Below, piece by piece: positions 1 to 64,000 of a stretch of 64,000 nucleotides of DNA (position 1 is the stretch's first letter; every line of letters starts with the position of its first letter). The stretch is from Candidatus Aminicenantes bacterium (GTDB lineage: Bacteria; Acidobacteriota; Aminicenantia; Aminicenantales; UBA4085). The stretch spans positions 24,323 through 88,322 of the forward strand of contig CAWDOL010000015.1 of the NCBI GenBank assembly GCA_963803915.1, read 5' to 3'. The translations under genes were made by a program, and so were the position numbers. The notes under the pieces are model-generated. The model saw only the letters and a list, made by a program, of their open reading frames with translations, was not told the DNA's origin and searched no databases.

Positions 1-31
1 CGGCGAGGCCCTGTGCCATAATGGCGAGGCC

Positions 32-1194
32 ATGATCGATCGACCCGAACATTCCCTTCAACCGGGCTTCGCTGGCCGGGCGCGAGCTGGAGTACATGCG
101 CCAGGCCATCGCCGGCGGACATATCTCCGGCGACGGGCCTTTCAGCAAGCGCTGCCATGCCCTCTTGGAGAGGGAGCTGGGCGTCGGCAAAGCCCTGCTG
201 ACCACCTCCTGCACCCACGCCCTGGAGATGGCGGCCCTGCTTCTCGACCTCGTGGCCGGGAGACGAAGATCGTCGCCCCTTCCTTCGCCTTCGTCACCAC
301 GGTCAACGCCTTTGTCCTGCGCGGCGCCCGGCCGGCTTTCGTCGATATCCGCCCGGACACCTTGAACCTGGACGAAGCCAAGCTCGAGGCGGCGATCACG
401 GCCGAGAGCCGAAGGCCGTCATCCCCCTTCATTACGCCGGGGTCGGCTGCGCCATGGACGCAATCATGGACCTCGCCGCCCGCCGCGGCCTGGCGGTGAT
501 CGAGGACGCCGCCCACGGCGCTGTTCGGCCGCTATCAGGGGCGGATGCTGGGGACGTTCGGGTCGATGGCCACCTTGAGCTTCCACGAGACCAAGAACTT
601 CACCAGCGGCGGCGAGGGCGGAGCCTTGCTGATCAACGACGAGCGGCTTCTTCGAGCGGGCCGAGATCGTGCGCGAGAAGGGCACCGACCGGTCCAAGTT
701 CTTCCGCGGCCAGGTCGACAAGTACACCTGGGTCGACCTCGGCTCGAGCTACCTGCCCTCGGACCTGCTGGCCGCTTTCCTCCTGGCCCAGTTGGAGGAG
801 GCGGATTCGATCCAGGCCCGGCGCCGGGCCATCTGGCACGGCTATCTCGACCGGCTCTGGCGGCCTGGGCGGAGCGGGTCGGGAGCCAGGCTTCCCGTCG
901 TCCCCGCCGACTGCGACTCCAGCTTCCATCTGTTCCATCTCCTCCTGCCGACGCGCGAGAAGCGCGACGCGCTGATGAACGGCCTCAAGGAGCCCGGGGC
1001 GTCCTGGCCGTCTTCCATTACCTGCCGCTGCACCTTTCGCCGATGGGCCGGCCTGGGGCTACAAGGCCGGGGACTTCCCGGTGACCGAGGATCTCAGCGC
1101 GCGGCTTCTGCGCCTGCCGTTCTACAATTCGCTCGGGCCGGACGACCAGGAGCGCGTCTGCGGTGAGATCGAGGATTTGACCGCCGGCTGGTAG
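32..1194 (+). CDS. wecE: dTDP-4-amino-4,6-dideoxygalactose transaminase (DegT/DnrJ/EryC1/StrS family); several frameshifts
   Basis: Pieces in different frames give ISGDGPFSKRC, LLTTSCTHALEMAA, IEDAAH, SFHETKN (PLP lysine), EKGTDRSKFFRGQVDKYTWVDLGSSYLPS and AVFHYLPLH; stop TAG at 1192-1194. Confidence 0.9.
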
Positions 1195-1209
1195 CGGCGG
1201 TCTACGCTC

Positions 1210-1353
1210 ATACATTCGCGGCGCGAAACCCCGATTTTCAAATCGGGGTTGAGGCGCCGCTCAGTATTAACCCTGTTAATACCCCGGGCTTCAGCCCGCC
1301 CTCATTCTCTCCGAGAATGAGGACTGCAAAGCCCGGGGTATCGAGCGGGTTTA
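1210..1353 (+). repeat. Dispersed structured repeat family A, copy 1 (~144 nt)
   Basis: Near-identical to 14075-14250 (+) and 41342-41484 (-); several hairpins. Confidence 0.95.
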
Positions 1354-2050
1354 CTCGATGCGGGCGGAGCCGCCTTCCGGCGGGAACCAGGCGTGGTAGA
1401 CGTCGAGCGGATTGCGGAACCGGAAGCCCAGCGAGGCGTAGAGGTTGACGATGGGCAGGTTCCCGGCCGAGACCGAGCTGTGGAGGTCGGCGCGCCCCTG
1501 CGTCGAACAGGTCCAGGATGACCAGCGTCCAGAGCGCCTTGGCCAGTCCCTTGCCCCGCAACTCCGCGGCCATGGCGTGGAGGACGAACATCCCGTCCTT
1601 CTCGCCGATGAACCCGGCCGGCCGCCCGTCGTAGAGAAGGCCGTAGATCCGCGCCTCTCGTCGTAAAGCTCCCGCATCCATTGGTCATAGCGGGCGTCGG
1701 CCTTGGCCTTGGCGATGGCCGGGTCGCGGTGGTAGCGGCCGAGGAAGGCGCCGTGGCCGATCGGCAGCACGTCTTCCCAAGCCATGTCGCGGACGAAGGA
1801 GGCCTTGGGATCGAAGGCCGGCGCGGAGGCTTTCCCGCCTCCCCCAGGGCTCGAGCAGGGTATCGCAATAATAGAAGCCGGCCCGGCGCAGAGGAGTCGG
1901 CATCGGCCCGGGGCGGGATCTTGGCGGTGAAATGCCCGCGGGCGCCGGCCAGGCGGGACAGGGCCTCGGCTCGTCGAGCGCAGTCAGCTCGAAGGTCGGG
2001 ACACCGAAGGCGCGGGCGTCCCAGGGCGTCTCAATCCAGGGCCGGTCCGT
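1351..2050 (-). CDS. GNAT-fold acetyltransferase (WecD/RffC-like), frameshifted; start approximate
   Basis: ETPWDARAFG, GFYYCDTLLEP, GRYHRDP..ADARYDQW, ELRGKGLAK (acetyl-CoA motif) and NLYASLGF spread over three frames; next to wecE. Confidence 0.65.
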
Positions 2051-2985
2051 CGAAGCCGTCGCGGGTCGTCTCCCGAATGATGTAGAGCGGGCGCTTCTTG
2101 GTCTCGTCGAAGGTGCGGATGAGGTAGATGCCGAGGACACCGATCAGGAAGATGATGATGCCGCCCAGGAAGAAGATCGAGACGATCAGGCTCGTCCAGC
2201 CCTGCACCGCGACACCGTGGGCCAGGCGGCGGTAGATGAGGAAGGCGCCGTAAAGGAAGGACAGGAGCGAGAGGACGAAGCCCAGCTGGACCGACAGCCG
2301 CAGCGGCTTGTCGGAGTAGGCGATGACCGCGTCGACGGCCAGCCGCCAGAGCTTGCGGTAGGTGTAGGCGCTGCGGCCCTCGGTCCGCTCGTCGTGGACG
2401 ACGTCCACGGCGGCGGACGGGAAGCCCATCCATTCGACCAGGGCGGGAAAGAACCGCAGGCTCTCCCGCATCTCGCCGGTAGGCCAGAACCACCCGCCGC
2501 GAGATGATCCGGAAGTTGCCCACCCGCGGGTCGTAGGGCAGGTGGGCCAGCTAGGCGAAGGCTTTGGCGAAAAGGAAGGAGGAGAACCGGCGGGGCCGGC
2601 TGTGCTGGCGGCCGGTCCGCCGGGCGACCACGACGTCGTAGCCCTCGGGCCTTGCGGTAGAGGGCCGGGATCTCCTCCGGCCGGTCCTGCAGGTCGGCGT
2701 CCATGACCACGGCCCAGCGGCCATGGCAGAGCGTCCAGGCCGGCGCTGATGCCGTAGTGCTGGCCGAAGTTGCGGCTGAACCTGAGCCCGAGGATCGCGG
2801 CGTCCGCCGCCGCCAGCGACCGGATGATGTCCCACGATCCGTCGCCGCCGCAGTCCTCGACCAGGATGATCTCGAAGTCCGGCGAGAGAGGCTCCAGGGC
2901 CGCCTGAGGCGCGGCATAGAGCTCGGGCAGCGAGCCCTCGTTCCGGAAGACCGGGAATGACGACGGAGATCAACGGGGCGTCCAT
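2031..2985 (-). CDS. GT2 glycosyltransferase (GtrB/ArnC-like polyprenol-phosphate sugar transferase), frameshifted
   Basis: ISVVIP, VVMDADLQDRPEEIP, RFFPALVEWMGF, two C-terminal TM helices and ETKKRPLYII. Confidence 0.88.
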
Positions 2986-3033
2986 TTCGACCGTATTATA
3001 TGCGAAACCCGGGGCCGGCCCAACCGTTGGCGG

Positions 3034-5114
3034 TCAGGGGCGAAGCCGCGCGACCCGGAAGACGGCGTAGCGGAAGCTGCGGAAGCCGAGCTCGAGGACG
3101 AAGGGCGGGGCTTCGATCCGGGCCGGCAGCGAATCCTTCCATATTGCGGCGTCGTTGCGCCTCTTGACCAGGACGTGGGTAGCCCCGTACTTGGCCAGGA
3201 TGGAGCCGTTTTGGGCCGGATCGTCCAGAAAGCGCCGGATGTCGTCCCTCCGCTCGGCCAGCTGATCAGCCTCCAGGTGGTAGGGCAGATAGGCATGAGG
3301 CGTGTCGTCGAGGACGGCGCGATGATCGGTGAAGTAGGGGACATACATGACGGACTCGCCGTAGAGGAGCACCGCCTCCGGTCCGGCGTTTTCCTGAAGG
3401 TAGGCGCAGGCCGCCGTGAAGTCGGCCGGGAAGATCGTGGGCTGGGTGTGCAGGGCTTTTACGGCCGCGAACTGGGCGGTGTTGGGCAGGCTCAGCAAAA
3501 GGAGGGCGGCCGGGAGGGCGAAGCGGAGGCCTCGGCGGGCTTGGCCCGCGGCTCGCACGGCCCAGGCGGCCGCGGCCGCGAGCAGGACGGAAGCCGACAG
3601 CTTGAAGATGTCGACCACGATCCACGGCCGCGGGGTGGCGCCCAGCCGGGGCGAGGACCAGAAGAAGAGGACGATGCCGGACAGGAAGACAGCGCCCAGG
3701 AACACCGTCGTGGCGTCGTCGCGCCGGAAACGGAAGGTCCGCCGCATCAGGTCCGGCAAGCCCAGCAGCGAGGCTCCGAACCCGCCCAGGAAGAAGACGA
3801 AAAGTGCCGCCAGCCCGGCCAGGATGGAGACCGGGCCGAGGCCCTGCCCGTGGATCAGGTCCCGCCAGGTCTCGGCCAGGCGATTCAAACCGCTCTGGAA
3901 GAGCGATACCGAGACCCAGTCGTTGAAGGCCAGGCTCGGGCCGTAGGCCGGGCCGCGGACGTTCTGCGCGCCGGCCAGGAGGATGAGCGGTACTGTCATC
4001 AGGGCCGTCGCCAGGACGGGCGGCAGGAAGGATGCGTCCTTGCGGAAGAGGAGAAAGCCCGCGGCCGCGGCCAGGAGCCCGCCGAGGACGGGGACCGCGA
4101 ATGTCATCTTGTAGCCGGTGATGAGGGCCAGCAGGAAGGCGGAGGCCAGCAGCCAGCCGGAGCGGTGCGTTTCGGCGTAGCGGTGCAGAGCCAGCGCTCC
4201 GGCGAAGAAGACGGCCAGGGCGGGCAGGATGGGATTGATGCTGACGAGGTCGATGTAATAGAAGGAGAAGAACGTCTGGCCCCAGTAGCCGGCCGTGGGG
4301 GAGAAAAGCCCGCCAGCCAGCCCAGCCCGCCGGTCCCGAAGACGCAGAGGCTGGTCCCGAGGAGCGCGGCCCAGGCCGACCGGGCCCAGCGGCGGAGGAA
4401 GGCGTAGACGGCGAGAAGGAGCGAGGCGAAATAAAAGGTGATGGTCAGGCGATGGAACAGGTCGGCCACGGACAGCTTGAGATATTTGTAGAAGGCGGCC
4501 GCGAAGAGGTTCATGTCGTAGTGGTAGCTGATCGGCAGGCCGGCCGCGAAAGGCATCTGGGGCGGGATGGCGTGACTCAATTCCCGGGTCAGCGCCGTCC
4601 GGCTGAAGCCGTCATAGAAGCGCATGAAATAGCGGACCGAGCCGTCGGAGAGCGTCATCCCGTTGCGGAAGTTGTCGATCCACAGCGCGGCCAGGACGAG
4701 CAGGGCGAGAAGGCCGAAGGCGAGACCCTCCGCCGTCACCCGGAAGCGGAAGGCCGCGGCCGCCGGGGGGTGGAGAGCGAGCCCGGCCAGAACATAGGCC
4801 GCGGCGCCTCCGAGCCCGGCCCAGAGCAGGGCGGGAACGCCCAGCAGCCCGGCGATGCGGGCCAGCAGGGTCGAGGCGGTGAAGCCCAGGGTCAGGACCA
4901 GGGCCGCGCGCTCGACCCGGCTGCCGTCGAGCCGGAGGAGCCGGACCAGGGCCAGACCCGGGGAGACCACGCCGACGAGGAGCCCGACCAGAAACTTCAG
5001 GCTGTCGGCGACAGGGACGCCGAAACGGGCCATGACGACGGCGAAGGCCAGGACGCCGCCGGCGCATAAGCCGAAGAAGGCGGCCGGGCCCGCGGTCCGC
5101 GGTTCCTTGGTCAT
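3034..5114 (-). CDS. Large polytopic membrane protein, possibly a GT-C glycosyltransferase; frameshift near 4300 splits it into two ORFs
   Basis: Many TM helices, PPQMPFAAG..YHY loop, C-terminal ILAKYGATHVLV domain; directly upstream of the GT2 gene. Confidence 0.6.
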
Positions 5115-5130
5115 GCCGACCGATTCCCCG

Positions 5131-5607
5131 TCAGCCCGCAAGCTTGAGGGTCAGCTGGGCCAGCCGCTTGCCGTACTTGGCGCAGCTTCGCGCCGCCCGC
5201 TCGTCCGGCTTGCCGACCGCGGCCGGGCCGTAGTGGTCGCCCTGGTGGTCGCCCTGCACGATCATGCCGTGGATGAGCAGGGCGTTCAGGATGTCGAGCA
5301 CGGCGGTCTCGTTGCCGCCGGCCAGGTTGCCCGAGGAGCAGAAGGCGCCGCCCACCCGGCCCTTGAGCTTGCCGTGGTGCTTGACGCTCTCGTCCAGGAG
5401 CTTCTTGACCGGCCAGGCCATGGTCCCGTAGTAGACCGGCGAGCCGAGGATGATGAGGTCGTAGGCCAACAGGTCGTCGGGCCCGATGTCGGCCGCCTTG
5501 CGCAGGTCGACCGGCAGTCCCGCCGCCGAGACCGCTTCCGCGATCATGATGGCCATCTTCTCGGTGTTGCCGGTCTTGGAGTAGTAGCCAACCAGAGCTT
5601 TTGCCAT
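5131..5607 (-). CDS. Flavodoxin / WrbA-like NAD(P)H-dependent oxidoreductase
   Basis: YYSKTGNT FMN loop, GSPVYYG, GGNETA. Confidence 0.85.
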   Translation of the reverse strand: MAKALVGYYSKTGNTEKMAIMIAEAVSAAGLPVDLRKAADIGPDDLLAYDLIILGSPVYYGTMAWPVKKLLDESVKHHGKLKGRVGGAFCSSGNLAGGNETAVLDILNALLIHGMIVQGDHQGDHYGPAAVGKPDERAARSCAKYGKRLAQLTLKLAG

Positions 5608-5647
5608 GAGCGCCCTCCCGCGGGCTATCTTAGCAGACTTCGGGCCT

Positions 5648-7088
5648 TCAGACGACGATGCGGGTCCGGCCGCCCTTGGTCAGCTCGATGTCCATGTTGG
5701 GCTTGTTGGCGGTCCAGGCGCCCGCCGTGAAGTCGGGTATGTCGATCGAGTTGGAGCGGTTCAGCACCGACCACTGGCTCAGCGGGCACGACCACACTCC
5801 AGGCCGCGGCGTCGTAGACGTCCTGGTCCAGCGGCAGGCCGTGGCGCAGGCAGTCGATCAGCCGCCAGTCCTCCATCAGGTCGGTCCCGCCGTGGCCGGC
5901 GCCCGTCTGCCGGGCCAGCTCGGCCAGCTGGAGGGTGATCTTCGGGGTATGCTTCTCTTCCAGGGCTTTGAGCTCCTCGGCCGGCATCCAGGCGTGATTG
6001 CCGGGCGACAGGCGCGGCGGCGGCGGGTCGTAGAGGGCGGCCCCGCGGGTGCCGTAGATGCCGTGGATCAGGTTGTGGGGCGAGGGCGAGGTGGCGTCGT
6101 GCTGGACCATGATGGTCCGGCCCTTGGCCGTCCGGATCAGGGTCGAGCTCATGTTGCCGCGATACTCCAGGCCGGCAAAGGGCTTGAAGAACTCGTCCGT
6201 CGCGGCGAGCTCCCCGGCCCGATCCTGCATCATGAAGTCGTGGCTCTCGACGGAGACCAGGAATTCGAACCGGTCGCCGCGGTTGATGTTCATGATCGTG
6301 CTGACCGGCCCCAGGCCGTGGGTCGGGTAGAGGTTGCCCCGGCGCGCGGCGTACTGCCGCAGCCACCACATGTCCCAGTACAGGGTCTTGGAGAAGTTGT
6401 TGCCCATCTTGCTGGTGTTGTAGGCGCAGTCGCCGTGGACGACCTCGCCGAAGAATCCCCGCCGGGCCAGGGCCAGGGTCAGCAGCTGGAACGGCAGGTA
6501 GCAGTAGTTCTCCATCATCATGCAATGGCGGCGGGTCCGCTCGGCCGTCTCCACCAGCCGCCAGCACTCCTCGATCGTCCCGGCCGCCGGCACTTCGGAG
6601 GCGACGTGCTTGCCGTGGTCCATGGCGTAGACCGCCATCATGGCGTGCATGTACCAGGGCGTGGTGAGGATGACCAGGTCGATGTCCGGCCGCTCGCAGA
6701 CCTTCTTCCAATCCTCCGGCCCGGTATAGACGTCCGGGGCGTGGCCTGTCCCGTCGAGCTGCTTGCGGGCGGCCGCGGCCTTCTCGGGCCGGATGTCGCA
6801 GAGGGCCTTGATCTCGGTCCCCTCGACGTGGGTCATGGTCGTCATGTGGGCCGGCCCGCGCTGGCCCAGGCCGATGATCCCGATGCGGACCTTGTCCAGC
6901 GGCGGTGCGGTAAAGCCCGACATGTTGAAGCGCTGGACATGATCCCTCTGCCGGCGCTTCATCGCGGCCGGCAGCTCCTCGGGGGCGGCATCGGTGTCGC
7001 CGGCCCAGCCTTTGAGCAGGCCCTGGCCGGCCAGGCCGAGGCCGCCGAGACCGGATAGACGAAGGTAATCGCGTCGGGTGATGGTCAT
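5648..7088 (-). CDS. Tat-exported GH109-type NAD-dependent glycosidase (Gfo/Idh/MocA); frameshift near 5780
   Basis: TRRDYL Tat signal, IGLGQRG, MMMENYCY, YPTHGLGP, GHGGTD, DVYDAAAWS; C-terminal IPDFTAGAW lies in the shifted frame. Confidence 0.85.
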
Positions 7089-7258
7089 GGGAGGCTCCTG
7101 GACGAAGCGGGGAGATGGAAGGCCGCCATATCGGGCTGACATGTTAGCACAACCGTCCGGCGAACTCACGGCCGCGGGGGAAGGCTGCGGAGGCTTGGCG
7201 AGCGGCCCGGGATTGTGCCATAATGTCGCTTCATTTTAACTCCCGGCCTGGAGGACGC

Positions 7259-7659
7259 ATGAACAGGTGGAGAATCGGGGCGGCCGCTCTCGCCGCCGTC
7301 ATCATCATGACATCCTGCACCCCCAACGTCGTTCCCGACGGCTTCCAGCTCTTGGGCCGCCGCGAAGTCAACTTCGGCATCGACCGCGACTCGATCGAGG
7401 TCAATCGGGCCGCCGGCCCGTTGCGCCAGCTCATGATCACGGCCAAGATGAACCCGGTCGAAGTCTTACACCATCCGGGTCATCTTCGAGAAGCGGCGCC
7501 GCCTTCGACGCCGACGTCCGCGAGCGCCTTTTCGTCGGCCGCGACCGGCTGATGCTGGACCTGCCCGGCGAGGCCCGCAAGGTCCGCGAGGTCACCTTCC
7601 GCTACCGGAAGCTGAACAACGCCGTCCGGCGCGCGGTCATCGAGCTCTGGGGCCGCTGA
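7259..7659 (+). CDS. Small lipoprotein (DUF2541/YaaI-like), frameshifted near 7465
   Basis: GGAGG RBS, lipobox IMTSC, LLGRREVNFGIDRDSI, LDLPGEARKVREV..IELWG. Confidence 0.65.
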
Positions 7660-7680
7660 GCCCCGGCGGGCTCGGCCGTC

Positions 7681-10264
7681 CTATTTTGCCGGCGACGCCT
7701 CGAAGACGAGATCGCGGCCCGGTGCCGCGGTCGCCGAAATAGGGGGGAAGTATACGTAATTCCCTATTCTCTCCGGCTCCTTCCCGTGGCGCTGAACTGC
7801 TTCAGGGCCACTTCCCCCTTGAGCACCTTCAGGGTTACGGCCCATTTGCCTCCCGCCTTTTTCATGGTCGTCGTCCCATAGGCGTAGCCGTTGGACCAGA
7901 AGAAGGTCCCTTCCCTGGCCGCCATGGCCATCGTCTGGTCGACGCCCGAATACCGGAAGCCGGTCAGGGCCAGGACGCCGGCCCAGCTGATCATGGCCCG
8001 GCCGTAGTGATGGCCGCACTCGGCTTCGTCATAGGGATTTCGCTTCAGGCCGTCGTAGCGGGCCCGGATGTCGGCGATCGTCCGCAGCCCCTCCTCGGTC
8101 ATCCCCTCGTAGAGCATGCCGATGGCCGCCGTGTACTCGAACCCGGTCATGACCTCGGTGAAGTAGGGGAAGGGGTTGGCCGGACGGCCGTCGGGATAGC
8201 CGGCCATGAGGAGCGCGGCCTCGTCTCCGAGCGCGAACGTGCGCAGGACGTTGAAGTGGTCGGCCAGCGAGTCGCGCCGGTTGTACTTGAGGATCGAGGC
8301 CAGGGTCGTCCGGGTGTTCTCGGGCTTGACCAGATAGCCCAGGCCGCCGACGTGGGCCAGGAGCTGGCCGACGAGCTGGTCGACGAGGCAGCCCTCGGCC
8401 AGCTGGTAGTCCGGCTTGGAGATGTCGGCGGCACCCATGCCGACCAGCAGGGCCGGGGCGATGTCGGCCGCGCTCTTGGGCGGGACGACCTTGTGGATGT
8501 AGTAGCGGCCGTTGAACAGGTTGGCGTCGATCCAGCGGCTGCCGTTGTCGAACAGGCGGCGGCAGGTCGAGGCGAACGCGGCGTCGCCCGAGGCCTTGGC
8601 CATCTCTTCGGCCGCCCGCAGCGCCCCCAGGTACCACAAGCCCATCTGCGGGTTGGGGCCGTAGTACTCGACGTCCATGGTGTTGTGCTGGCAGCCCTCC
8701 ATGACCCCGTCCTTGTCGGCGTCCCAGCCGCCGGGAATCCAGCAGAACTCCACGGCCTTGCGGACCTTGGGCCAGTAGGCTTTGAGGAAGGCCTCGTCGC
8801 CCGCAAGCTGCCAGTCGCGGTACATCTTCAGGATGCAGCCCATCTGCCCGTCGGCGGCCGCCTTGCCCCAGGGCGTTTCCTCGAGCGGCAGCTTCCAGCG
8901 GAAGCTCATCAACCCCGTGGCCGGGTCGGTCTGGGGCCCGAACTCCACTTCGCGCAGCGAGCGGGCGATGCCCCCGAACAGGAAGGCCACGGCCTGCTCG
9001 TAGTTCCAGACGTGAGTGCAAGTCCCCCAGCAACAGCCCTCCTTGTCGCCGCACCCCTCCCAGGCGTAGAAGCGGCCGTCCTCCGTCCGGAAGCAGGTCT
9101 GGGTTCGGAGCGTGCTCAGGTTGAAGAGGGCGGCCTCCTTGACCACGGTCGGGAGGTCGGAGCCGATGAACGCGGCGGCGAAGGCGGCCGTCTCGGATTC
9201 GAGCGCCGGCAGGCGGGGCCAGGCCTTTTCGGCCGCGTCCCAGGCGTCCGCGAAGCGGGTCGTGTAGTGGTTGCCCAGGCGCTTTTCCGACCAGGCGTAG
9301 CGGTTGGGGAAGTGCCAGGTGATGAGGAACGGGAACTCGCGCACCGCCCCCGGCGGCAGGACGGCTTGCACCGCCAGCGAGGCCCGCGGCTGGCCGTTGT
9401 TCGGGTCGGGTGCGCGCTCGGCCATGCGGCCGTCGTCCGTCAGGTCGTCCCAGAAGTCCAGCAGCGGAGTGCCCCAGCCGGCCGCGAGCCAGGCCGTGCG
9501 GCAGGATGCGTCCTCCGATGCCGGGACGGCCAGCGCCATCGTGCCCCACTGTTCGGCTTCGGACTTGGCCGTGTCCGAGGTCATGAAGACGCCCTGCACG
9601 GCGCCGCCTTTGCGGAAGGCGTTGCGGTTCTTGGTCGGGAACGACTTGGTCCCGTCGTTGCCGATGAAGTTCTGCAGCGTGCCGCAGACCGTGACGGTCT
9701 GGGCCTCCGCGGAGGTGTTGGTGATCTCGTAGACGAGGACCGCGACCGGCAGCCCGCTCGAGTCGGGGTCGGTCGGGATGAAGGGATTCCAGCCTTTGAT
9801 CCGGGCCTTGACGGGCATCCCCGGATCGGAGAGGTTGACGACGCCGAAGGGATAGCCGGCGTCGAAGGAGACCTGCCGGAACGTGGGCAGGCCGGGGTTG
9901 CTCGGCGTCCTTGACGCCGCTTCCGCCCTCGTATTGGAAGAGCTCCACGGGGCCGGTCAGGGCTTTGGCTTTGACGGCGCCGGAGGCCGACTTGGTGCGG
10001 ACGGCGAAGAAGGGCGCGCCCGGGATTATAGCCCTTGGCCGGGCGGTTCATGATCTCCCAGTCGCGCAGGTCGCCCCGGCCGCCCAGCGAGACCGTGCCG
10101 GTGCCGATCCCGCCCAGAGGCAGGGCGATGCGGGCGACATGCCCCTGGTCGTAGTGCTTGAGAACGGGCCACTCGGCCGCGGTCGCGAGCGACGCGGCCA
10201 AGAAAATAAATAGGGGTGCAGTATACGTAAATCCCGATTTCCAGATCCGTTCTTGATCGCTCAT
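7681..10264 (-). CDS. GH116 glycoside hydrolase; frameshifts near 10020, 9900 and probably 7785
   Basis: [42 protein letters not shown]; probable true C-terminus is in the 7681 frame. Confidence 0.9.
7737..7768 (-). repeat. Repeat family C, copy 1
   Basis: Minus strand aatagggaattacgtatacttcccccctattt; first 20 nt identical to 18641-18660. Confidence 0.85.
10208..10243 (-). repeat. Repeat family C, copy 2
   Basis: Minus strand tggaaatcgggatttacgtatactgcacccctattt; 32/36 identical to 18637-18672. Confidence 0.85.
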
Positions 10265-10331
10265 GGGATTGAGCCTGCCTTTCGATCTTTCCTTGCTATC
10301 ACAATCCGACGTCTTCGGCGCCGGCCTAAGG

Positions 10332-11501
10332 TTATCGGATGAAGACCAGCAGGGCATCGGAGACGGCCCGCTCACCCGCCGGATCGCTGGGGCTGTTGAT
10401 GACCTTGCCCTTGACGACCATGGCGGTCGAGCCGCCTCCGTCCAGGTTGACGGCGTCCACACAGCCCAGTTCGGCCATGAGGGCGGCCAGCTCGGCGATG
10501 GTCATGCCGACGCCGACCCTGGGCCGGCGGCCGTCGACGACGGCCAGGACGATTGTCCCGTCTGCCCGCACCCCGGCCGCGGTCCGCGGGTGCCGGCTGC
10601 CGTAGAAATTCTCCGGGAACGCCTTGGCCTCCGAAGGCACCGGCTTGCCGCCGCGGAGAAGCCGCGGCCCGCCCCCGATCAGGAAGTCGGGCGGGAAGGG
10701 GATCGGCGGATCGGCCTGGATCGGCGTCTCGAGCCGGACGCCCGTCCCCCGGTTCAGGCCGGTCCGGATCCACTCGGCGGCCGCCCCCCGTCCGGACAGG
10801 ACCATGCCGTCCGCCGGGATAAGCGAGCTTCCGGCCTTGTCCCGGACCTCGACGACCCGGCCCTCGCGGACGATCGCCTCCGCCCCGCTCGGGTCGGTCA
10901 GGGTGGTCCGGTGGAACTCGGGCGTGAAGACGACCAGGTCGTTCGGGCCCCGGTCGCGGTTGAAGCCGTCAACCGCAAACGACGACGAGCCTCCTACGAC
11001 GGCGACCGAAGCCTTGACCCGGACATGGGCGACCGCGAGGATCGTCCCGCCCTTCCTGTCGGCGACGGCCAGCGAGGCGCGGCCCTTGGCCGGCTCGCTG
11101 AGGATCTTCCCGCCCATGGCCATCAACCCGGCCGGCTCGCCCTTGAGCAGGCCGGAGGTGCGGAAGTAGCCGCCGTTGACCGCGGCAATCGCGCCAAGCC
11201 GGGCCGCGATCGAGCTTGTCGCCTCGGCGCCCACGATCTCGTCAAGCGCGACGCCCAGCTCGAGCCGAACCTTGACTGGGTCAAGAAGGAGGGCGTTGAT
11301 CGTCCAGCGGTCGCCGGAGGCCTCCGGGCCGAAGCTCCCGCGCTTGATCTCGATCCGCTCGATCCCCGGAGCCACGGCCTCCGATATCCTCGTCTCTTCG
11401 GACCCAAAAAGGGCCAGGCCGATCAGGAGAGCGGGCAGGAGGCGCGGGAGCCGGATGATGGCCATTTCAAACTCCGTTCGGGCCGTGCGGGCCGCGGCCA
11501 T
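10332..11501 (-). CDS. Phosphodiester glycosidase family protein (NAGPA/DUF2233), exported
   Basis: [35 protein letters not shown]. Confidence 0.88.
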
Positions 11502-11713
11502 CTTACTACGGGGAGCAGTAGCTACGATACATAATCCTTGCTGCTCCCCGAGTACTAGCCGGGCGGCAAAGACATCCAGAGCGAACCATATTCCGCCCGG
11601 CTTAGTATCCCGAACCGCAACCCCCGGACAAGCCGTCGCGCGTCCCTTGCCGCGTGAAATCGGAACCGGTTTTGCGTATAATGAGGGTCCGTCTTTTGGA
11701 GAGGTGAATCAGC

Positions 11714-12217
11714 ATGCCTACGCTCATCGTTTACGCCACCGGCCACGGCTGCACGGCCAAGTGTGTGGATCGTATGGCTTCCCGCCTGACCGGGAGGGTC
11801 ATGTCCGTCGACCTGAAGAAGAACGAGGATCCCGACCCGAGCAACTACGAGGCCGTCATCGTCGGCGGCTCGATCCATGCCGGCAAGATTCAGGGCAAGG
11901 TGCGCCGCTACTTCAAGTGGCGGGGCGAAGCCCTCAAGAGCAAGAAGCTGGGCCTCTTCATCTGCTGCATGGAGGAGGGGGAGAAGGCAGAGAAGCAGTT
12001 CGCCGACGCCTTTCCGCCCGAGTTCATCAGCCAGGCCGTGGCCAAGGGCCTCTTCGGCGGCGAGTTCGACTTCTCCAAGATGAACTTCATGGAGAAGGCC
12101 ATAGTCAAGAAGGTCGCCGGGGTGACCGAGAGCGTCAACAAGATCCGCGAGGACGCCGTCGACGCCTTCGCCGCGGAGATGTCAAAGCACCTGGAAGCCG
12201 ACGGCGTCGAGATTTAA
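11714..12217 (+). CDS. Flavodoxin-domain protein (HemG-like)
   Basis: YATGHGCT, VGGSIHAG, LGLFICCM; GAGGTG RBS. Confidence 0.8.
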   Translation: MPTLIVYATGHGCTAKCVDRMASRLTGRVMSVDLKKNEDPDPSNYEAVIVGGSIHAGKIQGKVRRYFKWRGEALKSKKLGLFICCMEEGEKAEKQFADAFPPEFISQAVAKGLFGGEFDFSKMNFMEKAIVKKVAGVTESVNKIREDAVDAFAAEMSKHLEADGVEI

Positions 12218-12265
12218 AGCTCCATTCGTCCCGGTTGAAGCTTAGCTCCTTGGCCGGCAGTCCCT

Positions 12266-13922
12266 TCAGCGGCGCCGGAACGAGCTTGTCGGATGGAACT
12301 GCGGCAGCGGACTCATTCTTCTGGAGAAGCGCGATGATCTCCCGGGCCCAACCGGCGATCTGGACCGTCCCCCTCAAATCCCAGTCCGGTTGGATCTCGT
12401 CGCCGACCTTGTGGTACTTCGTCTTCTTGTAGTCCTCGAACTTCCGCTGGACGAAGCCCTTGTCCTCGCCGCGCGAGACGATCCCCTGGTGGAGCCAGAC
12501 GCCGGGGATGCCGGCCCGGGCGAAGCTGAGCTGGTCGGAGCGGAAGAAGAAGCCCAGCTCGCCGTTGCGCTCGGGGATGTAGCGCAGGCCCACGCCCTCG
12601 GCCGCCCGGCGGCAGACGTCGTCGAGCTCGGAGTGCTTGGCTCCGATAGCGAAGGCGTCCTCGGTCTCGCCCCAGACGTTGGTCATCTCGAAGTTGATGT
12701 TGGCCGCGGCCTGGGCAGCCGGAAACGGAAGATGGCGGGCGAAATAGTCGGAGCCCAGCAGGAGCTGCTCCTCGGCCGTCACGGCCACGAAGCAGAGGTC
12801 GTCCTTGAGCGCCTCGGGATGGCGGGCGTAGTCGGCGGCCAGGGCCAGCATCGTCGCCGAGGCCGAACAGTTGTCCACCGCGCCGTTGTAGATCTGGTCG
12901 CCTACGAGGGCTGCGTCCCGGCCGAAGTGGTCGTAGTGGGCCGACAGGATGATCGTCCGGCGGCGGGCTTGGGGATGCTTGGCCCGCACGATCCCGGCCA
13001 CGTTGACGCCCTGGACCGTGCGGTAGGTCCTCTTCTGGCGGACCACGGCCTTCAGGCCCAGCGGCACCGGCGCGAAGTCCGCCGTCTCGGCCCGGGCTTT
13101 GAGGGCGGTGTGATCAAGTCCGGCGGTCCGGAAGAGCGCGTCCGTCGTGCCCGCCCCGATCCAGCCCTCGAAGAGCAGACGGGGTTCGCGGTCGGGCAGG
13201 AAGAAGCTCTCGTTGGCCCAGGAGGCCCGCAGCACGTCCCAGCCGTAGGCCGCGCCCTTGGTGTCGTGGATGATGACGACACCCGCCGCGCCGAGGGCCT
13301 CGGCCTTCTCGAACTTGTAGACCCAGCGGCCATAATAGGTCATGTCCTCACCGTCGAAGAGCCCGCCCGGGCTGTTCCCGGGCTCGTTGATTTCGACGAG
13401 CAGGATCTTTCCGGCCAAGTCGGCGCCCTTGAGGTCGTCCCAAGACCGTTCGGGAGCCTGGATGAGATAGCCGCAGTAGACGACCTCCCCGGACGCCTCG
13501 GGCGGGGAGTCCTCCCGCTGGGAGCGGACGACGAACTCGTCCCAGAGGGCGGGGGAGATACGCGCGGTCGGCGACACGAATTCCAGCTTGGCCGCGGGGT
13601 CGGGCAGCGAGCCGCGCAGGGGGAATTCCTGGCGGTAGCTTTCGCCGAAGGCGGGTTCGAGGCCGGCCTTCCTGAAGACGTCCTCGTGGTAGAGGGCGGC
13701 CAGCTCGATGCCCGGCGTCCCTACCGCCCGGCCTTCCATCCGATCGTCAGATAGGGCGCGGATGTGCCGCTCGATTTCTTCGACCGTGACCGTCGAGCCG
13801 TCCGAGGCCGGGCCCCGGCAGGACCAGAGTCCGGCCAGTGCCAGCGTGGCCACGGCAAAAACAAGTACGAGTCCATGGGGGGGGCGGCCTTGGCGTCGCT
13901 CGCGGGAAGGGCGTGCGTTCAT
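12266..13922 (-). CDS. M28 metallopeptidase lipoprotein with PA domain; frameshift near 12312, true end probably LPQFHPTSSFRRR*
   Basis: Lipobox LWSC, SAHYDHFG, NGAVDN, TAEEQ, FFRSDQ, YHKVGD. Confidence 0.9.
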
Positions 13923-14074
13923 GGGGCTCCTTGGGCTCGGCTTGTTTCCAGATTTTTTCCGTGGGCCGGTCCGCTGAAACCCTTTTTTACTTCACACCGC
14001 ACCCGCGTGCAAGCCTGCGGTTTCCATCGGTTGCGGGGTCGGCATTCGGGGAAACCGACGGGGGGCTCCGATTG

Positions 14075-14250
14075 ATACATTCGCGGCGCCATACCCCGAT
14101 TTTCAAATCGGGGTTATGAGCGTCGCTCAGTATTAACCTTTTAAATACCCCGGGCTTTAGCCCGCCCTCATTCTCTCCGAGAATGAGGACTGCAACCCCG
14201 TCGCCAAACCGCCGGGGCGGAAGCTGAGCCCGGGGTATCGAGCGGGTTTA
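14075..14250 (+). repeat. Repeat family A, copy 2, with a 31-nt extra hairpin
   Basis: Matches copies 1 and 3 plus insert ccccgtcgccaaaccgccggggcggaagctg. Confidence 0.95.
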
Positions 14251-14284
14251 TCGGGCTATAGGGGATCATGTTATGATCGCCTCG

Positions 14285-17200
14285 ATGAGCCCCGCCGCCC
14301 CCGAATTCATCCTGGTCAAGGCCTCGGCCGGGTCCGGCAAGACGCACGCCCTGACCAAGCGCTATCTTGGGCTGGCCCTGGCCGGGCCCGCGGGACCGGA
14401 TGCGGCGGCTGAGGGCGGGGGCGGATTGGCCTCCATCCTGGCCATCACCTTCACCAAGAACGCGGCCGGGGAGATGAAGTCGCGCATCCTGGACTGGCTC
14501 AAAGAGGCCTATTTCGGGGACGCCGAGCGGATCGCCCAGCTGCGGGAAGTCGTCCCCGTCCAGGCCAAGGCCTTCCCCGGTCTGGCCGGCCGGGCCATCG
14601 ACCGCATCCTGTCCGACTTCGCCGACTTCCAGGTGGAGACGATCGACAGCTTCATGGCCTCGGTCTTCAAGGCCTCGGCGGTGGACCTCGGCTTCCCGCC
14701 CGACTTCGAGATCGTCCTGGAGCATGCCGAGCTCATCGACTACGCCTTCTACCGGCACCTGCGGAGTGTCCGGGCCGGCTCGCCCGAGGCGGCCGACTTC
14801 GACGCCATCCTCGATTACCTGCTCCTCTACAAGGGCGAGAGCTCCTCGTTCGCCTGGAACCCGACACCCGAGATCCTGGAGAAGCTGACCGGCTTCTATG
14901 CCCGGCTGACGGCGCGGGAAGCCGAGCCCGCGATCGGCGGGCACTCCAAGGCCCTGGCCGACAGCCTGGCGCGATTGACCGCCGCCGCGGGCAAGCTGGA
15001 AGACGCGGTGGAGGCCTCGGGGCTCGAGAAGAACCTCAAGGCGCCCTGCTTCACCAAGATCCTGCCGGCCGTCCGCGACAAGCGCTTCAGCGACCTGGTC
15101 GGCGCCAGCTTCAAGACGTCGCCGGTCAGAAAGCCCAAGGGCGCAAAGCCGGGCGCTTCCGGAGGCGACCGTCGCAAAGGCCTGGACCGGGCTCGAAAGC
15201 GCCGTTCGCCGCTACTCCGCTCTTTACGCGCGCGATTTCTTCACTCCCTACCTCCGGGCCTACCGCTCGCTGGCCGGAACGCTCGACCGCGTCAAGCGGA
15301 CGCAAGGGGTCGTCTTCCTGGAGGACATGTACCGCCAGCTGGCGGGATACATCGGGGCGGGCATCGTCCCCGACATCTACTTCCGGCTGGGCGAGCGGGT
15401 GCGCCACTTCCTGATCGACGAGTTCCAGGACACCTCGCCGATGCAGTGGCTCAACCTGCGGCCGCTGGTCGAAGAGTCGCTGAGCCTGGGCGGGAGCCTG
15501 TTCCTCGTCGGCGACACCAAGCAGGCCATCTACGGCTTTCGCGACGCCGACTTCCGGATCATGCGCGGCCTCGAGACCGGCGCGGACAGTGTTCGACTCC
15601 GTGCTCAAGCCCAAGGTGGACAGCCTGAAGCTGAACTACCGCAGCGGCCAGGCGCTCGTTGAATTCGTCAAGGAGCGCTTCCACGCAGTCCCGGAGGAAT
15701 ACGCCGCGGCGGCCAAGCTGAGCGGGCTGGATGATTTCAACCAGGAGTCCAACCCGAAGCACGAGCACCCCGGCTATGTCGAGTATGAGATCCTGACCAA
15801 GGACGGCGCCGAGGACGAGGATCGGGAGGACGGGGAACTTCGGCGAGGGCGAGGCCGACGCCGACGCCGAGGCGCCCGAGAAAGCGCGCGTCCAGGACCT
15901 GGTGCGCGAGCTTCGCGGCCGCGGCTATGCCTATTCCGACATCGCCGTCCTGACCCGGACCAACGAGTCCGTGGCGGCCGTCTCCTCCTGGCTCAACGAA
16001 AAAGACATCCCCTTCATCCCCTACAGCAGCCTGGACATCCGGGGCCGCAAAGTCATCGGCGAAGTCCTGGCCGTGCTGGCTTTCCTGGACGCCCCTCCGG
16101 ACGACCTGGCTTTCGCCGCCGTTCTCCTGGGCGACGCCTTCGGCCGGGCGGCCGGAGAGAGGGAATTCCCGTTGGAGGAGAGACGCCGATTCCTGTTCGA
16201 ATGCCGGACCGCCGGGCGATCGCCCCTCTACGTGGCCTTCCGCGATCGCCGGCCGGCTCTCTGGGCGCGGCTCTTCGAGCCCCTCTTCCAGGCCGTCGGC
16301 TATTACCCGCTCTACGACCTGGCCGTGTCCGTGTACCGGGCCTTCGACCTCTTCGCCTCGTTTCCCGGCGAGGAGGCGGCCCTGACCCGCTTCCTGGAAG
16401 CCATCAAGGGCTTCGAAGGCAAGGGCCGGAACGACCTGCGCGAATTCCTGGCCTTCACCGGCGAGGAAGGGGCGGAGGCCTGGACGATCGACGTTCCCGA
16501 GACGATCGACGCCGTCAAGGTCATGACCATCCACAAGGCCAAGGGCCTGGGATTCCCGGTGGTCATCCTGCTCGTTTACCCCGAGAGATGGCGGCCGCCC
16601 GACTTCTTTCTCGATGAAGGCGAGGACGGGATCAGGGTCCTCAAGATCAACAAATCGCTGGCCGCGGCGGACGACGACCTGAAACGCGTCTACGAGGAGG
16701 CGCGCCTTCGTGACCAGGTCAACAGCTTGAACACGCTCTACGTGGCCTTGACCCGGGCCGAGTCCGAGCTCTATATCGTCGGCGTCATGGGGAAAACGCC
16801 CAAGTTCCCGTTCGACGTGCTGGGCGATGCGTTCCGATCGGCCGAGGATCGTCCTCCCATTCCCCGCCGGGAACCGAAGTCCGCGGGCGAGCCGGCCGCG
16901 CTCAACCGGCTGGCCGGAGTCTTCGAGGCCCCCTTCGACTCGCGCCAAAGCTTGAACGAGGCCAACCGGCGGCGGGGCGAGTTCGCCCATCGGATCATGG
17001 CCGAGATCGAGTACGTCGAAGGCGATTGGCCGGCGGCGGCCGCCGAGGCCGCTTCGCGCATCGACCCGCGATTCCGCGCCTCGGCCGGGGCGGCACCCGA
17101 CGAGGATTCGGCCGGGCTGGTGGAAGCCATCGCCGCGTTTTTCGCCTGCGATCCGGCGGCCGGGCTTTTCCGTCCGCGGCCGGACCGGCGCGTCCTGCGC

Positions 17201-17429
17201 GAGGCCAATTTCTGCGACGCCGCCGGCCGGTCCTTCCGGATGGACCGCGTCGTCGTCGATGCCGGACGCGGTCCACGTCGTCGACTTCAAGACCGGGCGC
17301 GAGCCGGGCCTCGGCGACCGAATTCAGGTCCTCGACTACCTGGCGCTGGTCAAGGACATCTTTCCGGGGCGGGCCGTGCACGGTGTGCTGGCCTACATCG
17401 ACCAGGGCGTCTGGGAGGCGGTCGAATGA
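14285..17429 (+). CDS. addA: AddA-like UvrD helicase/nuclease; frameshifts near 15170, 15590, 15840 and 17270
   Basis: ASAGSGKT, AITFTKNAAGEMK, IDEFQDTS, VGDTKQAIYGFR, TIHKAKGL, LYVALTRA, C-terminal RMDRVV..DFKTG. Confidence 0.85.
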
Positions 17430-20400
17430 GCGTCGTCCTCGTCCCGCCGCGCGAGGGCCTGGTCGCCTCGGTCCTGGGCCGCCTGGCGCCGCAGGGCAAG
17501 GACTACACCCGGTACTGGGTCGTCTTCCCCGAACGTCGGCCGGGCTACTACCTGCGCAAGGCCCTGGCCGAGCGCGAAGGCACGGCCTTTCTCCCGCCGC
17601 GCATCGATTCGATGGACGCCTTCGTCGACCGCGTGCATCGCGAGCGGCTGGGCCGGCGCGAGCGGTCGATCGACGCCCTTGATGCCGCGGCCCTGTTGTT
17701 CGAGATCCACCGCGGCGAGCCCGGCCGCCTGGGCGGCGGGCACTTCCTGACCGCCGACCAGTTCTTCCCGCTGGCGGCCAAGCTCTTCCGCGACCTGGAG
17801 GAGATGGCCGGAAGCTCCGTCGCCCCGGAGGCCCTGGCCCGCTCCGACGGCTGGTCGGAAGAGCGCATCCCGGAGACGACCCGGCAGCGTCTGCAGTCCC
17901 TCTCGCTCTTCTACGAGCGCTTCTACGAGACCCTGGCCCGGCGCGGCTATTCGACGTCCGGCTCGCGGCTTCGCGACGTCGTCGCCGCCCTCGAGCCGAG
18001 CTTGTTCGAAGGCGTCGAACGGATCGTCCTGGCCGGCTTCTTCCCGACCGCGGGGGGAGAGGCGGACATCCTGCGGACCATGGCCGACTGGCCCGGCGTG
18101 GATGTGCTTCTGCAAGAAGGGGCCGGCGTCGAGAAGGCGCTCGAACGGATCGGGGCGGGGGGGGCGGATTTGCGCGCCCGGGCGCAGATGGCCGAAGCGC
18201 TCGCTCCGGCAGCGGACATCGAGATCGTCGAGAGCCCCGATGTGCACGGCCAGGTCTTCGCCCTCAACGCGGCCCTGGCGCCCGCCTTAGCTGACCCCGG
18301 CCGACTGGACGAGACGCGCGTCATCGTCCTCCCGGCCGCGGAAACCCTGTTCCCCCTCCACCAGCAGACGCTGGCCGCGCTGCCGCCCGAGGCGTACAAC
18401 ATCTCCCTCGGTTATCCACTGGCCCGGACGCCGATCTCCGGTTTCTTCGACCGCCTGATCGAGATCCTCCAGTCGGCCGACGAGGAGGGCCGCGTCTATG
18501 CCCCCCACTATCTGCGCTTTCTGCTCCACCCCTATACGAAAAATATATTCTTCGGTGGACTCGGTGTGGGTGAGGGAACGGGATTCGATCCAGAGGGACC
18601 AGGGAAAAAGCGAAAGCTCGATGCGGGTGATGCGGATGGAAATAGGGAATTACGTATACTGTACCCCTTTTTTTCGGGTCGGGCCGACCTGACCCGGATC
18701 CTCGTCCATGCCGTCGAGGACCAGCTCGTGGCGCGCCGGACGCGGGCCTTCTGGTCCCTGGACGAGCTTGTGGCGGACGCCGGTGTGCGGGAGGCCGTGG
18801 CCGAGCGGTCCCGCGGCGTTGAGGGAGCGCCCGATCCGGCCGCCTTCATGGCCCACTTGGCCTCGCTCCACGCCGCCCTGATCGTGCCCTTCCGCGAGAT
18901 CCGCGACGTGCGCGAGTTTTCTTCCAAGCTGTGCGCCGCCCTGGCCCACATCTACGAGCACAGCACGGCCCGACGCCACGTCTTCTTCCATCCCTACGCC
19001 GAGGCCTTCATGGACCGGCTGGAGGCGCTGGGGCGGTCGCTCCTGGGGCCGACCGTGTTCGAGGACCGGACCTCCTATTTCAACCTCTTCCGCAAGGTCA
19101 TCGCCGCCGGCACCGTGCCTTTCGAGGGCGTGCCCTTGCGCGGCCTGCAGGCGCTGGGATTCTGGGAGACGAGGGGGCTGCCCTTCCGCGACGTCTCGAT
19201 CCTGGACCTCAACGAAGACGTCCTGCCGGCCGCCCAGCGGGTCGACTCGCTGCTGCCGTTTGCGGCCCGGCGTGCTTTGGGGCTTCCCACCTACAAGGAC
19301 GCCGAGCGCAGGGCCGCCTACCATCTTGACGCCCTGCTGCGGGGCGCGGATCGGGTCCGCATCTTCTACGTCAAGTCCAAGGACCGCCGGCCCAGCCGCT
19401 TCGTCGAGCGCCTGATCTGGGAGAGGCAGAAGCGGGAGCGCGAGATGCGGGCCTCGCGGTTCGTGCGCAGGGTTCGCTATCAGGTGGCGCTGCAGGAGCC
19501 GCCGCTCGAGCCCGTCCCCAAGGGGCCTGAGGTTGCCGCCTTTCTTCAGACTATGGCCTTCTCGGCTACCGCTCTGGATGCCTACCTGCGCTGCCCCCTC
19601 CAATTCCACCGCCGTTATGTCTTGGGGCTCAAGGAGCGGGAGGATTTGGGCGAGGAGATGGAGGCCAAAGACGTCGGGTCGTTCGTCCATTCGATCCTTG
19701 AAGAATACTTCGGCCGCTTCGTCGGCAGGGACCTTCACGCCCGCGATCTCGACCCGGCCGGGCTCGCGGCCGTCGTCGAGCGCCGTTTCGAAGAGAGCTT
19801 CGGCCCCGAGCCGAGCGGCGGGCTCTACCTGATGCGGCGCCAGACCCTGGCCCATCTCGGCGAATTCCTGACCGGATACCAGGCGCCGGCCGCAGCCGGC
19901 ATGGAGCGCGAAGGGAAGGCGCTCCGCATCCTCGGGCTGGAGAAGAAGCTGTCCCTGGAATGGAATGGGACTCCTTCCGGCAAGCTTTTCCGTCTGACGG
20001 CCAAGGTGGACCGGATGGAGCTTCGCGGCGACGAGCTCTATGTCCTCGACTATAAGACCTCGGGCAATCCCAAGTATCTGGGCATCGCCTTCGACAAGCT
20101 GGACCTGGACGATCGGCCCTCCTGGTCGGAGCATGCGGCCAGCGTCCAGCTGCCGTTCTATCATCTCGTCCTGGCCCGCACCCCGCTTCCTCCGCCCGCG
20201 AAGCCGGAAAAAATCCGCTGCGCTTTTCTCCTTTTGGGTCGAAAGAGCCTCGGACCGGGCATCGAGTGGCCGGCATTCGCCGGTGGCCGCGAGATGAGGG
20301 CTCTGGACAAGCTTCTGGCCTCGCCGGATACGCCGGCCGTGGAGCGGGATCGGGCTCTGGTGGAGCGGGCGAGGCTTGAGGCCGAGCGAGCCTCCCTAAC

Positions 20401-20521
20401 GGAAAGCCTGATCGGCCGGCTCTTGGACGAGATCGCCGATCCGGCGCATCCCTTCGATCCCGCCCTGCGGCGGCCCGACGCCTGCGACCGATGCCCCACC
20501 GCGGGCATGTGCGGCCGCTGA
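17426..20521 (+). CDS. addB: AddB-like PD-(D/E)XK nuclease with Fe-S cysteines
   Basis: ATGA overlap with addA; YLRCP, KVDRMELR..LDYKT, VQLPFY and C-terminal CDRCPTAGMC. Confidence 0.85.
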   Translation: MSVVLVPPREGLVASVLGRLAPQGKDYTRYWVVFPERRPGYYLRKALAEREGTAFLPPRIDSMDAFVDRVHRERLGRRERSIDALDAAALLFEIHRGEPGRLGGGHFLTADQFFPLAAKLFRDLEEMAGSSVAPEALARSDGWSEERIPETTRQRLQSLSLFYERFYETLARRGYSTSGSRLRDVVAALEPSLFEGVERIVLAGFFPTAGGEADILRTMADWPGVDVLLQEGAGVEKALERIGAGGADLRARAQMAEALAPAADIEIVESPDVHGQVFALNAALAPALADPGRLDETRVIVLPAAETLFPLHQQTLAALPPEAYNISLGYPLARTPISGFFDRLIEILQSADEEGRVYAPHYLRFLLHPYTKNIFFGGLGVGEGTGFDPEGPGKKRKLDAGDADGNRELRILYPFFSGRADLTRILVHAVEDQLVARRTRAFWSLDELVADAGVREAVAERSRGVEGAPDPAAFMAHLASLHAALIVPFREIRDVREFSSKLCAALAHIYEHSTARRHVFFHPYAEAFMDRLEALGRSLLGPTVFEDRTSYFNLFRKVIAAGTVPFEGVPLRGLQALGFWETRGLPFRDVSILDLNEDVLPAAQRVDSLLPFAARRALGLPTYKDAERRAAYHLDALLRGADRVRIFYVKSKDRRPSRFVERLIWERQKREREMRASRFVRRVRYQVALQEPPLEPVPKGPEVAAFLQTMAFSATALDAYLRCPLQFHRRYVLGLKEREDLGEEMEAKDVGSFVHSILEEYFGRFVGRDLHARDLDPAGLAAVVERRFEESFGPEPSGGLYLMRRQTLAHLGEFLTGYQAPAAAGMEREGKALRILGLEKKLSLEWNGTPSGKLFRLTAKVDRMELRGDELYVLDYKTSGNPKYLGIAFDKLDLDDRPSWSEHAASVQLPFYHLVLARTPLPPPAKPEKIRCAFLLLGRKSLGPGIEWPAFAGGREMRALDKLLASPDTPAVERDRALVERARLEAERASLTESLIGRLLDEIADPAHPFDPALRRPDACDRCPTAGMCGR
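18637..18672 (+). repeat. Repeat family C, copy 3, inside the addB reading frame
   Basis: tggaaatagggaattacgtatactgtaccccttttt within a lower-GC in-frame segment. Confidence 0.85.
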
Positions 20522-20525
20522 ACGG

Positions 20526-21026
20526 CTACTTAGCTTTCTCTGCCTCCAGGGCCGCGTCGTGGCCGGGGCTGGCCCACTTAAAGGGCAGGGTGCCGTAATC
20601 CTTGCCCATGGGGTTGGGCTTCTCGTAGATGACGTCCTTGACGATCCACTTGCCCGAGACCGCCTTCTCGTTCGGGGTTATGATCTGGAGTGTGATCGAG
20701 CCGCCGGCCGGGATGGGCGAGATGTCCGTATAGCCCGCTTCGGTGATGGTGTCCGCCAGGGCCTTGCCGTCGGTATCAAAGAAGATGACGGTGCCGTTGA
20801 CGGCGGAGACGGGCGAGCTGGAGAGATTGTTCAAGGTCATGGTAAAGGTCGGGGCGATCGGGCTTAGGCCCCGGCTGAGCGCCCCCGCCTCGATCGGCGC
20901 CTTGCCGGCGGCGATAAGGTCGTCGATGGGGGTTCCGACGGGCTTCTCCTCCGCCTTGTTGCAGGCGGCGGCCGCGGTGAAAACCAGGGCCAGAACCAGG
21001 ATCATGGACAGAGACTTCATTTTCAT
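20526..21026 (-). CDS. Lipoprotein of unknown function
   Basis: Signal peptide with AAAC lipobox; AGGAGA RBS. Confidence 0.75.
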   Translation of the reverse strand: MKMKSLSMILVLALVFTAAAACNKAEEKPVGTPIDDLIAAGKAPIEAGALSRGLSPIAPTFTMTLNNLSSSPVSAVNGTVIFFDTDGKALADTITEAGYTDISPIPAGGSITLQIITPNEKAVSGKWIVKDVIYEKPNPMGKDYGTLPFKWASPGHDAALEAEKAK

Positions 21027-21186
21027 GGGCTTCTCTCCTCGGGCAACGGTCGGCTAGTTTATTCTTAACCCCTGCCGGCCGGGCTGTCAAGCGGTCGGGA
21101 TCGGGATCTATGAGGAGAGGAAAAGGCGAGGTCTCCAGCGTGTATAATGGCTTTGGTCTCGCCCCCGCGGCGATTCCGAAAGGACG

Positions 21187-22185
21187 ATGGTCATGGAATA
21201 CCGCAACCTCGGCCGCTCGGGACTCAAGGTCTCGGCCCTCTCCTACGGTACCTGGGTCACTTTCGGCGAGCAGATCGACGAAGCCCAGGGCGCGTCTTGC
21301 CTGAAGGCCGCTTTCGACGCCGGCGTCAATTTCTTCGACACGGCTGAAGTCTACGCTCAAGGCCAGGCCGAGACGATGCTGGGGTCCATCATTCGCCGCT
21401 TCGGCTGGAAGCGATCCGACCTTGTCATTGCGACCAAGATCTTCTGGGGAGGTGACGGCCCGAACGATACCGGCCTGTCGCGAAAGCACATCCTCGAGGG
21501 AAGCGAGGCTTCGCTGCGGCGGCTGGGCCTGGACTACGTGGACTTGTTGTTCTGCCATCGGCCGGACCGGGAGACGCCCATCGAGGAGACGGTGCGGGCC
21601 ATGTCCCATCTGGTGAATAGCGGCCGAACTCTCTACTGGGGCACGAGCGAGTGGGGCGGCGACGCCATCCGGACGGCCTACGAGATCGCCCGGCGCGAAC
21701 GGCTCGTCCCGCCGACCATGGAGCAGCCTCATTACAACATGTTCACCCGGGAGCGCATGGAGCGGGAGCTCCTGCCCCTCTTCCGGGATTACGGGCTGGG
21801 GACGACGACTTGGAGCCCGCTCAACTCCGGCTTCCTGACGGGCAAATACCTCAAGGGCATCCCCGCGGGATCGCGGCTGACGCTCAGCGGCTACGGCTGG
21901 CTGAAGAAGCGGTTCGAAGGACCCGAGGGCGCGGCCAAGAAGCCCAAAGTCGCCAAGCTGGCTCGGCTGGCGGCCGAGCTGGGCGTCCCTCTGCCGCAGA
22001 TGGCCATCGCCTGGTGCTTGAAGAACCCCCACGTCAGCTCGGTCATCACCGGCGCCTCCGCTCCCGGGCAGGTCGTCGAGAATATGAAGGCCCTGGATGC
22101 GGTGCCGCTCCTGACGCCGGAGATCATGGCCCGGATCGAGAAGATATTGGGCAACACCCCCGCGCCTGAGCCCGACTTCAGGTAG
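21187..22185 (+). CDS. Aldo/keto reductase (Kv-beta-like)
   Basis: YRNLGRSGLKVS, FFDTAEVY, GLSRKHI, YWGTSEW, WSPL. Confidence 0.92.
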   Translation: MVMEYRNLGRSGLKVSALSYGTWVTFGEQIDEAQGASCLKAAFDAGVNFFDTAEVYAQGQAETMLGSIIRRFGWKRSDLVIATKIFWGGDGPNDTGLSRKHILEGSEASLRRLGLDYVDLLFCHRPDRETPIEETVRAMSHLVNSGRTLYWGTSEWGGDAIRTAYEIARRERLVPPTMEQPHYNMFTRERMERELLPLFRDYGLGTTTWSPLNSGFLTGKYLKGIPAGSRLTLSGYGWLKKRFEGPEGAAKKPKVAKLARLAAELGVPLPQMAIAWCLKNPHVSSVITGASAPGQVVENMKALDAVPLLTPEIMARIEKILGNTPAPEPDFR

Positions 22186-22208
22186 GGGTCAGGTCTCAAC
22201 ATTTGACA
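22183..22208 (+). repeat. Repeat family B, solo arm
   Basis: taggggtcaggtctcaacatttgaca, 26/26 identical to 51077-51102. Confidence 0.9.
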
Positions 22209-22231
22209 TTTGGGCTCCTTCGGCCTACCTT
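22203..22231 (+). promoter_or_regulatory. Putative sigma70 promoter for the uORF-secA2 unit
   Basis: TTGACA (22203-22208), 17 nt, TACCTT (22226-22231); ATG at 22240. Confidence 0.6.
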
Positions 22232-22239
22232 GTCTCCTC

Positions 22240-22476
22240 ATGATCAACGATTGGAACGCACCCGCGGGATGGAGCCGGGACATTTTTGGCTGGACTGTTC
22301 TGGCCGGACTCATCGTCCTGGCGCTCTTCCTTCCGCCGTTGCTGATCTTCCTGCTGATCGCCGCGACCATCGGCGTTCTGCTCGCCGCCGCGCCCGGTCG
22401 CGCCCGGGTTGCCGTTCCGGCCGCGGCCTTTTCTCCCGTGCGGTGCCTTGCGACGCGCGCCCCGCCCCTTCTCTGA
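22240..22476 (+). CDS. 78-aa membrane leader peptide ending RAPPLL; candidate translation-arrest peptide
   Basis: Hydrophobic residues 15-51, RAPP codons at 22456-22467, 46 nt upstream of the secA paralog. Confidence 0.7.
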   Translation: MINDWNAPAGWSRDIFGWTVLAGLIVLALFLPPLLIFLLIAATIGVLLAAAPGRARVAVPAAAFSPVRCLATRAPPLL

Positions 22477-22519
22477 CCTCCATCTCCGCCCCTCTTCCAT
22501 TCCACTCCGCAGGAGGTCA
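22474..22519 (+). promoter_or_regulatory. SD-sequestering stem upstream of the secA paralog
   Basis: tgacctcc (22474-22481, includes the uORF stop) is the exact reverse complement of ggaggtca (22512-22519, overlapping the AGGAGG SD). Confidence 0.7.
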
Positions 22520-22522
22520 TTC

Positions 22523-25003
22523 ATGTCCATGTCCGGTTTTAAACAGCGCCGCCCGAGGGCGGCTCGCAGGGCTTTCGGCCGTATCGTCGGCGATCCCGTC
22601 ATCAAGGATCTCAAGCCCTATTTCGATGTCGTCGAAGCGATCAAAGTCCTCGATTTCGGCCCCGAATCCGACGCGGGCCTTTGCGCCCGCGCGGCCGCCT
22701 TGCGCGACCGCGCAATCCCGCCGCATTCTTCCAACCCCGCTATCCCCTCCGCTCTCAAAGACCTGGAGGTCGAGGCCTTCGCTCTGGTCCGCGAAGCATC
22801 CCGCCGCGCCCTGGCCCTCGATCCGTTCGACGTCCAGATGATCGCCGGCCTGGCCATGGCCCGCGGCCGGGCGGCCGAGCTGCCGACGGGGGAGGGCAAG
22901 ACCCTGGCCGCCGTGTTCCCGGCTTTCCTGCACGCGCTCTCAGGCCGCGGCGTCCACATCCTGACCTTCAACGACTACCTGGCCCGCCGCGACGCGGAAT
23001 GGATGGGGCCGGCCTTCCGGCTTCTGGGCTTGTCCGTGGGCTGCGCCCAGGAGGGGCAAACCCCCGCCGCCAAGCGGGAAGCCTATGCCTGCGATGTGAC
23101 CTACGCCACGGCCAAGGAGGCCGGCTTCGACTTCCTGCGCGACCGGATCGCCGAGAGCCCGGCGGACCTCGTCCACCGGCCTTTTCATTTCGCCCTGGTC
23201 GACGAGGCCGATTCCATCCTCATCGACGAGGCCCGTATCCCGCTGGTCATTTCCGGCACCGAGGACCGGGTTTCCTGGGACGCGGCCAAGCTTGCGGCCG
23301 TCGTAAAACGGCTCTTGCCGGGCCGCGACTACGAGACCGACGACGAGCACCGCAACGTCTTCCTGACCGAAGCCGGGCAGGCGACGGCCGAGGCGGCCCT
23401 GGGGATCGTGGGGCTCTACGAGGCTGAGCATCAGCCCGCCCTGGAAGCCCTCTATTGCGCCCTCCATGCCGAGAGCCTCCTGCGGCGCGACATCGACTAC
23501 ATTGTGCGCGACGGCCGCATCGCCATCGTCGACGAGTTCACCGGCCGGGTTGTGGAGAAGCGCCATTGGCCGGACGGGCTGCAGGCTGCGGTCGAGGCCA
23601 AGGAAGGGCTGAAGCGCCGGACCGAAGGCCGCATTCTCGGCTCGATCACCCTGCAGCATTTCTTCCGGCTCTACCCGGCCATGGCCGGCATGACCGCCAC
23701 CGCCCGGACGGCGGCCGCGGAGCTGAAAGAATTCTACGGCCTGGATACGGTCATTGTGCCCCCCCATGTTCCGAGCCGGCGAGCGGACCTCCCTGACGCC
23801 GTCTATTCGAGCCGTGCCGCCAAGCGCAAGGCACTGGCCGGCGAGATCGCCGCTGCCCGGGCCGCAGGCCGGCCCGTTCTGGTCGGCACGGCTTCGGTCA
23901 GGGAGTCCGAAGAGCTGGCTTCGGACCTGGGGGAGGCGGGAATCGTCTGCGCCGTCCTCAACGCGCGAAACGACGAGCACGAGGCCGCCGTCGTGGCCGA
24001 GGCGGGCCTACCGGGGGCCGTGACCATTTCGACCAACATGGCTGGGCGCGGCACGGATATCCGCTTGGGCGGAGCGGACTCAAGGCGGCATGCTGAGGTC
24101 GCGGCCCTGGGCGGCCTCTACGTCATCGGAACCAACCGGCACGAAAGCCTGCGCATCGACCGCCAGCTCCGCGGACGGGCCGGGCGCCAAGGCGACCCCG
24201 GGCAAACCCGCTTCTTCATCAGCATCGAGGACGACCTGTTCGATCACTACGGGTTGACCAAGATCTTCCGCCAACGGCACCGCATCGAGGAGGGGGACGG
24301 AGAGATCGGGACCGCGGCCATGCGCCGAGAGGTCGAGCACGCCCAACGGGTCATCGAGGGCCAGAACTTCGATATCCGGCGCCAGCTGGCCAAGTATTCC
24401 TCGCTGGTCGAGCTGCAACGGCAAGTCGTGCAGGCGCGGCGTGATGCGCTGCTCCTGGGCGTAACGGACGGACCGGAGGACGACGCTTGGCCGCTCGGCC
24501 GCCTCCGCGAGAGAGACCCCGAGACGTGGCACCGGGCGGAGGAAAGGATCGGCTCTGCCGCTGCCGTCGACCTCGAGCGCCGGGTCGCGCTCTATCTCCT
24601 GGACAGGGCCTGGTCCGACCACTTGGCCTGGGTCCAGGATACGCGCGAGAGCATCCATCTGGTCAGCCTGGGGGGAAAGACGCCGATCGACGAGTTCCGA
24701 CGCCAGGCCACCGAGGTCTTTCTGGACTTGCGCCGGCGGATCGCGGAAGTCGTGGCCGACGAGGTCGAGGCGATCCTGAAGAGCGAGGACGACCCGGCCG
24801 CGGCCCTGAAGCGGCTCAAGGGCCCCTCTTCGACCTGGACCTACCTGGTCAATGAGGATCAGTTCGGCTGGGGCATGGAGCTGATCAAGGGCAAGAACAT
24901 CGGCTCCGCGGCGATCGCGGCCGGGGCCTTCGGACCCCTGCTCGTCCTGACCCTGCTTCTCCGGCGCTTCTTCCGGCGCAAGCCTAAGACGCCGCCGGCT
25001 TAA
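22523..25003 (+). CDS. secA2: Accessory SecA (SecA2-like) ATPase with a C-terminal hydrophobic tail
   Basis: TGEGKT, NDYLARRD, VDEADSILIDEARIPL, STNMAGRGTDI, QLRGRAGRQGDPG; no C-terminal Cys/His zinc motif; ends GPLLVLTLLLRRFFRRKPK. Confidence 0.9.
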   Translation: MSMSGFKQRRPRAARRAFGRIVGDPVIKDLKPYFDVVEAIKVLDFGPESDAGLCARAAALRDRAIPPHSSNPAIPSALKDLEVEAFALVREASRRALALDPFDVQMIAGLAMARGRAAELPTGEGKTLAAVFPAFLHALSGRGVHILTFNDYLARRDAEWMGPAFRLLGLSVGCAQEGQTPAAKREAYACDVTYATAKEAGFDFLRDRIAESPADLVHRPFHFALVDEADSILIDEARIPLVISGTEDRVSWDAAKLAAVVKRLLPGRDYETDDEHRNVFLTEAGQATAEAALGIVGLYEAEHQPALEALYCALHAESLLRRDIDYIVRDGRIAIVDEFTGRVVEKRHWPDGLQAAVEAKEGLKRRTEGRILGSITLQHFFRLYPAMAGMTATARTAAAELKEFYGLDTVIVPPHVPSRRADLPDAVYSSRAAKRKALAGEIAAARAAGRPVLVGTASVRESEELASDLGEAGIVCAVLNARNDEHEAAVVAEAGLPGAVTISTNMAGRGTDIRLGGADSRRHAEVAALGGLYVIGTNRHESLRIDRQLRGRAGRQGDPGQTRFFISIEDDLFDHYGLTKIFRQRHRIEEGDGEIGTAAMRREVEHAQRVIEGQNFDIRRQLAKYSSLVELQRQVVQARRDALLLGVTDGPEDDAWPLGRLRERDPETWHRAEERIGSAAAVDLERRVALYLLDRAWSDHLAWVQDTRESIHLVSLGGKTPIDEFRRQATEVFLDLRRRIAEVVADEVEAILKSEDDPAAALKRLKGPSSTWTYLVNEDQFGWGMELIKGKNIGSAAIAAGAFGPLLVLTLLLRRFFRRKPKTPPA

Positions 25004-25857
25004 TAGAGGACCTTGTCCTCGCCGCGCTCGCGGATGAGCGCCTCGACCTCTGCGACGATGAGGTCGCGCCGGCCGAGAAGGACTTGGATCTCCTTGGACG
25101 TCAGGTGGGCTTTGACCGCGGCCTTGACGGACTTGGCGTCCAGGGCCCGCAGCGCATCGAGAAAGGTCCGGGGCAGCTGCTGGAACAGGTGGGGTGTGCC
25201 GTCCTTGGCCTTCTGCAGGCCCGCCGCCCCGAAGACGAGCGTCCGGTCGAACGGGATCTGCGTCCGGAAGGTACGCGAATGATCGATCAGAATCATCCGC
25301 CGGCCATCGTCGCCGAGCAGGATGTTGTTGACGTTGCGATCGTCGTTGGCGATCAGGGAGTCGAAGGCCCTTTCCAGAAAGGCCTTGCGGTTGAAGTCTT
25401 CACGTGCGTCGGCCGGGACATCGGACCCGCGGGCCAGCCGGCTCTTCAGGCTTTCGGTGTCGTCGATCCAGAGCTGGAGCGATCCCCAGCCGCCGTGGAA
25501 GGAGCGTTCCACGGTGGGCGGGATCATGTTCAGGCCGAGAAGGGCGTCAAGCCGGTAGGCGGCGACTTCGTAGCGCCAGCGGTCGGGGCCGCCCTGTTCA
25601 AAATCGATGTCGATGTTCTTCCAGAGACCGAAGCGCGTGACGCCGCCCTTCGAGAGAGTCAGCTTCCACGGGTTTGTAACCGCCTCTGGGCCTCCCATCT
25701 GCTTGGAATCCACGATCCGAGCCGTGCGGAGAAAGTCCTCCAAGCCGGCCCGTTCGGCGAGATCGGAGAGCCCGACCTGAGCGGAAGCGGCGGCCAGGGC
25801 GGCGCTCCAGAGGGCAAGGAACAGTGCGACACGGCGACCGTCGATTCGGAACGGCAT
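25000..25857 (-). CDS. Exported atypical kinase-like protein (PI3K/PI4K-like fold)
   Basis: Signal peptide; EVAAYRLD, PPTVER, GSLQLWI, FDSLIANDDRNVNN, LIDHS. Confidence 0.7.
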   Translation of the reverse strand: MPFRIDGRRVALFLALWSAALAAASAQVGLSDLAERAGLEDFLRTARIVDSKQMGGPEAVTNPWKLTLSKGGVTRFGLWKNIDIDFEQGGPDRWRYEVAAYRLDALLGLNMIPPTVERSFHGGWGSLQLWIDDTESLKSRLARGSDVPADAREDFNRKAFLERAFDSLIANDDRNVNNILLGDDGRRMILIDHSRTFRTQIPFDRTLVFGAAGLQKAKDGTPHLFQQLPRTFLDALRALDAKSVKAAVKAHLTSKEIQVLLGRRDLIVAEVEALIRERGEDKVLY

Positions 25858-25977
25858 GGCATCCTCCCTGCGCGGATCGTTAATTGAGGATAGTCCAATC
25901 CCGGGCCCGAAAGCAACTTGTGTCGGGGCCTGCAACGGCGTATGGTAGGCTCTTTCCAATCCCTCCAGGAGGCCGCC

Positions 25978-26751
25978 ATGACATCGCTCAAAGACCGCGT
26001 CGTCTTCATCACCGGGGCCAGCTCGGGCATCGGCCGAGCCGCGGCCAAGGCCTTCGCGCGCGAGGGCGCCCGCATCCTCCTCTGCGCCCGTCGGGCCGAG
26101 CGGCTGACCGAGCTGGCTCGGGAGATCGAGGCGGAGTTCCGCGTCCCGGCTCATGCCTTTGCCCTCGACGTGCGCGACCAGCCCGCCGTGGCGGCGGCCA
26201 TCGCCGGCCTGCCGCCCGAGTGGACGGAGATCGACGTCCTGGTCAACAACGCCGGGCTGAGCCGCGGCCTGGACAAGCTGCACGAGGGGCTTCTCTCGGA
26301 TTGGGAGGAGATGATCGATACCAACATCAAGGGCCTGCTTTACGTCAGCCGGGCCGTGTTGCCGGGCATGGTGGCCCGGGGGCGCGGCCACGTCATCAAT
26401 ATCGGCTCGATTGCCGGTCACGACATCTATCCCGGCGGCAACGTCTACTGCGCCACCAAGTTCGCCGTCAACGCTTTATCGCGCGGCCTGCGCATGGACC
26501 TGGTGGCCACCCCCGTCCGCGTCAGCACGGTCGATCCCGGCATGGTCGAAACGGAGTTCAGCCGGGTCCGCTTCCACGGCGACGACGAGCGGGCGGCCAA
26601 GGTCTACCAGGGGATCGCGGCCCTGACGCCCGAGGACGTGGCCGAAGCCGTGCTCTTCTGCGCCACGCGGCCGCCGCATGTCTCCATCGCCGAGATGATC
26701 GTCATGCCGACGGCCCAGGCCTCGCCGATGCTGGCCCACCGCAGGAGCTGA
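25978..26751 (+). CDS. SDR oxidoreductase (YdfG-like)
   Basis: TGASSGIG, VNNAG, YCATK, PGMVETEFS. Confidence 0.9.
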   Translation: MTSLKDRVVFITGASSGIGRAAAKAFAREGARILLCARRAERLTELAREIEAEFRVPAHAFALDVRDQPAVAAAIAGLPPEWTEIDVLVNNAGLSRGLDKLHEGLLSDWEEMIDTNIKGLLYVSRAVLPGMVARGRGHVINIGSIAGHDIYPGGNVYCATKFAVNALSRGLRMDLVATPVRVSTVDPGMVETEFSRVRFHGDDERAAKVYQGIAALTPEDVAEAVLFCATRPPHVSIAEMIVMPTAQASPMLAHRRS

Positions 26752-26789
26752 TCGGCGCTCGCCCCCCCGCGCGTCTTCAGGGCTTCCCG

Positions 26790-28154
26790 TCAGGTCCCCA
26801 GGACAAGCCGGTTCTTACCCTGGGCTTTGGCCTTGTAGAGCGCCTCATCCGCGACTTGGATGATGGATTGCAAGTCTCGCACGGATGCGGAGGGGAAGCC
26901 TGCGATGCCCCCGCTGAAAGTGAAGCGCAGACTCAAGGCGCCGTACTGGACGTTGAGCGCGGCGACCGTCTCCCGGACGCGTTCCATGAACTTGTACCCG
27001 TCCACGGCCGAAGCGCCGGGCGCCACGATGAGGAACTCCTCCCCGCCGTAGCGGACGACGAAGTCGGAGACCCGGATGCTCTGGGCGATGGTCTCGGCCA
27101 GGGTCCGCAGGACGACATCCCCGGCCGGGTGGCCGAAGGTGTCGTTGATCTTCTTGAAGTCGTCGATGTCGATCATGGTGACGGACAGGGGGATGCCGTG
27201 GCGCTTGGACATCTCGAACTCTTCCGTCAACCGCTTGAGCCCGAACCTCCGGTTCAAGGCTCCGGTCAGCTCGTCCATGGCGGCCAGGATTTCCAGCCGC
27301 TTCATCAGCAGGCCGTTTTCCAGGAAGGGCGTGGCCTGGTTGATGAAATTTCGATTCTCCAGGGACTCGAAGTCGCCCCGAAAACCCTCCCGTCCCAGGA
27401 GAATGGCCAGCCCGATGCTGTTGGCTTGGTACTTCAGGGGGATCAGAGCGATGCTTCGCGGGGCCAGAGTCCCGATGCCGATATTGAGGGCCAGGGCGCC
27501 CGGCTCGATGTCGGCCAGGACGACCGGCGCCCCGGCGTCCAGGACCTGGAACAATCGCTTGGCGTCGAGACGGGACATCTCCACGGAAATGCCCCGGCTC
27601 TTCAGAAGGGTCAGCTGCCCGCGCTCGAGACCCACGAGACACCCGCCTTCGCCGCCGAAGCGCAGCCGGAACGACTCCAGGATGATCTCGGCGATATCGT
27701 CGATCTTCAAGGTTCGTTTCAGCTGATCGAGAAACGTCTCCGTCGCCCGTTCGTATTCGACGAAATGGTAGATCGTGTCGATGAGCGAATTGAACTCGTC
27801 GGCCAGCCCCCCGATGGTGTCCTCCGATTCCAGAAGGACATGGCAATCCCCGGGCTTGCAGCCGATCGTCCGGTCGGTCGTGAACGCGGTGAGCTTGCCC
27901 CGGAAGCTGACGATCTTGCCGCTCATCCGCCGCAGGATGCGATAAACGATGATCCGGAAGATCGTATAGTTCAGAAGGCCGACGAGCAGTCCCGCTGCGA
28001 TGCACATGAAGAAGAACAGCGGGCTCAGGGCTACGCTCCGGGGCAGGTGGAGCACCGCCTGGGTGAAGAACGGGAAGACCAGCCCCATGACCAGGCCGAA
28101 CCCGAGCATGGCCAGGAGCAGACGCCGCGAGACGCTGTTGAAGTGAATTCGCAA
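26790..28154 (-). CDS. Membrane-anchored diguanylate cyclase
   Basis: Two N-terminal TMs, DELTGALNRR, DIDDFKKINDTFGH, RYGGEEF. Confidence 0.9.
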   Translation of the reverse strand: MRIHFNSVSRRLLLAMLGFGLVMGLVFPFFTQAVLHLPRSVALSPLFFFMCIAAGLLVGLLNYTIFRIIVYRILRRMSGKIVSFRGKLTAFTTDRTIGCKPGDCHVLLESEDTIGGLADEFNSLIDTIYHFVEYERATETFLDQLKRTLKIDDIAEIILESFRLRFGGEGGCLVGLERGQLTLLKSRGISVEMSRLDAKRLFQVLDAGAPVVLADIEPGALALNIGIGTLAPRSIALIPLKYQANSIGLAILLGREGFRGDFESLENRNFINQATPFLENGLLMKRLEILAAMDELTGALNRRFGLKRLTEEFEMSKRHGIPLSVTMIDIDDFKKINDTFGHPAGDVVLRTLAETIAQSIRVSDFVVRYGGEEFLIVAPGASAVDGYKFMERVRETVAALNVQYGALSLRFTFSGGIAGFPSASVRDLQSIIQVADEALYKAKAQGKNRLVLGT

Positions 28155-28198
28155 GGATGCCTCCTTGGATTAGGCCTGGAGGGAAGACGTGCGAGCGC

Positions 28199-28621
28199 TC
28201 AGCGCCAGATCGTGACGATGATCCCAGCTGCCGTCATATAGACGATCTGGTATCCCGAGACGATAAGCCACAGGCCGAGCGGCTTGTGCTCGAAGAGGTG
28301 GGTCGTGGCGAAGGCCATGGCGGCGAAGCCGAAGCCCGCGACCAGCCCGAGGATGAGCCCGGCTGATAATCCCATCAATCCCATGGCGTTCGAGAAACCG
28401 GACAGGACGGCGGCCGTAATCAGCGCGCAAACGAAAGTTAGACCGTAGGTCAGGCCCATTTTCGACCCCGCGACCGTCTTGATCTTCTCTTCGGTCCAGC
28501 CGGTGTAGACGCCCCAGGGCTTGCCGAAGAGCGGGCCGTACCAGACGAACCCGATGAACAGCGAGGCGATGCCGCTGGCTAGGACGGCCAGGATGTTAAA
28601 AGGCGTGAAATCGAGAATCAT
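28199..28621 (-). CDS. DUF1761 family membrane protein
   Basis: GFVWYGPLFGKPW and four TMs. Confidence 0.8.
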   Translation of the reverse strand: MILDFTPFNILAVLASGIASLFIGFVWYGPLFGKPWGVYTGWTEEKIKTVAGSKMGLTYGLTFVCALITAAVLSGFSNAMGLMGLSAGLILGLVAGFGFAAMAFATTHLFEHKPLGLWLIVSGYQIVYMTAAGIIVTIWR

Positions 28622-28771
28622 GGAATTCTCCTTTCGCGCGATCAGGCCGCGCGATGCCGCTATTATGCTTCGATTATATTCGAATACCTGTTTTGGGGCT
28701 ACCGTGTTCGGGATAGAATAAGCTTGACCTTGAGCATCGTCATGCCCCATGCCGACACCCAAGGAGAAGTC

Positions 28772-29359
28772 ATGAAGACCCTTATGTTGAACGGCGGCGG
28801 CCAAGCCGCCCCGTATGGAGAGATTGCCCGCCGGGCCTCTGCCTGGCTCGAACGGCGTGGCGCCGTGATCGATGCCTTCGATTTGACGGCGATGGACATC
28901 AAGCCCTGTCGGGGCTGCTTCGCCTGCTGGGTCAAGACGCCCGGTCTCTGCTTCCAGCGGGATGCCATGGACGCGATCCTGCCACGGCTGGCCCGCTCGG
29001 AGGCCTTGCTCTGGATCACGCCGTTGGCCTATGGCGGATACGGTTACCACCTGAAGAAGGCCCTGGACCGGAGCATCCCGATCCTCCTGCCCTTCTTCAC
29101 CGTGCTCGGCGGCGAGGTCCATCACCCGACGCGCTACGATTGGCATCCCCGCCTGGCTGTAATCGGCGTCCAGGCGGAGCCGGACCCCGAGGCCGAGCGG
29201 GTCTTCCGCGCGCTCGTCGGCCGCAATGCGATCAACATGCATGCCCGCGTCCGGCCGTTCATCCTGCGCGGGAGCGAGGCGGACGGCCGCTGGGAGGACG
29301 GTCTGGAAAGCCTTCTGTTTGATTCGGCGCCCGCAGCCGAAAGCGAGGTTCGGCCATGA
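28772..29359 (+). CDS. Flavodoxin-fold / iron-sulfur flavoprotein family protein
   Basis: CRGCFACWVKTPGLC motif; AGGAG RBS. Confidence 0.8.
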   Translation: MKTLMLNGGGQAAPYGEIARRASAWLERRGAVIDAFDLTAMDIKPCRGCFACWVKTPGLCFQRDAMDAILPRLARSEALLWITPLAYGGYGYHLKKALDRSIPILLPFFTVLGGEVHHPTRYDWHPRLAVIGVQAEPDPEAERVFRALVGRNAINMHARVRPFILRGSEADGRWEDGLESLLFDSAPAAESEVRP

Positions 29360-30042
29360 GCACCTTAAACGCAGTTCTTTTGGTCGGCAGCCCGCGCGGG
29401 GACCGGAGCGTTTCCAAGGCCTTGGGAGATCGGCTGCTCCGCGGCCTGGCGGCCAAGGGCGCCGCGGTGGAGTCCCACTCCCTCTATGCCGCCCACGGCT
29501 CAGAAACCAAGACCGACGCCTGGCTTGCCGCGGCCGACAAAGCCGACCTTCTCATTTTCGCTTTTCCCCTCTACGTGGATCAGCTTCCTGCCCCCGTTAT
29601 CCTGGCCCTCGACCGGCTGGCGGAGCGCCGCCGGGCGCCGGGGGCGAAAGCCCGCATCCGGCTGGCGGCCTTGGTCCAATGCGGCTTCCCGGAAACCCAT
29701 CAGAACCGCCCCGCTCTCGAGATCATGGAGACCTTCGCAAAAGCTGCGGGCTTGGACTGGGCGGGAGGCCTGGCCATGGGCATGGGCGGCGCCGTATCCG
29801 GCCGGACGATTCCCGAAAAGCCCGGCGGGATGCTTCGCAACGTCCTGCTCGCGCTCGACGAGGCGGTAGCCGCTCTGGTTGAGGGCCGACCCATTCCGGC
29901 CGCGGCGATCGCCCGGATCGGGGCCCCGCCCATGCCTCGCAAGCTCTACTTCCTGGCCGCCAATTGGGGCTGGCGGATGCAGGCCCGGAAAAACGCTAAA
30001 AAGCTCGGTGCCCGAATCGACCTCTACGCCAAGCCCTATTGA
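29356..30042 (+). CDS. Flavodoxin-fold NAD(P)H-dependent oxidoreductase
   Basis: VGSPRG, FPLYVD, QCGFPE; ATGA overlap with the previous gene. Confidence 0.78.
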   Translation: MSTLNAVLLVGSPRGDRSVSKALGDRLLRGLAAKGAAVESHSLYAAHGSETKTDAWLAAADKADLLIFAFPLYVDQLPAPVILALDRLAERRRAPGAKARIRLAALVQCGFPETHQNRPALEIMETFAKAAGLDWAGGLAMGMGGAVSGRTIPEKPGGMLRNVLLALDEAVAALVEGRPIPAAAIARIGAPPMPRKLYFLAANWGWRMQARKNAKKLGARIDLYAKPY

Positions 30043-30097
30043 TCATCGATCGCGGGTGGCCTGCCGCCTCGGGATCTGGTTGGCCGCGGAGTCTTCT

Positions 30098-30330
30098 CTA
30101 ACGTGCCATTTCGGAGAGGAGCAAGCGGGACACCAGATTGAAAGCCGCGGGTGGATCGTACTGCAAGTCCGACGGTACAAGCGGTGACAGATCGCCAAGG
30201 AAGTCCGGATTTTCCAATTTGGCTTCTAGGTTTGCGCGATACTCCGCGCTGGCCAATCTTGTTCGATCATATCCATGCTCTTCCACGGCGTATGAGCCTG
30301 CCATTCGATTAAAAACGCATTCGGAATCAT
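30098..30330 (-). pseudogene. AbiEii nucleotidyltransferase toxin remnant with internal deletion
   Basis: ATG overlaps the antitoxin stop; MIPNAFLIEWQAHTPW..IEQD is joined out of frame to AEYRANLEAKLENPDFLGDLSPL; no catalytic core. Confidence 0.7.
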
Positions 30331-31124
30331 CGCTCGATATCCGGTTGTATATCCGTGTTGATCAGAATTTGCCAGCGGTCGTTTCTGTCTCCCTGAGACA
30401 GTGATCGTCCTTCAAGCGGCCGCCAAGTTAGTCGCCTTTGCTTAAGGGCTTCATGAAGAGCATCCGTTTTTTCTTTCCAGCCAGTCCTGTCCAATAGCCA
30501 GCCGATGCGTTGCAGGGGCGATATTCGGCCTCCGAGCCGGGCTAATCCGGCCAGTCGAATAGGATCGATCGCCTCGCCCAGCTCAACAAAGACCGTAGCT
30601 GCGTGGTTTAAAGAGGGGCAACACCGCCGATTGGCCAGAATATCATATGCCGTCAATTCCGGGCCGCTAGCGCGGAAATATCCGGCCGTGGCCTTGTGTT
30701 GATCAACAAAGGGTGCAGGTATGACTTTCTTGTAGTACACGTCGATGCGAAGGCCGCTCTGTGTGATCGGACGTATCCTGCGGTTCGCGAAGACTTGAAA
30801 GGATACCGGATGCTGGTGTGCGGCGCCGTGCAGCGCGGCAGCCGAAAGGCCGCCCACATAGTAGTCGACCGCCAGGAAGCGAGCCCAATCGTCCACAAAC
30901 CAATGAGGATCCAGGATACCCGCGGGTTGATGTTGAGCATCCAGCGCGAGATAGAAGCCTCGAGAGAGCGGTACGACCCATCCGTCTCGCTTAAGACGTT
31001 GAAGCAACATATTTAGCGTCTGGCCGCGTCGGCCGGTTGCTTCAGCGGCATCAGCCAGTGTGAAGCTGTACCGGCCTCGGCCTAGGACCGATTTGACGAA
31101 TTGGACCCCATTCTGCACGTTCAT
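30327..31124 (-). CDS. AbiEi-family type IV antitoxin
   Basis: GRYSFT, RGFYL, YYVGGLSAAALHGAAHQ, PELTAYD, QRIGWLLD; lower GC than flanks. Confidence 0.85.
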   Translation of the reverse strand: MNVQNGVQFVKSVLGRGRYSFTLADAAEATGRRGQTLNMLLQRLKRDGWVVPLSRGFYLALDAQHQPAGILDPHWFVDDWARFLAVDYYVGGLSAAALHGAAHQHPVSFQVFANRRIRPITQSGLRIDVYYKKVIPAPFVDQHKATAGYFRASGPELTAYDILANRRCCPSLNHAATVFVELGEAIDPIRLAGLARLGGRISPLQRIGWLLDRTGWKEKTDALHEALKQRRLTWRPLEGRSLSQGDRNDRWQILINTDIQPDIER

Positions 31125-31125
31125 G

Positions 31126-31158
31126 TGCGTTATATAACATAATGCGTTATATAACGCA
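31126..31158. promoter_or_regulatory. Tandem palindromic operator, likely AbiEi autoregulation
   Basis: tgcgttatataacat (31126-31140) and perfect palindrome tgcgttatataacgca (31143-31158) abutting the start codon. Confidence 0.7.
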
Positions 31159-31213
31159 ACCGAAAGTGTTTTAAAAGGAGGCGTATAGAAACCATTGCTA
31201 GTCGGCCTTAGAC

Positions 31214-33194
31214 CTACTCGATCCGGAAAATAAAATCCCCGCGCGGTATGGCAGCCTTGGCTTTGAGAATGATCCGGCAGATCGTCTCCCCCCAGGCGGA
31301 ACGGAGCCGGCCGTCGGAGAGTGAAATCGGCTCGATGACGGCGTCGAGACGTTGCCCGTCATAGATCAACGACAAGGCGGACGAGGTCCGCACGCCTTCG
31401 GCGTTTTCGAGAGCGATGCGGCCCGGGCCCGCTTTGACCGGCCTGCGGACGGTCATGAACGACCAGGTGGGGGGCGCTTCGGCTTTCTCCAGCTCGAAGC
31501 GGTCCCGTACCACGACCCGTTTTCCCCGCTCGAGGCGGAGCGTCCGGTTCCAGGACTTGACCCCGGCCTCCTTCGGATAGGCCGGAGCGATGTCCATGGC
31601 CAGCTCGGCAATCCGGTCGTCGGCCCGGTAGCGGACGTCCTTGGCGGCGAACTCCCGGCCGTCCTTCTGCATGACCCCGTTGATCGTCGGCAGGTTGTGG
31701 TAGGCCGACTGCATGGTCCAGATGTCGTAGCGGCGGCCGCTGAAGGTCTTGGCCGTGTAGGTCTCCACGCCGACGTCGATCAGCACGGGGGACCCGTCGT
31801 GATAGACCATGAAGTTGCCCACGTCGTTGTGATTGTGGCTCTCGGCGTTGTGCCCGCCTTGGGCGGCCAGGTAAAGGCCCCGGGTCGAGCCGGCCTGCGA
31901 GCGGGCCGTCATGACCTGAAGGCCCGGGCATCCAGGAATCGCGAAGGAGCGGCTCCCGGGCCGGCGCCCCGGCTATCTCCTCCAGTGTGAAGAGCGCAGG
32001 CAGCACGCGGCCAAACCAGCCGAAGCTGCCGCGCACGGCGTCTTTCCCCAAGCCCTGTCTTCCGGCCAGGAAGGCCCCGAATCCGGCCAGGGTCTCGTCC
32101 TTGACCGCCTTGCCGTAGCGGTAGATGAGCGAGGCGCTGGGTGACAGCACGGCCGAGGCGTCGGCGAAGTTGATGTACCAGCGGTCGGCGATGTAGGCCC
32201 GGGCGATGTAGAGCCCGATTTCGCGGATGAGAGGCCGATCGAAGACATCGATCGCCCCACCGCTGGCCCCGGCCAGGATTTCGAGGGCGTCGAAGAGCGA
32301 GGCGCCCGCCCTGTCCCAATACCCCGGCCCTTCGTCGCAGCCGCCGTCCTCGGGGTAGGGATTGAGGAAGTTGTCCAGGCAGACCATGCCTTTGAGTACC
32401 GCCCGCGCGCGGCGGTCGGCGTCGTCCTCGAGGAGGAGAGCCGCCGCCAGCCAGTTGGAGACGATCCAGGGATTCCAGTTGTTGACGATGCGGCCGCCGA
32501 AGCCCATCCACCAGAAGTCGTCCCGTTCCAGGCACGGCGTCAGGATGCGCCGCTTCGTCTCGAGGCGGATGCGCTCGCGAAGGAGCGGCGAGACCGCGTC
32601 GAGCTTGTCCCCCAGCAGGTAGTCGATCCAGGCCAGCATCATCCCCGTCTCGGCGGCGAAGAGATCGACGACCGGCTCGGTCACGTCGGGCAGGCCCGCG
32701 CCCCTCTTCTGGGCGCCGACGTGCGCCGGAACGCCCCAGAAGCTCTCTTCGCAAATCGACCAGACCCCGTCGGCGATGTCGTCCAGGAAGCGGCCGCGGC
32801 CCTCGGCGCACTCCGCCAGCACCAGCTCGGCCAGCCTGGCCCGGCGGCCGAAGCTGATCTCCTCGAACCGGCTGCGGTTGCCGTCGCGGACGAAATCGAG
32901 GAAGACGGAGGCTTTCGGGGTCGGCCATTCGCCGCCGAGAAGCTTCTCCCCGGCCCGGATGTATCCGGCGCGGACCGCCTCGGGCAGTTTGAGCCAGGCT
33001 TCCCGCTCCGAGGCTTTGGGGAAGGGATGCCAGGAGCCGGGGGGACCGAGGACGGCTCGGACTTTCCCCACGGAATAAGCGCCGGTCAGAATATTCCGCG
33101 CCGCTGCCTTCTCCTGTGGCGCCGCAAATCCCGCGGCCGAGAGGAGGGTGAAAGCGAGAAGGGGAACGGCAAGTGCATGTCGCGAGGCTGCCAT
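31214..33194 (-). CDS. Heparinase II/III-like exported protein; frameshift near 31920
   Basis: Signal peptide, CEESFWGVPAH, NNWNPW, DGGCDEGPGYW, GGHNAESHNHNDVG, QSAYHNLP. Confidence 0.88.
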
Positions 33195-33290
33195 GGTCGC
33201 GCTCCTAAAGGATTTGATTTTCAACCCTGCGGCGAATAGCATTATATATTCGCGGCGGAGTGTCAAAGCGGCGGAGCCAAGGAGGCCCCC

Positions 33291-34293
33291 ATGAGCGAGC
33301 GGACGATGGACCGTCGGGAATTCCTCAAGCAGGCGGCGGGTGCGGCGGCCGTGGCCGGCGGCCTGGCTTCCGTCCCGCTCGGCGCCGCCTCCGGCCCGGC
33401 GGCTCCCGCCTACGACGCCAAGGGGCTTCCGACCCGGGTCTTCGGCAAGACGGGCGTTCCCGTGCCCCGGATCGGCGTCGGGTCTGGGCTCGCGCTTCTG
33501 CGCCGTCACGGACGAGGACCTGGCCCAGACAGATTCTCCACGCCGCCCTCGACCACGGCTTCTACTATTGGGACACCGCCTCGAGCTACCGGGCCAAGGA
33601 CATCGTCAGCGAGGAGCGGATCGGCCGGGTGCTCGAAACGCGGCGCAAGGAAGTGTTCCTGGCCACCAAGTGCGAAGCCCGGACATACGACGAGACGCTC
33701 AAGGAGTTCGAGGGCAGCCTGAAGCGCCTGCGCACGGACTTCGTCGACCTCTACCAGGTCCACCTCCTGCAGTCGGCGGCCGACGTCGAGGTCATCGCCT
33801 CGGAGCGGGGCGCGCTCAAGGCGCTCCGCCGGCTGAAGGACGAGAAGGCGGTCCGGTTCATCGGCTTCACCGGCCACCTCTCGGCCGAGGCCATGACGGC
33901 GGCCGCGCGCGACCACGACTTCGACGCCATGCTCATCGCCCTTAACCACTATGCCGAGCGGAAGGGCGACCTGGAGAAGGACTCCGTCCCCGCCGCGGCG
34001 GCCAAGGGCCTGGGCATCGCCGTGATCAAGGTCATCCGGCCGCGCGAGACCGTGGCCGGCGTCACGGCCGACGAGCTCATCCGCTACGCCCTGACCCTGG
34101 AGCACGTTCATTCGGCCATGATCGGGACCGACAGCCTGGAGGTCGTGGCGAAGAACGCGGCCTTGCTGAAAGCGTTCGCCCCTCTCCCGCCGGCCGAGAT
34201 GGCCCGCGTCGGTTCGGTCCTGGCGCCCGTTCTTCGCCGGGCGGACGGCTGCCCTGGATGGACCCCTCCTACCGGGACGGGCAGTATGCGTGA
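33291..34293 (+). CDS. Tat-exported aldo/keto reductase; frameshifts
   Basis: DRREFL Tat motif, PTRVFGKTG, YWDTASSY, SLKRLRTDFVDLYQVH. Confidence 0.82.
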
Positions 34294-34963
34294 CGCGGTA
34301 CGATGCCCGCGTGCTTGCGGCCGTCTTGCTGCTCGCCGCGGCTCGCGCTGGCCCAGTCCGCGCTCCGACCTGCCGCTTCTTGTGTCCGACGACTTCGAGT
34401 CCGGCGGCGCGGCCCTCTGGTCGCCCTGCGACCCGGCCCGCTGGCGGGTTGCGGAAGGGGAGGGCGGCCGGTTCTACGAGCTGACCGCCCCGGGCGAGGC
34501 GGGCACGGTTCGGGCGCCAACGTCCTGGTCCATCCTCCGGACCGAGGGGCTATCCGAGCTCGTCTTCACCGGCCGCGTCAAGTGCTACACCGACCCCGCC
34601 AACAACAAGCGTGATATGTGTCTCATCTTCGGGTTCCAGGACCCGACCCATTTCTACTACGTCCATTTCTCGGCCTCGAGCGACAATGTCCACAATGTCA
34701 TCGCCCTGGTGAACGGTACTGACCGGGTCAAGATCAATCGGGAGCCGGAGGGCGGGTCCGTTTTCCGGCTCACCGACAAAGCCTGGCATACCTTCAAGGT
34801 GGTGCGGGACGCCGACGGTCGGATGGCGGCCTATATCGACGACATGACGACGCCGGTCCTGACGGCGAAGGATGCGACCTTGCCCCCGGGGCGGGTCGGC
34901 GTTGGGTCGTTCGACGACACGGGCGCCTTCGACGACATCGTTCTGCGCGGCCGGACGCGCTGA
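34290..34963 (+). CDS. DUF1080-like / concanavalin-fold exported protein; frameshift after the signal peptide
   Basis: SDDFESG, FGFQDPTHFYYVH, WHTFKV, GRVGVGSFDDTGAFDDI. Confidence 0.7.
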
Positions 34964-34988
34964 CCGATCCCCGCGGCGGAGAGACGGT

Positions 34989-36356
34989 ATGAAGCCAGCA
35001 AGCGAGAACGGATCGCCGCACGCCGAGCGGGGTTTGCCGATGATCGCTCCCCGCGACCTGGAAGACCTGAAGGCGGAACGCGAATATCTGTGCGGCGTGG
35101 ACGCGCGGCGCCCGTTCTTTCGCCGCTGGGGCGGCTACTGGAAGCTGACCGGCCCGGGCTGGATGCAGAGCGCCATCACCCTGGGGGCCGGGACGGCGGG
35201 CTCGACCATCCTGGCGGCGGCCACCTACGGCTACCAGCTGATGTGGCTCCCGCCCGTGGCCATGGCCCTCGGGGTGGCCGTCTTCGCCGCCATCGGGCGC
35301 CAGACGCTCCTCACGGGCCGGCGGCCATACGAAGTCTTTAAAAAAGACCTCCATCCTATGCTGGCGGTCTTCTGGGGGCTGAGCGTTCTGCTCTCGGCCG
35401 TCATCTTCCAGTTCCCGCAGTATGCCTTGGGAACGGACGTCCTGCGCGATATCCTGGCCGTGGCTGGTATCGACGCGCCGAAGGCGGCCATCGTGGCCTT
35501 CTTTTTCCTCGCCTCCACCGCCATTTGTTGGAGCTACGGCCGCGGCAGCCGGCGGGCCGTCCGGGGCTTCGAGCGTACGCTGAAATACCTGCTCCTGTTC
35601 ATGGTGGCCGCTTTCGCCCTGGTCGTGGTCAAGACCGGCATCGACGGCAAGGCCCTGGTCAAGGGCCTGTTCGGGTTCAGCATCCCCAAATCGCGGCAGG
35701 GAATCGCCCTCGTCCTCGGCCAGCTTGGGGCGGCCGTGGGTGTCAACATGACCTTCCTCTATCCCTACTCTCTTCTGTCCCGGCGATGGGGGAGGGACCA
35801 TCTTGGGCTCAAGAGCTTCGATCTTGGCGTTTCCATGTTCCTGCCCTTCGTCCTGGCCACGGGGTTCGTCAGCATCGCCTGCGCCAACACGCTGTATGCC
35901 CACGGCATCCAAGTACGCGGCGCGGTGGACGCCGCGCACGCCCTGGCCCCTCTGGTCGGCCTGACCCTGGGCCGGGTCGTCTTTTCCCTGGGCATCCTGA
36001 GCATGTGCTTTACGACCATGGTTCTGGAGATGCTCATTGCCGGCTTCGTCCTGAGCGAGATGTTCGGCTTCCCCCTGCACGGCAAGGCCTACAAGGTCGC
36101 CACCATGACGGCCAACATCGGCGTTCTGGGGGCCTTTGCCGCCCTGCCTTTCTGGGTGCCGGTGGTAGCCTCATCCTTCAACCTGGTCATGATGCCGGTG
36201 GCCTACCTGGCCTTCTTCATCCTGCACAACAGCCGGCGCTACCTGGGCGGCGATGTTGTCAGGGGCGTCAAGGGAGCCGTCTGGAACGCGCTCCTCGTCC
36301 TGGCCATCCTGGCGGTGACTGCAGGCGCGGCCGTTAAGATCGCATCATTTTTCTGA
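34989..36356 (+). CDS. NRAMP-like APC-superfamily transporter
   Basis: GPGWMQSAITLG, YGYQLMW, AAVGVNMTFLYPY, about 11 TMs; no DPGN motif. Confidence 0.8.
   Translation: MKPASENGSPHAERGLPMIAPRDLEDLKAEREYLCGVDARRPFFRRWGGYWKLTGPGWMQSAITLGAGTAGSTILAAATYGYQLMWLPPVAMALGVAVFAAIGRQTLLTGRRPYEVFKKDLHPMLAVFWGLSVLLSAVIFQFPQYALGTDVLRDILAVAGIDAPKAAIVAFFFLASTAICWSYGRGSRRAVRGFERTLKYLLLFMVAAFALVVVKTGIDGKALVKGLFGFSIPKSRQGIALVLGQLGAAVGVNMTFLYPYSLLSRRWGRDHLGLKSFDLGVSMFLPFVLATGFVSIACANTLYAHGIQVRGAVDAAHALAPLVGLTLGRVVFSLGILSMCFTTMVLEMLIAGFVLSEMFGFPLHGKAYKVATMTANIGVLGAFAALPFWVPVVASSFNLVMMPVAYLAFFILHNSRRYLGGDVVRGVKGAVWNALLVLAILAVTAGAAVKIASFF
36283..36356 (+). repeat. 74-nt direct repeat, left copy (3' end of the NRAMP-like gene)
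   Basis: 64/74 identical to 39654-39727. Confidence 0.9.
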
Positions 36357-36481
36357 TTTGATTCGCTTCCCCCGCGGGCTCGCCGCAAGTAAAGGCGAAA
36401 GCCTGGGGCAGGTGAAACCAAGTGGAGAGCCGGATGCGGGAGACCCCCCGGGCCGGTTCAGACCCGAACCGCTATCCTGCG

Positions 36482-37114
36482 TCAGCGATTCAGACGAGCT
36501 GGGCCTGAGACGGCCGCCGAATGCCGGTCAAAAAACCGCAGAGGCCAGTCGGCGGCTTCCCCGGCATAATCAACTCCGATGCGCCTGGATATGCCGATCC
36601 GGGCATCCTCCAGGCGTGCTTGTCGGAAAAGGCGCAGTTCGCCGCCGGAGAGCAGGTCAAGTCCGCTCGCTTTGGCCGTAATTCCCAGCCCCGCGCACAA
36701 GCGGCCGGGTCCGCTTAAGAGCTTGGCGGGAGCCCTTTCGGGGCCTTCCGCCGCTCGCAATAAAACGGCTTCCCCGATGCCGGCCGGGCGCGTGACGACG
36801 TTGGCGCAATAATGCATCCCATAAACCAAAAACACGTAGAGATGCCCGCCGTCCTGATACATGGGTTCCACTCGCGGCGTGCGGCGGCCGCGCCGGGTAT
36901 GCGCGGCCGCATCGACGCTTCCCAGGTAGGCTTCCGTCTCCACGATGCGCGCTCCATACCATTGATTCCGATAGCGGCGCGCGAACCAGGCGCCGAGGAT
37001 GTCCCGCGCGATGGTCGGCGTATCGAGGCGGAAAAACTCCCGGGTATATTCCTTTAGCCTGCGCTCTTCGGGGTTAAAAAGCAGCGCGGAGTGGGGCCGG
37101 GAATCCGCTTTCAT
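36482..37114 (-). CDS. 3-methyladenine DNA glycosylase (MPG/AAG family)
   Basis: RIVETEAY, YVFLVYGMHYC, AVLLRA, GPGRLC, RIGV. Confidence 0.92.
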   Translation of the reverse strand: MKADSRPHSALLFNPEERRLKEYTREFFRLDTPTIARDILGAWFARRYRNQWYGARIVETEAYLGSVDAAAHTRRGRRTPRVEPMYQDGGHLYVFLVYGMHYCANVVTRPAGIGEAVLLRAAEGPERAPAKLLSGPGRLCAGLGITAKASGLDLLSGGELRLFRQARLEDARIGISRRIGVDYAGEAADWPLRFFDRHSAAVSGPARLNR

Positions 37115-37246
37115 TTTATGGCCATAATCCTAGTGTACCCATGAAACAGACATCGTTCAATTTCTCGGCCTCGGGCCTCGTCCTGAGCGACCGGGAGGGA
37201 ACCTTATGGGGGCCGTTTCAGTATTTATAGGAGAGGGAGATTGGCT

Positions 37247-39646
37247 ATGTTCAAGAACTATCTGAAGATCGCTTGGCGTAATCTGCTCAAGAACAAAGTT
37301 TATTCGGCCATCAATATTTTCGGGCTGGCCCTCGGAATCGCGGCCAGCGTCCTGATCTTCCTGTTCGTTCAGGACGAGCGGAGCTTCGACCGTTATCACG
37401 TCAACGCCGACCGGATCTACCGAGTCACGGCTGATTGGTCGAACCGAGGCGATTCCCGGATCCACCAGCTCGGAACGCCCTCGATCCTGGCCCGGACGAT
37501 CAGGGCCCACTACCCTCAAGCGGAGTCCGTGGCCCAGCTGAACGGCCCGCTGGGCGACTGTTTTTTGAAAAAGGGGGACTCCGGCCTCAAGGAAACCGAC
37601 GTTTATGCGGCCGAGCCTTCCGTTTTCGAGGTCTTCACCTTCCCGCTTGTCCAGGGCGACCCCCTTACCGCACTGCGGGCGCCTAATACCGCGGTCTTAT
37701 CCCGATCCTTGGCCGCCAAGATCTTCGGGAGCGCGGACGCCCTCGGCCAATCCCTGGAGATCATGATCGGGGGGGCGCCCAGGGTGGTGAGGATCACGGG
37801 CGTGGCCCGCGACGTCCCCCGGAATTCCCATTTCCGGTTCGAGATGCTCATTTCGATGACCACCTTCTTCACCGGCGACGAGCCGGGCTGGACGAGCAAC
37901 AATTTCAAGACCTACCTCCTCCTGGGCCGGGGCGTGAGCCGGGAGCTCATGGAAGCCAAGCTGGTCGAGCTCGAGAACACCTACCTCGCGGCGGGCCGCC
38001 CGCACAATCCCTGGATTTGGTCGCTCATGCCGGTTACGGCGATCCATCTGGAGTCGGACCTGGCCACGGGCAACCAGCCCAACGGGAGCGGGGGCTACGT
38101 CAAGCTCTTCGGCTGGGTGGCCGTCCTCGTCCTGCTGATCGCCTGTATCAACTTCGTCAACCTGTCGACGGCCCGCTCCGCCCGCCGGGCCCGGGAGGTG
38201 GGCATCCGCAAGACCGTCGGCTCCCTCCGCAGCCAGCTCGTCGGGCAATTCCTGGGGGAATCGATCCTGCTCAGCCTTCTGGCCCTGGTCCTGGCCGTCG
38301 GGATCATCCAGCTGGCCCTGCCGTTTTACAGGAGCCTTACCGGCAAGGCCCTGGCCCTGCCCTATTTCAGCCATCCGTTCGTCATCCCGGGGTTGCTGGG
38401 CCTGGCCCTGGCCGTCGGGTTCCTGGCCGGCCTCTATCCGGCTTTCTTCCTCTCGTCCATCCGGAACGTCGACGTCCTGAAAGGCTCGGCCCTGGCCGGC
38501 AAAAGCCGCCGGTCCCTGCTCATTCGCCACGCCCTGGTCGTCTTCCAGTTCGCCATGTCCGTCCTGCTCATCCTGGGGTCCCTGGTGATCTCGCGCCAGC
38601 TCGACTTCATCAAGAACCGCCGGCTCGGCTTCGACAAGGACCAGGTCATCATCGTCCACAACGCGGAGATCCTGGGCTCCCGGCTCGAAGCCTATAAAGA
38701 GACCATCAAGCAGGACGCCGCCGTCATCGGCGCCTCGGCGGTCCGGTCGATCCCGGGGCAGGGGACGGTCAACTGGGGGATCGGGGTCGAGGGCATCGGA
38801 CGGGAGCGGCCGCTGAACATGAACTTCCTATCCTGCGACCAGGACTTCGCCGACGTGCTGAACATCCGCATGGAGCTGGGTCGCTTCCTGTCCCGCGACT
38901 TCCCGTCCGACGACCAGGCCGTGGTCATCAACCGGAAAGCCGCCGACTATTTCGGCCTGCCCGACCCGATCGGCAAGACGCTGCAGATTTGGTCCACCCG
39001 GAGGTCCTACAGCATTATCGGCGTCATGGAGAACGTCCACTTCGAGTCGCTCCACCGTGACGTCCGCCCGATGGGGTACCTGCTGCCGGAAGCCGTCAAC
39101 TCCACCCGGCGGCCCTTCCTGCTCGTCAAGGTCAAGGCGCCGCATATGGAGCGACAGCTGCCCTCCCTGCGCCGCAGCTGGGACGATCTTCACCCCGGTT
39201 TGCCCTTCGAGTTCAGCTTCCTCGACGAGAAGGTCGACAGCCTCTACCGGGGCGACGTGCGGGCCGGGAAGATCGTCTCGATGTTCTCCCTGCTCGCGAT
39301 TATCGTGTCCTGCCTGGGCCTGTTCGGACTGGCCGCCTATGTGACCGAGCAGAGGACCAAGGAGATCGGTGTGCGCAAGGTGCTGGGGGCGAAGCTGACG
39401 AATATCGTCTGGATTCTGACCGGCCAATTCCTGAAATGGGTGGCCGTCGCCAACCTGATCGCCTGGCCCGTGGGCTTCTGGCTGGCCGGACGCTGGCTGC
39501 AGAGCTTCGCCTTCCGGGCCCCGCTGTCGGCCGGCCCCTTCCTGGTCAGCGGGTTGGCCGCGGTGGCCATCGCCTCGGTCACCGTCAGCTTCCAGGTGGT
39601 CAAGGCGGCCCTGGCTAATCCGGTCAGAAGCCTGAGATACGAATAG
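37247..39646 (+). CDS. Duplicated MacB/FtsX-type ABC permease
   Basis: NYLKIAWRNL, ACINFVNLSTA, REVGIRK, RTKEIGVRKVLGA, ANPVRSLRYE. Confidence 0.92.
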   Translation: MFKNYLKIAWRNLLKNKVYSAINIFGLALGIAASVLIFLFVQDERSFDRYHVNADRIYRVTADWSNRGDSRIHQLGTPSILARTIRAHYPQAESVAQLNGPLGDCFLKKGDSGLKETDVYAAEPSVFEVFTFPLVQGDPLTALRAPNTAVLSRSLAAKIFGSADALGQSLEIMIGGAPRVVRITGVARDVPRNSHFRFEMLISMTTFFTGDEPGWTSNNFKTYLLLGRGVSRELMEAKLVELENTYLAAGRPHNPWIWSLMPVTAIHLESDLATGNQPNGSGGYVKLFGWVAVLVLLIACINFVNLSTARSARRAREVGIRKTVGSLRSQLVGQFLGESILLSLLALVLAVGIIQLALPFYRSLTGKALALPYFSHPFVIPGLLGLALAVGFLAGLYPAFFLSSIRNVDVLKGSALAGKSRRSLLIRHALVVFQFAMSVLLILGSLVISRQLDFIKNRRLGFDKDQVIIVHNAEILGSRLEAYKETIKQDAAVIGASAVRSIPGQGTVNWGIGVEGIGRERPLNMNFLSCDQDFADVLNIRMELGRFLSRDFPSDDQAVVINRKAADYFGLPDPIGKTLQIWSTRRSYSIIGVMENVHFESLHRDVRPMGYLLPEAVNSTRRPFLLVKVKAPHMERQLPSLRRSWDDLHPGLPFEFSFLDEKVDSLYRGDVRAGKIVSMFSLLAIIVSCLGLFGLAAYVTEQRTKEIGVRKVLGAKLTNIVWILTGQFLKWVAVANLIAWPVGFWLAGRWLQSFAFRAPLSAGPFLVSGLAAVAIASVTVSFQVVKAALANPVRSLRYE

Positions 39647-39653
39647 CCATCCC

Positions 39654-39727
39654 GGAACGTGCCGCTCGTCCTGGCCATCCTGGCGGTGACCGCCGGCGCG
39701 GCAGCTAAGATCGCTTCGTTTTTCTAA
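39654..39727 (+). repeat. 74-nt direct repeat, right copy (orphan gene 3' end)
   Basis: Still encodes LVLAILAVTAGAAAKIASFF*. Confidence 0.9.
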
Positions 39728-41205
39728 TCGGCGGCAATGCCGCCCTTGCCGGGCACTTTCAAACGCTTGCCGGGCAGCAGCAGCGCGTTGCGCGTGGTCC
39801 CGTTCAGCTTGACGACCATGTCGATCGAGGTCCCGTATTTCCGGGCGATGGACCAGAGCGTGTCGCCCGAGCGGATGACGTGGTATGAGAAGCTCATCTC
39901 GGCCGGGACATACTTGGGGACGGCGGCGATGGCCTGCAGGGCTTTGTCGCCGGTGCCCACGGGCACCTTAAGCTCGTAAGCCCGCTCCGGTGTGGAATCC
40001 AGCCGCAGCTCGGGGTTGAGAAAGGCCAGCTCGGTCGTCTCCATGCCCAGCGCCGTCGACAGGGCCGACAGCTTGACCGGCTTGGCCACCGTGATCGTGT
40101 CGTATGTGATCGCCGCGTAAGCCGCGGGCAGCGTCAGGCCATACTTCTGCGGGTTCTGGGCGATGAGGACGACGGCGATAAAGCGCGGCACGAAGCGGGC
40201 CGTTTCGAAGGGAAGGCGCGTAAACAGGTCCCAGAAATCGTCCAGGTAGTTGATGTGCTGGGTGTTGATGACCTTCTGGACGCCCCATTCGCCGCAGTTG
40301 TAGGCGGCCAGGGCCGTCGCCCAGTCGCCGAAGGCCGCATGCAGGTCGCTGAGATGCTTGACGGCGGCCTTGGTGGCTTTCACCGGGTTCATCCGCTCGT
40401 CCACCCATTGGTCTCGGGTCAGGCCGTAGCGGTAGCCGGTGGAGGCGATGAACTGCCACATGCCCAGGGCCCGGGCCCGCGACAGGGCGCGGGGCATGAA
40501 GCCGCTCTCGATGACCGGCAGCCACGAAAGCTCCTCGGGCATGCCGGCGGCGCGAAGCTCGGCCACGACCATCTCGCGGTAGAGGCCCGAGCGCTTGTAA
40601 GCTTCCAGGAACGAGCCGCGCTCGACCGTCTGGAAACTCTTGATTTCGTCCAGGACCCACTTGTTCTCAATCAGGGGGATGGCGTTGCCGCCGTTGGCGG
40701 CGGGATTGGCCCGGCAGGCGTAGATCTCCTGCACCCGCTGGGCGATCAGGATGCGCAGGTCGTTCTTTTCCTGCTGCAGCGGCGAATCCGCGGGCATCTC
40801 GGCCTTGAGCATCAGGGCATAGGCCTTGTCGAGCGCCTTGAGCGCGCCGTCCAGGTCTCCGCCTTCGCGGCAGGTCTTGGCCTCGGCGTAGGCGTCGAGC
40901 GCTTCCTCGAGCGAAGCGGCCGGGCCTTCCTTGGCGGGGTCGCCGTAACCCGCCAGCCCGGCCTCGGCTGCGGCCTTCTTCTCCTCGGGCGGGATGATCG
41001 TCTTGGGAGCCTCTTTGGCGCTATCCTTGGCGGCGTCCTTGGGGACGTCGGCTGCAGCCGCCGGCGTGAGCTCGGCTTGGGAGACGGTCTTCCCGGTTGC
41101 CGGATCGATCAAGGGAACAACGTTGGTCTTGGGCGGTTTTGAACATCCGGTCAGGATGGCCAGGATGCCGACGATTCCGATATAACGGAACGTGCGTTTA
41201 TTCAT
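39724..41205 (-). CDS. mltD: MltD-like lytic transglycosylase lipoprotein with LysM
   Basis: Lipobox LTGC, IESGF, GMWQF, AAYNCG, ETARFVP, LysM GDTLWSIARKY. Confidence 0.85.
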   Translation of the reverse strand: MNKRTFRYIGIVGILAILTGCSKPPKTNVVPLIDPATGKTVSQAELTPAAAADVPKDAAKDSAKEAPKTIIPPEEKKAAAEAGLAGYGDPAKEGPAASLEEALDAYAEAKTCREGGDLDGALKALDKAYALMLKAEMPADSPLQQEKNDLRILIAQRVQEIYACRANPAANGGNAIPLIENKWVLDEIKSFQTVERGSFLEAYKRSGLYREMVVAELRAAGMPEELSWLPVIESGFMPRALSRARALGMWQFIASTGYRYGLTRDQWVDERMNPVKATKAAVKHLSDLHAAFGDWATALAAYNCGEWGVQKVINTQHINYLDDFWDLFTRLPFETARFVPRFIAVVLIAQNPQKYGLTLPAAYAAITYDTITVAKPVKLSALSTALGMETTELAFLNPELRLDSTPERAYELKVPVGTGDKALQAIAAVPKYVPAEMSFSYHVIRSGDTLWSIARKYGTSIDMVVKLNGTTRNALLLPGKRLKVPGKGGIAAD

Positions 41206-41341
41206 GCACCGTCGTTTATAGCATCGGGCCGAAATCGAGTCAACCGGACGACAGGCCGGCCTGCTGCTGCCGCGGAGTCCGCCAGCCGGTCCAAGCGACG
41301 GCACGAGCTGGGAGTAGGCCGGTCCGGGGAGTCCGGGAGCA

Positions 41342-41484
41342 TAAACCCGCTCGATACCCCGGGCTTTGCAGTCCTCATTCTCGGAGAGAATGAGGGCGGG
41401 CTGAAGCCCGGGATATTAATAGGGTTAATACTGAGCGGCGCTCGTAACCCCGATTTGAAAATTGGGTAAAGGCGCCGCGAATGT
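41342..41484 (-). repeat. Repeat family A, copy 3 (inverted)
   Basis: Reverse complement matches 1212-1353. Confidence 0.95.
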
Positions 41485-41495
41485 GCCAATAACCA

Positions 41496-43004
41496 TCAGA
41501 ATTTAAAATAGATAAAAGGCTGGATGGCGGTCGTGCGGAATTGGAAGACGAGCCAGATCATGACGGCCAGCGCCGCCGATTGAGCCGGCAGGGGCAATCT
41601 TGCCGCGAAGAGCTTGACCCTGTCTTTCGCCCTTTCGGGCAGGAAATGGAGGGCTAAGCCCAAGACGATGAGGGTGGTGACCATGGGATAGCCGGCCAGG
41701 AACTGCGGCAGGAGCTTCAGCTTGAAGCGGCCGAAAATCCGGCCCAGGACGGCCAGGGCTTGGGCCGGCGTTCCGGACCTGAAAAATATCCAAGCCAGAC
41801 ATACATAATGGAACGTGATGACGCCGGCCAGAATCCGCCTTCTCCGGGTTCTCCGGACCTTCTGGGGAAGCCGGAATGTTCTTTCCACCGCCACGGCCAA
41901 TCCATGCAGGAGCCCCCAGATGACGAATCCCCAGGTGGCTCCGTGCCAAAGGCCGCAGACCAGAAAAACCACGATGGTCGCCGCGAACGGGATGACCTTG
42001 TCCGTACGCAGCCCCGCCAACCGGTCCCGTTTGATCCGACCGGACAGCGTCAGGGTCATCGGCCAGAAGATATAGTCCCTGAGCCAAAATGATAGGGTCA
42101 TGTGCCAGCGGGTCCAGAAATCGCTGACGGTCAGGGCTTTATACGGCGCCTTGAAGTTCGGCGGCAGGCGGAGGCCGAGCATCCGGGCCACTCCCAGGGC
42201 CATGTCGGTATAGCCAGAGAAGTCGCAGTAGATCTGGATGGCATAGCCGTAGACCGCGATCAGGTTCTCGAGCCCCGAGTAGAGGCCGGGCGAAGCGAAG
42301 ACCCGGTCGACGAAGTTCACGCCGATGAAGTCCGCGATGACCGCCTTCTTGAACAGCCCCGAAAGGACGAGCGGCACCCCGGCGCGGGCTTCGGCCCGGG
42401 CCTCCTCGCCCGGAGGATCGAGCTGGCCGAAGAACTCTTTGGCCCGCAGGATCGGGCCCGCCGTAACCCTGGGGAAGAAGGCCGTGAAGAGCAGAAACTC
42501 GGCGAAATCCCGGACGGCGGGGGTCCGGTTTGCGCGAACGTCCGCGAGATAGCCGATCTTCTGGAAGGCGTAGTAGGAGATCCCCACGGGCATGGCCAGA
42601 TGACGGACGCCGGCACCCATGAGGCCCCAGCCTTGGAAGAGGGGAATCCATTGGCGGGTATACTTGAAGGCGATCAGGACGGCCAGATTGCCGGCGACAC
42701 CCGCCCAGACCAGGGCCCGGCGGCGGGATTTGGAATCCGTGGCCGCGATCAGCCGGCCCAAGCCGTAGTCGGCCGCCGTCGAAAGGACGAGCAGGCCGAG
42801 GAAGAAGCCGCCGGCTTTGTAATAGAAGTAGAGCGAGAAGCCGAGCAGAAGAAGGACCCGTGTCGCGCGCCGTCTGGAGGCCGGGGCCTGGAGGAGGAGC
42901 AGGACGAGCAGGAAGACCAGGAAGAATCCGCTGACGAATCCGAGGGGGGCGGAGGGGTCGAAGGCCAGCTGCGCGGCCAGCTTAGCGGGGTCGAGCGGCG
43001 ACAT
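41496..43004 (-). CDS. MBOAT O-acyltransferase (AlgI/PatA-like)
   Basis: PVGISYY, QIYCDFSGYTDMA, FWTRWHMTLS, GLWHGA, QPFIYFKF. Confidence 0.92.
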   Translation of the reverse strand: MSPLDPAKLAAQLAFDPSAPLGFVSGFFLVFLLVLLLLQAPASRRRATRVLLLLGFSLYFYYKAGGFFLGLLVLSTAADYGLGRLIAATDSKSRRRALVWAGVAGNLAVLIAFKYTRQWIPLFQGWGLMGAGVRHLAMPVGISYYAFQKIGYLADVRANRTPAVRDFAEFLLFTAFFPRVTAGPILRAKEFFGQLDPPGEEARAEARAGVPLVLSGLFKKAVIADFIGVNFVDRVFASPGLYSGLENLIAVYGYAIQIYCDFSGYTDMALGVARMLGLRLPPNFKAPYKALTVSDFWTRWHMTLSFWLRDYIFWPMTLTLSGRIKRDRLAGLRTDKVIPFAATIVVFLVCGLWHGATWGFVIWGLLHGLAVAVERTFRLPQKVRRTRRRRILAGVITFHYVCLAWIFFRSGTPAQALAVLGRIFGRFKLKLLPQFLAGYPMVTTLIVLGLALHFLPERAKDRVKLFAARLPLPAQSAALAVMIWLVFQFRTTAIQPFIYFKF

Positions 43005-44190
43005 GTGCGGCGTATTCCTTCAGCAGGGCCTCCAGCAGCATCCGTCCCAGACGCAGGTAGCCTTCCTTGGTGAAATGGATGGAGTCGGCATTGGCCAGGG
43101 CGCTATCCCGCCACAGCTTCATCGAGTCCGGGCCGCCCATGCAGGCGAAGAGGTCCCAGAAGGCGCAGCCGCGGGCGGAGGCGGCCGCGGCGATGACCTC
43201 CCGGACGACGGCCATGTTGGGATTGAGTTTGGCCGGGCGCCTGCGGAGCCTGGGATAGTACGCGTCCGGCGCGGAGGTCAGGAGAACGGCCGAGTGCGGC
43301 GTGATCTCCCGGATCTTGGCCAGCAGGGCGTCGAGCCGTGCGGCGAAGTCCTCGCGCCGGAAGAGCGGGGTAGAGGCGTCGTTGGTGCCCAGCGAGACGA
43401 TGACCAGGTCGGGCTGGACCTTCTCCAGCTGCTTGTGCAGGAAGGCCGACTTGAGCATGGTGTCGCAGTTGCCGCCGTTGACGCCGTAATTGTGGTAGAC
43501 GACACCGCTCGTCCCGCTCTCGAGCGACACGCCGTAGAGCTGGGCATAGCGCGGCGAGGTGCGTTGCGGGTTGGAGGATGTGCGCAGGACGACGCTGCGG
43601 TAGGTACCGGGCAGCTCGACGCTCGAGGTCTGGATGCCGCTCATCCCCGGCCAGTCCTTGGGCCGCCCGCTCTTGACGGTGGCCAGGATGCGGTTGGACT
43701 CGTCGAGGACGTCGAAGTCGTAGTATTCGAAGCCCTTGTCGTGATAGACGGTCAGGCCGTTGAAGCCGCGTCCGGGATCGTCGGCTTTCAGCCCCGCCCG
43801 AAGGCGCACCGCCTTGACCTCCTGGCGGTAGACGATCGAGACGATCCGTTTCTTGGGGTAGACGCCGATGACCGAGGGCTTGACGTAGCCGTGCCCGCCG
43901 TCGCCGAACTTCTGCTGCAGCCCGGCGCGGACGACACCCGGGAAATAGCCTGCTTCGACGTGCGAGTCGCCCAGGTGGAAGACGGCCACCTGGCCGGGCT
44001 TCCCGGCCTCCAGGTCGCGCAGCTTGTCGAAGACGTAGCCCAGGGCTTGTGTCGGGTTGGCGATGCGGTTGATCTCGGGGTTGACCGGGACGAGGATGCC
44101 TTTGTAGGAGGGTTGTGCAGATTGCGGCAAGGCTGGGCCCGGCAGCAGGACGGTCGCGACGGCCCACAAGCCCAGGGCCGTGTTTTTAAG
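42982..44190 (-). CDS. SGNH/GDSL periplasmic O-acetyltransferase/esterase (PatB/Ape-like); start approximate
   Basis: GDSH, GVNGG, GTND, DSIHFTKEGY. Confidence 0.8.
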   Translation of the reverse strand, partial: LKNTALGLWAVATVLLPGPALPQSAQPSYKGILVPVNPEINRIANPTQALGYVFDKLRDLEAGKPGQVAVFHLGDSHVEAGYFPGVVRAGLQQKFGDGGHGYVKPSVIGVYPKKRIVSIVYRQEVKAVRLRAGLKADDPGRGFNGLTVYHDKGFEYYDFDVLDESNRILATVKSGRPKDWPGMSGIQTSSVELPGTYRSVVLRTSSNPQRTSPRYAQLYGVSLESGTSGVVYHNYGVNGGNCDTMLKSAFLHKQLEKVQPDLVIVSLGTNDASTPLFRREDFAARLDALLAKIREITPHSAVLLTSAPDAYYPRLRRRPAKLNPNMAVVREVIAAAASARGCAFWDLFACMGGPDSMKLWRDSALANADSIHFTKEGYLRLGRMLLEALLKEYAAHVAARPR

Positions 44191-45578
44191 GGACAAAGCG
44201 ATCCTCGTAAGCCCGGAAGCAGGCCAGGAGCGCATTATACAGGAAGCCCGCGACGCGCCGGGAGCCGAAGCCGGACAGGTGGGTGTAGTCGAGGGCCGCC
44301 AGGGGCGGATCGTGTTGCGTCCAGGCGACCATGGAGTTGGTTCCGCCCATGGCGCCGAAGAGGTCGAAGAAAGCCGCCCCGGACTTGGCCGCCGCCCGCC
44401 GCTGGGCTTCCACCAGGTCGGGGAGCCCCGGCAGGGTGACGTAGTCCAGGCCTTCCTTGACGCTGCGGTCGCCCGTGCCGACAACCAGGATCGAGGCTTC
44501 GGGGAAGGCAGCCTGGAAATGGCGGACCGTTTCGATCAGACCCTGGGCGTACCAGCCGTAGCCTTTCATCTCGGGCGAGGCCACGTTGGTCCCGAAATGG
44601 AGGATGATCAGGCTGTAGCGGAGCCTGTCGTCGAAGTCGCGCAGGATCTCGACCGGGATCCAGCGCAGTGGCAGCCCGGAGTTGCCCCGCACGGCGAAGT
44701 TGTCGACGGCGACACCGTCGTCCCCTTCCCACCAGGCGCCGTAGACGGGCAGAGCCTCGGCGTTGCGGAAGAGGAGTCGGAGCTTTGCGGCGGGCGGATC
44801 GGGCTCGATGACGGCCTCGTGCAGCCCGGGCCCCGTCTCCAGGGCCAACGGGATGGGCGGACTTTCGTCGGCGGTCCATTCCAGGGCGGCGGGGGATTCG
44901 GAGCCGCCATAGAACACGCGAAGCCGGCGGAACTCCTTGAGCAGAGGCCTCTTGGCGGGGGCCTTGTACTCGACCCAGGCCTCGGGTCCGGAGGGCAGAT
45001 AGGCGAAGCCCGAAATGCCGACCTCGACGGGACGCTGCCGATGCAGGATGGAAACGGTCTTCCAGCTCAGCGAGAAGTCGTGGCCGACCGTGACCCGGAA
45101 GGGGGCCACTTCGGAGGCGATCGGCAGGAATCCGGCCCCGCTCCCGCCGAAAGCCTTTTGAAAGCTCGAACGCAGGTCCTGGGTGATGAGGTCGCCCTCG
45201 ACGATGGAATCGCCGAAGTAGCCGATGCGCACGCTTCCCGTCCCGCCGGCGCGGGCTTCCAGGGCACTGAAGAAGGCGTCCAGGACGCCCTCATCCGCCG
45301 TCTCGATCGGCTGGTGCACGGTTTGTCCCGTGACCTCGGGAACCACGGGGATCTTGATCGGGCGCCGGGTGGCCGGCAGCGAGCGGGCGATCCGCAGGGC
45401 TCGGACGATCCGCTCGGCGAACCAGGGAGGCCGGTCGGGCGGGACGGCGAAGCCCGGCCAGGAAGTCGAAGGGACGGACGGCCCCCGCTCTACCGGCCGC
45501 GGCCGGGTGGGGAAGGAAGGTCACGACAAGGAGCAGAACGAGCGCTCCCAGAACGACCAGAGCCGGACGAAAGCGCAT
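44186..45578 (-). CDS. Second SGNH protein (PatB-like); N-terminal frameshifts
   Basis: GDSIVEGD, RGNSG, GTN, DYTHLS; N-terminal membrane anchor in the 45578 frame. Confidence 0.78.
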
Positions 45579-45584
45579 GGGCCC

Positions 45585-46094
45585 TCAGGAGAGCTGCGCG
45601 GAGATCAGACTTTTGTAGCGGTCCTGGGAGTCGCGAATGACCTGCCGGGCGGACTCGACGTCCTCCCAGCCCAGGACATCGGTCTTCTTGTGCTCGAGCT
45701 CCTTATAGACGTCGAAGAAGTGCTCGATTTCGATCAGCATGTGGGGGGCCACGTCGGTCAGGCGGTTCATGTGGTTCCAGAGCGGGTCGTTGATGGGGAC
45801 GCACAGGATCTTGTGGTCGAGGCCTTTTTCGTCGCGCATCTTGAACAGGCCCACGGGCTTGGCCTCGATCAGGCAGCCGGGGAAGGTGGGCTCGGTCAGC
45901 AGGACCAGGGCGTCCAGGGGATCGGAATCCTCGGCCCAGGTCTTGTCGATGAACCCGTAATCGCTGGGATAGTGCATCGAGGAGAACAGCATCCGGTCGA
46001 GCTTGAAGGCCTTCTTGGCCTTGTCGAACTCGTATTTATTCCGGCTGCCCTTGGGGATTTCGATGATGACGTCGATGATGTTGCTGGTGCTCAT
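45585..46094 (-). CDS. ppa: Inorganic pyrophosphatase, family I
   Basis: EIPKGSRNKYE, YPSDYGF, DSDPLD, FFDVYKELE. Confidence 0.95.
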   Translation of the reverse strand: MSTSNIIDVIIEIPKGSRNKYEFDKAKKAFKLDRMLFSSMHYPSDYGFIDKTWAEDSDPLDALVLLTEPTFPGCLIEAKPVGLFKMRDEKGLDHKILCVPINDPLWNHMNRLTDVAPHMLIEIEHFFDVYKELEHKKTDVLGWEDVESARQVIRDSQDRYKSLISAQLS

Positions 46095-46115
46095 GGGGTT
46101 GCGGCTCCGCTCCAT

Positions 46116-46144
46116 ACTGTAGCCGGGGGGTACCCGCTTGTCAA
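46116..46144 (-). promoter_or_regulatory. sigma70 promoter of ppa
   Basis: TTGACA-17-TACAGT on the minus strand. Confidence 0.65.
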
Positions 46145-46187
46145 ACGGGCGGAGAGGAGCGATACGGAGTGGGCGGGCGGCGTCGGT

Positions 46188-47772
46188 CTACGGTTCGGGC
46201 ATCTCGACTGTGGCGATGCTATCGGCCAACCGGACGCATCCCCGGCCCGCCGTTTTGGCCTGGTACATGGCCCGGTCGGCGGCCCGGATCAGGTCCTCGA
46301 CCGTTTCCTCGTTTACCCGATCGACGCCGGCCACCCCGAAGCTGGCCGTCAGATTGACGGTGACTGAGCCGCTGACGGGCAGGGGCTCCTCTGCGATGGC
46401 GGCCCGCAGCCGCTCGGCGGCCAGCACGGCCTGGGCGGGCGGGGTTTCCGGCAGGAGGACGGCGAACTCCTCGCCGCCGTGGCGGCCCAGCGTGTCCGCG
46501 GTCCGCAGGCCCGACTTCAGCCGCCGGCAGGCCTCGACCAGGGCGGCGTCCCCGGCGGCGTGGCCCCAGCGGTCGTTGATGGACTTGAAGTGGTCCAGGT
46601 CGAGGATGACGAGCGAGAGGGCGTGGCCGCTGCGCTTGGCCCTGGCGGTCTCGCGCCGCCCGACTTCGAGGAAGGCGCGACGGTTGGCGGCTCCGGTCAG
46701 CTCGTCCGTCGTGGCCAGACTGCTGAGCCGTCTGGCGCAGGACCGCCTGCTCCGTGGAGTCGCTGAAGGACAGGGCCCGGCAGGTGACCCGGCCGCGGCG
46801 GTTGCGGATGAGGGACAGGCGGACCTCATAATAGCGGAGGCGGCCGTCGATCTCGACGCTGATCTCGGCTGTCGTCCCGCCCCCCGCAGCCAGGAGGCCG
46901 TGGGCGGCGGGGTAGCGGTCCAAGGTTTCGGAGATGGGCCTCCCGATGGAGGGGTCGGCCAAGCCCGGGAACAGCCGTTGAGCGGCCGGGTTGAAGTCGA
47001 TGATCCGGTCATGGGCGTCGACCACCACGACCCCCTCGATCATGCCCAGGAAGACGGCATCCCGGGCCACGGGTACGAGGTCGAGCAGCTGGAAGCGAAA
47101 CAGCCCCAGGGCGAAGACGGGGCCGGCCAGGATCAGACCGAAAGGCCCGGTGTCGATGCCGTAGGGGCTCCAGCCCAGGATGTAGATGCCGTAGGCTAGC
47201 CAAGGGAGGAGCGCCCCGCCGACCATGGCCGCCGTCTGGCGCCGGTAAGCGGCCGTCGACCGGACGAAGGCCGACAACAGCATGATCGTCCCCGCCACGA
47301 TGGCCAGGTTCATGTAGGCCTGGTGGACCCAGTACCAGGGCGCCTTTTCGGTCAGAATGAGGGGGAAGGGGCCGGCCGTCGAGACGCCGACGGAGCGGTA
47401 GAACAGTTGGTGCAGGGGACTCGTCCAGTTGAGGAAGAGGGTGATGGCCGAGAGGCTGATCATGGTGCCCAAGACGGGCTTCCCCAGCCAGCGCGCCCGG
47501 CCGGTCGTGCGCGAGGCCAGCAGGAGCCAGAAGATCGGGATGGCCACGTTGCCCAGGTATTCGACCCGGGTCCAGAAGAGCATGCCCTCGACCCGAACCG
47601 AAGCCAGCTCGAAGGCATAGCCGAAGGCGTAGAGGAAGCCCGCGATCATCAGGCCGATAAACGGAAAGGTCGCGGCCGAGGGCCGACGCAGCCAGGCGTA
47701 GGCGGCCAGAGCCAGGATGGCGATCGACCCGATGACGAGGATCACCGTGTAGGGCGTGCTCATCGACCACAT
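46188..47772 (-). CDS. HisKA_7TM-PAS-GGDEF diguanylate cyclase; frameshift near 46735
   Basis: Seven-TM N-terminus, PAS IDFNPAA, DELTGAANRR, RHGGEEF. Confidence 0.88.
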
Positions 47773-47792
47773 GATGCTTAATTCCGGTATGC

Positions 47793-47876
47793 ATACTAGC
47801 CGCCGGGCCCGGCCCTGTCAAATCCTATCCGCGGCCACGGCCGCGATTGACAGGCCTTGGGCTTCCCCCTTATAGT
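47793..47876. promoter_or_regulatory. Back-to-back sigma70 promoters
   Basis: Minus: TTGACA (47816-47821)-17-TAGTAT; plus: TTGACA (47847-47852)-18-TATAGT. Confidence 0.6.
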
Positions 47877-47915
47877 GGCGGCGTCCGCCACCATCCCACC
47901 AACGGAGGGCCGCAC

Positions 47916-49598
47916 ATGTTCAAGGGACACCCCAAGGGCCTCTTCATCGCCTTCTTCGCCAACATGGGCGAACGCTTCGGCTTCTACACCATGATCTCGA
48001 TCTTCGTCCTGTTCATGCAGGCTAAATATGGCATGACAGCCGCCGCGGCCGGGTTCATGTACTCGACCTTCATGGTCGGCGTCTACATCTTCCCGCTGCT
48101 GGGCGGGTTCCTGGCCGACCGATACCTGGGCTACGGCCGGACGATTTCGCTGGGCCTGATCACCATGTTCATCGGGCTACGCGATGTTGACGCTTCCGAC
48201 CGCAATGAACTCGGGCTCTTCCTGATCGTGGCCGCCCTGTCCGTCATCTGCCTGGGGACGGGACTGTTCAAGGGCAACCTGCAGGCCTTGGTCGGCAACC
48301 TCTACGACGACCCGAAGTACAGCGGCATGCGCGACCGGGCCTTCAACATCTTCTACATGGGCATCAACGTCGGGGCCATGTTCGCACCGACGGCTTCGGA
48401 GGCCGTCTCCAACTGGATCCTGGGCAAGGCCCATCTCTTCTATGACGCCCGCATTCCGGCCATGGCCAACGACTTCCTCAAGGGCAAGCTGACCGACGTG
48501 GCGGCCTACCTGGGGATCGCCCAGGCGCAGGATGCGAGTGTCACCATGGACTCGCTGCGCGGCTTCTCCGAGACCTACATCAACACCCTGAGCAAGTCCT
48601 ACCACTTCGCTTTCGGCGTGGCCTGCATTTCGCTGGTCATCTCGATGCTGATCTTCTGGGGCTTCAAGAAACATTACAAAGTGGCCGCCATGGCCGATGT
48701 CCAGAAGAAGAAATCGGCGGCCTACAAGGACCAGGTCGTCGAGCTTACCCGCGAGCAGACCAAGGAGCGGCTTGTGGCCCTGGGCCTTGTCTTTTTCGTG
48801 GTCATTTTCTTCTGGATGGCTTTCCACCAAAGCGCCGTGACCATGACCTTCTTCGCCCGCGACTATACCGTCCCCAGCGTCGGCAAGGCCACCAACCTGT
48901 GGTTCGACCTGGGCGGACTGCTGCCCATCTTTCTCGGGGTTGTGGGCCTGGTTTTTGCCCTGCGTAAGAAGGCCAAGCCGCTCCTGCGCGGCATCGGCGC
49001 GGCCATGGCCATCGGCTTCGGGCTGCTGGCTTTCTTCCGCTTCCAGAGCTATCCGGCCGTGAACCGGTTCATGCCCCAGATGTTCCAGCACTTCAACCCC
49101 TTCTTCATCGTGGCCCTGACGCCGCTCGTGGTCGGCCTGTTCGCCTGGATGAACAAGAAGGGCAAGGAGCCGTCCGCCCCCCGCAAGATCGGCTACGGCA
49201 TGCTCATCACGGCCGCGGCCTATACCATCCTGGTCATCGGCTCACTCGGCTTGCCCAGCCCCAAATCGCTGGGCGGGCTGGTGGCCCCGGCCGCCAGTCA
49301 GGTCTCGGTCTACTGGCTCATCTCCACCTACTTCACGGTCACCATCGCCGAGCTCCTCTTGAGCCCGATCGGAATCTCCTTCGTCTCGCGGGTGGCCCCG
49401 CCCAAGTACAAGGGCTTGATGCAGGGCGGCTGGTTCGCGGCCACGGCCATCGGCAACAACCTGGTCGGTGTGGTGGCCTGGTTCTGGATGCGGGTGCCGC
49501 TGTGGGCGGTCTGGGCCATCCTGGTCACGGCCTGCGTGCTGTCGGCGACCTTCATCTTCAGCATCATGAAGCGGCTGGAGCGGGTGGCCAAGGCCTGA
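47916..49598 (+). CDS. POT/PTR proton-dependent oligopeptide transporter
   Basis: GHPKGL, ERFGFY, GTGLFKGN, FYMGINVGA, AELLLSPIG. Confidence 0.92.
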   Translation: MFKGHPKGLFIAFFANMGERFGFYTMISIFVLFMQAKYGMTAAAAGFMYSTFMVGVYIFPLLGGFLADRYLGYGRTISLGLITMFIGLRDVDASDRNELGLFLIVAALSVICLGTGLFKGNLQALVGNLYDDPKYSGMRDRAFNIFYMGINVGAMFAPTASEAVSNWILGKAHLFYDARIPAMANDFLKGKLTDVAAYLGIAQAQDASVTMDSLRGFSETYINTLSKSYHFAFGVACISLVISMLIFWGFKKHYKVAAMADVQKKKSAAYKDQVVELTREQTKERLVALGLVFFVVIFFWMAFHQSAVTMTFFARDYTVPSVGKATNLWFDLGGLLPIFLGVVGLVFALRKKAKPLLRGIGAAMAIGFGLLAFFRFQSYPAVNRFMPQMFQHFNPFFIVALTPLVVGLFAWMNKKGKEPSAPRKIGYGMLITAAAYTILVIGSLGLPSPKSLGGLVAPAASQVSVYWLISTYFTVTIAELLLSPIGISFVSRVAPPKYKGLMQGGWFAATAIGNNLVGVVAWFWMRVPLWAVWAILVTACVLSATFIFSIMKRLERVAKA

Positions 49599-49637
49599 TC
49601 GCCGCGGATAACGAGGCGATAACGGCTACGGGGCCGG

Positions 49638-50401
49638 CTAAGCTTTCGTTGCCACTACCAGCATCTCGAAGTCGTCCGGCGTCAGCGGGTCGGCGCGGCT
49701 GAAGGCGCCCAACCGGGCGCCGAAGATATCGACCGAGGCGAAGCCGGCCTGCTTGAGGAGCCAGGTCATCTCCGACGGGATGTACCAGCGCTCGTCGCAG
49801 TCGATCTCGAGGGCGCGACCATGGTGGTCGTGGGTTTTGATCTTGGACCGCATCCGGAAGGTCATCAGGTCGAAGTCATGTCCCTCGCTCGCGCCCTCGG
49901 CGAGGTTCTCGTTCTCGAACTGTCCCACCGAGCGATGCAGGGGGAAGAGCCCGTTCAGGGTGGTCATGATCAGCTTGCCGCCGGGCGAAGCGAACGGGCG
50001 CGCGCCGCCCAGGATGGCGAAGTTCATCTCGTCGGTTTCCATGAGCGGGAAGGCGCCTTCGCAGATCATGATGGCCAGCCCGAACTCCGGGCCGAAGGGG
50101 AGAGCCCGCGCGTCGCCGACCCGGAAATCGACGATACCATGCCTGCGGCCGCCGCCTTCTCCCGGGCCCGCTCGATCTGGGAGGGGGAGAGGTCCACACC
50201 CGTCACCTTGTAGCCGCGGCGGGCCAGCTCGATGGCGTGCCGCCCCGTGCCGCAGCCGATGTCGAGGATGGGGACGGATCGGTCGCCGCCGATCTCGGCC
50301 TCGATGAAGTCGCACTCGCCGAGGGTGCCCTGGGTGAAGGACTCCTTGTCGTAGGTCTCGGCGTAGTCGGTGAAGAGGGCTTCGTACCAGGGCTTGGTCA
50401 T
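49638..50401 (-). CDS. Class I SAM-dependent methyltransferase; frameshift near 50140
   Basis: ILDIGCGTGRH, GVDLS, GDARAL, PGGKLI. Confidence 0.88.
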
Positions 50402-51059
50402 CGGCGGGGCTCCTGGTTATGAGCGTTAAGGATGAGAGCGACGACGTCGGCGAGCGTGGGAACGATCTCGGCCTCGGGTGGGCAGAGAGCCGATGGCGGT
50501 CAGGGGACGTCGGCACGACCAGGCAGCGGAGCCCGGCGGCCACGGCGGACTTGGCTCCTCGCGGCGAGTCTTCGACGGCAACGGCTTCAGGCGGGCTGAT
50601 CTCGGCCCTCTCCAGGGCTTTGAGGTAGGCGTCGGGGTAGGGTTTGGGCCGGGCGAAATCGTCCTGGGTCACAACGTCTTCGAAGAAAGGCAGGCAGCCC
50701 GAGACGCGATGGGCCAGGTCGACGTGGCGGCGGGCGGCGCCCGTGACGAGGAAGAGCCGGACGCGCGGCTTGAGCCTGGCCAGGGCTTCGAGCGCGCCGG
50801 GGAGGGCGGCCGGGCCTTCCTCCAACTGATCCTGGAAACGGTCGTCACGAAGGCGGATCGTCTCGTTGATGAGGCCGGCGGGCATGCCGAGGAGCGCGGC
50901 GATCTTGGGCGATTTATTCCCGTCAGCGAGATAGAGCCGGGCCCAGACGGCGGGGGGCAGGTCGATGCCCGCGGCGGCGAAGGCATCCCGGGTGGCTTCG
51001 TAGAACATCCGTTCGGTGTCGACGAGCACGCCGTCGCTGTCGAAGAATACGGCCTTCAT
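50398..51059 (-). CDS. HAD-family phosphatase; frameshift near 50490
   Basis: FDSDGVLVDTE, KPYPD, VEDS. Confidence 0.88.
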
Positions 51060-51076
51060 GGCGCGATTATAACAAA

Positions 51077-51181
51077 TAGGGGTCAGGTCTCAACATTTGA
51101 CAAAACTGACAACAACGGTTAACGAACATGAGCAACAAATGGAGTCGAATGTCGAATGTCGAATGTTGAGACCTGACCCCT
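51077..51181. repeat. Repeat family B: 105-nt element with terminal inverted repeats (MITE/REPIN-like)
   Basis: aggggtcaggtctcaacatt (51078-51097) and exact reverse complement (51162-51181), AT-rich spacer, (gtcgaat)x3. Confidence 0.9.
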
Positions 51182-51185
51182 GGTT

Positions 51186-52539
51186 TTAACGGCCCGAGAG
51201 GGCCCGCGAGGGGTCGAGCTTGGCGGCGCGATTGGCCGGCGCGAAGGCGCCCGCCAGGCAGAAGACGATGGCCAGCAGCACGCCGCCCGCGAACATCCAC
51301 CACGGGTAGGCGAAGAAGTGGTCGGGCTTGAAGGGGAACTTCGGCAGCAGGCGTCCGGCCAGAAGGTCGGTCAGAAAACAGGCCGCCGTCCCCAGGAACA
51401 CCCCGGCCTGCCCCGCCGAAAATCCCAATGACGGCCGCCTCGCCCTGGATCATGGCCCGGATGTCCGTCCGGGACGCGCCGACCGCCCGCAACAGCCCGA
51501 TCTCCCGCTGCCGCTCGTAGATGATCATGTAGAACGTGTGGCCGATGTTGACCGCGGCCACGGCCACGATGGTCAGGCTGATCAGGCTGAAGCCCAGCAT
51601 GACCAGGGTTACGGCCAGGGCGACGCTCTCGGCCATCCGCTGCTGGCCGGCGTCGATGGCGAAGCCCAGCTCGGCCACGGCTTCCTGGATCGCGGCCAGC
51701 TTGTCGGCCGAGGCGGCCTCGACGGCGGCGGAGTCGAAGACCGAGGCCGCCGCCTCTCCCGCGAACTCGCGGTTGAGGGATCGCACCGTGGCCAGCGGCA
51801 GGGTCAGACCGCCCAGGATGGCCTGGTGACTGGTGCCGATGAGCTTGACCCTGACCTGCCGCTGCGGGCCCGACGCGTCGCGGTTGACGTACGACTCGTT
51901 GAGCGTCAGGGGCAGCGACGGCACCATCGGGATGATGAGCTCGCTGATAAGCGGCAGGCGCCGGACCTCGGCAAACGAGGCGTTGTAGATCTCGACCAGA
52001 CGCTTGGAGATGATCACGGGTACGGGCTGGCCGGGCGGCGGATCGGCAAACGTGCCGAACAGGACATCGTTTGACAGGAGGCGCGGGTCGATGCCGTCGG
52101 CCATGATCTCGAGCCACAGATCGAGCCGGCGAACGGAATCCAGGACGTCCGGCGCAACCCCGGGCAGCCTCGCGATCCGGGCCAGGTCCTCCTCGGGGAA
52201 ATGGGCGCCGACCAGGGCCATGGTGGCCGGGACGGCCAGCCGCATCCGGGGATAGACGCCTTTGACTCCGGGAATCGCCTCCAGCCGGGCGATGGCGGCG
52301 TCGTCGAGGCGGGCCGGCGCCGCACTGCCCGTCCCGGCCTTCCGGGCCACGACCTGGACGCGGTTGGCGTCCGTGGGGAAGATCTGGGTCGACACGACCC
52401 GTTTGATGCCGCTCCCCAGCCCGACGAAGAAGAGGAAGCTCGACACTCCGACCACGATCCCGAAGCCGGCGAAGGCCATGTTCTTGCGGTTGCGGCCCAG
52501 GTTCTGGGCCACGATCCGGGCCAGCTTGCGGGTCGTCAT
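51186..52539 (-). CDS. FtsX/MacB-type ABC permease; frameshift near 51410
   Basis: [26 protein letters not shown]. Confidence 0.88.
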
Positions 52540-52546
52540 CGGCGCC

Positions 52547-53226
52547 TCACTCTCCGCCTCCGGCGACGATCCGGCCGTCTTCGAGCCGCACCGTCTGGGT
52601 GGCGTTGCGGAAGAGCGGCGCTTCGTGCGTGACCACGACCACGGTCAGGCCGTCGTCGCGGTTCAGCGATTCGAGCAGCTCGATGATCTGGCCGCTGGTC
52701 CTGGTGTCGAGGTTCCCGGTCGGCTCGTCGGCCAGGATGAGGCGAGGGCGGTTGAACAAGGCCCGGGCGATGGCCACCCGCTGCTTCTGGCCGCCCGACA
52801 GCTCGCCCGGACGGCTCGCCGAGCTTGCCTTCCAGGCCGACCCTGGTCAGGGCTTCCTCCGCGCGCGCCTCGGGGTTGCTCCCGTCCTCGTCGGCGAAGA
52901 ACGAAGCGACCGCCACGTTCTGCCGGGCGTCCAAGTGGTCGAGGAGGTGGAAATGCTGGAAGACGAAGCCCACGGTGCGGTTCCGGAACCGGCTCAGGTC
53001 GCGGTCGGTCATCGACTTGAGGTCGCGTCCGGCCACGACGGCCGACCCGGTGTAGCCCGAGTCCAATCCGCCGGCGATGTTGAGCAGGGTCGTCTTGCCC
53101 GAGCCCGAGGTGCCCGACGATGCGGACGAAGGCCCCGTCCTCGACGCGCAGGCTGACGCCGCGCAGCGCGTAGGCCGCGGACTCGCCTTTGCCGTAGACG
53201 CGGGTGATGTCCTGGAGCTCGATCAT
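52547..53226 (-). CDS. ABC ATP-binding protein (LolD/MacB-like); frameshifts
   Basis: GSGKTT Walker [32 protein letters not shown]. Confidence 0.9.
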
Positions 53227-53297
53227 GCGGTGGCTCGATCTTCCGGATTCTATACCGGGGAGCCCGGCGATTCAACCGAGCCCCGGGGGGCGAAGCG

Positions 53298-54695
53298 CTA
53301 AGCGTAGTACCGCAACACGAGGGCCAATAGCGCCAGCGCCGGGGCGAAGGCGGCGAAGGCCGTCAGGACGAGCCGGGCGGGCCGCGAGTCGCTGAAGCAG
53401 CGGCGGCAGGCGGAGATTATAGAGCGCCAGAAAGACGAGCGGGCCGAAGGGGATGAAGTAGCGCCCCTGGACCCCCTCGATGCCGGGGGAGCCGACGGGA
53501 TTCCAGAAAGCGTAGATCATCACAAGAATCGCCAGCCCTCCGGCCGCCGCCAGGCCGAGCGCGAAGGCCCGGCGGCCGCGCGAGATCGCAAGCCCGGGGA
53601 CTTTGTCGGTGAGTCCGGCGCCGACGAGAGCGATAGTAGAAGGTCCAAACCAGTCCGAAGGCAGAGCCACGTCGAGCCAACCGAGCTGGCCGATGAATTC
53701 GGGGAAATGGTCCCGGATGTGGACCGAGAGCGAGTGCCAAAGCGCGCCCAGAAACACGGATGGGTGCGAGAGCGCATAGCGGGCCTGGCCGAGGGCGGAA
53801 ACCCCGGCTTGCAGAGGCACGGAAGCTCCCGAGGCGGCCAACGACCAGGCTGCGGTCAATCCCCAGGCCACCAGGAGCGTGATGACAATGAGAGCTCTTT
53901 TCCCTTGGGACCTCCCAGCCGAGCGGCAGGGATGATGAAAACAAAAAGCGGCAGGATGGCGTAGACCGGCTTGCAGAGAGAGATCGAAACAGCGAGGGCG
54001 ACAATCGATAGCCTTGCGCGACGGTTCGCGGCGGGCGCGCCCCCCAACGCCGCCCGCAGGACGAGGGCGATAAAAAGAAACGCCGCGCCGTTCGTCACGG
54101 CATCCGCCGAGGCCGAGGCGGCCTGGGCCAGCGACATCGGTGCCAGCGCCAGCAGCATGAAGACCCATTGGAAGACCGGAGTCGTCTTGATCGCGGCGCC
54201 CGCAAGGAGCAGCCAAGCCAGCAGGTTGGCCAGGCGCATCAGATAGAGCAGTGCTAGGGGATGAGCCTTGACGAGCCGGCCCGCGGCGGCCGCGGCGGCT
54301 TGCGGCAGATAGGGGACGGGGGAATAGAGGACGGTCGTCGGAAAGTCCAGGAAAGAGCGATCATGCGGCGCCAAGGGCATGGCCAGCGCCCGCCGGATTT
54401 CGGCCAGGTTCGCCTTGACGCTTTCGTTGTGCGCGATATCGCCCATCGCCGACTCGGCGACGGATTTGAGACTCTTCGGGAGAACGCCGCCGGCCCGAGG
54501 CATCCCGCCGTCGCGCTCGGCGCGGCCCCGTATGCCCCCCTCGGACAATTGATAGGCCCGGTAGAAGTGCTCCGGCTCATCGGGGACCTGGAAGGGCGGC
54601 GTGAGGGCCAGGAAAAGAAGGCCGAGAATGGGCGCCAGGATGGAGAAGACGCGCGACGGCTCGGGCCAGGATGGTCGTTTCAGAGCCTTGTTCAT
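53298..54695 (-). CDS. DUF2142 membrane protein (GT-C-like); frameshifts
   Basis: TPPFQVPDEPEHFYRAY, YSPVPYLPQA, GQLGWLD, GVQGRYFIP. Confidence 0.85.
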
Positions 54696-54840
54696 CGCGT
54701 CGGCGTTCTCCCGATCCGGCCCATTATACCCTCTCTCTGCGGGCTTTGGCATCGCGGCGGGAGTTGAGGCCTGGTTTCCCCGGGGGGTGTTGCAATTCGT
54801 TTTGAAAAGCGCGAAGATGTGGCCACGAAGGAAGAGTGAC

Positions 54841-55311
54841 ATGGAGGGGAAAGCCTTTTCGGCCAAGCTCGTTCGCATGGAAGGCGTGGGAACCTGGACC
54901 TATTGCGATGTCCCCTTCGATGTGGAGAAGGCCTTCGGCAAAGGGGGCCAGGTCAAGGTCAAGGGGACGGTAAACGGGATTTCGTGCAAGAGCACGCTGC
55001 TGCCCAACGGCGACGGCAATCACTTCCTGGTCGTGCCCAAGCCCGTCCGCGACAAGGCCAAGATCAAGGCCGGCGACAGGGTCAGGGTCGTCCTGGAATA
55101 CGACGCGGCAGCCCGGATCGTCGAAGCCCCGCCCGACCTGGCCAAAGCCCTGGCCAGGAGCAAGGCCGCTAAGCAGGCCTGGGACGACTTCGCGCCTTCC
55201 CACCGCAAGGCTTACGTAGAGTGGGTCGTCGAGGCCAGGAAGGTCGAGACGCGCGCCCGCCGGGTCGAGAAGGCTGTGGCCATGATGGCCGAGAAAAAGC
55301 CGCTGGAGTAA
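54841..55311 (+). CDS. DUF1905 + YdeI/OmdA-domain protein
   Basis: VKVKGTVNG, PPDLAKAL, SHRKAYVEWV..ETRARR. Confidence 0.85.
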   Translation: MEGKAFSAKLVRMEGVGTWTYCDVPFDVEKAFGKGGQVKVKGTVNGISCKSTLLPNGDGNHFLVVPKPVRDKAKIKAGDRVRVVLEYDAAARIVEAPPDLAKALARSKAAKQAWDDFAPSHRKAYVEWVVEARKVETRARRVEKAVAMMAEKKPLE

Positions 55312-55322
55312 AGCTCCCCCGT

Positions 55323-55982
55323 TTAAAGCTCCCCGGTCGTCTCCTTGTTCAGCCGCCGGAAGAAGGCGGTCATGTAGGCGTGACGGCCGCGGGCCAGGCG
55401 CTTGCCCTCGGCCGTGGTCATGCGGTCTTTGACGTAGCGCAGCTTGACCAGAAATTCCCGGTAAGCCGTGTCTTCCTTGGTGTAAGGCTTGGTTTTGTCG
55501 ACGTCGACGGCAGGGTCGTGCATCCGGGCGCCCACTTCGCCGGCGAAAAGAAACGCCCGCCCGATGCCGGCCGCTCCGATGGAGTCGAGCTTGTCGGCGT
55601 CGAAGAGGATGCGGGCTTCGAGCGTCTCGGGCTTGGCCGCCTTCCGGAATCGGTGCGTCCCGATGCAGTGGACGATCGAGTCGATCATCGCCTCGTCCAG
55701 GCCGTGCCTCGCAAGGATGACCCGGGCCTCTTTGGCCCCGGCTTCGGCGTGGCAGACGCGTCCGTTGCTCTTGTCCTCCTCGGCCCGGCCGATGTCGTGC
55801 AGCAGCGCCGCCAGGCGGAGTATCGTCAGGTCGGCGCCCTCGCGTCGGCCGATGTGCAGGCAAAGGCTCAGAACGCGCTCGGTGTGGTCCCCGTCGTGGC
55901 TGCCGCGGGCGGCGTCCAAGCGGGCCCGGGCTTCGGCCCGGACGGCCTCGATCAAATCCTTGCCGGCGGCCGGGCGGCTCAA
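55323..55982 (-). CDS. HD-domain phosphohydrolase
   Basis: SHDGDHTERV, LLHDIGR, DADKLDSIGAAG; probable TTG start overlapping the upstream stop. Confidence 0.85.
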   Translation of the reverse strand: MSRPAAGKDLIEAVRAEARARLDAARGSHDGDHTERVLSLCLHIGRREGADLTILRLAALLHDIGRAEEDKSNGRVCHAEAGAKEARVILARHGLDEAMIDSIVHCIGTHRFRKAAKPETLEARILFDADKLDSIGAAGIGRAFLFAGEVGARMHDPAVDVDKTKPYTKEDTAYREFLVKLRYVKDRMTTAEGKRLARGRHAYMTAFFRRLNKETTGEL

Positions 55983-57376
55983 ATCGCCTCCTCGATGCGG
56001 GTTTCTACGGCCTTGCCGTCTGCCAGGCGGCTGTCCTCGGCGGCGAAGCCCATCAGGTGGCTTTCGACCGAGGCCTCGATGGTCGAGGTCAGCAGGCCGG
56101 GGTCGCGGCGGTCGACGGCCCGGATGAGGTCGTGGACCAGTCCGTAGTCGCCGCCGCCGTGTCCTGAGTCGATGACGGCGAAGTCTTTGACGGCCAGGGT
56201 GGCGACCGACGTCTTGGAGAAATTCCCGACCCGGATAGTCTCTTCGTCCCCGACCAGGTCGCCCTTCGTGCCCATGATCCGGGTCCGGCGCCCGGCGTAG
56301 GTCGTCAGGGCCTCCATGGAGAAGGCGGCCGTGGCGCCGCCTTCGAACTCCATGTTCACGACCTGGTGATCGACGACGTCGTTGTCGCAGGCGTAGACGC
56401 AACGGCCGTATGGACCCGTCTTGAGGGCCTGTAGGATCTCTTCTTTCGACCCGGTCTTGAGGTTGAGGTGGCCGAGCCAGCTCGAGCTCGCCAGGTAGAC
56501 CTTGAGGGCGGAGAAGGGGCATTCGGCTTCGACCGGGCAGCCGTCCGTGCAGCGGCCCGGCGCGCCCTTGGGGGCGCGAGCCGGGACGAACATCGACTGT
56601 GAACCGAAGGACGAGACGCGGCGGCAGGGCCGGCCGATGATCCAGCGCAGGATATCCAGGTCGTGGCAGGACTTGGACAGCAGCATCGGCGTGCTCTCGA
56701 TGGAGTTGCGCCAGGGGCCGCGGACGAAGGAGTGGGACATGTGGATGTGTTCGACCGGCTCCAGATGCTGCACGCTGACCAGATCGCCGATCGTCCCGTC
56801 GTCGACCAGGGCCTTGAGCTTGCGGAAGTAGGGCGTATAGCGCAGGACGTGGCAGACGGCGACGATGCGGTCGTGTTTGCGGCTTTGCACGAGGATGTTG
56901 CGGCACTGGACCCAGCTCTGGGCGATGGCCTTCTCCAGGAGGAGGTCGTAGCCGACCTCGATGGCCTTCATGGCCGACAGGTAGTGCAGGCGGTCCGGCA
57001 TGGTGATGAAGACGAGATCGGCGAACTTGGGGATGTCCAGGGCGTGCTCCCAGGTGACGAAGCGGTGCTCGTCGGGGATGCCGTATTTCTTGGCGAACCG
57101 CTCGTTCTTGTGGGCCACGGGCTCGGCCACGCCCACGATCTTGAGCTCGTCGGGGTGGGCGGCGGCGTAGCCGGCGTAGACGTTGCCGCGGTTGCCGGCG
57201 CCCAGGACGACCGCGGTCAGCGGCCGGGACGGCTTGGCCTGCAGGCCCGGCGGAAGGGGAGGGGCGGGGACGATTGTTGCAGCCGATACGCCGCCCGCAG
57301 ATGCCGCCGGCAGGGCGGCTCCGGCGGCCAGCGTTCCGAGGGTTTTAAGGGCGTCGCGGCGGTTCATGGCGGACAT
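55979..57376 (-). CDS. Tat-exported Gfo/Idh/MocA oxidoreductase
   Basis: NRRDAL Tat motif, GAGNRG, CHVLRY, KSCHDLD, GHGGGD. Confidence 0.9.
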   Translation of the reverse strand: MSAMNRRDALKTLGTLAAGAALPAASAGGVSAATIVPAPPLPPGLQAKPSRPLTAVVLGAGNRGNVYAGYAAAHPDELKIVGVAEPVAHKNERFAKKYGIPDEHRFVTWEHALDIPKFADLVFITMPDRLHYLSAMKAIEVGYDLLLEKAIAQSWVQCRNILVQSRKHDRIVAVCHVLRYTPYFRKLKALVDDGTIGDLVSVQHLEPVEHIHMSHSFVRGPWRNSIESTPMLLSKSCHDLDILRWIIGRPCRRVSSFGSQSMFVPARAPKGAPGRCTDGCPVEAECPFSALKVYLASSSWLGHLNLKTGSKEEILQALKTGPYGRCVYACDNDVVDHQVVNMEFEGGATAAFSMEALTTYAGRRTRIMGTKGDLVGDEETIRVGNFSKTSVATLAVKDFAVIDSGHGGGDYGLVHDLIRAVDRRDPGLLTSTIEASVESHLMGFAAEDSRLADGKAVETRIEEAI

Positions 57377-57446
57377 GGAGGCCTCCAAGGGAAGGGTAGC
57401 TTCCGCCACTATATTTCCCCGCGTGGGGGGCGTCAAGAAGGAGGGG

Positions 57447-58805
57447 TCAGACGGCGGGGGAGGCGGAAGGGCCAAACGGAGCGGCGCCGGAGCGTTGGGG
57501 CCTGCCGGAGCCGGCCCCGCCCGCGCGGGGCGGACGTCCGCCCCCGCCGCCGCTTCGCCCCTGCCCGGACCCGGATGAGCGGCTTCCGCCGTGTCCGCCC
57601 GAGCTTCGGCCGCCCCGGTCGCGTCCCCGGGTGTCGCCGTACTCCCGCAGGATCTCCTGGCCGACGCTGCGGTCGATGGCGTACATCGAGGCGACGGCCC
57701 GCTTCTCCGGGATCATGCGGCCGATGTAGCGCTCGATCGGGTAGAGGTTCTCCAGGAACTTCTCGCAGGCGAAGGAGACCGACTTGCCCGTCGCGCCCGC
57801 CCGGCCGGTGCGGCCGATCCGGTGGACGTAGTTCTCGGCCTCCTGGGGCAGGTCGTAGTTGACGACCAGCTCGAGGGCGTCGATGTGCAGGCCGCGGGCC
57901 GCCACGTCGGTGGCGACCAGGATGGGGAACTTGCCGGCCTGAAAGTCCTCCATAACCCGCATGCGCTTGATCTGCGGCAGGTCGCCGCTGAGAAAGCGGG
58001 CCTTGTAGCCGTTCTTTTCCAGCTTGCGGGCCAGGCGCTCGGCCTCGTGCTTCTGGTTGGTGAAGACCAGGGCGTTGTTGGGCTTCTCCTCGGCCAGGAT
58101 GCCCAGCAGCAGGTTCAGCTTGAGGTGGCTCTTGACGTGGTACAGCTCCTGGCTGATGGCCTCGACCGGGATCCGCTCGGGGCTGAGCTCGATGAAGACC
58201 GCCTCGTTGAGGTAGACCAGGGCGATGCCGCGTGCGGCCCGGTCGAGTGTCGCGCTGAAAAGCATGCTCTGGCGGACGCCGGGCGGAGGCAGGTGCGAGG
58301 CGATCCGGCGCAGGTCGGGCAGGAAGCCCATGTCGAAAAGCCTGTCGGCCTCGTCGATAACCAGGACGTCGAAGGTCTTGGGATTGAGGGTCCGCTTCTG
58401 GATCAGGTCGAGCAGGCGCCCGGGCGTGCCCACGGCGATGTCGACACCCTTGCGGAGAAGCCGTTCCTGGCCCTCGTAGCCGACGCCGCCGTAGATGGCG
58501 GCCGTGGTGAAGCCCAGGTCTTTGCCCAGAAGCGCGGCCTCGCCCTCGATCTGGACGGCCAGCTCGCGGGTCGGCGAGATGATCAGGGCCCGGCCCCGCT
58601 TACCCTCGGAGCGCAGCAGGCTCTCGAAGATGGTGATCAGGAAGGCGGCGGTCTTGCCCGTCCCGGTCTGGGACTGGACGGCGGCGTCGCCGCCGCGGAG
58701 CGTTACGGTCAGCGTCTTTTCCTGGACGTCGGTTGCGTCGGTGTAGCCCCGGTCCGCGATGGCCTGTTGCAGACGCGGATGGAGGCCGAATTCGTCAAAG
58801 CGCAT
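57447..58805 (-). CDS. DEAD-box RNA helicase (RhlB/RhlE-like)
   Basis: QTGTGKT, PTRELA, DEAD, SAT, ARGLHI, HRIGRTGR; Gly/Arg-rich tail. Confidence 0.95.
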   Translation of the reverse strand: MRFDEFGLHPRLQQAIADRGYTDATDVQEKTLTVTLRGGDAAVQSQTGTGKTAAFLITIFESLLRSEGKRGRALIISPTRELAVQIEGEAALLGKDLGFTTAAIYGGVGYEGQERLLRKGVDIAVGTPGRLLDLIQKRTLNPKTFDVLVIDEADRLFDMGFLPDLRRIASHLPPPGVRQSMLFSATLDRAARGIALVYLNEAVFIELSPERIPVEAISQELYHVKSHLKLNLLLGILAEEKPNNALVFTNQKHEAERLARKLEKNGYKARFLSGDLPQIKRMRVMEDFQAGKFPILVATDVAARGLHIDALELVVNYDLPQEAENYVHRIGRTGRAGATGKSVSFACEKFLENLYPIERYIGRMIPEKRAVASMYAIDRSVGQEILREYGDTRGRDRGGRSSGGHGGSRSSGSGQGRSGGGGGRPPRAGGAGSGRPQRSGAAPFGPSASPAV

Positions 58806-58976
58806 AATGAATCCTTAAAAAAATATTTCAACACGAGGATGGGGGTCGCCCGTCGGAGGGATGCGGAACGAATCGTGGCACGATACGGCAGACGCTTTCA
58901 ACTCGATGTCAAGAGAGTAGTATAGCCTTTCCGGCACCGGGATGCAAGCGGCCGAATCGGGCCCGGCGGCCGCCTC

Positions 58977-59435
58977 CTAGAGAAAAACCATGCCCAGCAG
59001 GTCGGCCACCAGGGCGGGCTTGTCGAGGCCCTCGATCTCGATCGTGCATTCGATCTTGAGCAGCAAGCGGAAGAACCCCTTGCGCCGCACTTCGCGCAGG
59101 ACGGCCCGCATCCGGATCCGCTGGCCCGGCCGGACCGGGTGGACGAAGCGAACCCGGTCCAGTCCGTAGTTGACCGCCATGCGGAAGCGGGACTGGAAGA
59201 TGGCGCTCTCCTGGAGCCAGCCGGGGATGAGCGAGAGGACGAGAAAGCCGTGGGCCACCGTGCCTTTGAGCGGGCCGGCGGTTGCCCGCTCGCGGTCGAC
59301 GTGGATCCATTGCCTGTCGCCTGTGCACTCGGCGAAGGCGTCGATCCGGTCCTGAGCCATGATCAGCCAATCCGTAAGGTGCAGCTCCGTCCCGATCAGA
59401 GCTTTCAGCCGGCGAGGGGAGAAGCGCTCTTTCAT
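58977..59435 (-). CDS. MaoC-family dehydratase
   Basis: TGDRQWIHVD, AHGFL, NYGLDRVRF. Confidence 0.9.
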   Translation of the reverse strand: MKERFSPRRLKALIGTELHLTDWLIMAQDRIDAFAECTGDRQWIHVDRERATAGPLKGTVAHGFLVLSLIPGWLQESAIFQSRFRMAVNYGLDRVRFVHPVRPGQRIRMRAVLREVRRKGFFRLLLKIECTIEIEGLDKPALVADLLGMVFL

Positions 59436-59453
59436 GGACCTTTCTCCCGGCGC

Positions 59454-60176
59454 CTAGAACATGAAGCCCAGGCTCGCCGTCAGGGCCAGGGTGGAGGAGC
59501 GGAGCAGGCGCCCAAGCTTTGGGCCGTTCTGGAAGGTGCGCAGGTGGTTGATATCGCGTCCCTTGCCCTCGCCGTAGGCGTAGAAATAGCCCTGGACGCG
59601 GTAAACGACGCCCAGGTCGAGGAATGTGTCGGGGGCTAAGTCCCAGACCAGCCCGGCTCCCGCTTCGAGTCCCAGGCCGATGTATGCCGCGTCCAGCGAT
59701 TCGCCCAGGTAGGAGGCGCCGTCGCGGACGAAGACCAGCGGCAGATCGATGCCCAGCAGCGCGTAGGGCTGCAGAAGCCGGCCTGGCCAGAAGAACGACC
59801 GGCCGCTGATCTCCAGCTCATGCATCTGGATCGTCCGGTCCCTCCCGTTGACGGAGGCCTTGGGCAGGGCCAGCGAGTAGCGGACTTCCCAGGAGCCATA
59901 GGCCGTTTTGCGGCCGATGCCGAGGCCGAGCCCATAGCCGCGGCCATCGTCCCCGGTCAAGCGTGGGATGTAGAACGCCTTGTCGAAATGCCAGAGGGTC
60001 CAATCCTTGCGGAAATCCCCGCTGACGTACTGTAACCGGGCCGAGAGCGAGGCGTAGAAGCCCTCGTTGCGGGCCTTGGCCAGCTCGAACCGCTTGTCGT
60101 AGCCGGATGCCGTCAGGGCCGGGGCCATGACCATTAAGGCTAGGGCCGCCAGGCCGGCCAAGAGTCGCTTTTTCAC
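59454..60176 (-). CDS. Small outer-membrane beta-barrel-like protein
   Basis: Signal peptide, amphipathic beta strands, C-terminal Phe; TTGACA-17-TACAGT ends 7 nt before the GTG. Confidence 0.65.
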   Translation of the reverse strand: MKKRLLAGLAALALMVMAPALTASGYDKRFELAKARNEGFYASLSARLQYVSGDFRKDWTLWHFDKAFYIPRLTGDDGRGYGLGLGIGRKTAYGSWEVRYSLALPKASVNGRDRTIQMHELEISGRSFFWPGRLLQPYALLGIDLPLVFVRDGASYLGESLDAAYIGLGLEAGAGLVWDLAPDTFLDLGVVYRVQGYFYAYGEGKGRDINHLRTFQNGPKLGRLLRSSTLALTASLGFMF

Positions 60177-60248
60177 GGGGGAGACTGTAGCGTTCCCCCC
60201 CTGGGCTGTCAAGAGCCGCTGCCGGCCCCGTCCGGAGGCGTCAGGTCC

Positions 60249-60704
60249 CTACCAGGGATAGCTTTCGTAATCCGGGTTGCCGAAATAGCAGGGCTCGATA
60301 TGCCAGCCTTCGCCCTCAAATATGAAGGATGTCTCGGTCATCTTGCCCTTCAGCTTGAAGGTGATGGTCCCGTTCCAGGTGGCCTTCTGGTCGCCGGTCA
60401 GGGCGATATTCCGGCTGGGGATGCCGCTACCGGGAGGGACGAGGGATGTGAGCTTGATCACGATGGGCATGGTGATCTCGTCGAACCTCTCGAAGGCGGA
60501 TTTCCAATGCCTCAGGGCGGCCCGCTTGCCGACATGGGGCTTCTGGCTGGCCCGCGCATAGACCAGCGAATCGTCGTTGTACTTGTCCTTGATCTCCTTG
60601 CGGCGGTCCGGATCGTTGTATTTGACCCTGAGGTCCTTGTACCAATCCGTGATCTTCTCCTCCGCCTCCTCCCAGGTCCAAAGATGCTTCTTTTCCACCT
60701 CCAC
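60249..60704 (-). CDS. Hypothetical protein, possibly NTF2/SnoaL-like
   Basis: AGGAGG RBS; 28 nt downstream of the kinase gene. Confidence 0.6.
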   Translation of the reverse strand: MEVEKKHLWTWEEAEEKITDWYKDLRVKYNDPDRRKEIKDKYNDDSLVYARASQKPHVGKRAALRHWKSAFERFDEITMPIVIKLTSLVPPGSGIPSRNIALTGDQKATWNGTITFKLKGKMTETSFIFEGEGWHIEPCYFGNPDYESYPW

Positions 60705-60732
60705 CCTCCTTGACTGGCCTTGAATTCTCCGG

Positions 60733-63252
60733 TCAAAGACCGGCGCAGATCCTGTTGAATCCGTCCTCGACCCTCTTGCGATCGGCCAGGATAGCCTGGA
60801 ATCGGGGCTCCGGCCGCAGCTGTTCGAACATGGGATTCTTGGCCAGATAAGTATATCCGTAGAGGTAATCCTTGAAGGCCAGGAAGCCCTTGTCGATCCC
60901 CTCTCGGATTGCCGCCACGGCCTCTTCCTTCCGTCCCAGCAGGCAGAAGACTTTCACCGCATCCAATGCGAAGTCTCTTCCCGAGGCCTTGATCAGGCCG
61001 AGGGCCTTCTCCTCATCACCATCCGCGGCGGCCAGCCAAGCCTGCATGAGGCCGTACTGGCGCCGGATGGTCGGGGACATCTTCTCGGCGCTTCCCAGAG
61101 CCGCCAGCTCCTGCCGCGCCTCCGCGTTCCGGCCCTGGGACATGAGCATCCGGCCCAGAAGCAGCCGGACCCGTCCATTGTTCGGGTCCACGGCCTGCGC
61201 TTCCCGCACGACAGCTTCCGCTTCGGCGAAGCGGCCCAGGCTTCCGAGGCAGACGGCTAGCTGGAAGCCCGGACCGATGTAGAGAGGATCGACCTCTCGG
61301 CCCAGTTGGGAGGCCCGCTCGAAATACCCCACGGCTTTCTCAAACAAGCCCAAGCTCCGCAGGAAGGCGCCGACGGCCAGCAGCACGGAGGCCTGCTTCG
61401 GGGCCGCCTCGCGGGCCTGCAGGAAATATCGGGCCGCCTCTTCCTGACTCTGCTGGTAGAAGTAAGTCCAGCCCATGGCGATCATCGAGTCGGGCAGGTT
61501 CGGGTCTGTTTCATAGGCGTCGCGGTAGCTTTCCAACATCAGGGCCAGATCGGTCGGGTCCCCGGCCTTGACGTAGCGGGCCTCGTGCAGGTCGCCCAGA
61601 CCCCGCAGGGCCAGGGTGTATCGGGCGTCATGAGTCAGGGCAGCACGGTAAAGCCGAGCCGCTTCCTGAAAGTCGGTTGCCGCGTCACCGTCGCGATAGC
61701 GGGCTTCCAGGCGCCGGCCCATAAGGTAATCCGTGTAGGCCTCCAGGCTGGCCGGGTCGGCGGCTGACCGGGTGGGGGCGACACCCTTGGCCCGGAAGGA
61801 GGCCAGCCAGTCCATGACATCGGCCGTGATCTGAGCCTGGATGGCAAAGTATTCGCGCTCCGAGCCGCTGTACGGCATGCGCCATACGACGACTCCGGAG
61901 CGGGCGTCGCTCAAGGTCATCTCGGCCGACAAGGCGTCCTGATGAAAGTCCAAACGGCCCGAGAGGATGTGTCGAGCCCCCAGGGCCCGGCCGATGGCGT
62001 CGGAAGCCGCGTCGGAGTCGCGATAGCGGTTGGAGGAATACTCCGAGATGATCTTCAGCCCGCCGACGGCGGCCAGCTTGTCGCGCAGGTCGCGGGTCAT
62101 GCCGTCGCAGAAAACCGCCTGATCGCGGCTGGAGCTGGCGTCGAGGAGGGGCAGGACCGCTAAACGGTTGTCCCAGCCCGGCGGAGGGGGCGGCGCCGAT
62201 AGGCTGCGGACAATCAGGTAGGCAGCAAGCCCGAGAATCATGGCTGCCACGGCGGCGACCCCTGCCACTCGGAAGCGGCGAGCGCGGGAAGCCGTTGTGG
62301 CCGCGGTTTGGGGGATCGGCGTCCGGGATTCAGGCCCGGACTCCATTTCCGCCGCGATAGCTTCGAGGTCAGCGTCCATAATATCGGCCGAAGCCGGCCG
62401 CCCGGCCGGGTCCTTGGCCAGGCAGCGAAGGATGAGACCATCGAGCGCGGCCGGCAAGGCCGGGTTGATCGAGGCGGGGGATGGAGGCGCCACCATGAGC
62501 CGCCGCCGAGCTAAAGCTCCCTCCGACTCGGCCTCGAACGGCAAGCGCCCGGTGGTCATCTCGAAGAGAATGACGCCCAGGGCGTAAAGGTCCGTCCGGG
62601 AGTCGACATCACGCCCTTCGACCTGCTCCGGGGCCATATAGGCGGGCGTTCCGATCATGGATCCCTCGCGCGTCGGGCCGCCCCCCGCCATCGGCCGGGC
62701 GATGCCGAAATCCATGATCCGCAGCCGGTGCCGCTCGTCGATCATCAGGTTCTGGGGCTTGAGATCGCGATGGATGATGCCCGCCCGGTGGGCTTCGGCC
62801 AGGCCGGCGCAGGCTTGGCGGGCGTAGCCGACCGAGGTCCGTGGATCGAGCCGTCCGGCCATGTTCAGGACGGCGCGCAGCGTCTGCCCGGGAGCGTATT
62901 CCATGGTCAGGAAGGCGGTCCCGTCGGACTCCCCGAAGTCGTGGACCCGGACGACATTGGCATGGGTCACCCGCCGAGCCGAGGTCAGTTCGCGTCGAAA
63001 ACGCTCCAGGCTGTGCGGTTCGGCTGCTATCTCGGGGGCCAGGATCTTGAGTGCGATTCTCTCCTTGAGCTTGGTGTCCTGGGCTTTGTAGACCACACCC
63101 ATTCCCCCCCGGCCGGCCTCTTCGATGATCAAATAGCGGCCGGCGAAGAGGGTCCCCGGCGCCAGGGCCCCCGATTCCGTCTCCAGCGTGCGGGTGAGGA
63201 TGTTCCCCTCCCTTTGGGATTGAATATAGTCCGGCCCGCGAACGGGTGTCAA
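60733..63252 (-). CDS. Hanks-type Ser/Thr kinase with TM helix, TolB-like and TPR regions; start uncertain
   Basis: GRGGMGVVY, ALKIL, HRDLKPQN, DFG, GTPAYMAPE, LAVLPL, TPR-like helices. Confidence 0.92.
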   Translation of the reverse strand: MTPVRGPDYIQSQREGNILTRTLETESGALAPGTLFAGRYLIIEEAGRGGMGVVYKAQDTKLKERIALKILAPEIAAEPHSLERFRRELTSARRVTHANVVRVHDFGESDGTAFLTMEYAPGQTLRAVLNMAGRLDPRTSVGYARQACAGLAEAHRAGIIHRDLKPQNLMIDERHRLRIMDFGIARPMAGGGPTREGSMIGTPAYMAPEQVEGRDVDSRTDLYALGVILFEMTTGRLPFEAESEGALARRRLMVAPPSPASINPALPAALDGLILRCLAKDPAGRPASADIMDADLEAIAAEMESGPESRTPIPQTAATTASRARRFRVAGVAAVAAMILGLAAYLIVRSLSAPPPPPGWDNRLAVLPLLDASSSRDQAVFCDGMTRDLRDKLAAVGGLKIISEYSSNRYRDSDAASDAIGRALGARHILSGRLDFHQDALSAEMTLSDARSGVVVWRMPYSGSEREYFAIQAQITADVMDWLASFRAKGVAPTRSAADPASLEAYTDYLMGRRLEARYRDGDAATDFQEAARLYRAALTHDARYTLALRGLGDLHEARYVKAGDPTDLALMLESYRDAYETDPNLPDSMIAMGWTYFYQQSQEEAARYFLQAREAAPKQASVLLAVGAFLRSLGLFEKAVGYFERASQLGREVDPLYIGPGFQLAVCLGSLGRFAEAEAVVREAQAVDPNNGRVRLLLGRMLMSQGRNAEARQELAALGSAEKMSPTIRRQYGLMQAWLAAADGDEEKALGLIKASGRDFALDAVKVFCLLGRKEEAVAAIREGIDKGFLAFKDYLYGYTYLAKNPMFEQLRPEPRFQAILADRKRVEDGFNRICAGL

Positions 63253-63344
63253 GAAGAAGGGCCGGCATCCCCGGTTTGTTCGGGCCTCCCCGAAATCGGG
63301 GGAAGCGTCTATAATAGGGATATCCGGACAGGAAGGAGGGCCGC

Positions 63345-64000
63345 ATGCAAAACCACCAGGCCGACATTCTCATCATCGGGGCGGGGCCGGCCGGGCTGAC
63401 CGCGGCCATCTACGCGTCCCGGGCCGGAAAGAGGACCGTCGTCCTCGAGGGCGAGCGGGCCGCCTCGCGCATGTCCATCAGCTGGGAGCTCGAGAACTTC
63501 CCCGGCTATCTCTCGATCAACAGCCGGGAGCTGCTGGAGAAGTTCCGGGCTCACGCCCTCCACTTCGGGGCCGAGTTCGTCAAGGGGGACGCCATCGCTC
63601 TGTCGCTGGAGAGCGATCCCAAGTTCGTCTCCACGACGGACGCTTTCATCGAGGCCAAGACCGTCATCCTGGCGACCGGCAAGCCGTTCGCCAAGGAGAG
63701 GCAGATCCCCGGCGAGGAAAGGCTGGTGGGATTCGGGGTCAGCTACTGCGCGGTCTGCGACGGCCCTCTCTACCGGGGCCGCGATGTCGCCGCCTACGGC
63801 TCGTCCGAGGAGGCGGTCGAGGATGTTTTCGCGCTGAACCAGATGGGCGTCAACGTCCATTGGGTGACCGGCAGGATCAAGGATCCGGCCGCCCTGGAGG
63901 AGGCCTTTGTCCGGGCCGAGAAGATGGGCGTCATCCTCCATGCCGGGACGGAGATCAGGGAGATCGTCGGCGACAAGGGCGTCGAGAAGCTGGTTTTGAA
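63345..64000 (+). CDS. trxB: Thioredoxin reductase-like flavoprotein; runs off the window
   Basis: IIGAGPAGLTAAIYASR, ENFPG, ILATG, GVSYCAVCDG. Confidence 0.85.
   Translation, partial: MQNHQADILIIGAGPAGLTAAIYASRAGKRTVVLEGERAASRMSISWELENFPGYLSINSRELLEKFRAHALHFGAEFVKGDAIALSLESDPKFVSTTDAFIEAKTVILATGKPFAKERQIPGEERLVGFGVSYCAVCDGPLYRGRDVAAYGSSEEAVEDVFALNQMGVNVHWVTGRIKDPAALEEAFVRAEKMGVILHAGTEIREIVGDKGVEKLVL

What the first reader, a model, noticed from the sequence alone, without database searches (positions are those of the whole stretch)
22203..22525. Candidate arrest-peptide (RAPP) leader controlling an accessory SecA
Seen: a 78-aa ORF (ATG 22240) with a long hydrophobic stretch (residues 15-31 and 34-51) ending R-A-P-P-L-L-stop. 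Its stop codon begins an 8-nt segment (tgacctcc) exactly complementary to the secA2 SD region (ggaggtca), across a CU-rich loop. A TTGACA-17-TACCTT promoter lies just upstream. Known: RAPP/RAGP-type motifs are the stalling cores of SecM, ApdA and ApdP, membrane-targeted monitoring peptides whose stalling opens an SD-occluding hairpin for sec genes. Inference: a ribosome stalled at the Pro-Pro codons (22462-22467) would cover the 5' arm and induce secA2 when membrane insertion of the leader fails. The first TM ends about 44 residues before the stall site, a plausible pulling distance. I do not recognise this leader family or its link to this SecA type.
Basis: partly seen in the sequence, partly recalled or inferred. 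Interest (0 to 1): 0.88.

Follow-up and report, generated by a model that had tools for sequence, protein, structure and literature searches.

The report
RxPP arrest-peptide leader of accessory SecA2
A short membrane-targeted peptide gene ending in Arg-Ala-Pro-Pro sits in front of a second SecA gene in Aminicenantes bacteria and most likely works as a ribosome-stalling sensor that switches that gene on; this kind of switch is known, this particular lineage and SecA type seem not to have been described.

Summary
There is a 78-aa ORF (22240-22476) with a long hydrophobic block that ends RAPPLL-stop. An 8-bp stop-codon/SD helix (22474-22481 with 22512-22519) spans a 30-nt, 80% C+U loop. A TTGACA-17-TACCTT box lies upstream, and a SecA paralogue starts at 22523.

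The unit is conserved:
- Among 61 Aminicenantes genomes, 28 carry this SecA2. Of these, 27 carry the leader directly upstream and one has a frame-shifted remnant. None of the 33 genomes without SecA2 has the leader.
- Only R, P and P are invariant in the peptide. All 98 database homologues end in R[S/A/G]PP plus 1-3 residues.
- The promoter boxes, the 43-61 nt spacer and a strong GGAGG are conserved.
- In 24 of 26 loci the longest helix holding the SD has its 5' arm inside or at the edge of a ribosome paused on RxP|P. In the window's clade the arm overlaps the stop codon. In other clades the Pro-Pro codons form it.

It therefore works like the RAPP-type monitoring substrates (the RQH family of Fujiwara 2024). 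The Aminicenantes group is not named in any main text I searched, and the supplements were closed. Unusual features are a tail-anchored, TIGR04221-type SecA2, a short TM-to-arrest spacer, and an apparently leaderless start. There is no experimental evidence.

The parts
22203..22231 (+). Sigma-70-like promoter: -35 TTGACA (22203-22208), 17-nt spacer, -10-like TACCTT (22226-22231). The -10 box ends 8 nt before the leader ATG, so the leader mRNA would be leaderless or nearly so.
   Evidence: Sequence read. TTGAC[A/T/G]-16/18-TA(T/G/A)nnT is visible by eye upstream of the leader in 25 of the 27 loci printed; the exceptions are L021 and the frame-shifted L029. In the window's genus it is mostly TATCTT, 8-9 nt before the ATG. 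The tool's consensus scan missed it. The transcription start is inferred, not measured.
22240..22476 (+). Leader ORF (uORF), 78 aa plus stop: a short N-tail, a long hydrophobic block, a basic linker, then RAPPLL-stop.
   Evidence: Homologous ORFs of 61-80 aa sit upstream of secA2 in 26 loci. The profile finds a single copy in the own genome at E = 6.9e-17. There are 98 database homologues, all named 'hypothetical protein' where a source gives a name and none with a Pfam domain. The leader itself has no Pfam hit.
22282..22398 (+). Hydrophobic membrane-targeting block (residues 15-53) with a central Pro-Pro; conserved core LxLAxLxPPLxLxLL.
   Evidence: Block length across 26 leaders is 23-44 residues (median 35.5). 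Net charge is about +1 on the N-side and about +4 on the C-side. Boundaries come from a crude hydropathy rule, not a TM predictor.
22456..22467 (+). Arrest motif R73-A74-P75-P76 (CGC GCC CCG CCC). [quoted passage not shown]
   Evidence: R, P and P are invariant and the middle residue is A, G or S in all 26 aligned leaders. The same holds in all 98 database homologues: RSPP 74, RAPP 19, RGPP 5. The stall geometry is taken from ApdA/ApdP structures (PMC10951233, abstract and passages). It was not measured here.
22474..22481 (+). 5' arm of the SD-sequestering helix (UGACCUCC). It begins with the leader stop codon and lies +12 to +19 from the first nt of the P-site codon.
   Evidence: The same stop-overlapping arm, at +12/+13, is present in all 10 loci of the window's clade.
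22482..22511 (+). 30-nt loop, 80% C+U, carrying further weaker anti-SD-like CUCC motifs.
   Evidence: The next-best SD partners, at 6 bp, lie in this loop.
22512..22519 (+). 3' arm of the helix (GGAGGUCA), which contains the Shine-Dalgarno sequence of secA2, 3 nt before the ATG.
   Evidence: A GGAGG-type SD (GGAG/GAGG in L027 and L028) lies 4-12 nt before the chosen start in the 26 loci where a secA2 start could be assigned. The leader stop to secA2 start distance is 43-61 nt in all 26.
22523..25003 (+). secA2: an 826-aa accessory SecA ATPase with Walker A GEGKT at residue 123 and VDEADS at residue 226.
   Evidence: Pfam SecA_DEAD, P-loop_SecA, SecA_PP_bind and SecA_SW. NCBIfam TIGR04221 SecA2_Mycobac scores 800.4 bits against a cut-off of 725. 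A canonical SecA lies on contig C16 at 444 bits, against 318 bits for this one.
24899..24961 (+). C-terminal hydrophobic tail of SecA2 (residues 793-813, IGSAAIAAGAFGPLLVLTLLL) followed by RRFFRRKPK. This is a putative tail anchor.
   Evidence: It is present in all 22 full-length orthologues printed. It is absent from the mycobacterial homologue L051 and from the Bryobacterales homologues. Membrane anchoring is inferred from hydropathy only.

Best explanation
The region 22203-25003 is a two-gene unit made of a promoter, a leader ORF and secA2. The leader is a RAPP-type translation-arrest peptide, a 'monitoring substrate'.

Proposed mechanism:
1. The ribosome translating the leader pauses with ...R73-A74-P75 on the P-site tRNA and Pro76-tRNA in the A site.
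2. While it is paused, its mRNA channel reaches to about +12 to +15 nt from the P-site codon. This melts the 5' part of the UGACCUCC arm that otherwise pairs with the secA2 Shine-Dalgarno GGAGGUCA. A second ribosome can then start on secA2.
3. The leader's hydrophobic block has partly emerged from the tunnel at that moment. When the membrane-targeting and insertion machinery engages it, the pull on the nascent chain releases the pause. The ribosome then terminates two codons later, the helix re-forms, and secA2 stays off.
4. SecA2 is therefore induced when membrane insertion or secretion capacity is short.

Shown here:
- The ORF, the motif and the helix are present.
- The leader co-occurs strictly with secA2.
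- R-x-P-P is invariant.
- The promoter, the spacing and the position of the anti-SD next to the arrest site are conserved.

Inferred from known RAPP peptides and not shown here: the stalling itself, the stall site, force-dependent release, and which pathway (SRP/YidC/SecYEG/SecA2) is monitored.
For: 1. Co-occurrence. One search found a SecA2 orthologue (55-77% identity) in 28 of 61 genomes of the order. The leader profile hits 27 of those 28 at E <= 2.7e-10, always on the same contig directly upstream. In the other 33 genomes there is nothing better than E = 0.002. The 28th SecA2 genome, G040, has a frame-shifted leader remnant and a split secA2.

2. Sequence pattern. In 26 aligned leaders that are 17-51% identical, the only invariant columns are R73, P75 and P76, and the residue between them is A, G or S. 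All 98 database homologues end in R[S/A/G]PP plus 1-3 residues. RAPP, RGPP and RSPP are the motifs that Fujiwara 2024 used or found for arrest peptides. RSPP is partially permissive for arrest in ApdA/ApdP (PMC12992588 passages).

3. RNA design.
- The leader stop to secA2 start distance is 43-61 nt in 26 of 26 loci, and each has a strong SD.
- In 24 of 26 loci the longest ungapped helix containing the SD has a 5' arm that starts at or before +15 from the P-site codon.
- In 10 of 10 loci of the window's clade that arm is the stop-overlapping (U)GACCUC(C/U).
- In the 12 loci where the MFE helix covers the Pro-Pro codons, those codons are always CCU CCY. In the window's clade the first Pro codon varies: CCG 5, CCU 4, CCC 1.
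- L017, L018 and L020 form 13-15-bp helices with matching flanks.

4. A dedicated promoter is conserved upstream of the leader in 25 of 27 loci.

5. Genome-wide, only 2 ORFs combine a TM-like segment with a C-terminal R[AGS]PP, and one of them is this ORF.

6. [quoted passage not shown]
Against: - No experiment exists, and no RNA data set holds the locus.
- The hairpin is not thermodynamically exceptional (z = -0.48). Because the spacer is C+U-rich, the SD is paired in most shuffles too (mean probability 0.75-0.96). The RNA argument therefore rests on the position of the arm and on conservation, not on stability.
- True compensatory covariation is weak. The core is the invariant CCUCC:GGAGG. 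Swapping arms between loci lowers the mean helix length only from 8.6 to 6.9 bp, and that script mis-assigned the arm in 5 loci.
- Two of 26 loci (L021, L025) have their best helix further downstream, and L027 folds untidily.
- In the window's clade a paused ribosome would cover only the first 3-4 nt of the 8-nt arm. A ribosome terminating at the stop codon would cover all of it, so simple translational coupling could also open the SD.
- The fixed CCU Pro codons in the other clades could reflect their lower GC content.
- The hydrophobic block ends only 15-34 residues (median 24) before the P-site residue. This is shorter than the >30 aa spacer that Fujiwara 2024 required, so part of the block is still in the exit tunnel at the pause.
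- Most homologues carry RSPP, which is only partially arrest-competent in the ApdA/ApdP backgrounds tested with E. coli and B. subtilis systems.
Confidence: 0.8

Rival explanations
1. The leader is a small, stable membrane protein, for example a partner of the tail-anchored SecA2. Under this reading the helix serves plain translational coupling: any ribosome that reaches the leader stop codon opens the SD, so the two proteins are made together. No programmed arrest or sensing is involved.
For: In the window's clade the 5' arm starts at the stop codon. A terminating ribosome covers it fully, whereas a ribosome paused at P75/P76 covers only its first 3-4 nt. The hydrophobic core LxLAxLxPPLxLxLL is conserved, as expected for a functional membrane segment. 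SecA2 has a conserved hydrophobic tail of its own. The leader and secA2 co-occur strictly.
Against: The only invariant residues are R-x-P-P, 1-3 residues from the end, with x = A, G or S. This is exactly the known arrest motif set, and the rest of the cytoplasmic tail varies freely. In most other clades the anti-SD is formed by the Pro-Pro codons themselves. That places SD release at the arrest site rather than at termination. RAPP-like tetrapeptides are strongly avoided in ordinary proteins according to PMC12992588.
Confidence: 0.1
2. The leader does stall ribosomes, but the output is not SD unmasking. The paused ribosome would instead protect the transcript from Rho-dependent termination or from nucleases, or the pause would respond to a small molecule or metal rather than to membrane insertion, as reported for the RAPP peptide CruR.
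For: PMC12992588 section 13 reports that RAPP/RGPP uORFs also precede genes unrelated to Sec and cites a copper-responsive case. The helix is not unusually stable. A weak terminator-like hairpin lies inside the leader at 22411-22427.
Against: The downstream gene is a Sec component. The leader has a conserved membrane-targeting block. The anti-SD is positioned at the arrest site in 24 of 26 loci, with a tightly conserved 43-61-nt spacer. The terminator-like site count (1) equals the shuffle expectation of 0.9.
Confidence: 0.07
3. The ORF is a chance open frame in GC-rich DNA and the complementarity is coincidental.
For: At 64.8% GC, R, A, P and G codons are common. 35 of 15,788 ORFs of 50-150 aa end in R[AGS]PP. 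The fold z-score is -0.48.
Against: The frame, the length (61-80 aa), the hydrophobic core and the RxPP end are kept across leaders that are only 17-51% identical, and across genomes of very different GC content. The leader also co-occurs strictly with secA2.
Confidence: 0.01

Closest known systems
RQH family of RAPP-like arrest peptides upstream of secA ('uA_RQH_<order>' groups; Fujiwara et al. 2024, Nat Commun 15:2711, PMC10987492; sections 6, 7, 12, 16, 24, 25 and passages read)
   Same: Both are small uORFs of unknown function directly upstream of a SecA homologue. Both have an N-terminal hydrophobic localization signal and a C-terminal R-(A/G/S)-P-P a few residues before the stop. Both are restricted to particular lineages and patchy within them. 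RSPP and RGPP occur in homologues of RAPP-bearing uORFs, as the paper describes for its motif set.
   Different: The main text names the secA-upstream groups Pseudomonadales, Myxococcales, Bacteroidales_1/2, Desulfurobacteriales and Fimbriimonadales. 'Aminicenan' and 'Acidobacteri' have 0 occurrences in the main text. The full list of 19 groups is in supplements I could not open, so this group may or may not be listed there. Here the downstream gene is an accessory, tail-anchored SecA2 rather than the housekeeping SecA. The TM-to-arrest spacer (median 24 aa) is below the paper's >30 aa criterion. None of these peptides has been tested.
SecM-secA of Enterobacteria
   Same: Both are secA-upstream monitoring peptides. 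In both, the arrest motif has Arg three residues before the A-site Pro (RAG|P against RAP|P). In both, a stem-loop sequesters the secA SD and a stalled ribosome disrupts it, and a few codons lie between the stall site and the stop (PMC10987492 introduction).
   Different: There is no sequence homology, and the leader has no Pfam hit. SecM has a cleavable signal peptide and a long spacer (medians of 131.5 or 71 residues). This leader has an uncleaved-looking hydrophobic block with a spacer of about 24 residues. SecM controls the only SecA of the cell, while this leader controls a paralogue.
ApdA (Actinobacteria) and ApdP (Alphaproteobacteria)
   Same: They share the RAPP arrest core. [quoted passage not shown] Both types have an N-terminal localization signal.
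   Different: ApdA and ApdP lie upstream of secDF, not secA. Apart from the motif there is no sequence similarity, and they occur in different phyla.
MifM-yidC2 of Bacillus subtilis
   Same: Both have an N-terminal TM segment, a short and narrowly distributed TM-to-arrest distance, and a probable N-out/C-in orientation. Both regulate a paralogous, back-up component of the insertion machinery (MifM median spacer 54 residues).
   Different: MifM has a different arrest sequence with no RAPP and lies upstream of yidC2. The MifM details beyond the spacer and the yidC2 link are recalled, not checked here.
Mycobacterial-type SecA2 (NCBIfam TIGR04221)
   Same: The regulated protein scores above this equivalog's cut-off at 800.4 against 725 bits. 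It shares the C-terminal '(S/T)STWTY' motif with a Mycobacterium homologue, L051.
   Different: The Aminicenantes protein has about 40 extra C-terminal residues that form a hydrophobic tail plus a basic cluster. I found no report of an arrest-peptide leader for actinobacterial SecA2 in the papers read. The L051 upstream region showed no RxPP uORF.

Membership tests
Sec/YidC-related monitoring arrest peptides, RAPP-like 'RQH' class (criteria i-iv of Fujiwara 2024) | (i) A small uORF with no annotated function, directly upstream of and co-oriented with secA, secDF or yidC | tested here: met
   The 78-aa ORF ends 46 nt before secA2. It has no Pfam family. All database homologues that carry a name are called 'hypothetical protein'.
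Sec/YidC-related monitoring arrest peptides, RAPP-like 'RQH' class | (ii) An N-terminal secretion signal or TM segment | tested here: met
   An uncharged hydrophobic block of 23-44 residues is present in 26 of 26 leaders. The maximum KD-19 score for the window's leader is 2.94. This rests on hydropathy only, because no SignalP or TMHMM was available.
Sec/YidC-related monitoring arrest peptides, RAPP-like 'RQH' class | [quoted passage not shown] | tested here: met
   R73, P75 and P76 are invariant in 26 of 26 leaders. All 98 database homologues end in R[S/A/G]PP plus 1-3 aa.
Sec/YidC-related monitoring arrest peptides, RAPP-like 'RQH' class | [quoted passage not shown] | tested here: inconclusive
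   From the end of the whole hydrophobic block to the P-site residue the distance is 15-34 residues (median 24), and only 1 of 26 leaders exceeds 30. From the end of the first half of the block (residue 31 in the window) it is 44 residues. My boundaries are crude. This is also a screening criterion of one study rather than a mechanistic requirement.
Sec/YidC-related monitoring arrest peptides, RAPP-like 'RQH' class | A downstream SD sequestered in a helix that a ribosome stalled at the motif would disrupt | tested here: met
   The 8-bp helix 22474-22481/22512-22519 is predicted in the window. The 5' arm starts at or before +15 from the P-site codon in 24 of 26 loci. The stability is not exceptional.
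Sec/YidC-related monitoring arrest peptides, RAPP-like 'RQH' class | Ribosome stalling at RAP|P, shown by peptidyl-tRNA or toeprint and abolished by R or P substitutions | not testable with these tools
   This needs in vitro translation and toeprinting.
Sec/YidC-related monitoring arrest peptides, RAPP-like 'RQH' class | Arrest released by engagement with the localization machinery, and downstream gene induced when that machinery is impaired | not testable with these tools
   This needs reporter assays with Sec, YidC or SRP depletion.
SecM (Pfam SecM) | Sequence homology to SecM | tested here: not met
   The leader has 0 Pfam families at E <= 0.001.
Accessory SecA2, mycobacterial type (NCBIfam TIGR04221 equivalog) | A score above the curated cut-off, together with a second, canonical SecA in the same genome | tested here: met
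   The score is 800.4 bits against a cut-off of 725. A canonical SecA on contig C16 scores 444 bits against 318 for this one on PF07517. Function as an accessory export ATPase was not tested.

The most novel reading that the evidence does not exclude
This is an undescribed arrest-peptide family specific to Aminicenantes. It differs from the listed secA leaders in what it senses and what it controls. The TM-to-arrest spacing is short and tightly fixed, and the flanking charges suggest an N-out/C-in orientation. Together these would make it a monitor of membrane insertion of the YidC/SRP type, not a monitor of secretion. Its target is a tail-anchored SecA2, a SecA class with no known function. 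In much of the family the Pro-Pro arrest codons double as the anti-Shine-Dalgarno, so peptide arrest and RNA switch are encoded by the same six nucleotides. In the window's genus the leader mRNA appears to be leaderless.
Probability: 0.35. Interest if true: 0.65.

Novelty: new member of a known kind. Interest (0 to 1): 0.5.

Why it matters
The finding extends RAPP-type feedback control of the protein-export machinery to Acidobacteriota (Candidatus Aminicenantes) and to an accessory SecA2 rather than the housekeeping SecA.

The regulatory logic gives a functional hint for an uncharacterised, apparently membrane-anchored SecA2 found only in uncultured bacteria. If the leader is a monitoring substrate, this SecA2 is needed when membrane insertion or secretion is limiting.

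The family also offers natural variation for mechanistic work on arrest peptides. The motif occurs as RSPP, RAPP or RGPP. The anti-SD lies either on the stop codon or on the Pro-Pro codons. The TM-to-arrest spacer is short.

It is not a new principle. RAPP-like uORFs upstream of secA are already reported as widespread and patchy.

Tried and rejected
- Hairpin stability as evidence. The fold z-score was -0.48, and the shuffle control showed that the SD is paired in most shuffles. I dropped stability as an argument in favour of arm position.
- Arm-swap covariation test. The effect was small (8.6 against 6.9 bp). The script took the first CCTCC and so mis-assigned the arm in L007, L008, L015, L016 and L029. 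It is superseded.
- Consensus promoter scan. It found 0 sites. The promoter claim rests on the alignment by eye.
- Rfam scan of 22100-22600 at E <= 1: 0 matches.
- Phylum-wide search with the leader profile. It covered 401 genomes, with only 14 candidates scored per genome. There were 7 hits. Six were in the same order, including the window's own genome. The seventh (G427, E = 3.5e-6) reads through 2 TGA stops inside the end of a longer membrane-protein frame and has no SecA nearby, so I rejected it as spurious. The leader was not found outside the order in the genomes searched.
- SecA2-like loci outside Aminicenantes. I examined L043, L044, L047, L049 and L074, which have tail-bearing homologues at 48-52% identity, and the canonical Pseudomonadales SecA loci. 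None has a TM+RxPP uORF within 450-500 nt upstream. L045 has too little upstream DNA to judge.
- Expression data: no RNA holder was listed. All DNA holders had small shares (<= 0.18), so I did not use read laying.
- Literature. Two searches asked whether the Aminicenantes group is in print: 'Aminicenantes' with 'arrest peptide' gave 0 papers. 'Aminicenantales/Aminicenantia' with 'RQH' or 'uA_RQH_Aminicenantales' gave no paper holding a taxon term together with an RQH term. 'Acidobacteri' and 'Aminicenan' have 0 occurrences in the main texts of PMC10987492 and PMC7897499. In PMC12992588 'Acidobacteri' occurs only in a proteome-statistics figure legend. Two searches for a tail-anchored SecA/SecA2 returned nothing relevant in the listings. 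Supplementary figures and data of Fujiwara 2024 hold the list of the 19 RQH groups and the orphan uORFs. They were closed, and they could show that this group is already catalogued.
- I did not run complex prediction or structure prediction, because the report makes no binding claim.

Full report
**What is in the window**

- The leader ORF runs from ATG 22240 to TGA 22474-22476. It encodes 78 aa, MINDWNAPAGWSRD-IFGWTVLAGLIVLALFLPPLLIFLLIAATIGVLLAAAPG-RARVAVPAAAFSPVRCLAT-RAPP-LL.
- R73-P76 are nt 22456-22467.
- The stop codon opens the octamer TGACCTCC (22474-22481). This is the exact complement of GGAGGTCA (22512-22519), which holds the Shine-Dalgarno sequence 3 nt before the ATG at 22523.
- The 30 nt between the two arms are 80% C+U.
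- TTGACA (22203-22208), a 17-nt spacer and TACCTT (22226-22231) lie upstream, ending 8 nt before the leader ATG.

**The downstream gene**

The 826-aa product has all SecA domains in Pfam. It passes the NCBIfam equivalog for mycobacterial-type accessory SecA2, TIGR04221, at 800.4 bits against a cut-off of 725. It falls below the cut-offs of the canonical SecA models. The same genome is a 4.2-Mb, 30-contig, 76%-complete assembly. It has a second, better-scoring SecA on another contig. 'secA2' is therefore a fair name.

Record titles of the closest public loci read Candidatus Aminicenantes or Acidobacteriota.

**Is the leader conserved?**

A search of 60 relatives from 9 families of one order found a SecA2 orthologue (55-77% identity) in 28 of 61 genomes, counting the window's own. 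I oriented the loci and listed the upstream ORFs.

- Every locus with usable upstream DNA (26 of 27) has a 61-80-aa ORF with a hydrophobic block and a C-terminal R-(A/G/S)-P-P followed by 1-3 residues and a stop.
- The 27th locus, L029 from G040, has the same features split over two frames, and its secA2 is in pieces.
- In the alignment of 26 leaders, which are 17-51% identical to the window's, the only invariant columns are R73, P75 and P76.
- A profile of that alignment finds one copy in the own genome.
- Across the same 61 genomes it hits 27 of the 28 SecA2 genomes, always directly upstream of secA2. In the 33 genomes without SecA2 there is nothing better than E = 0.002.
- In a 401-genome sample of the phylum it was found only in the same order. 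The single outside hit was spurious.
- Against 5.8 billion proteins the profile finds 98 clusters. All named ones are 'hypothetical protein' and none has a Pfam domain. All 98 end in RSPP (74), RAPP (19) or RGPP (5) plus 1-3 residues.
- Five further species from the named collection show the same arrangement: L035-L038 and L041.

As a chance control I scanned the whole genome, which is 64.8% GC. Only 35 of 15,788 ORFs of 50-150 aa end in R[AGS]PP, and only 2 of those are also TM-like. One of the 2 is this leader.

**Promoter and start**

Printing the 75 nt upstream of each leader shows TTGAC(A/T/G), a spacer of 16-18 nt, and a TA(T/G/A)nnT box in 25 of 27 loci. This was read by eye. The tool's scanner reports nothing in the window, because TACCTT matches only 3 of 6 positions of TATAAT. 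Relatives mostly carry TATCTT, TAGAAT or TAAAAT.

In the window's genus the box ends 8-9 nt before the ATG, which leaves no room for an SD. The leader would be translated from a leaderless or nearly leaderless mRNA. This is an inference, and no RNA run holds the locus.

**The RNA switch**

In the 26 loci where a secA2 start could be assigned, a GGAGG-type SD precedes it and the leader stop lies 43-61 nt upstream. Minimum-free-energy folds pair the SD with a CCUCC-type anti-SD in every locus.

Two controls temper this result:
- The window's fold is not more stable than shuffles (z = -0.48).
- Because the spacer is C+U-rich, the SD is paired with mean probability 0.75-0.96 in dinucleotide shuffles as well.

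What is informative is where the partner lies.

- In 24 of 26 loci the longest ungapped helix containing the SD has its 5' arm starting at or before +15 from the first nt of the P-site (first Pro) codon. That places it inside or at the edge of the mRNA stretch a ribosome paused on RxP|P would occupy. The footprint is established knowledge from toeprinting and was not measured here.
- In all 10 loci of the window's clade the arm is (U)GACCUC(C/U) starting at the stop codon, at +12 or +13.
- In most other clades the arm is made by the Pro-Pro codons themselves (CCU CCY UUU pairing with AAA GGAGG). It reaches 13-15 bp in L017, L018 and L020.
- Where the helix uses the Pro codons they are CCU CCY in 12 of 12 loci. 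In the window's clade the first Pro codon varies (CCG 5, CCU 4, CCC 1). Lower GC content in those genomes may contribute to this.
- Exceptions are L021 and L025, whose best helix starts at +21, and L027, which folds untidily.
- An arm-swap test gave only a small effect and mis-assigned five loci, so I do not lean on covariation.

**Geometry of sensing**

The hydrophobic block is 23-44 residues long (median 35.5). It ends 15-34 residues (median 24) before the P-site residue, and the spacing is nearly gap-free in the alignment. The flanks carry about +1 net charge on the N-side and about +4 on the C-side.

At the pause, part of the block would still be in the exit tunnel.

Fujiwara et al. report that yidC-linked peptides have short, narrow spacers (MifM median 54). 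secA- and secDF-linked peptides have long, variable ones (SecM 131.5 or 71, VemP 133). This leader resembles the former. It falls below their >30-aa screening criterion, which may have kept it out of their set. Which pathway releases the arrest is open.

**Comparison with what is known**

RAPP-type arrest is well described.
- SecM unmasks the secA SD in the same way (PMC10987492 introduction).
- Fujiwara et al. 2024 screened 30,175 annotated GTDB genomes and defined an 'RQH family' of RAPP-like uORFs in 19 order-named groups, 8 of them upstream of secA. RAPP, RGPP and RSPP were among their query motifs.
- A 2025 paper reports that RSPP is partially arrest-permissive and that RAPP/RGPP uORFs are enriched upstream of secA (PMC12992588, passages and section 13).

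The main texts do not mention Aminicenantes or Acidobacteriota in this connection. No paper in the library links them. The group list sits in supplements that were closed.

I therefore file the element as a new member of a known kind, with the caveat that it may already be catalogued there.

Its particular features are:
- a tail-anchored SecA2 as target;
- a short, fixed spacer;
- RSPP as the majority motif;
- Pro-Pro codons doubling as the anti-SD in much of the family;
- a probable leaderless start.

**The SecA2 tail**

All 22 full-length orthologues end with a conserved ...GPSSTWTYLVNEDQFGWG... segment, followed by about 21 hydrophobic residues and a basic cluster.

- Homologues with the same tail but no RxPP leader occur in Terriglobia and other Acidobacteriota (L043-L045, L047, L049, L074).
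- Mycobacterial and Bryobacterales homologues lack the tail.
- The Pseudomonadales hits are canonical zinc-finger SecAs.
- Two literature searches found no description of such a SecA2.

**Verdict**

The most likely mechanism, at confidence 0.8, has three steps:
1. The ribosome arrests at R73-A74-P75 | P76.
2. This frees the secA2 SD.
3. Membrane engagement of the leader's hydrophobic block releases the arrest.

The main rival is plain translational coupling by a stable small membrane protein (0.1). That rival is hard to reconcile with R-x-P-P being the only invariant feature and with Pro-Pro codons serving as the anti-SD in other clades.

Noticed in passing
window 24899-24961 (SecA2 residues 793-813); also L043-L045, L047, L049, L074: The accessory SecA2 ends in a conserved hydrophobic segment of about 21 residues followed by a basic cluster, which looks like a tail anchor. 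The same tail occurs on homologues in Terriglobia and other Acidobacteriota that lack the RxPP leader. It is absent from mycobacterial and Bryobacterales SecA2-like proteins. Two searches found no paper on it.
   Followed up: partly
L009, L011-L014, L017-L020, L024, L028, L030 (leader 3' ends): In these clades the Pro-Pro arrest codons (CCU CCY) themselves form the anti-Shine-Dalgarno arm. The arrest motif and the RNA switch are therefore encoded by the same nucleotides. L017, L018 and L020 form 13-15-bp helices.
   Followed up: yes
window 22226-22242; L004, L005, L010, L015, L016: The conserved -10-like box ends 8-9 nt before the leader ATG and no SD is present. This implies a leaderless or near-leaderless leader mRNA in this genus. 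Other clades have 13-30-nt 5' UTRs.
   Followed up: partly
L029 (G040:C10) and L030 (G047:C1), L023 (G005), L016 (G002): Several secA2 orthologues are split or truncated. In G040 the leader is frame-shifted as well. These may be assembly errors or decay of the whole unit.
   Followed up: no
G000:C16:216216-218189 (L001): The canonical SecA of the same genome ends in a Gly/Pro/Arg-rich tail and lacks the usual C-terminal zinc-finger motif.
   Followed up: no
window 15902-20521 (+): A long ORF of 1539 aa from its first GTG carries UvrD_C and PD-(D/E)XK nuclease domains and looks like an AddB/RecB-type helicase-nuclease.
   Followed up: no
window 25000-26421 (-) against 25918-26751 (+): The mechanical 473-aa minus-strand ORF overlaps an SDR gene on the plus strand (adh_short). 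The real minus-strand gene probably starts near 25869, at a signal-peptide-like M. It has no Pfam family, and it converges on secA2 with a 4-nt overlap of the ends.
   Followed up: partly
window 26790-28154 (-): A GGDEF diguanylate cyclase with an N-terminal membrane region.
   Followed up: no
G000:C3, minus strand, ORF start 178432 (118 aa): This is the only other ORF in the genome that combines a TM-like segment with a C-terminal R[AGS]PP. It begins like a P-type ATPase fragment (CPC motif) and then turns Arg/Gly/Pro-rich. It is probably an out-of-frame or frame-shifted reading, not a leader.
   Followed up: no
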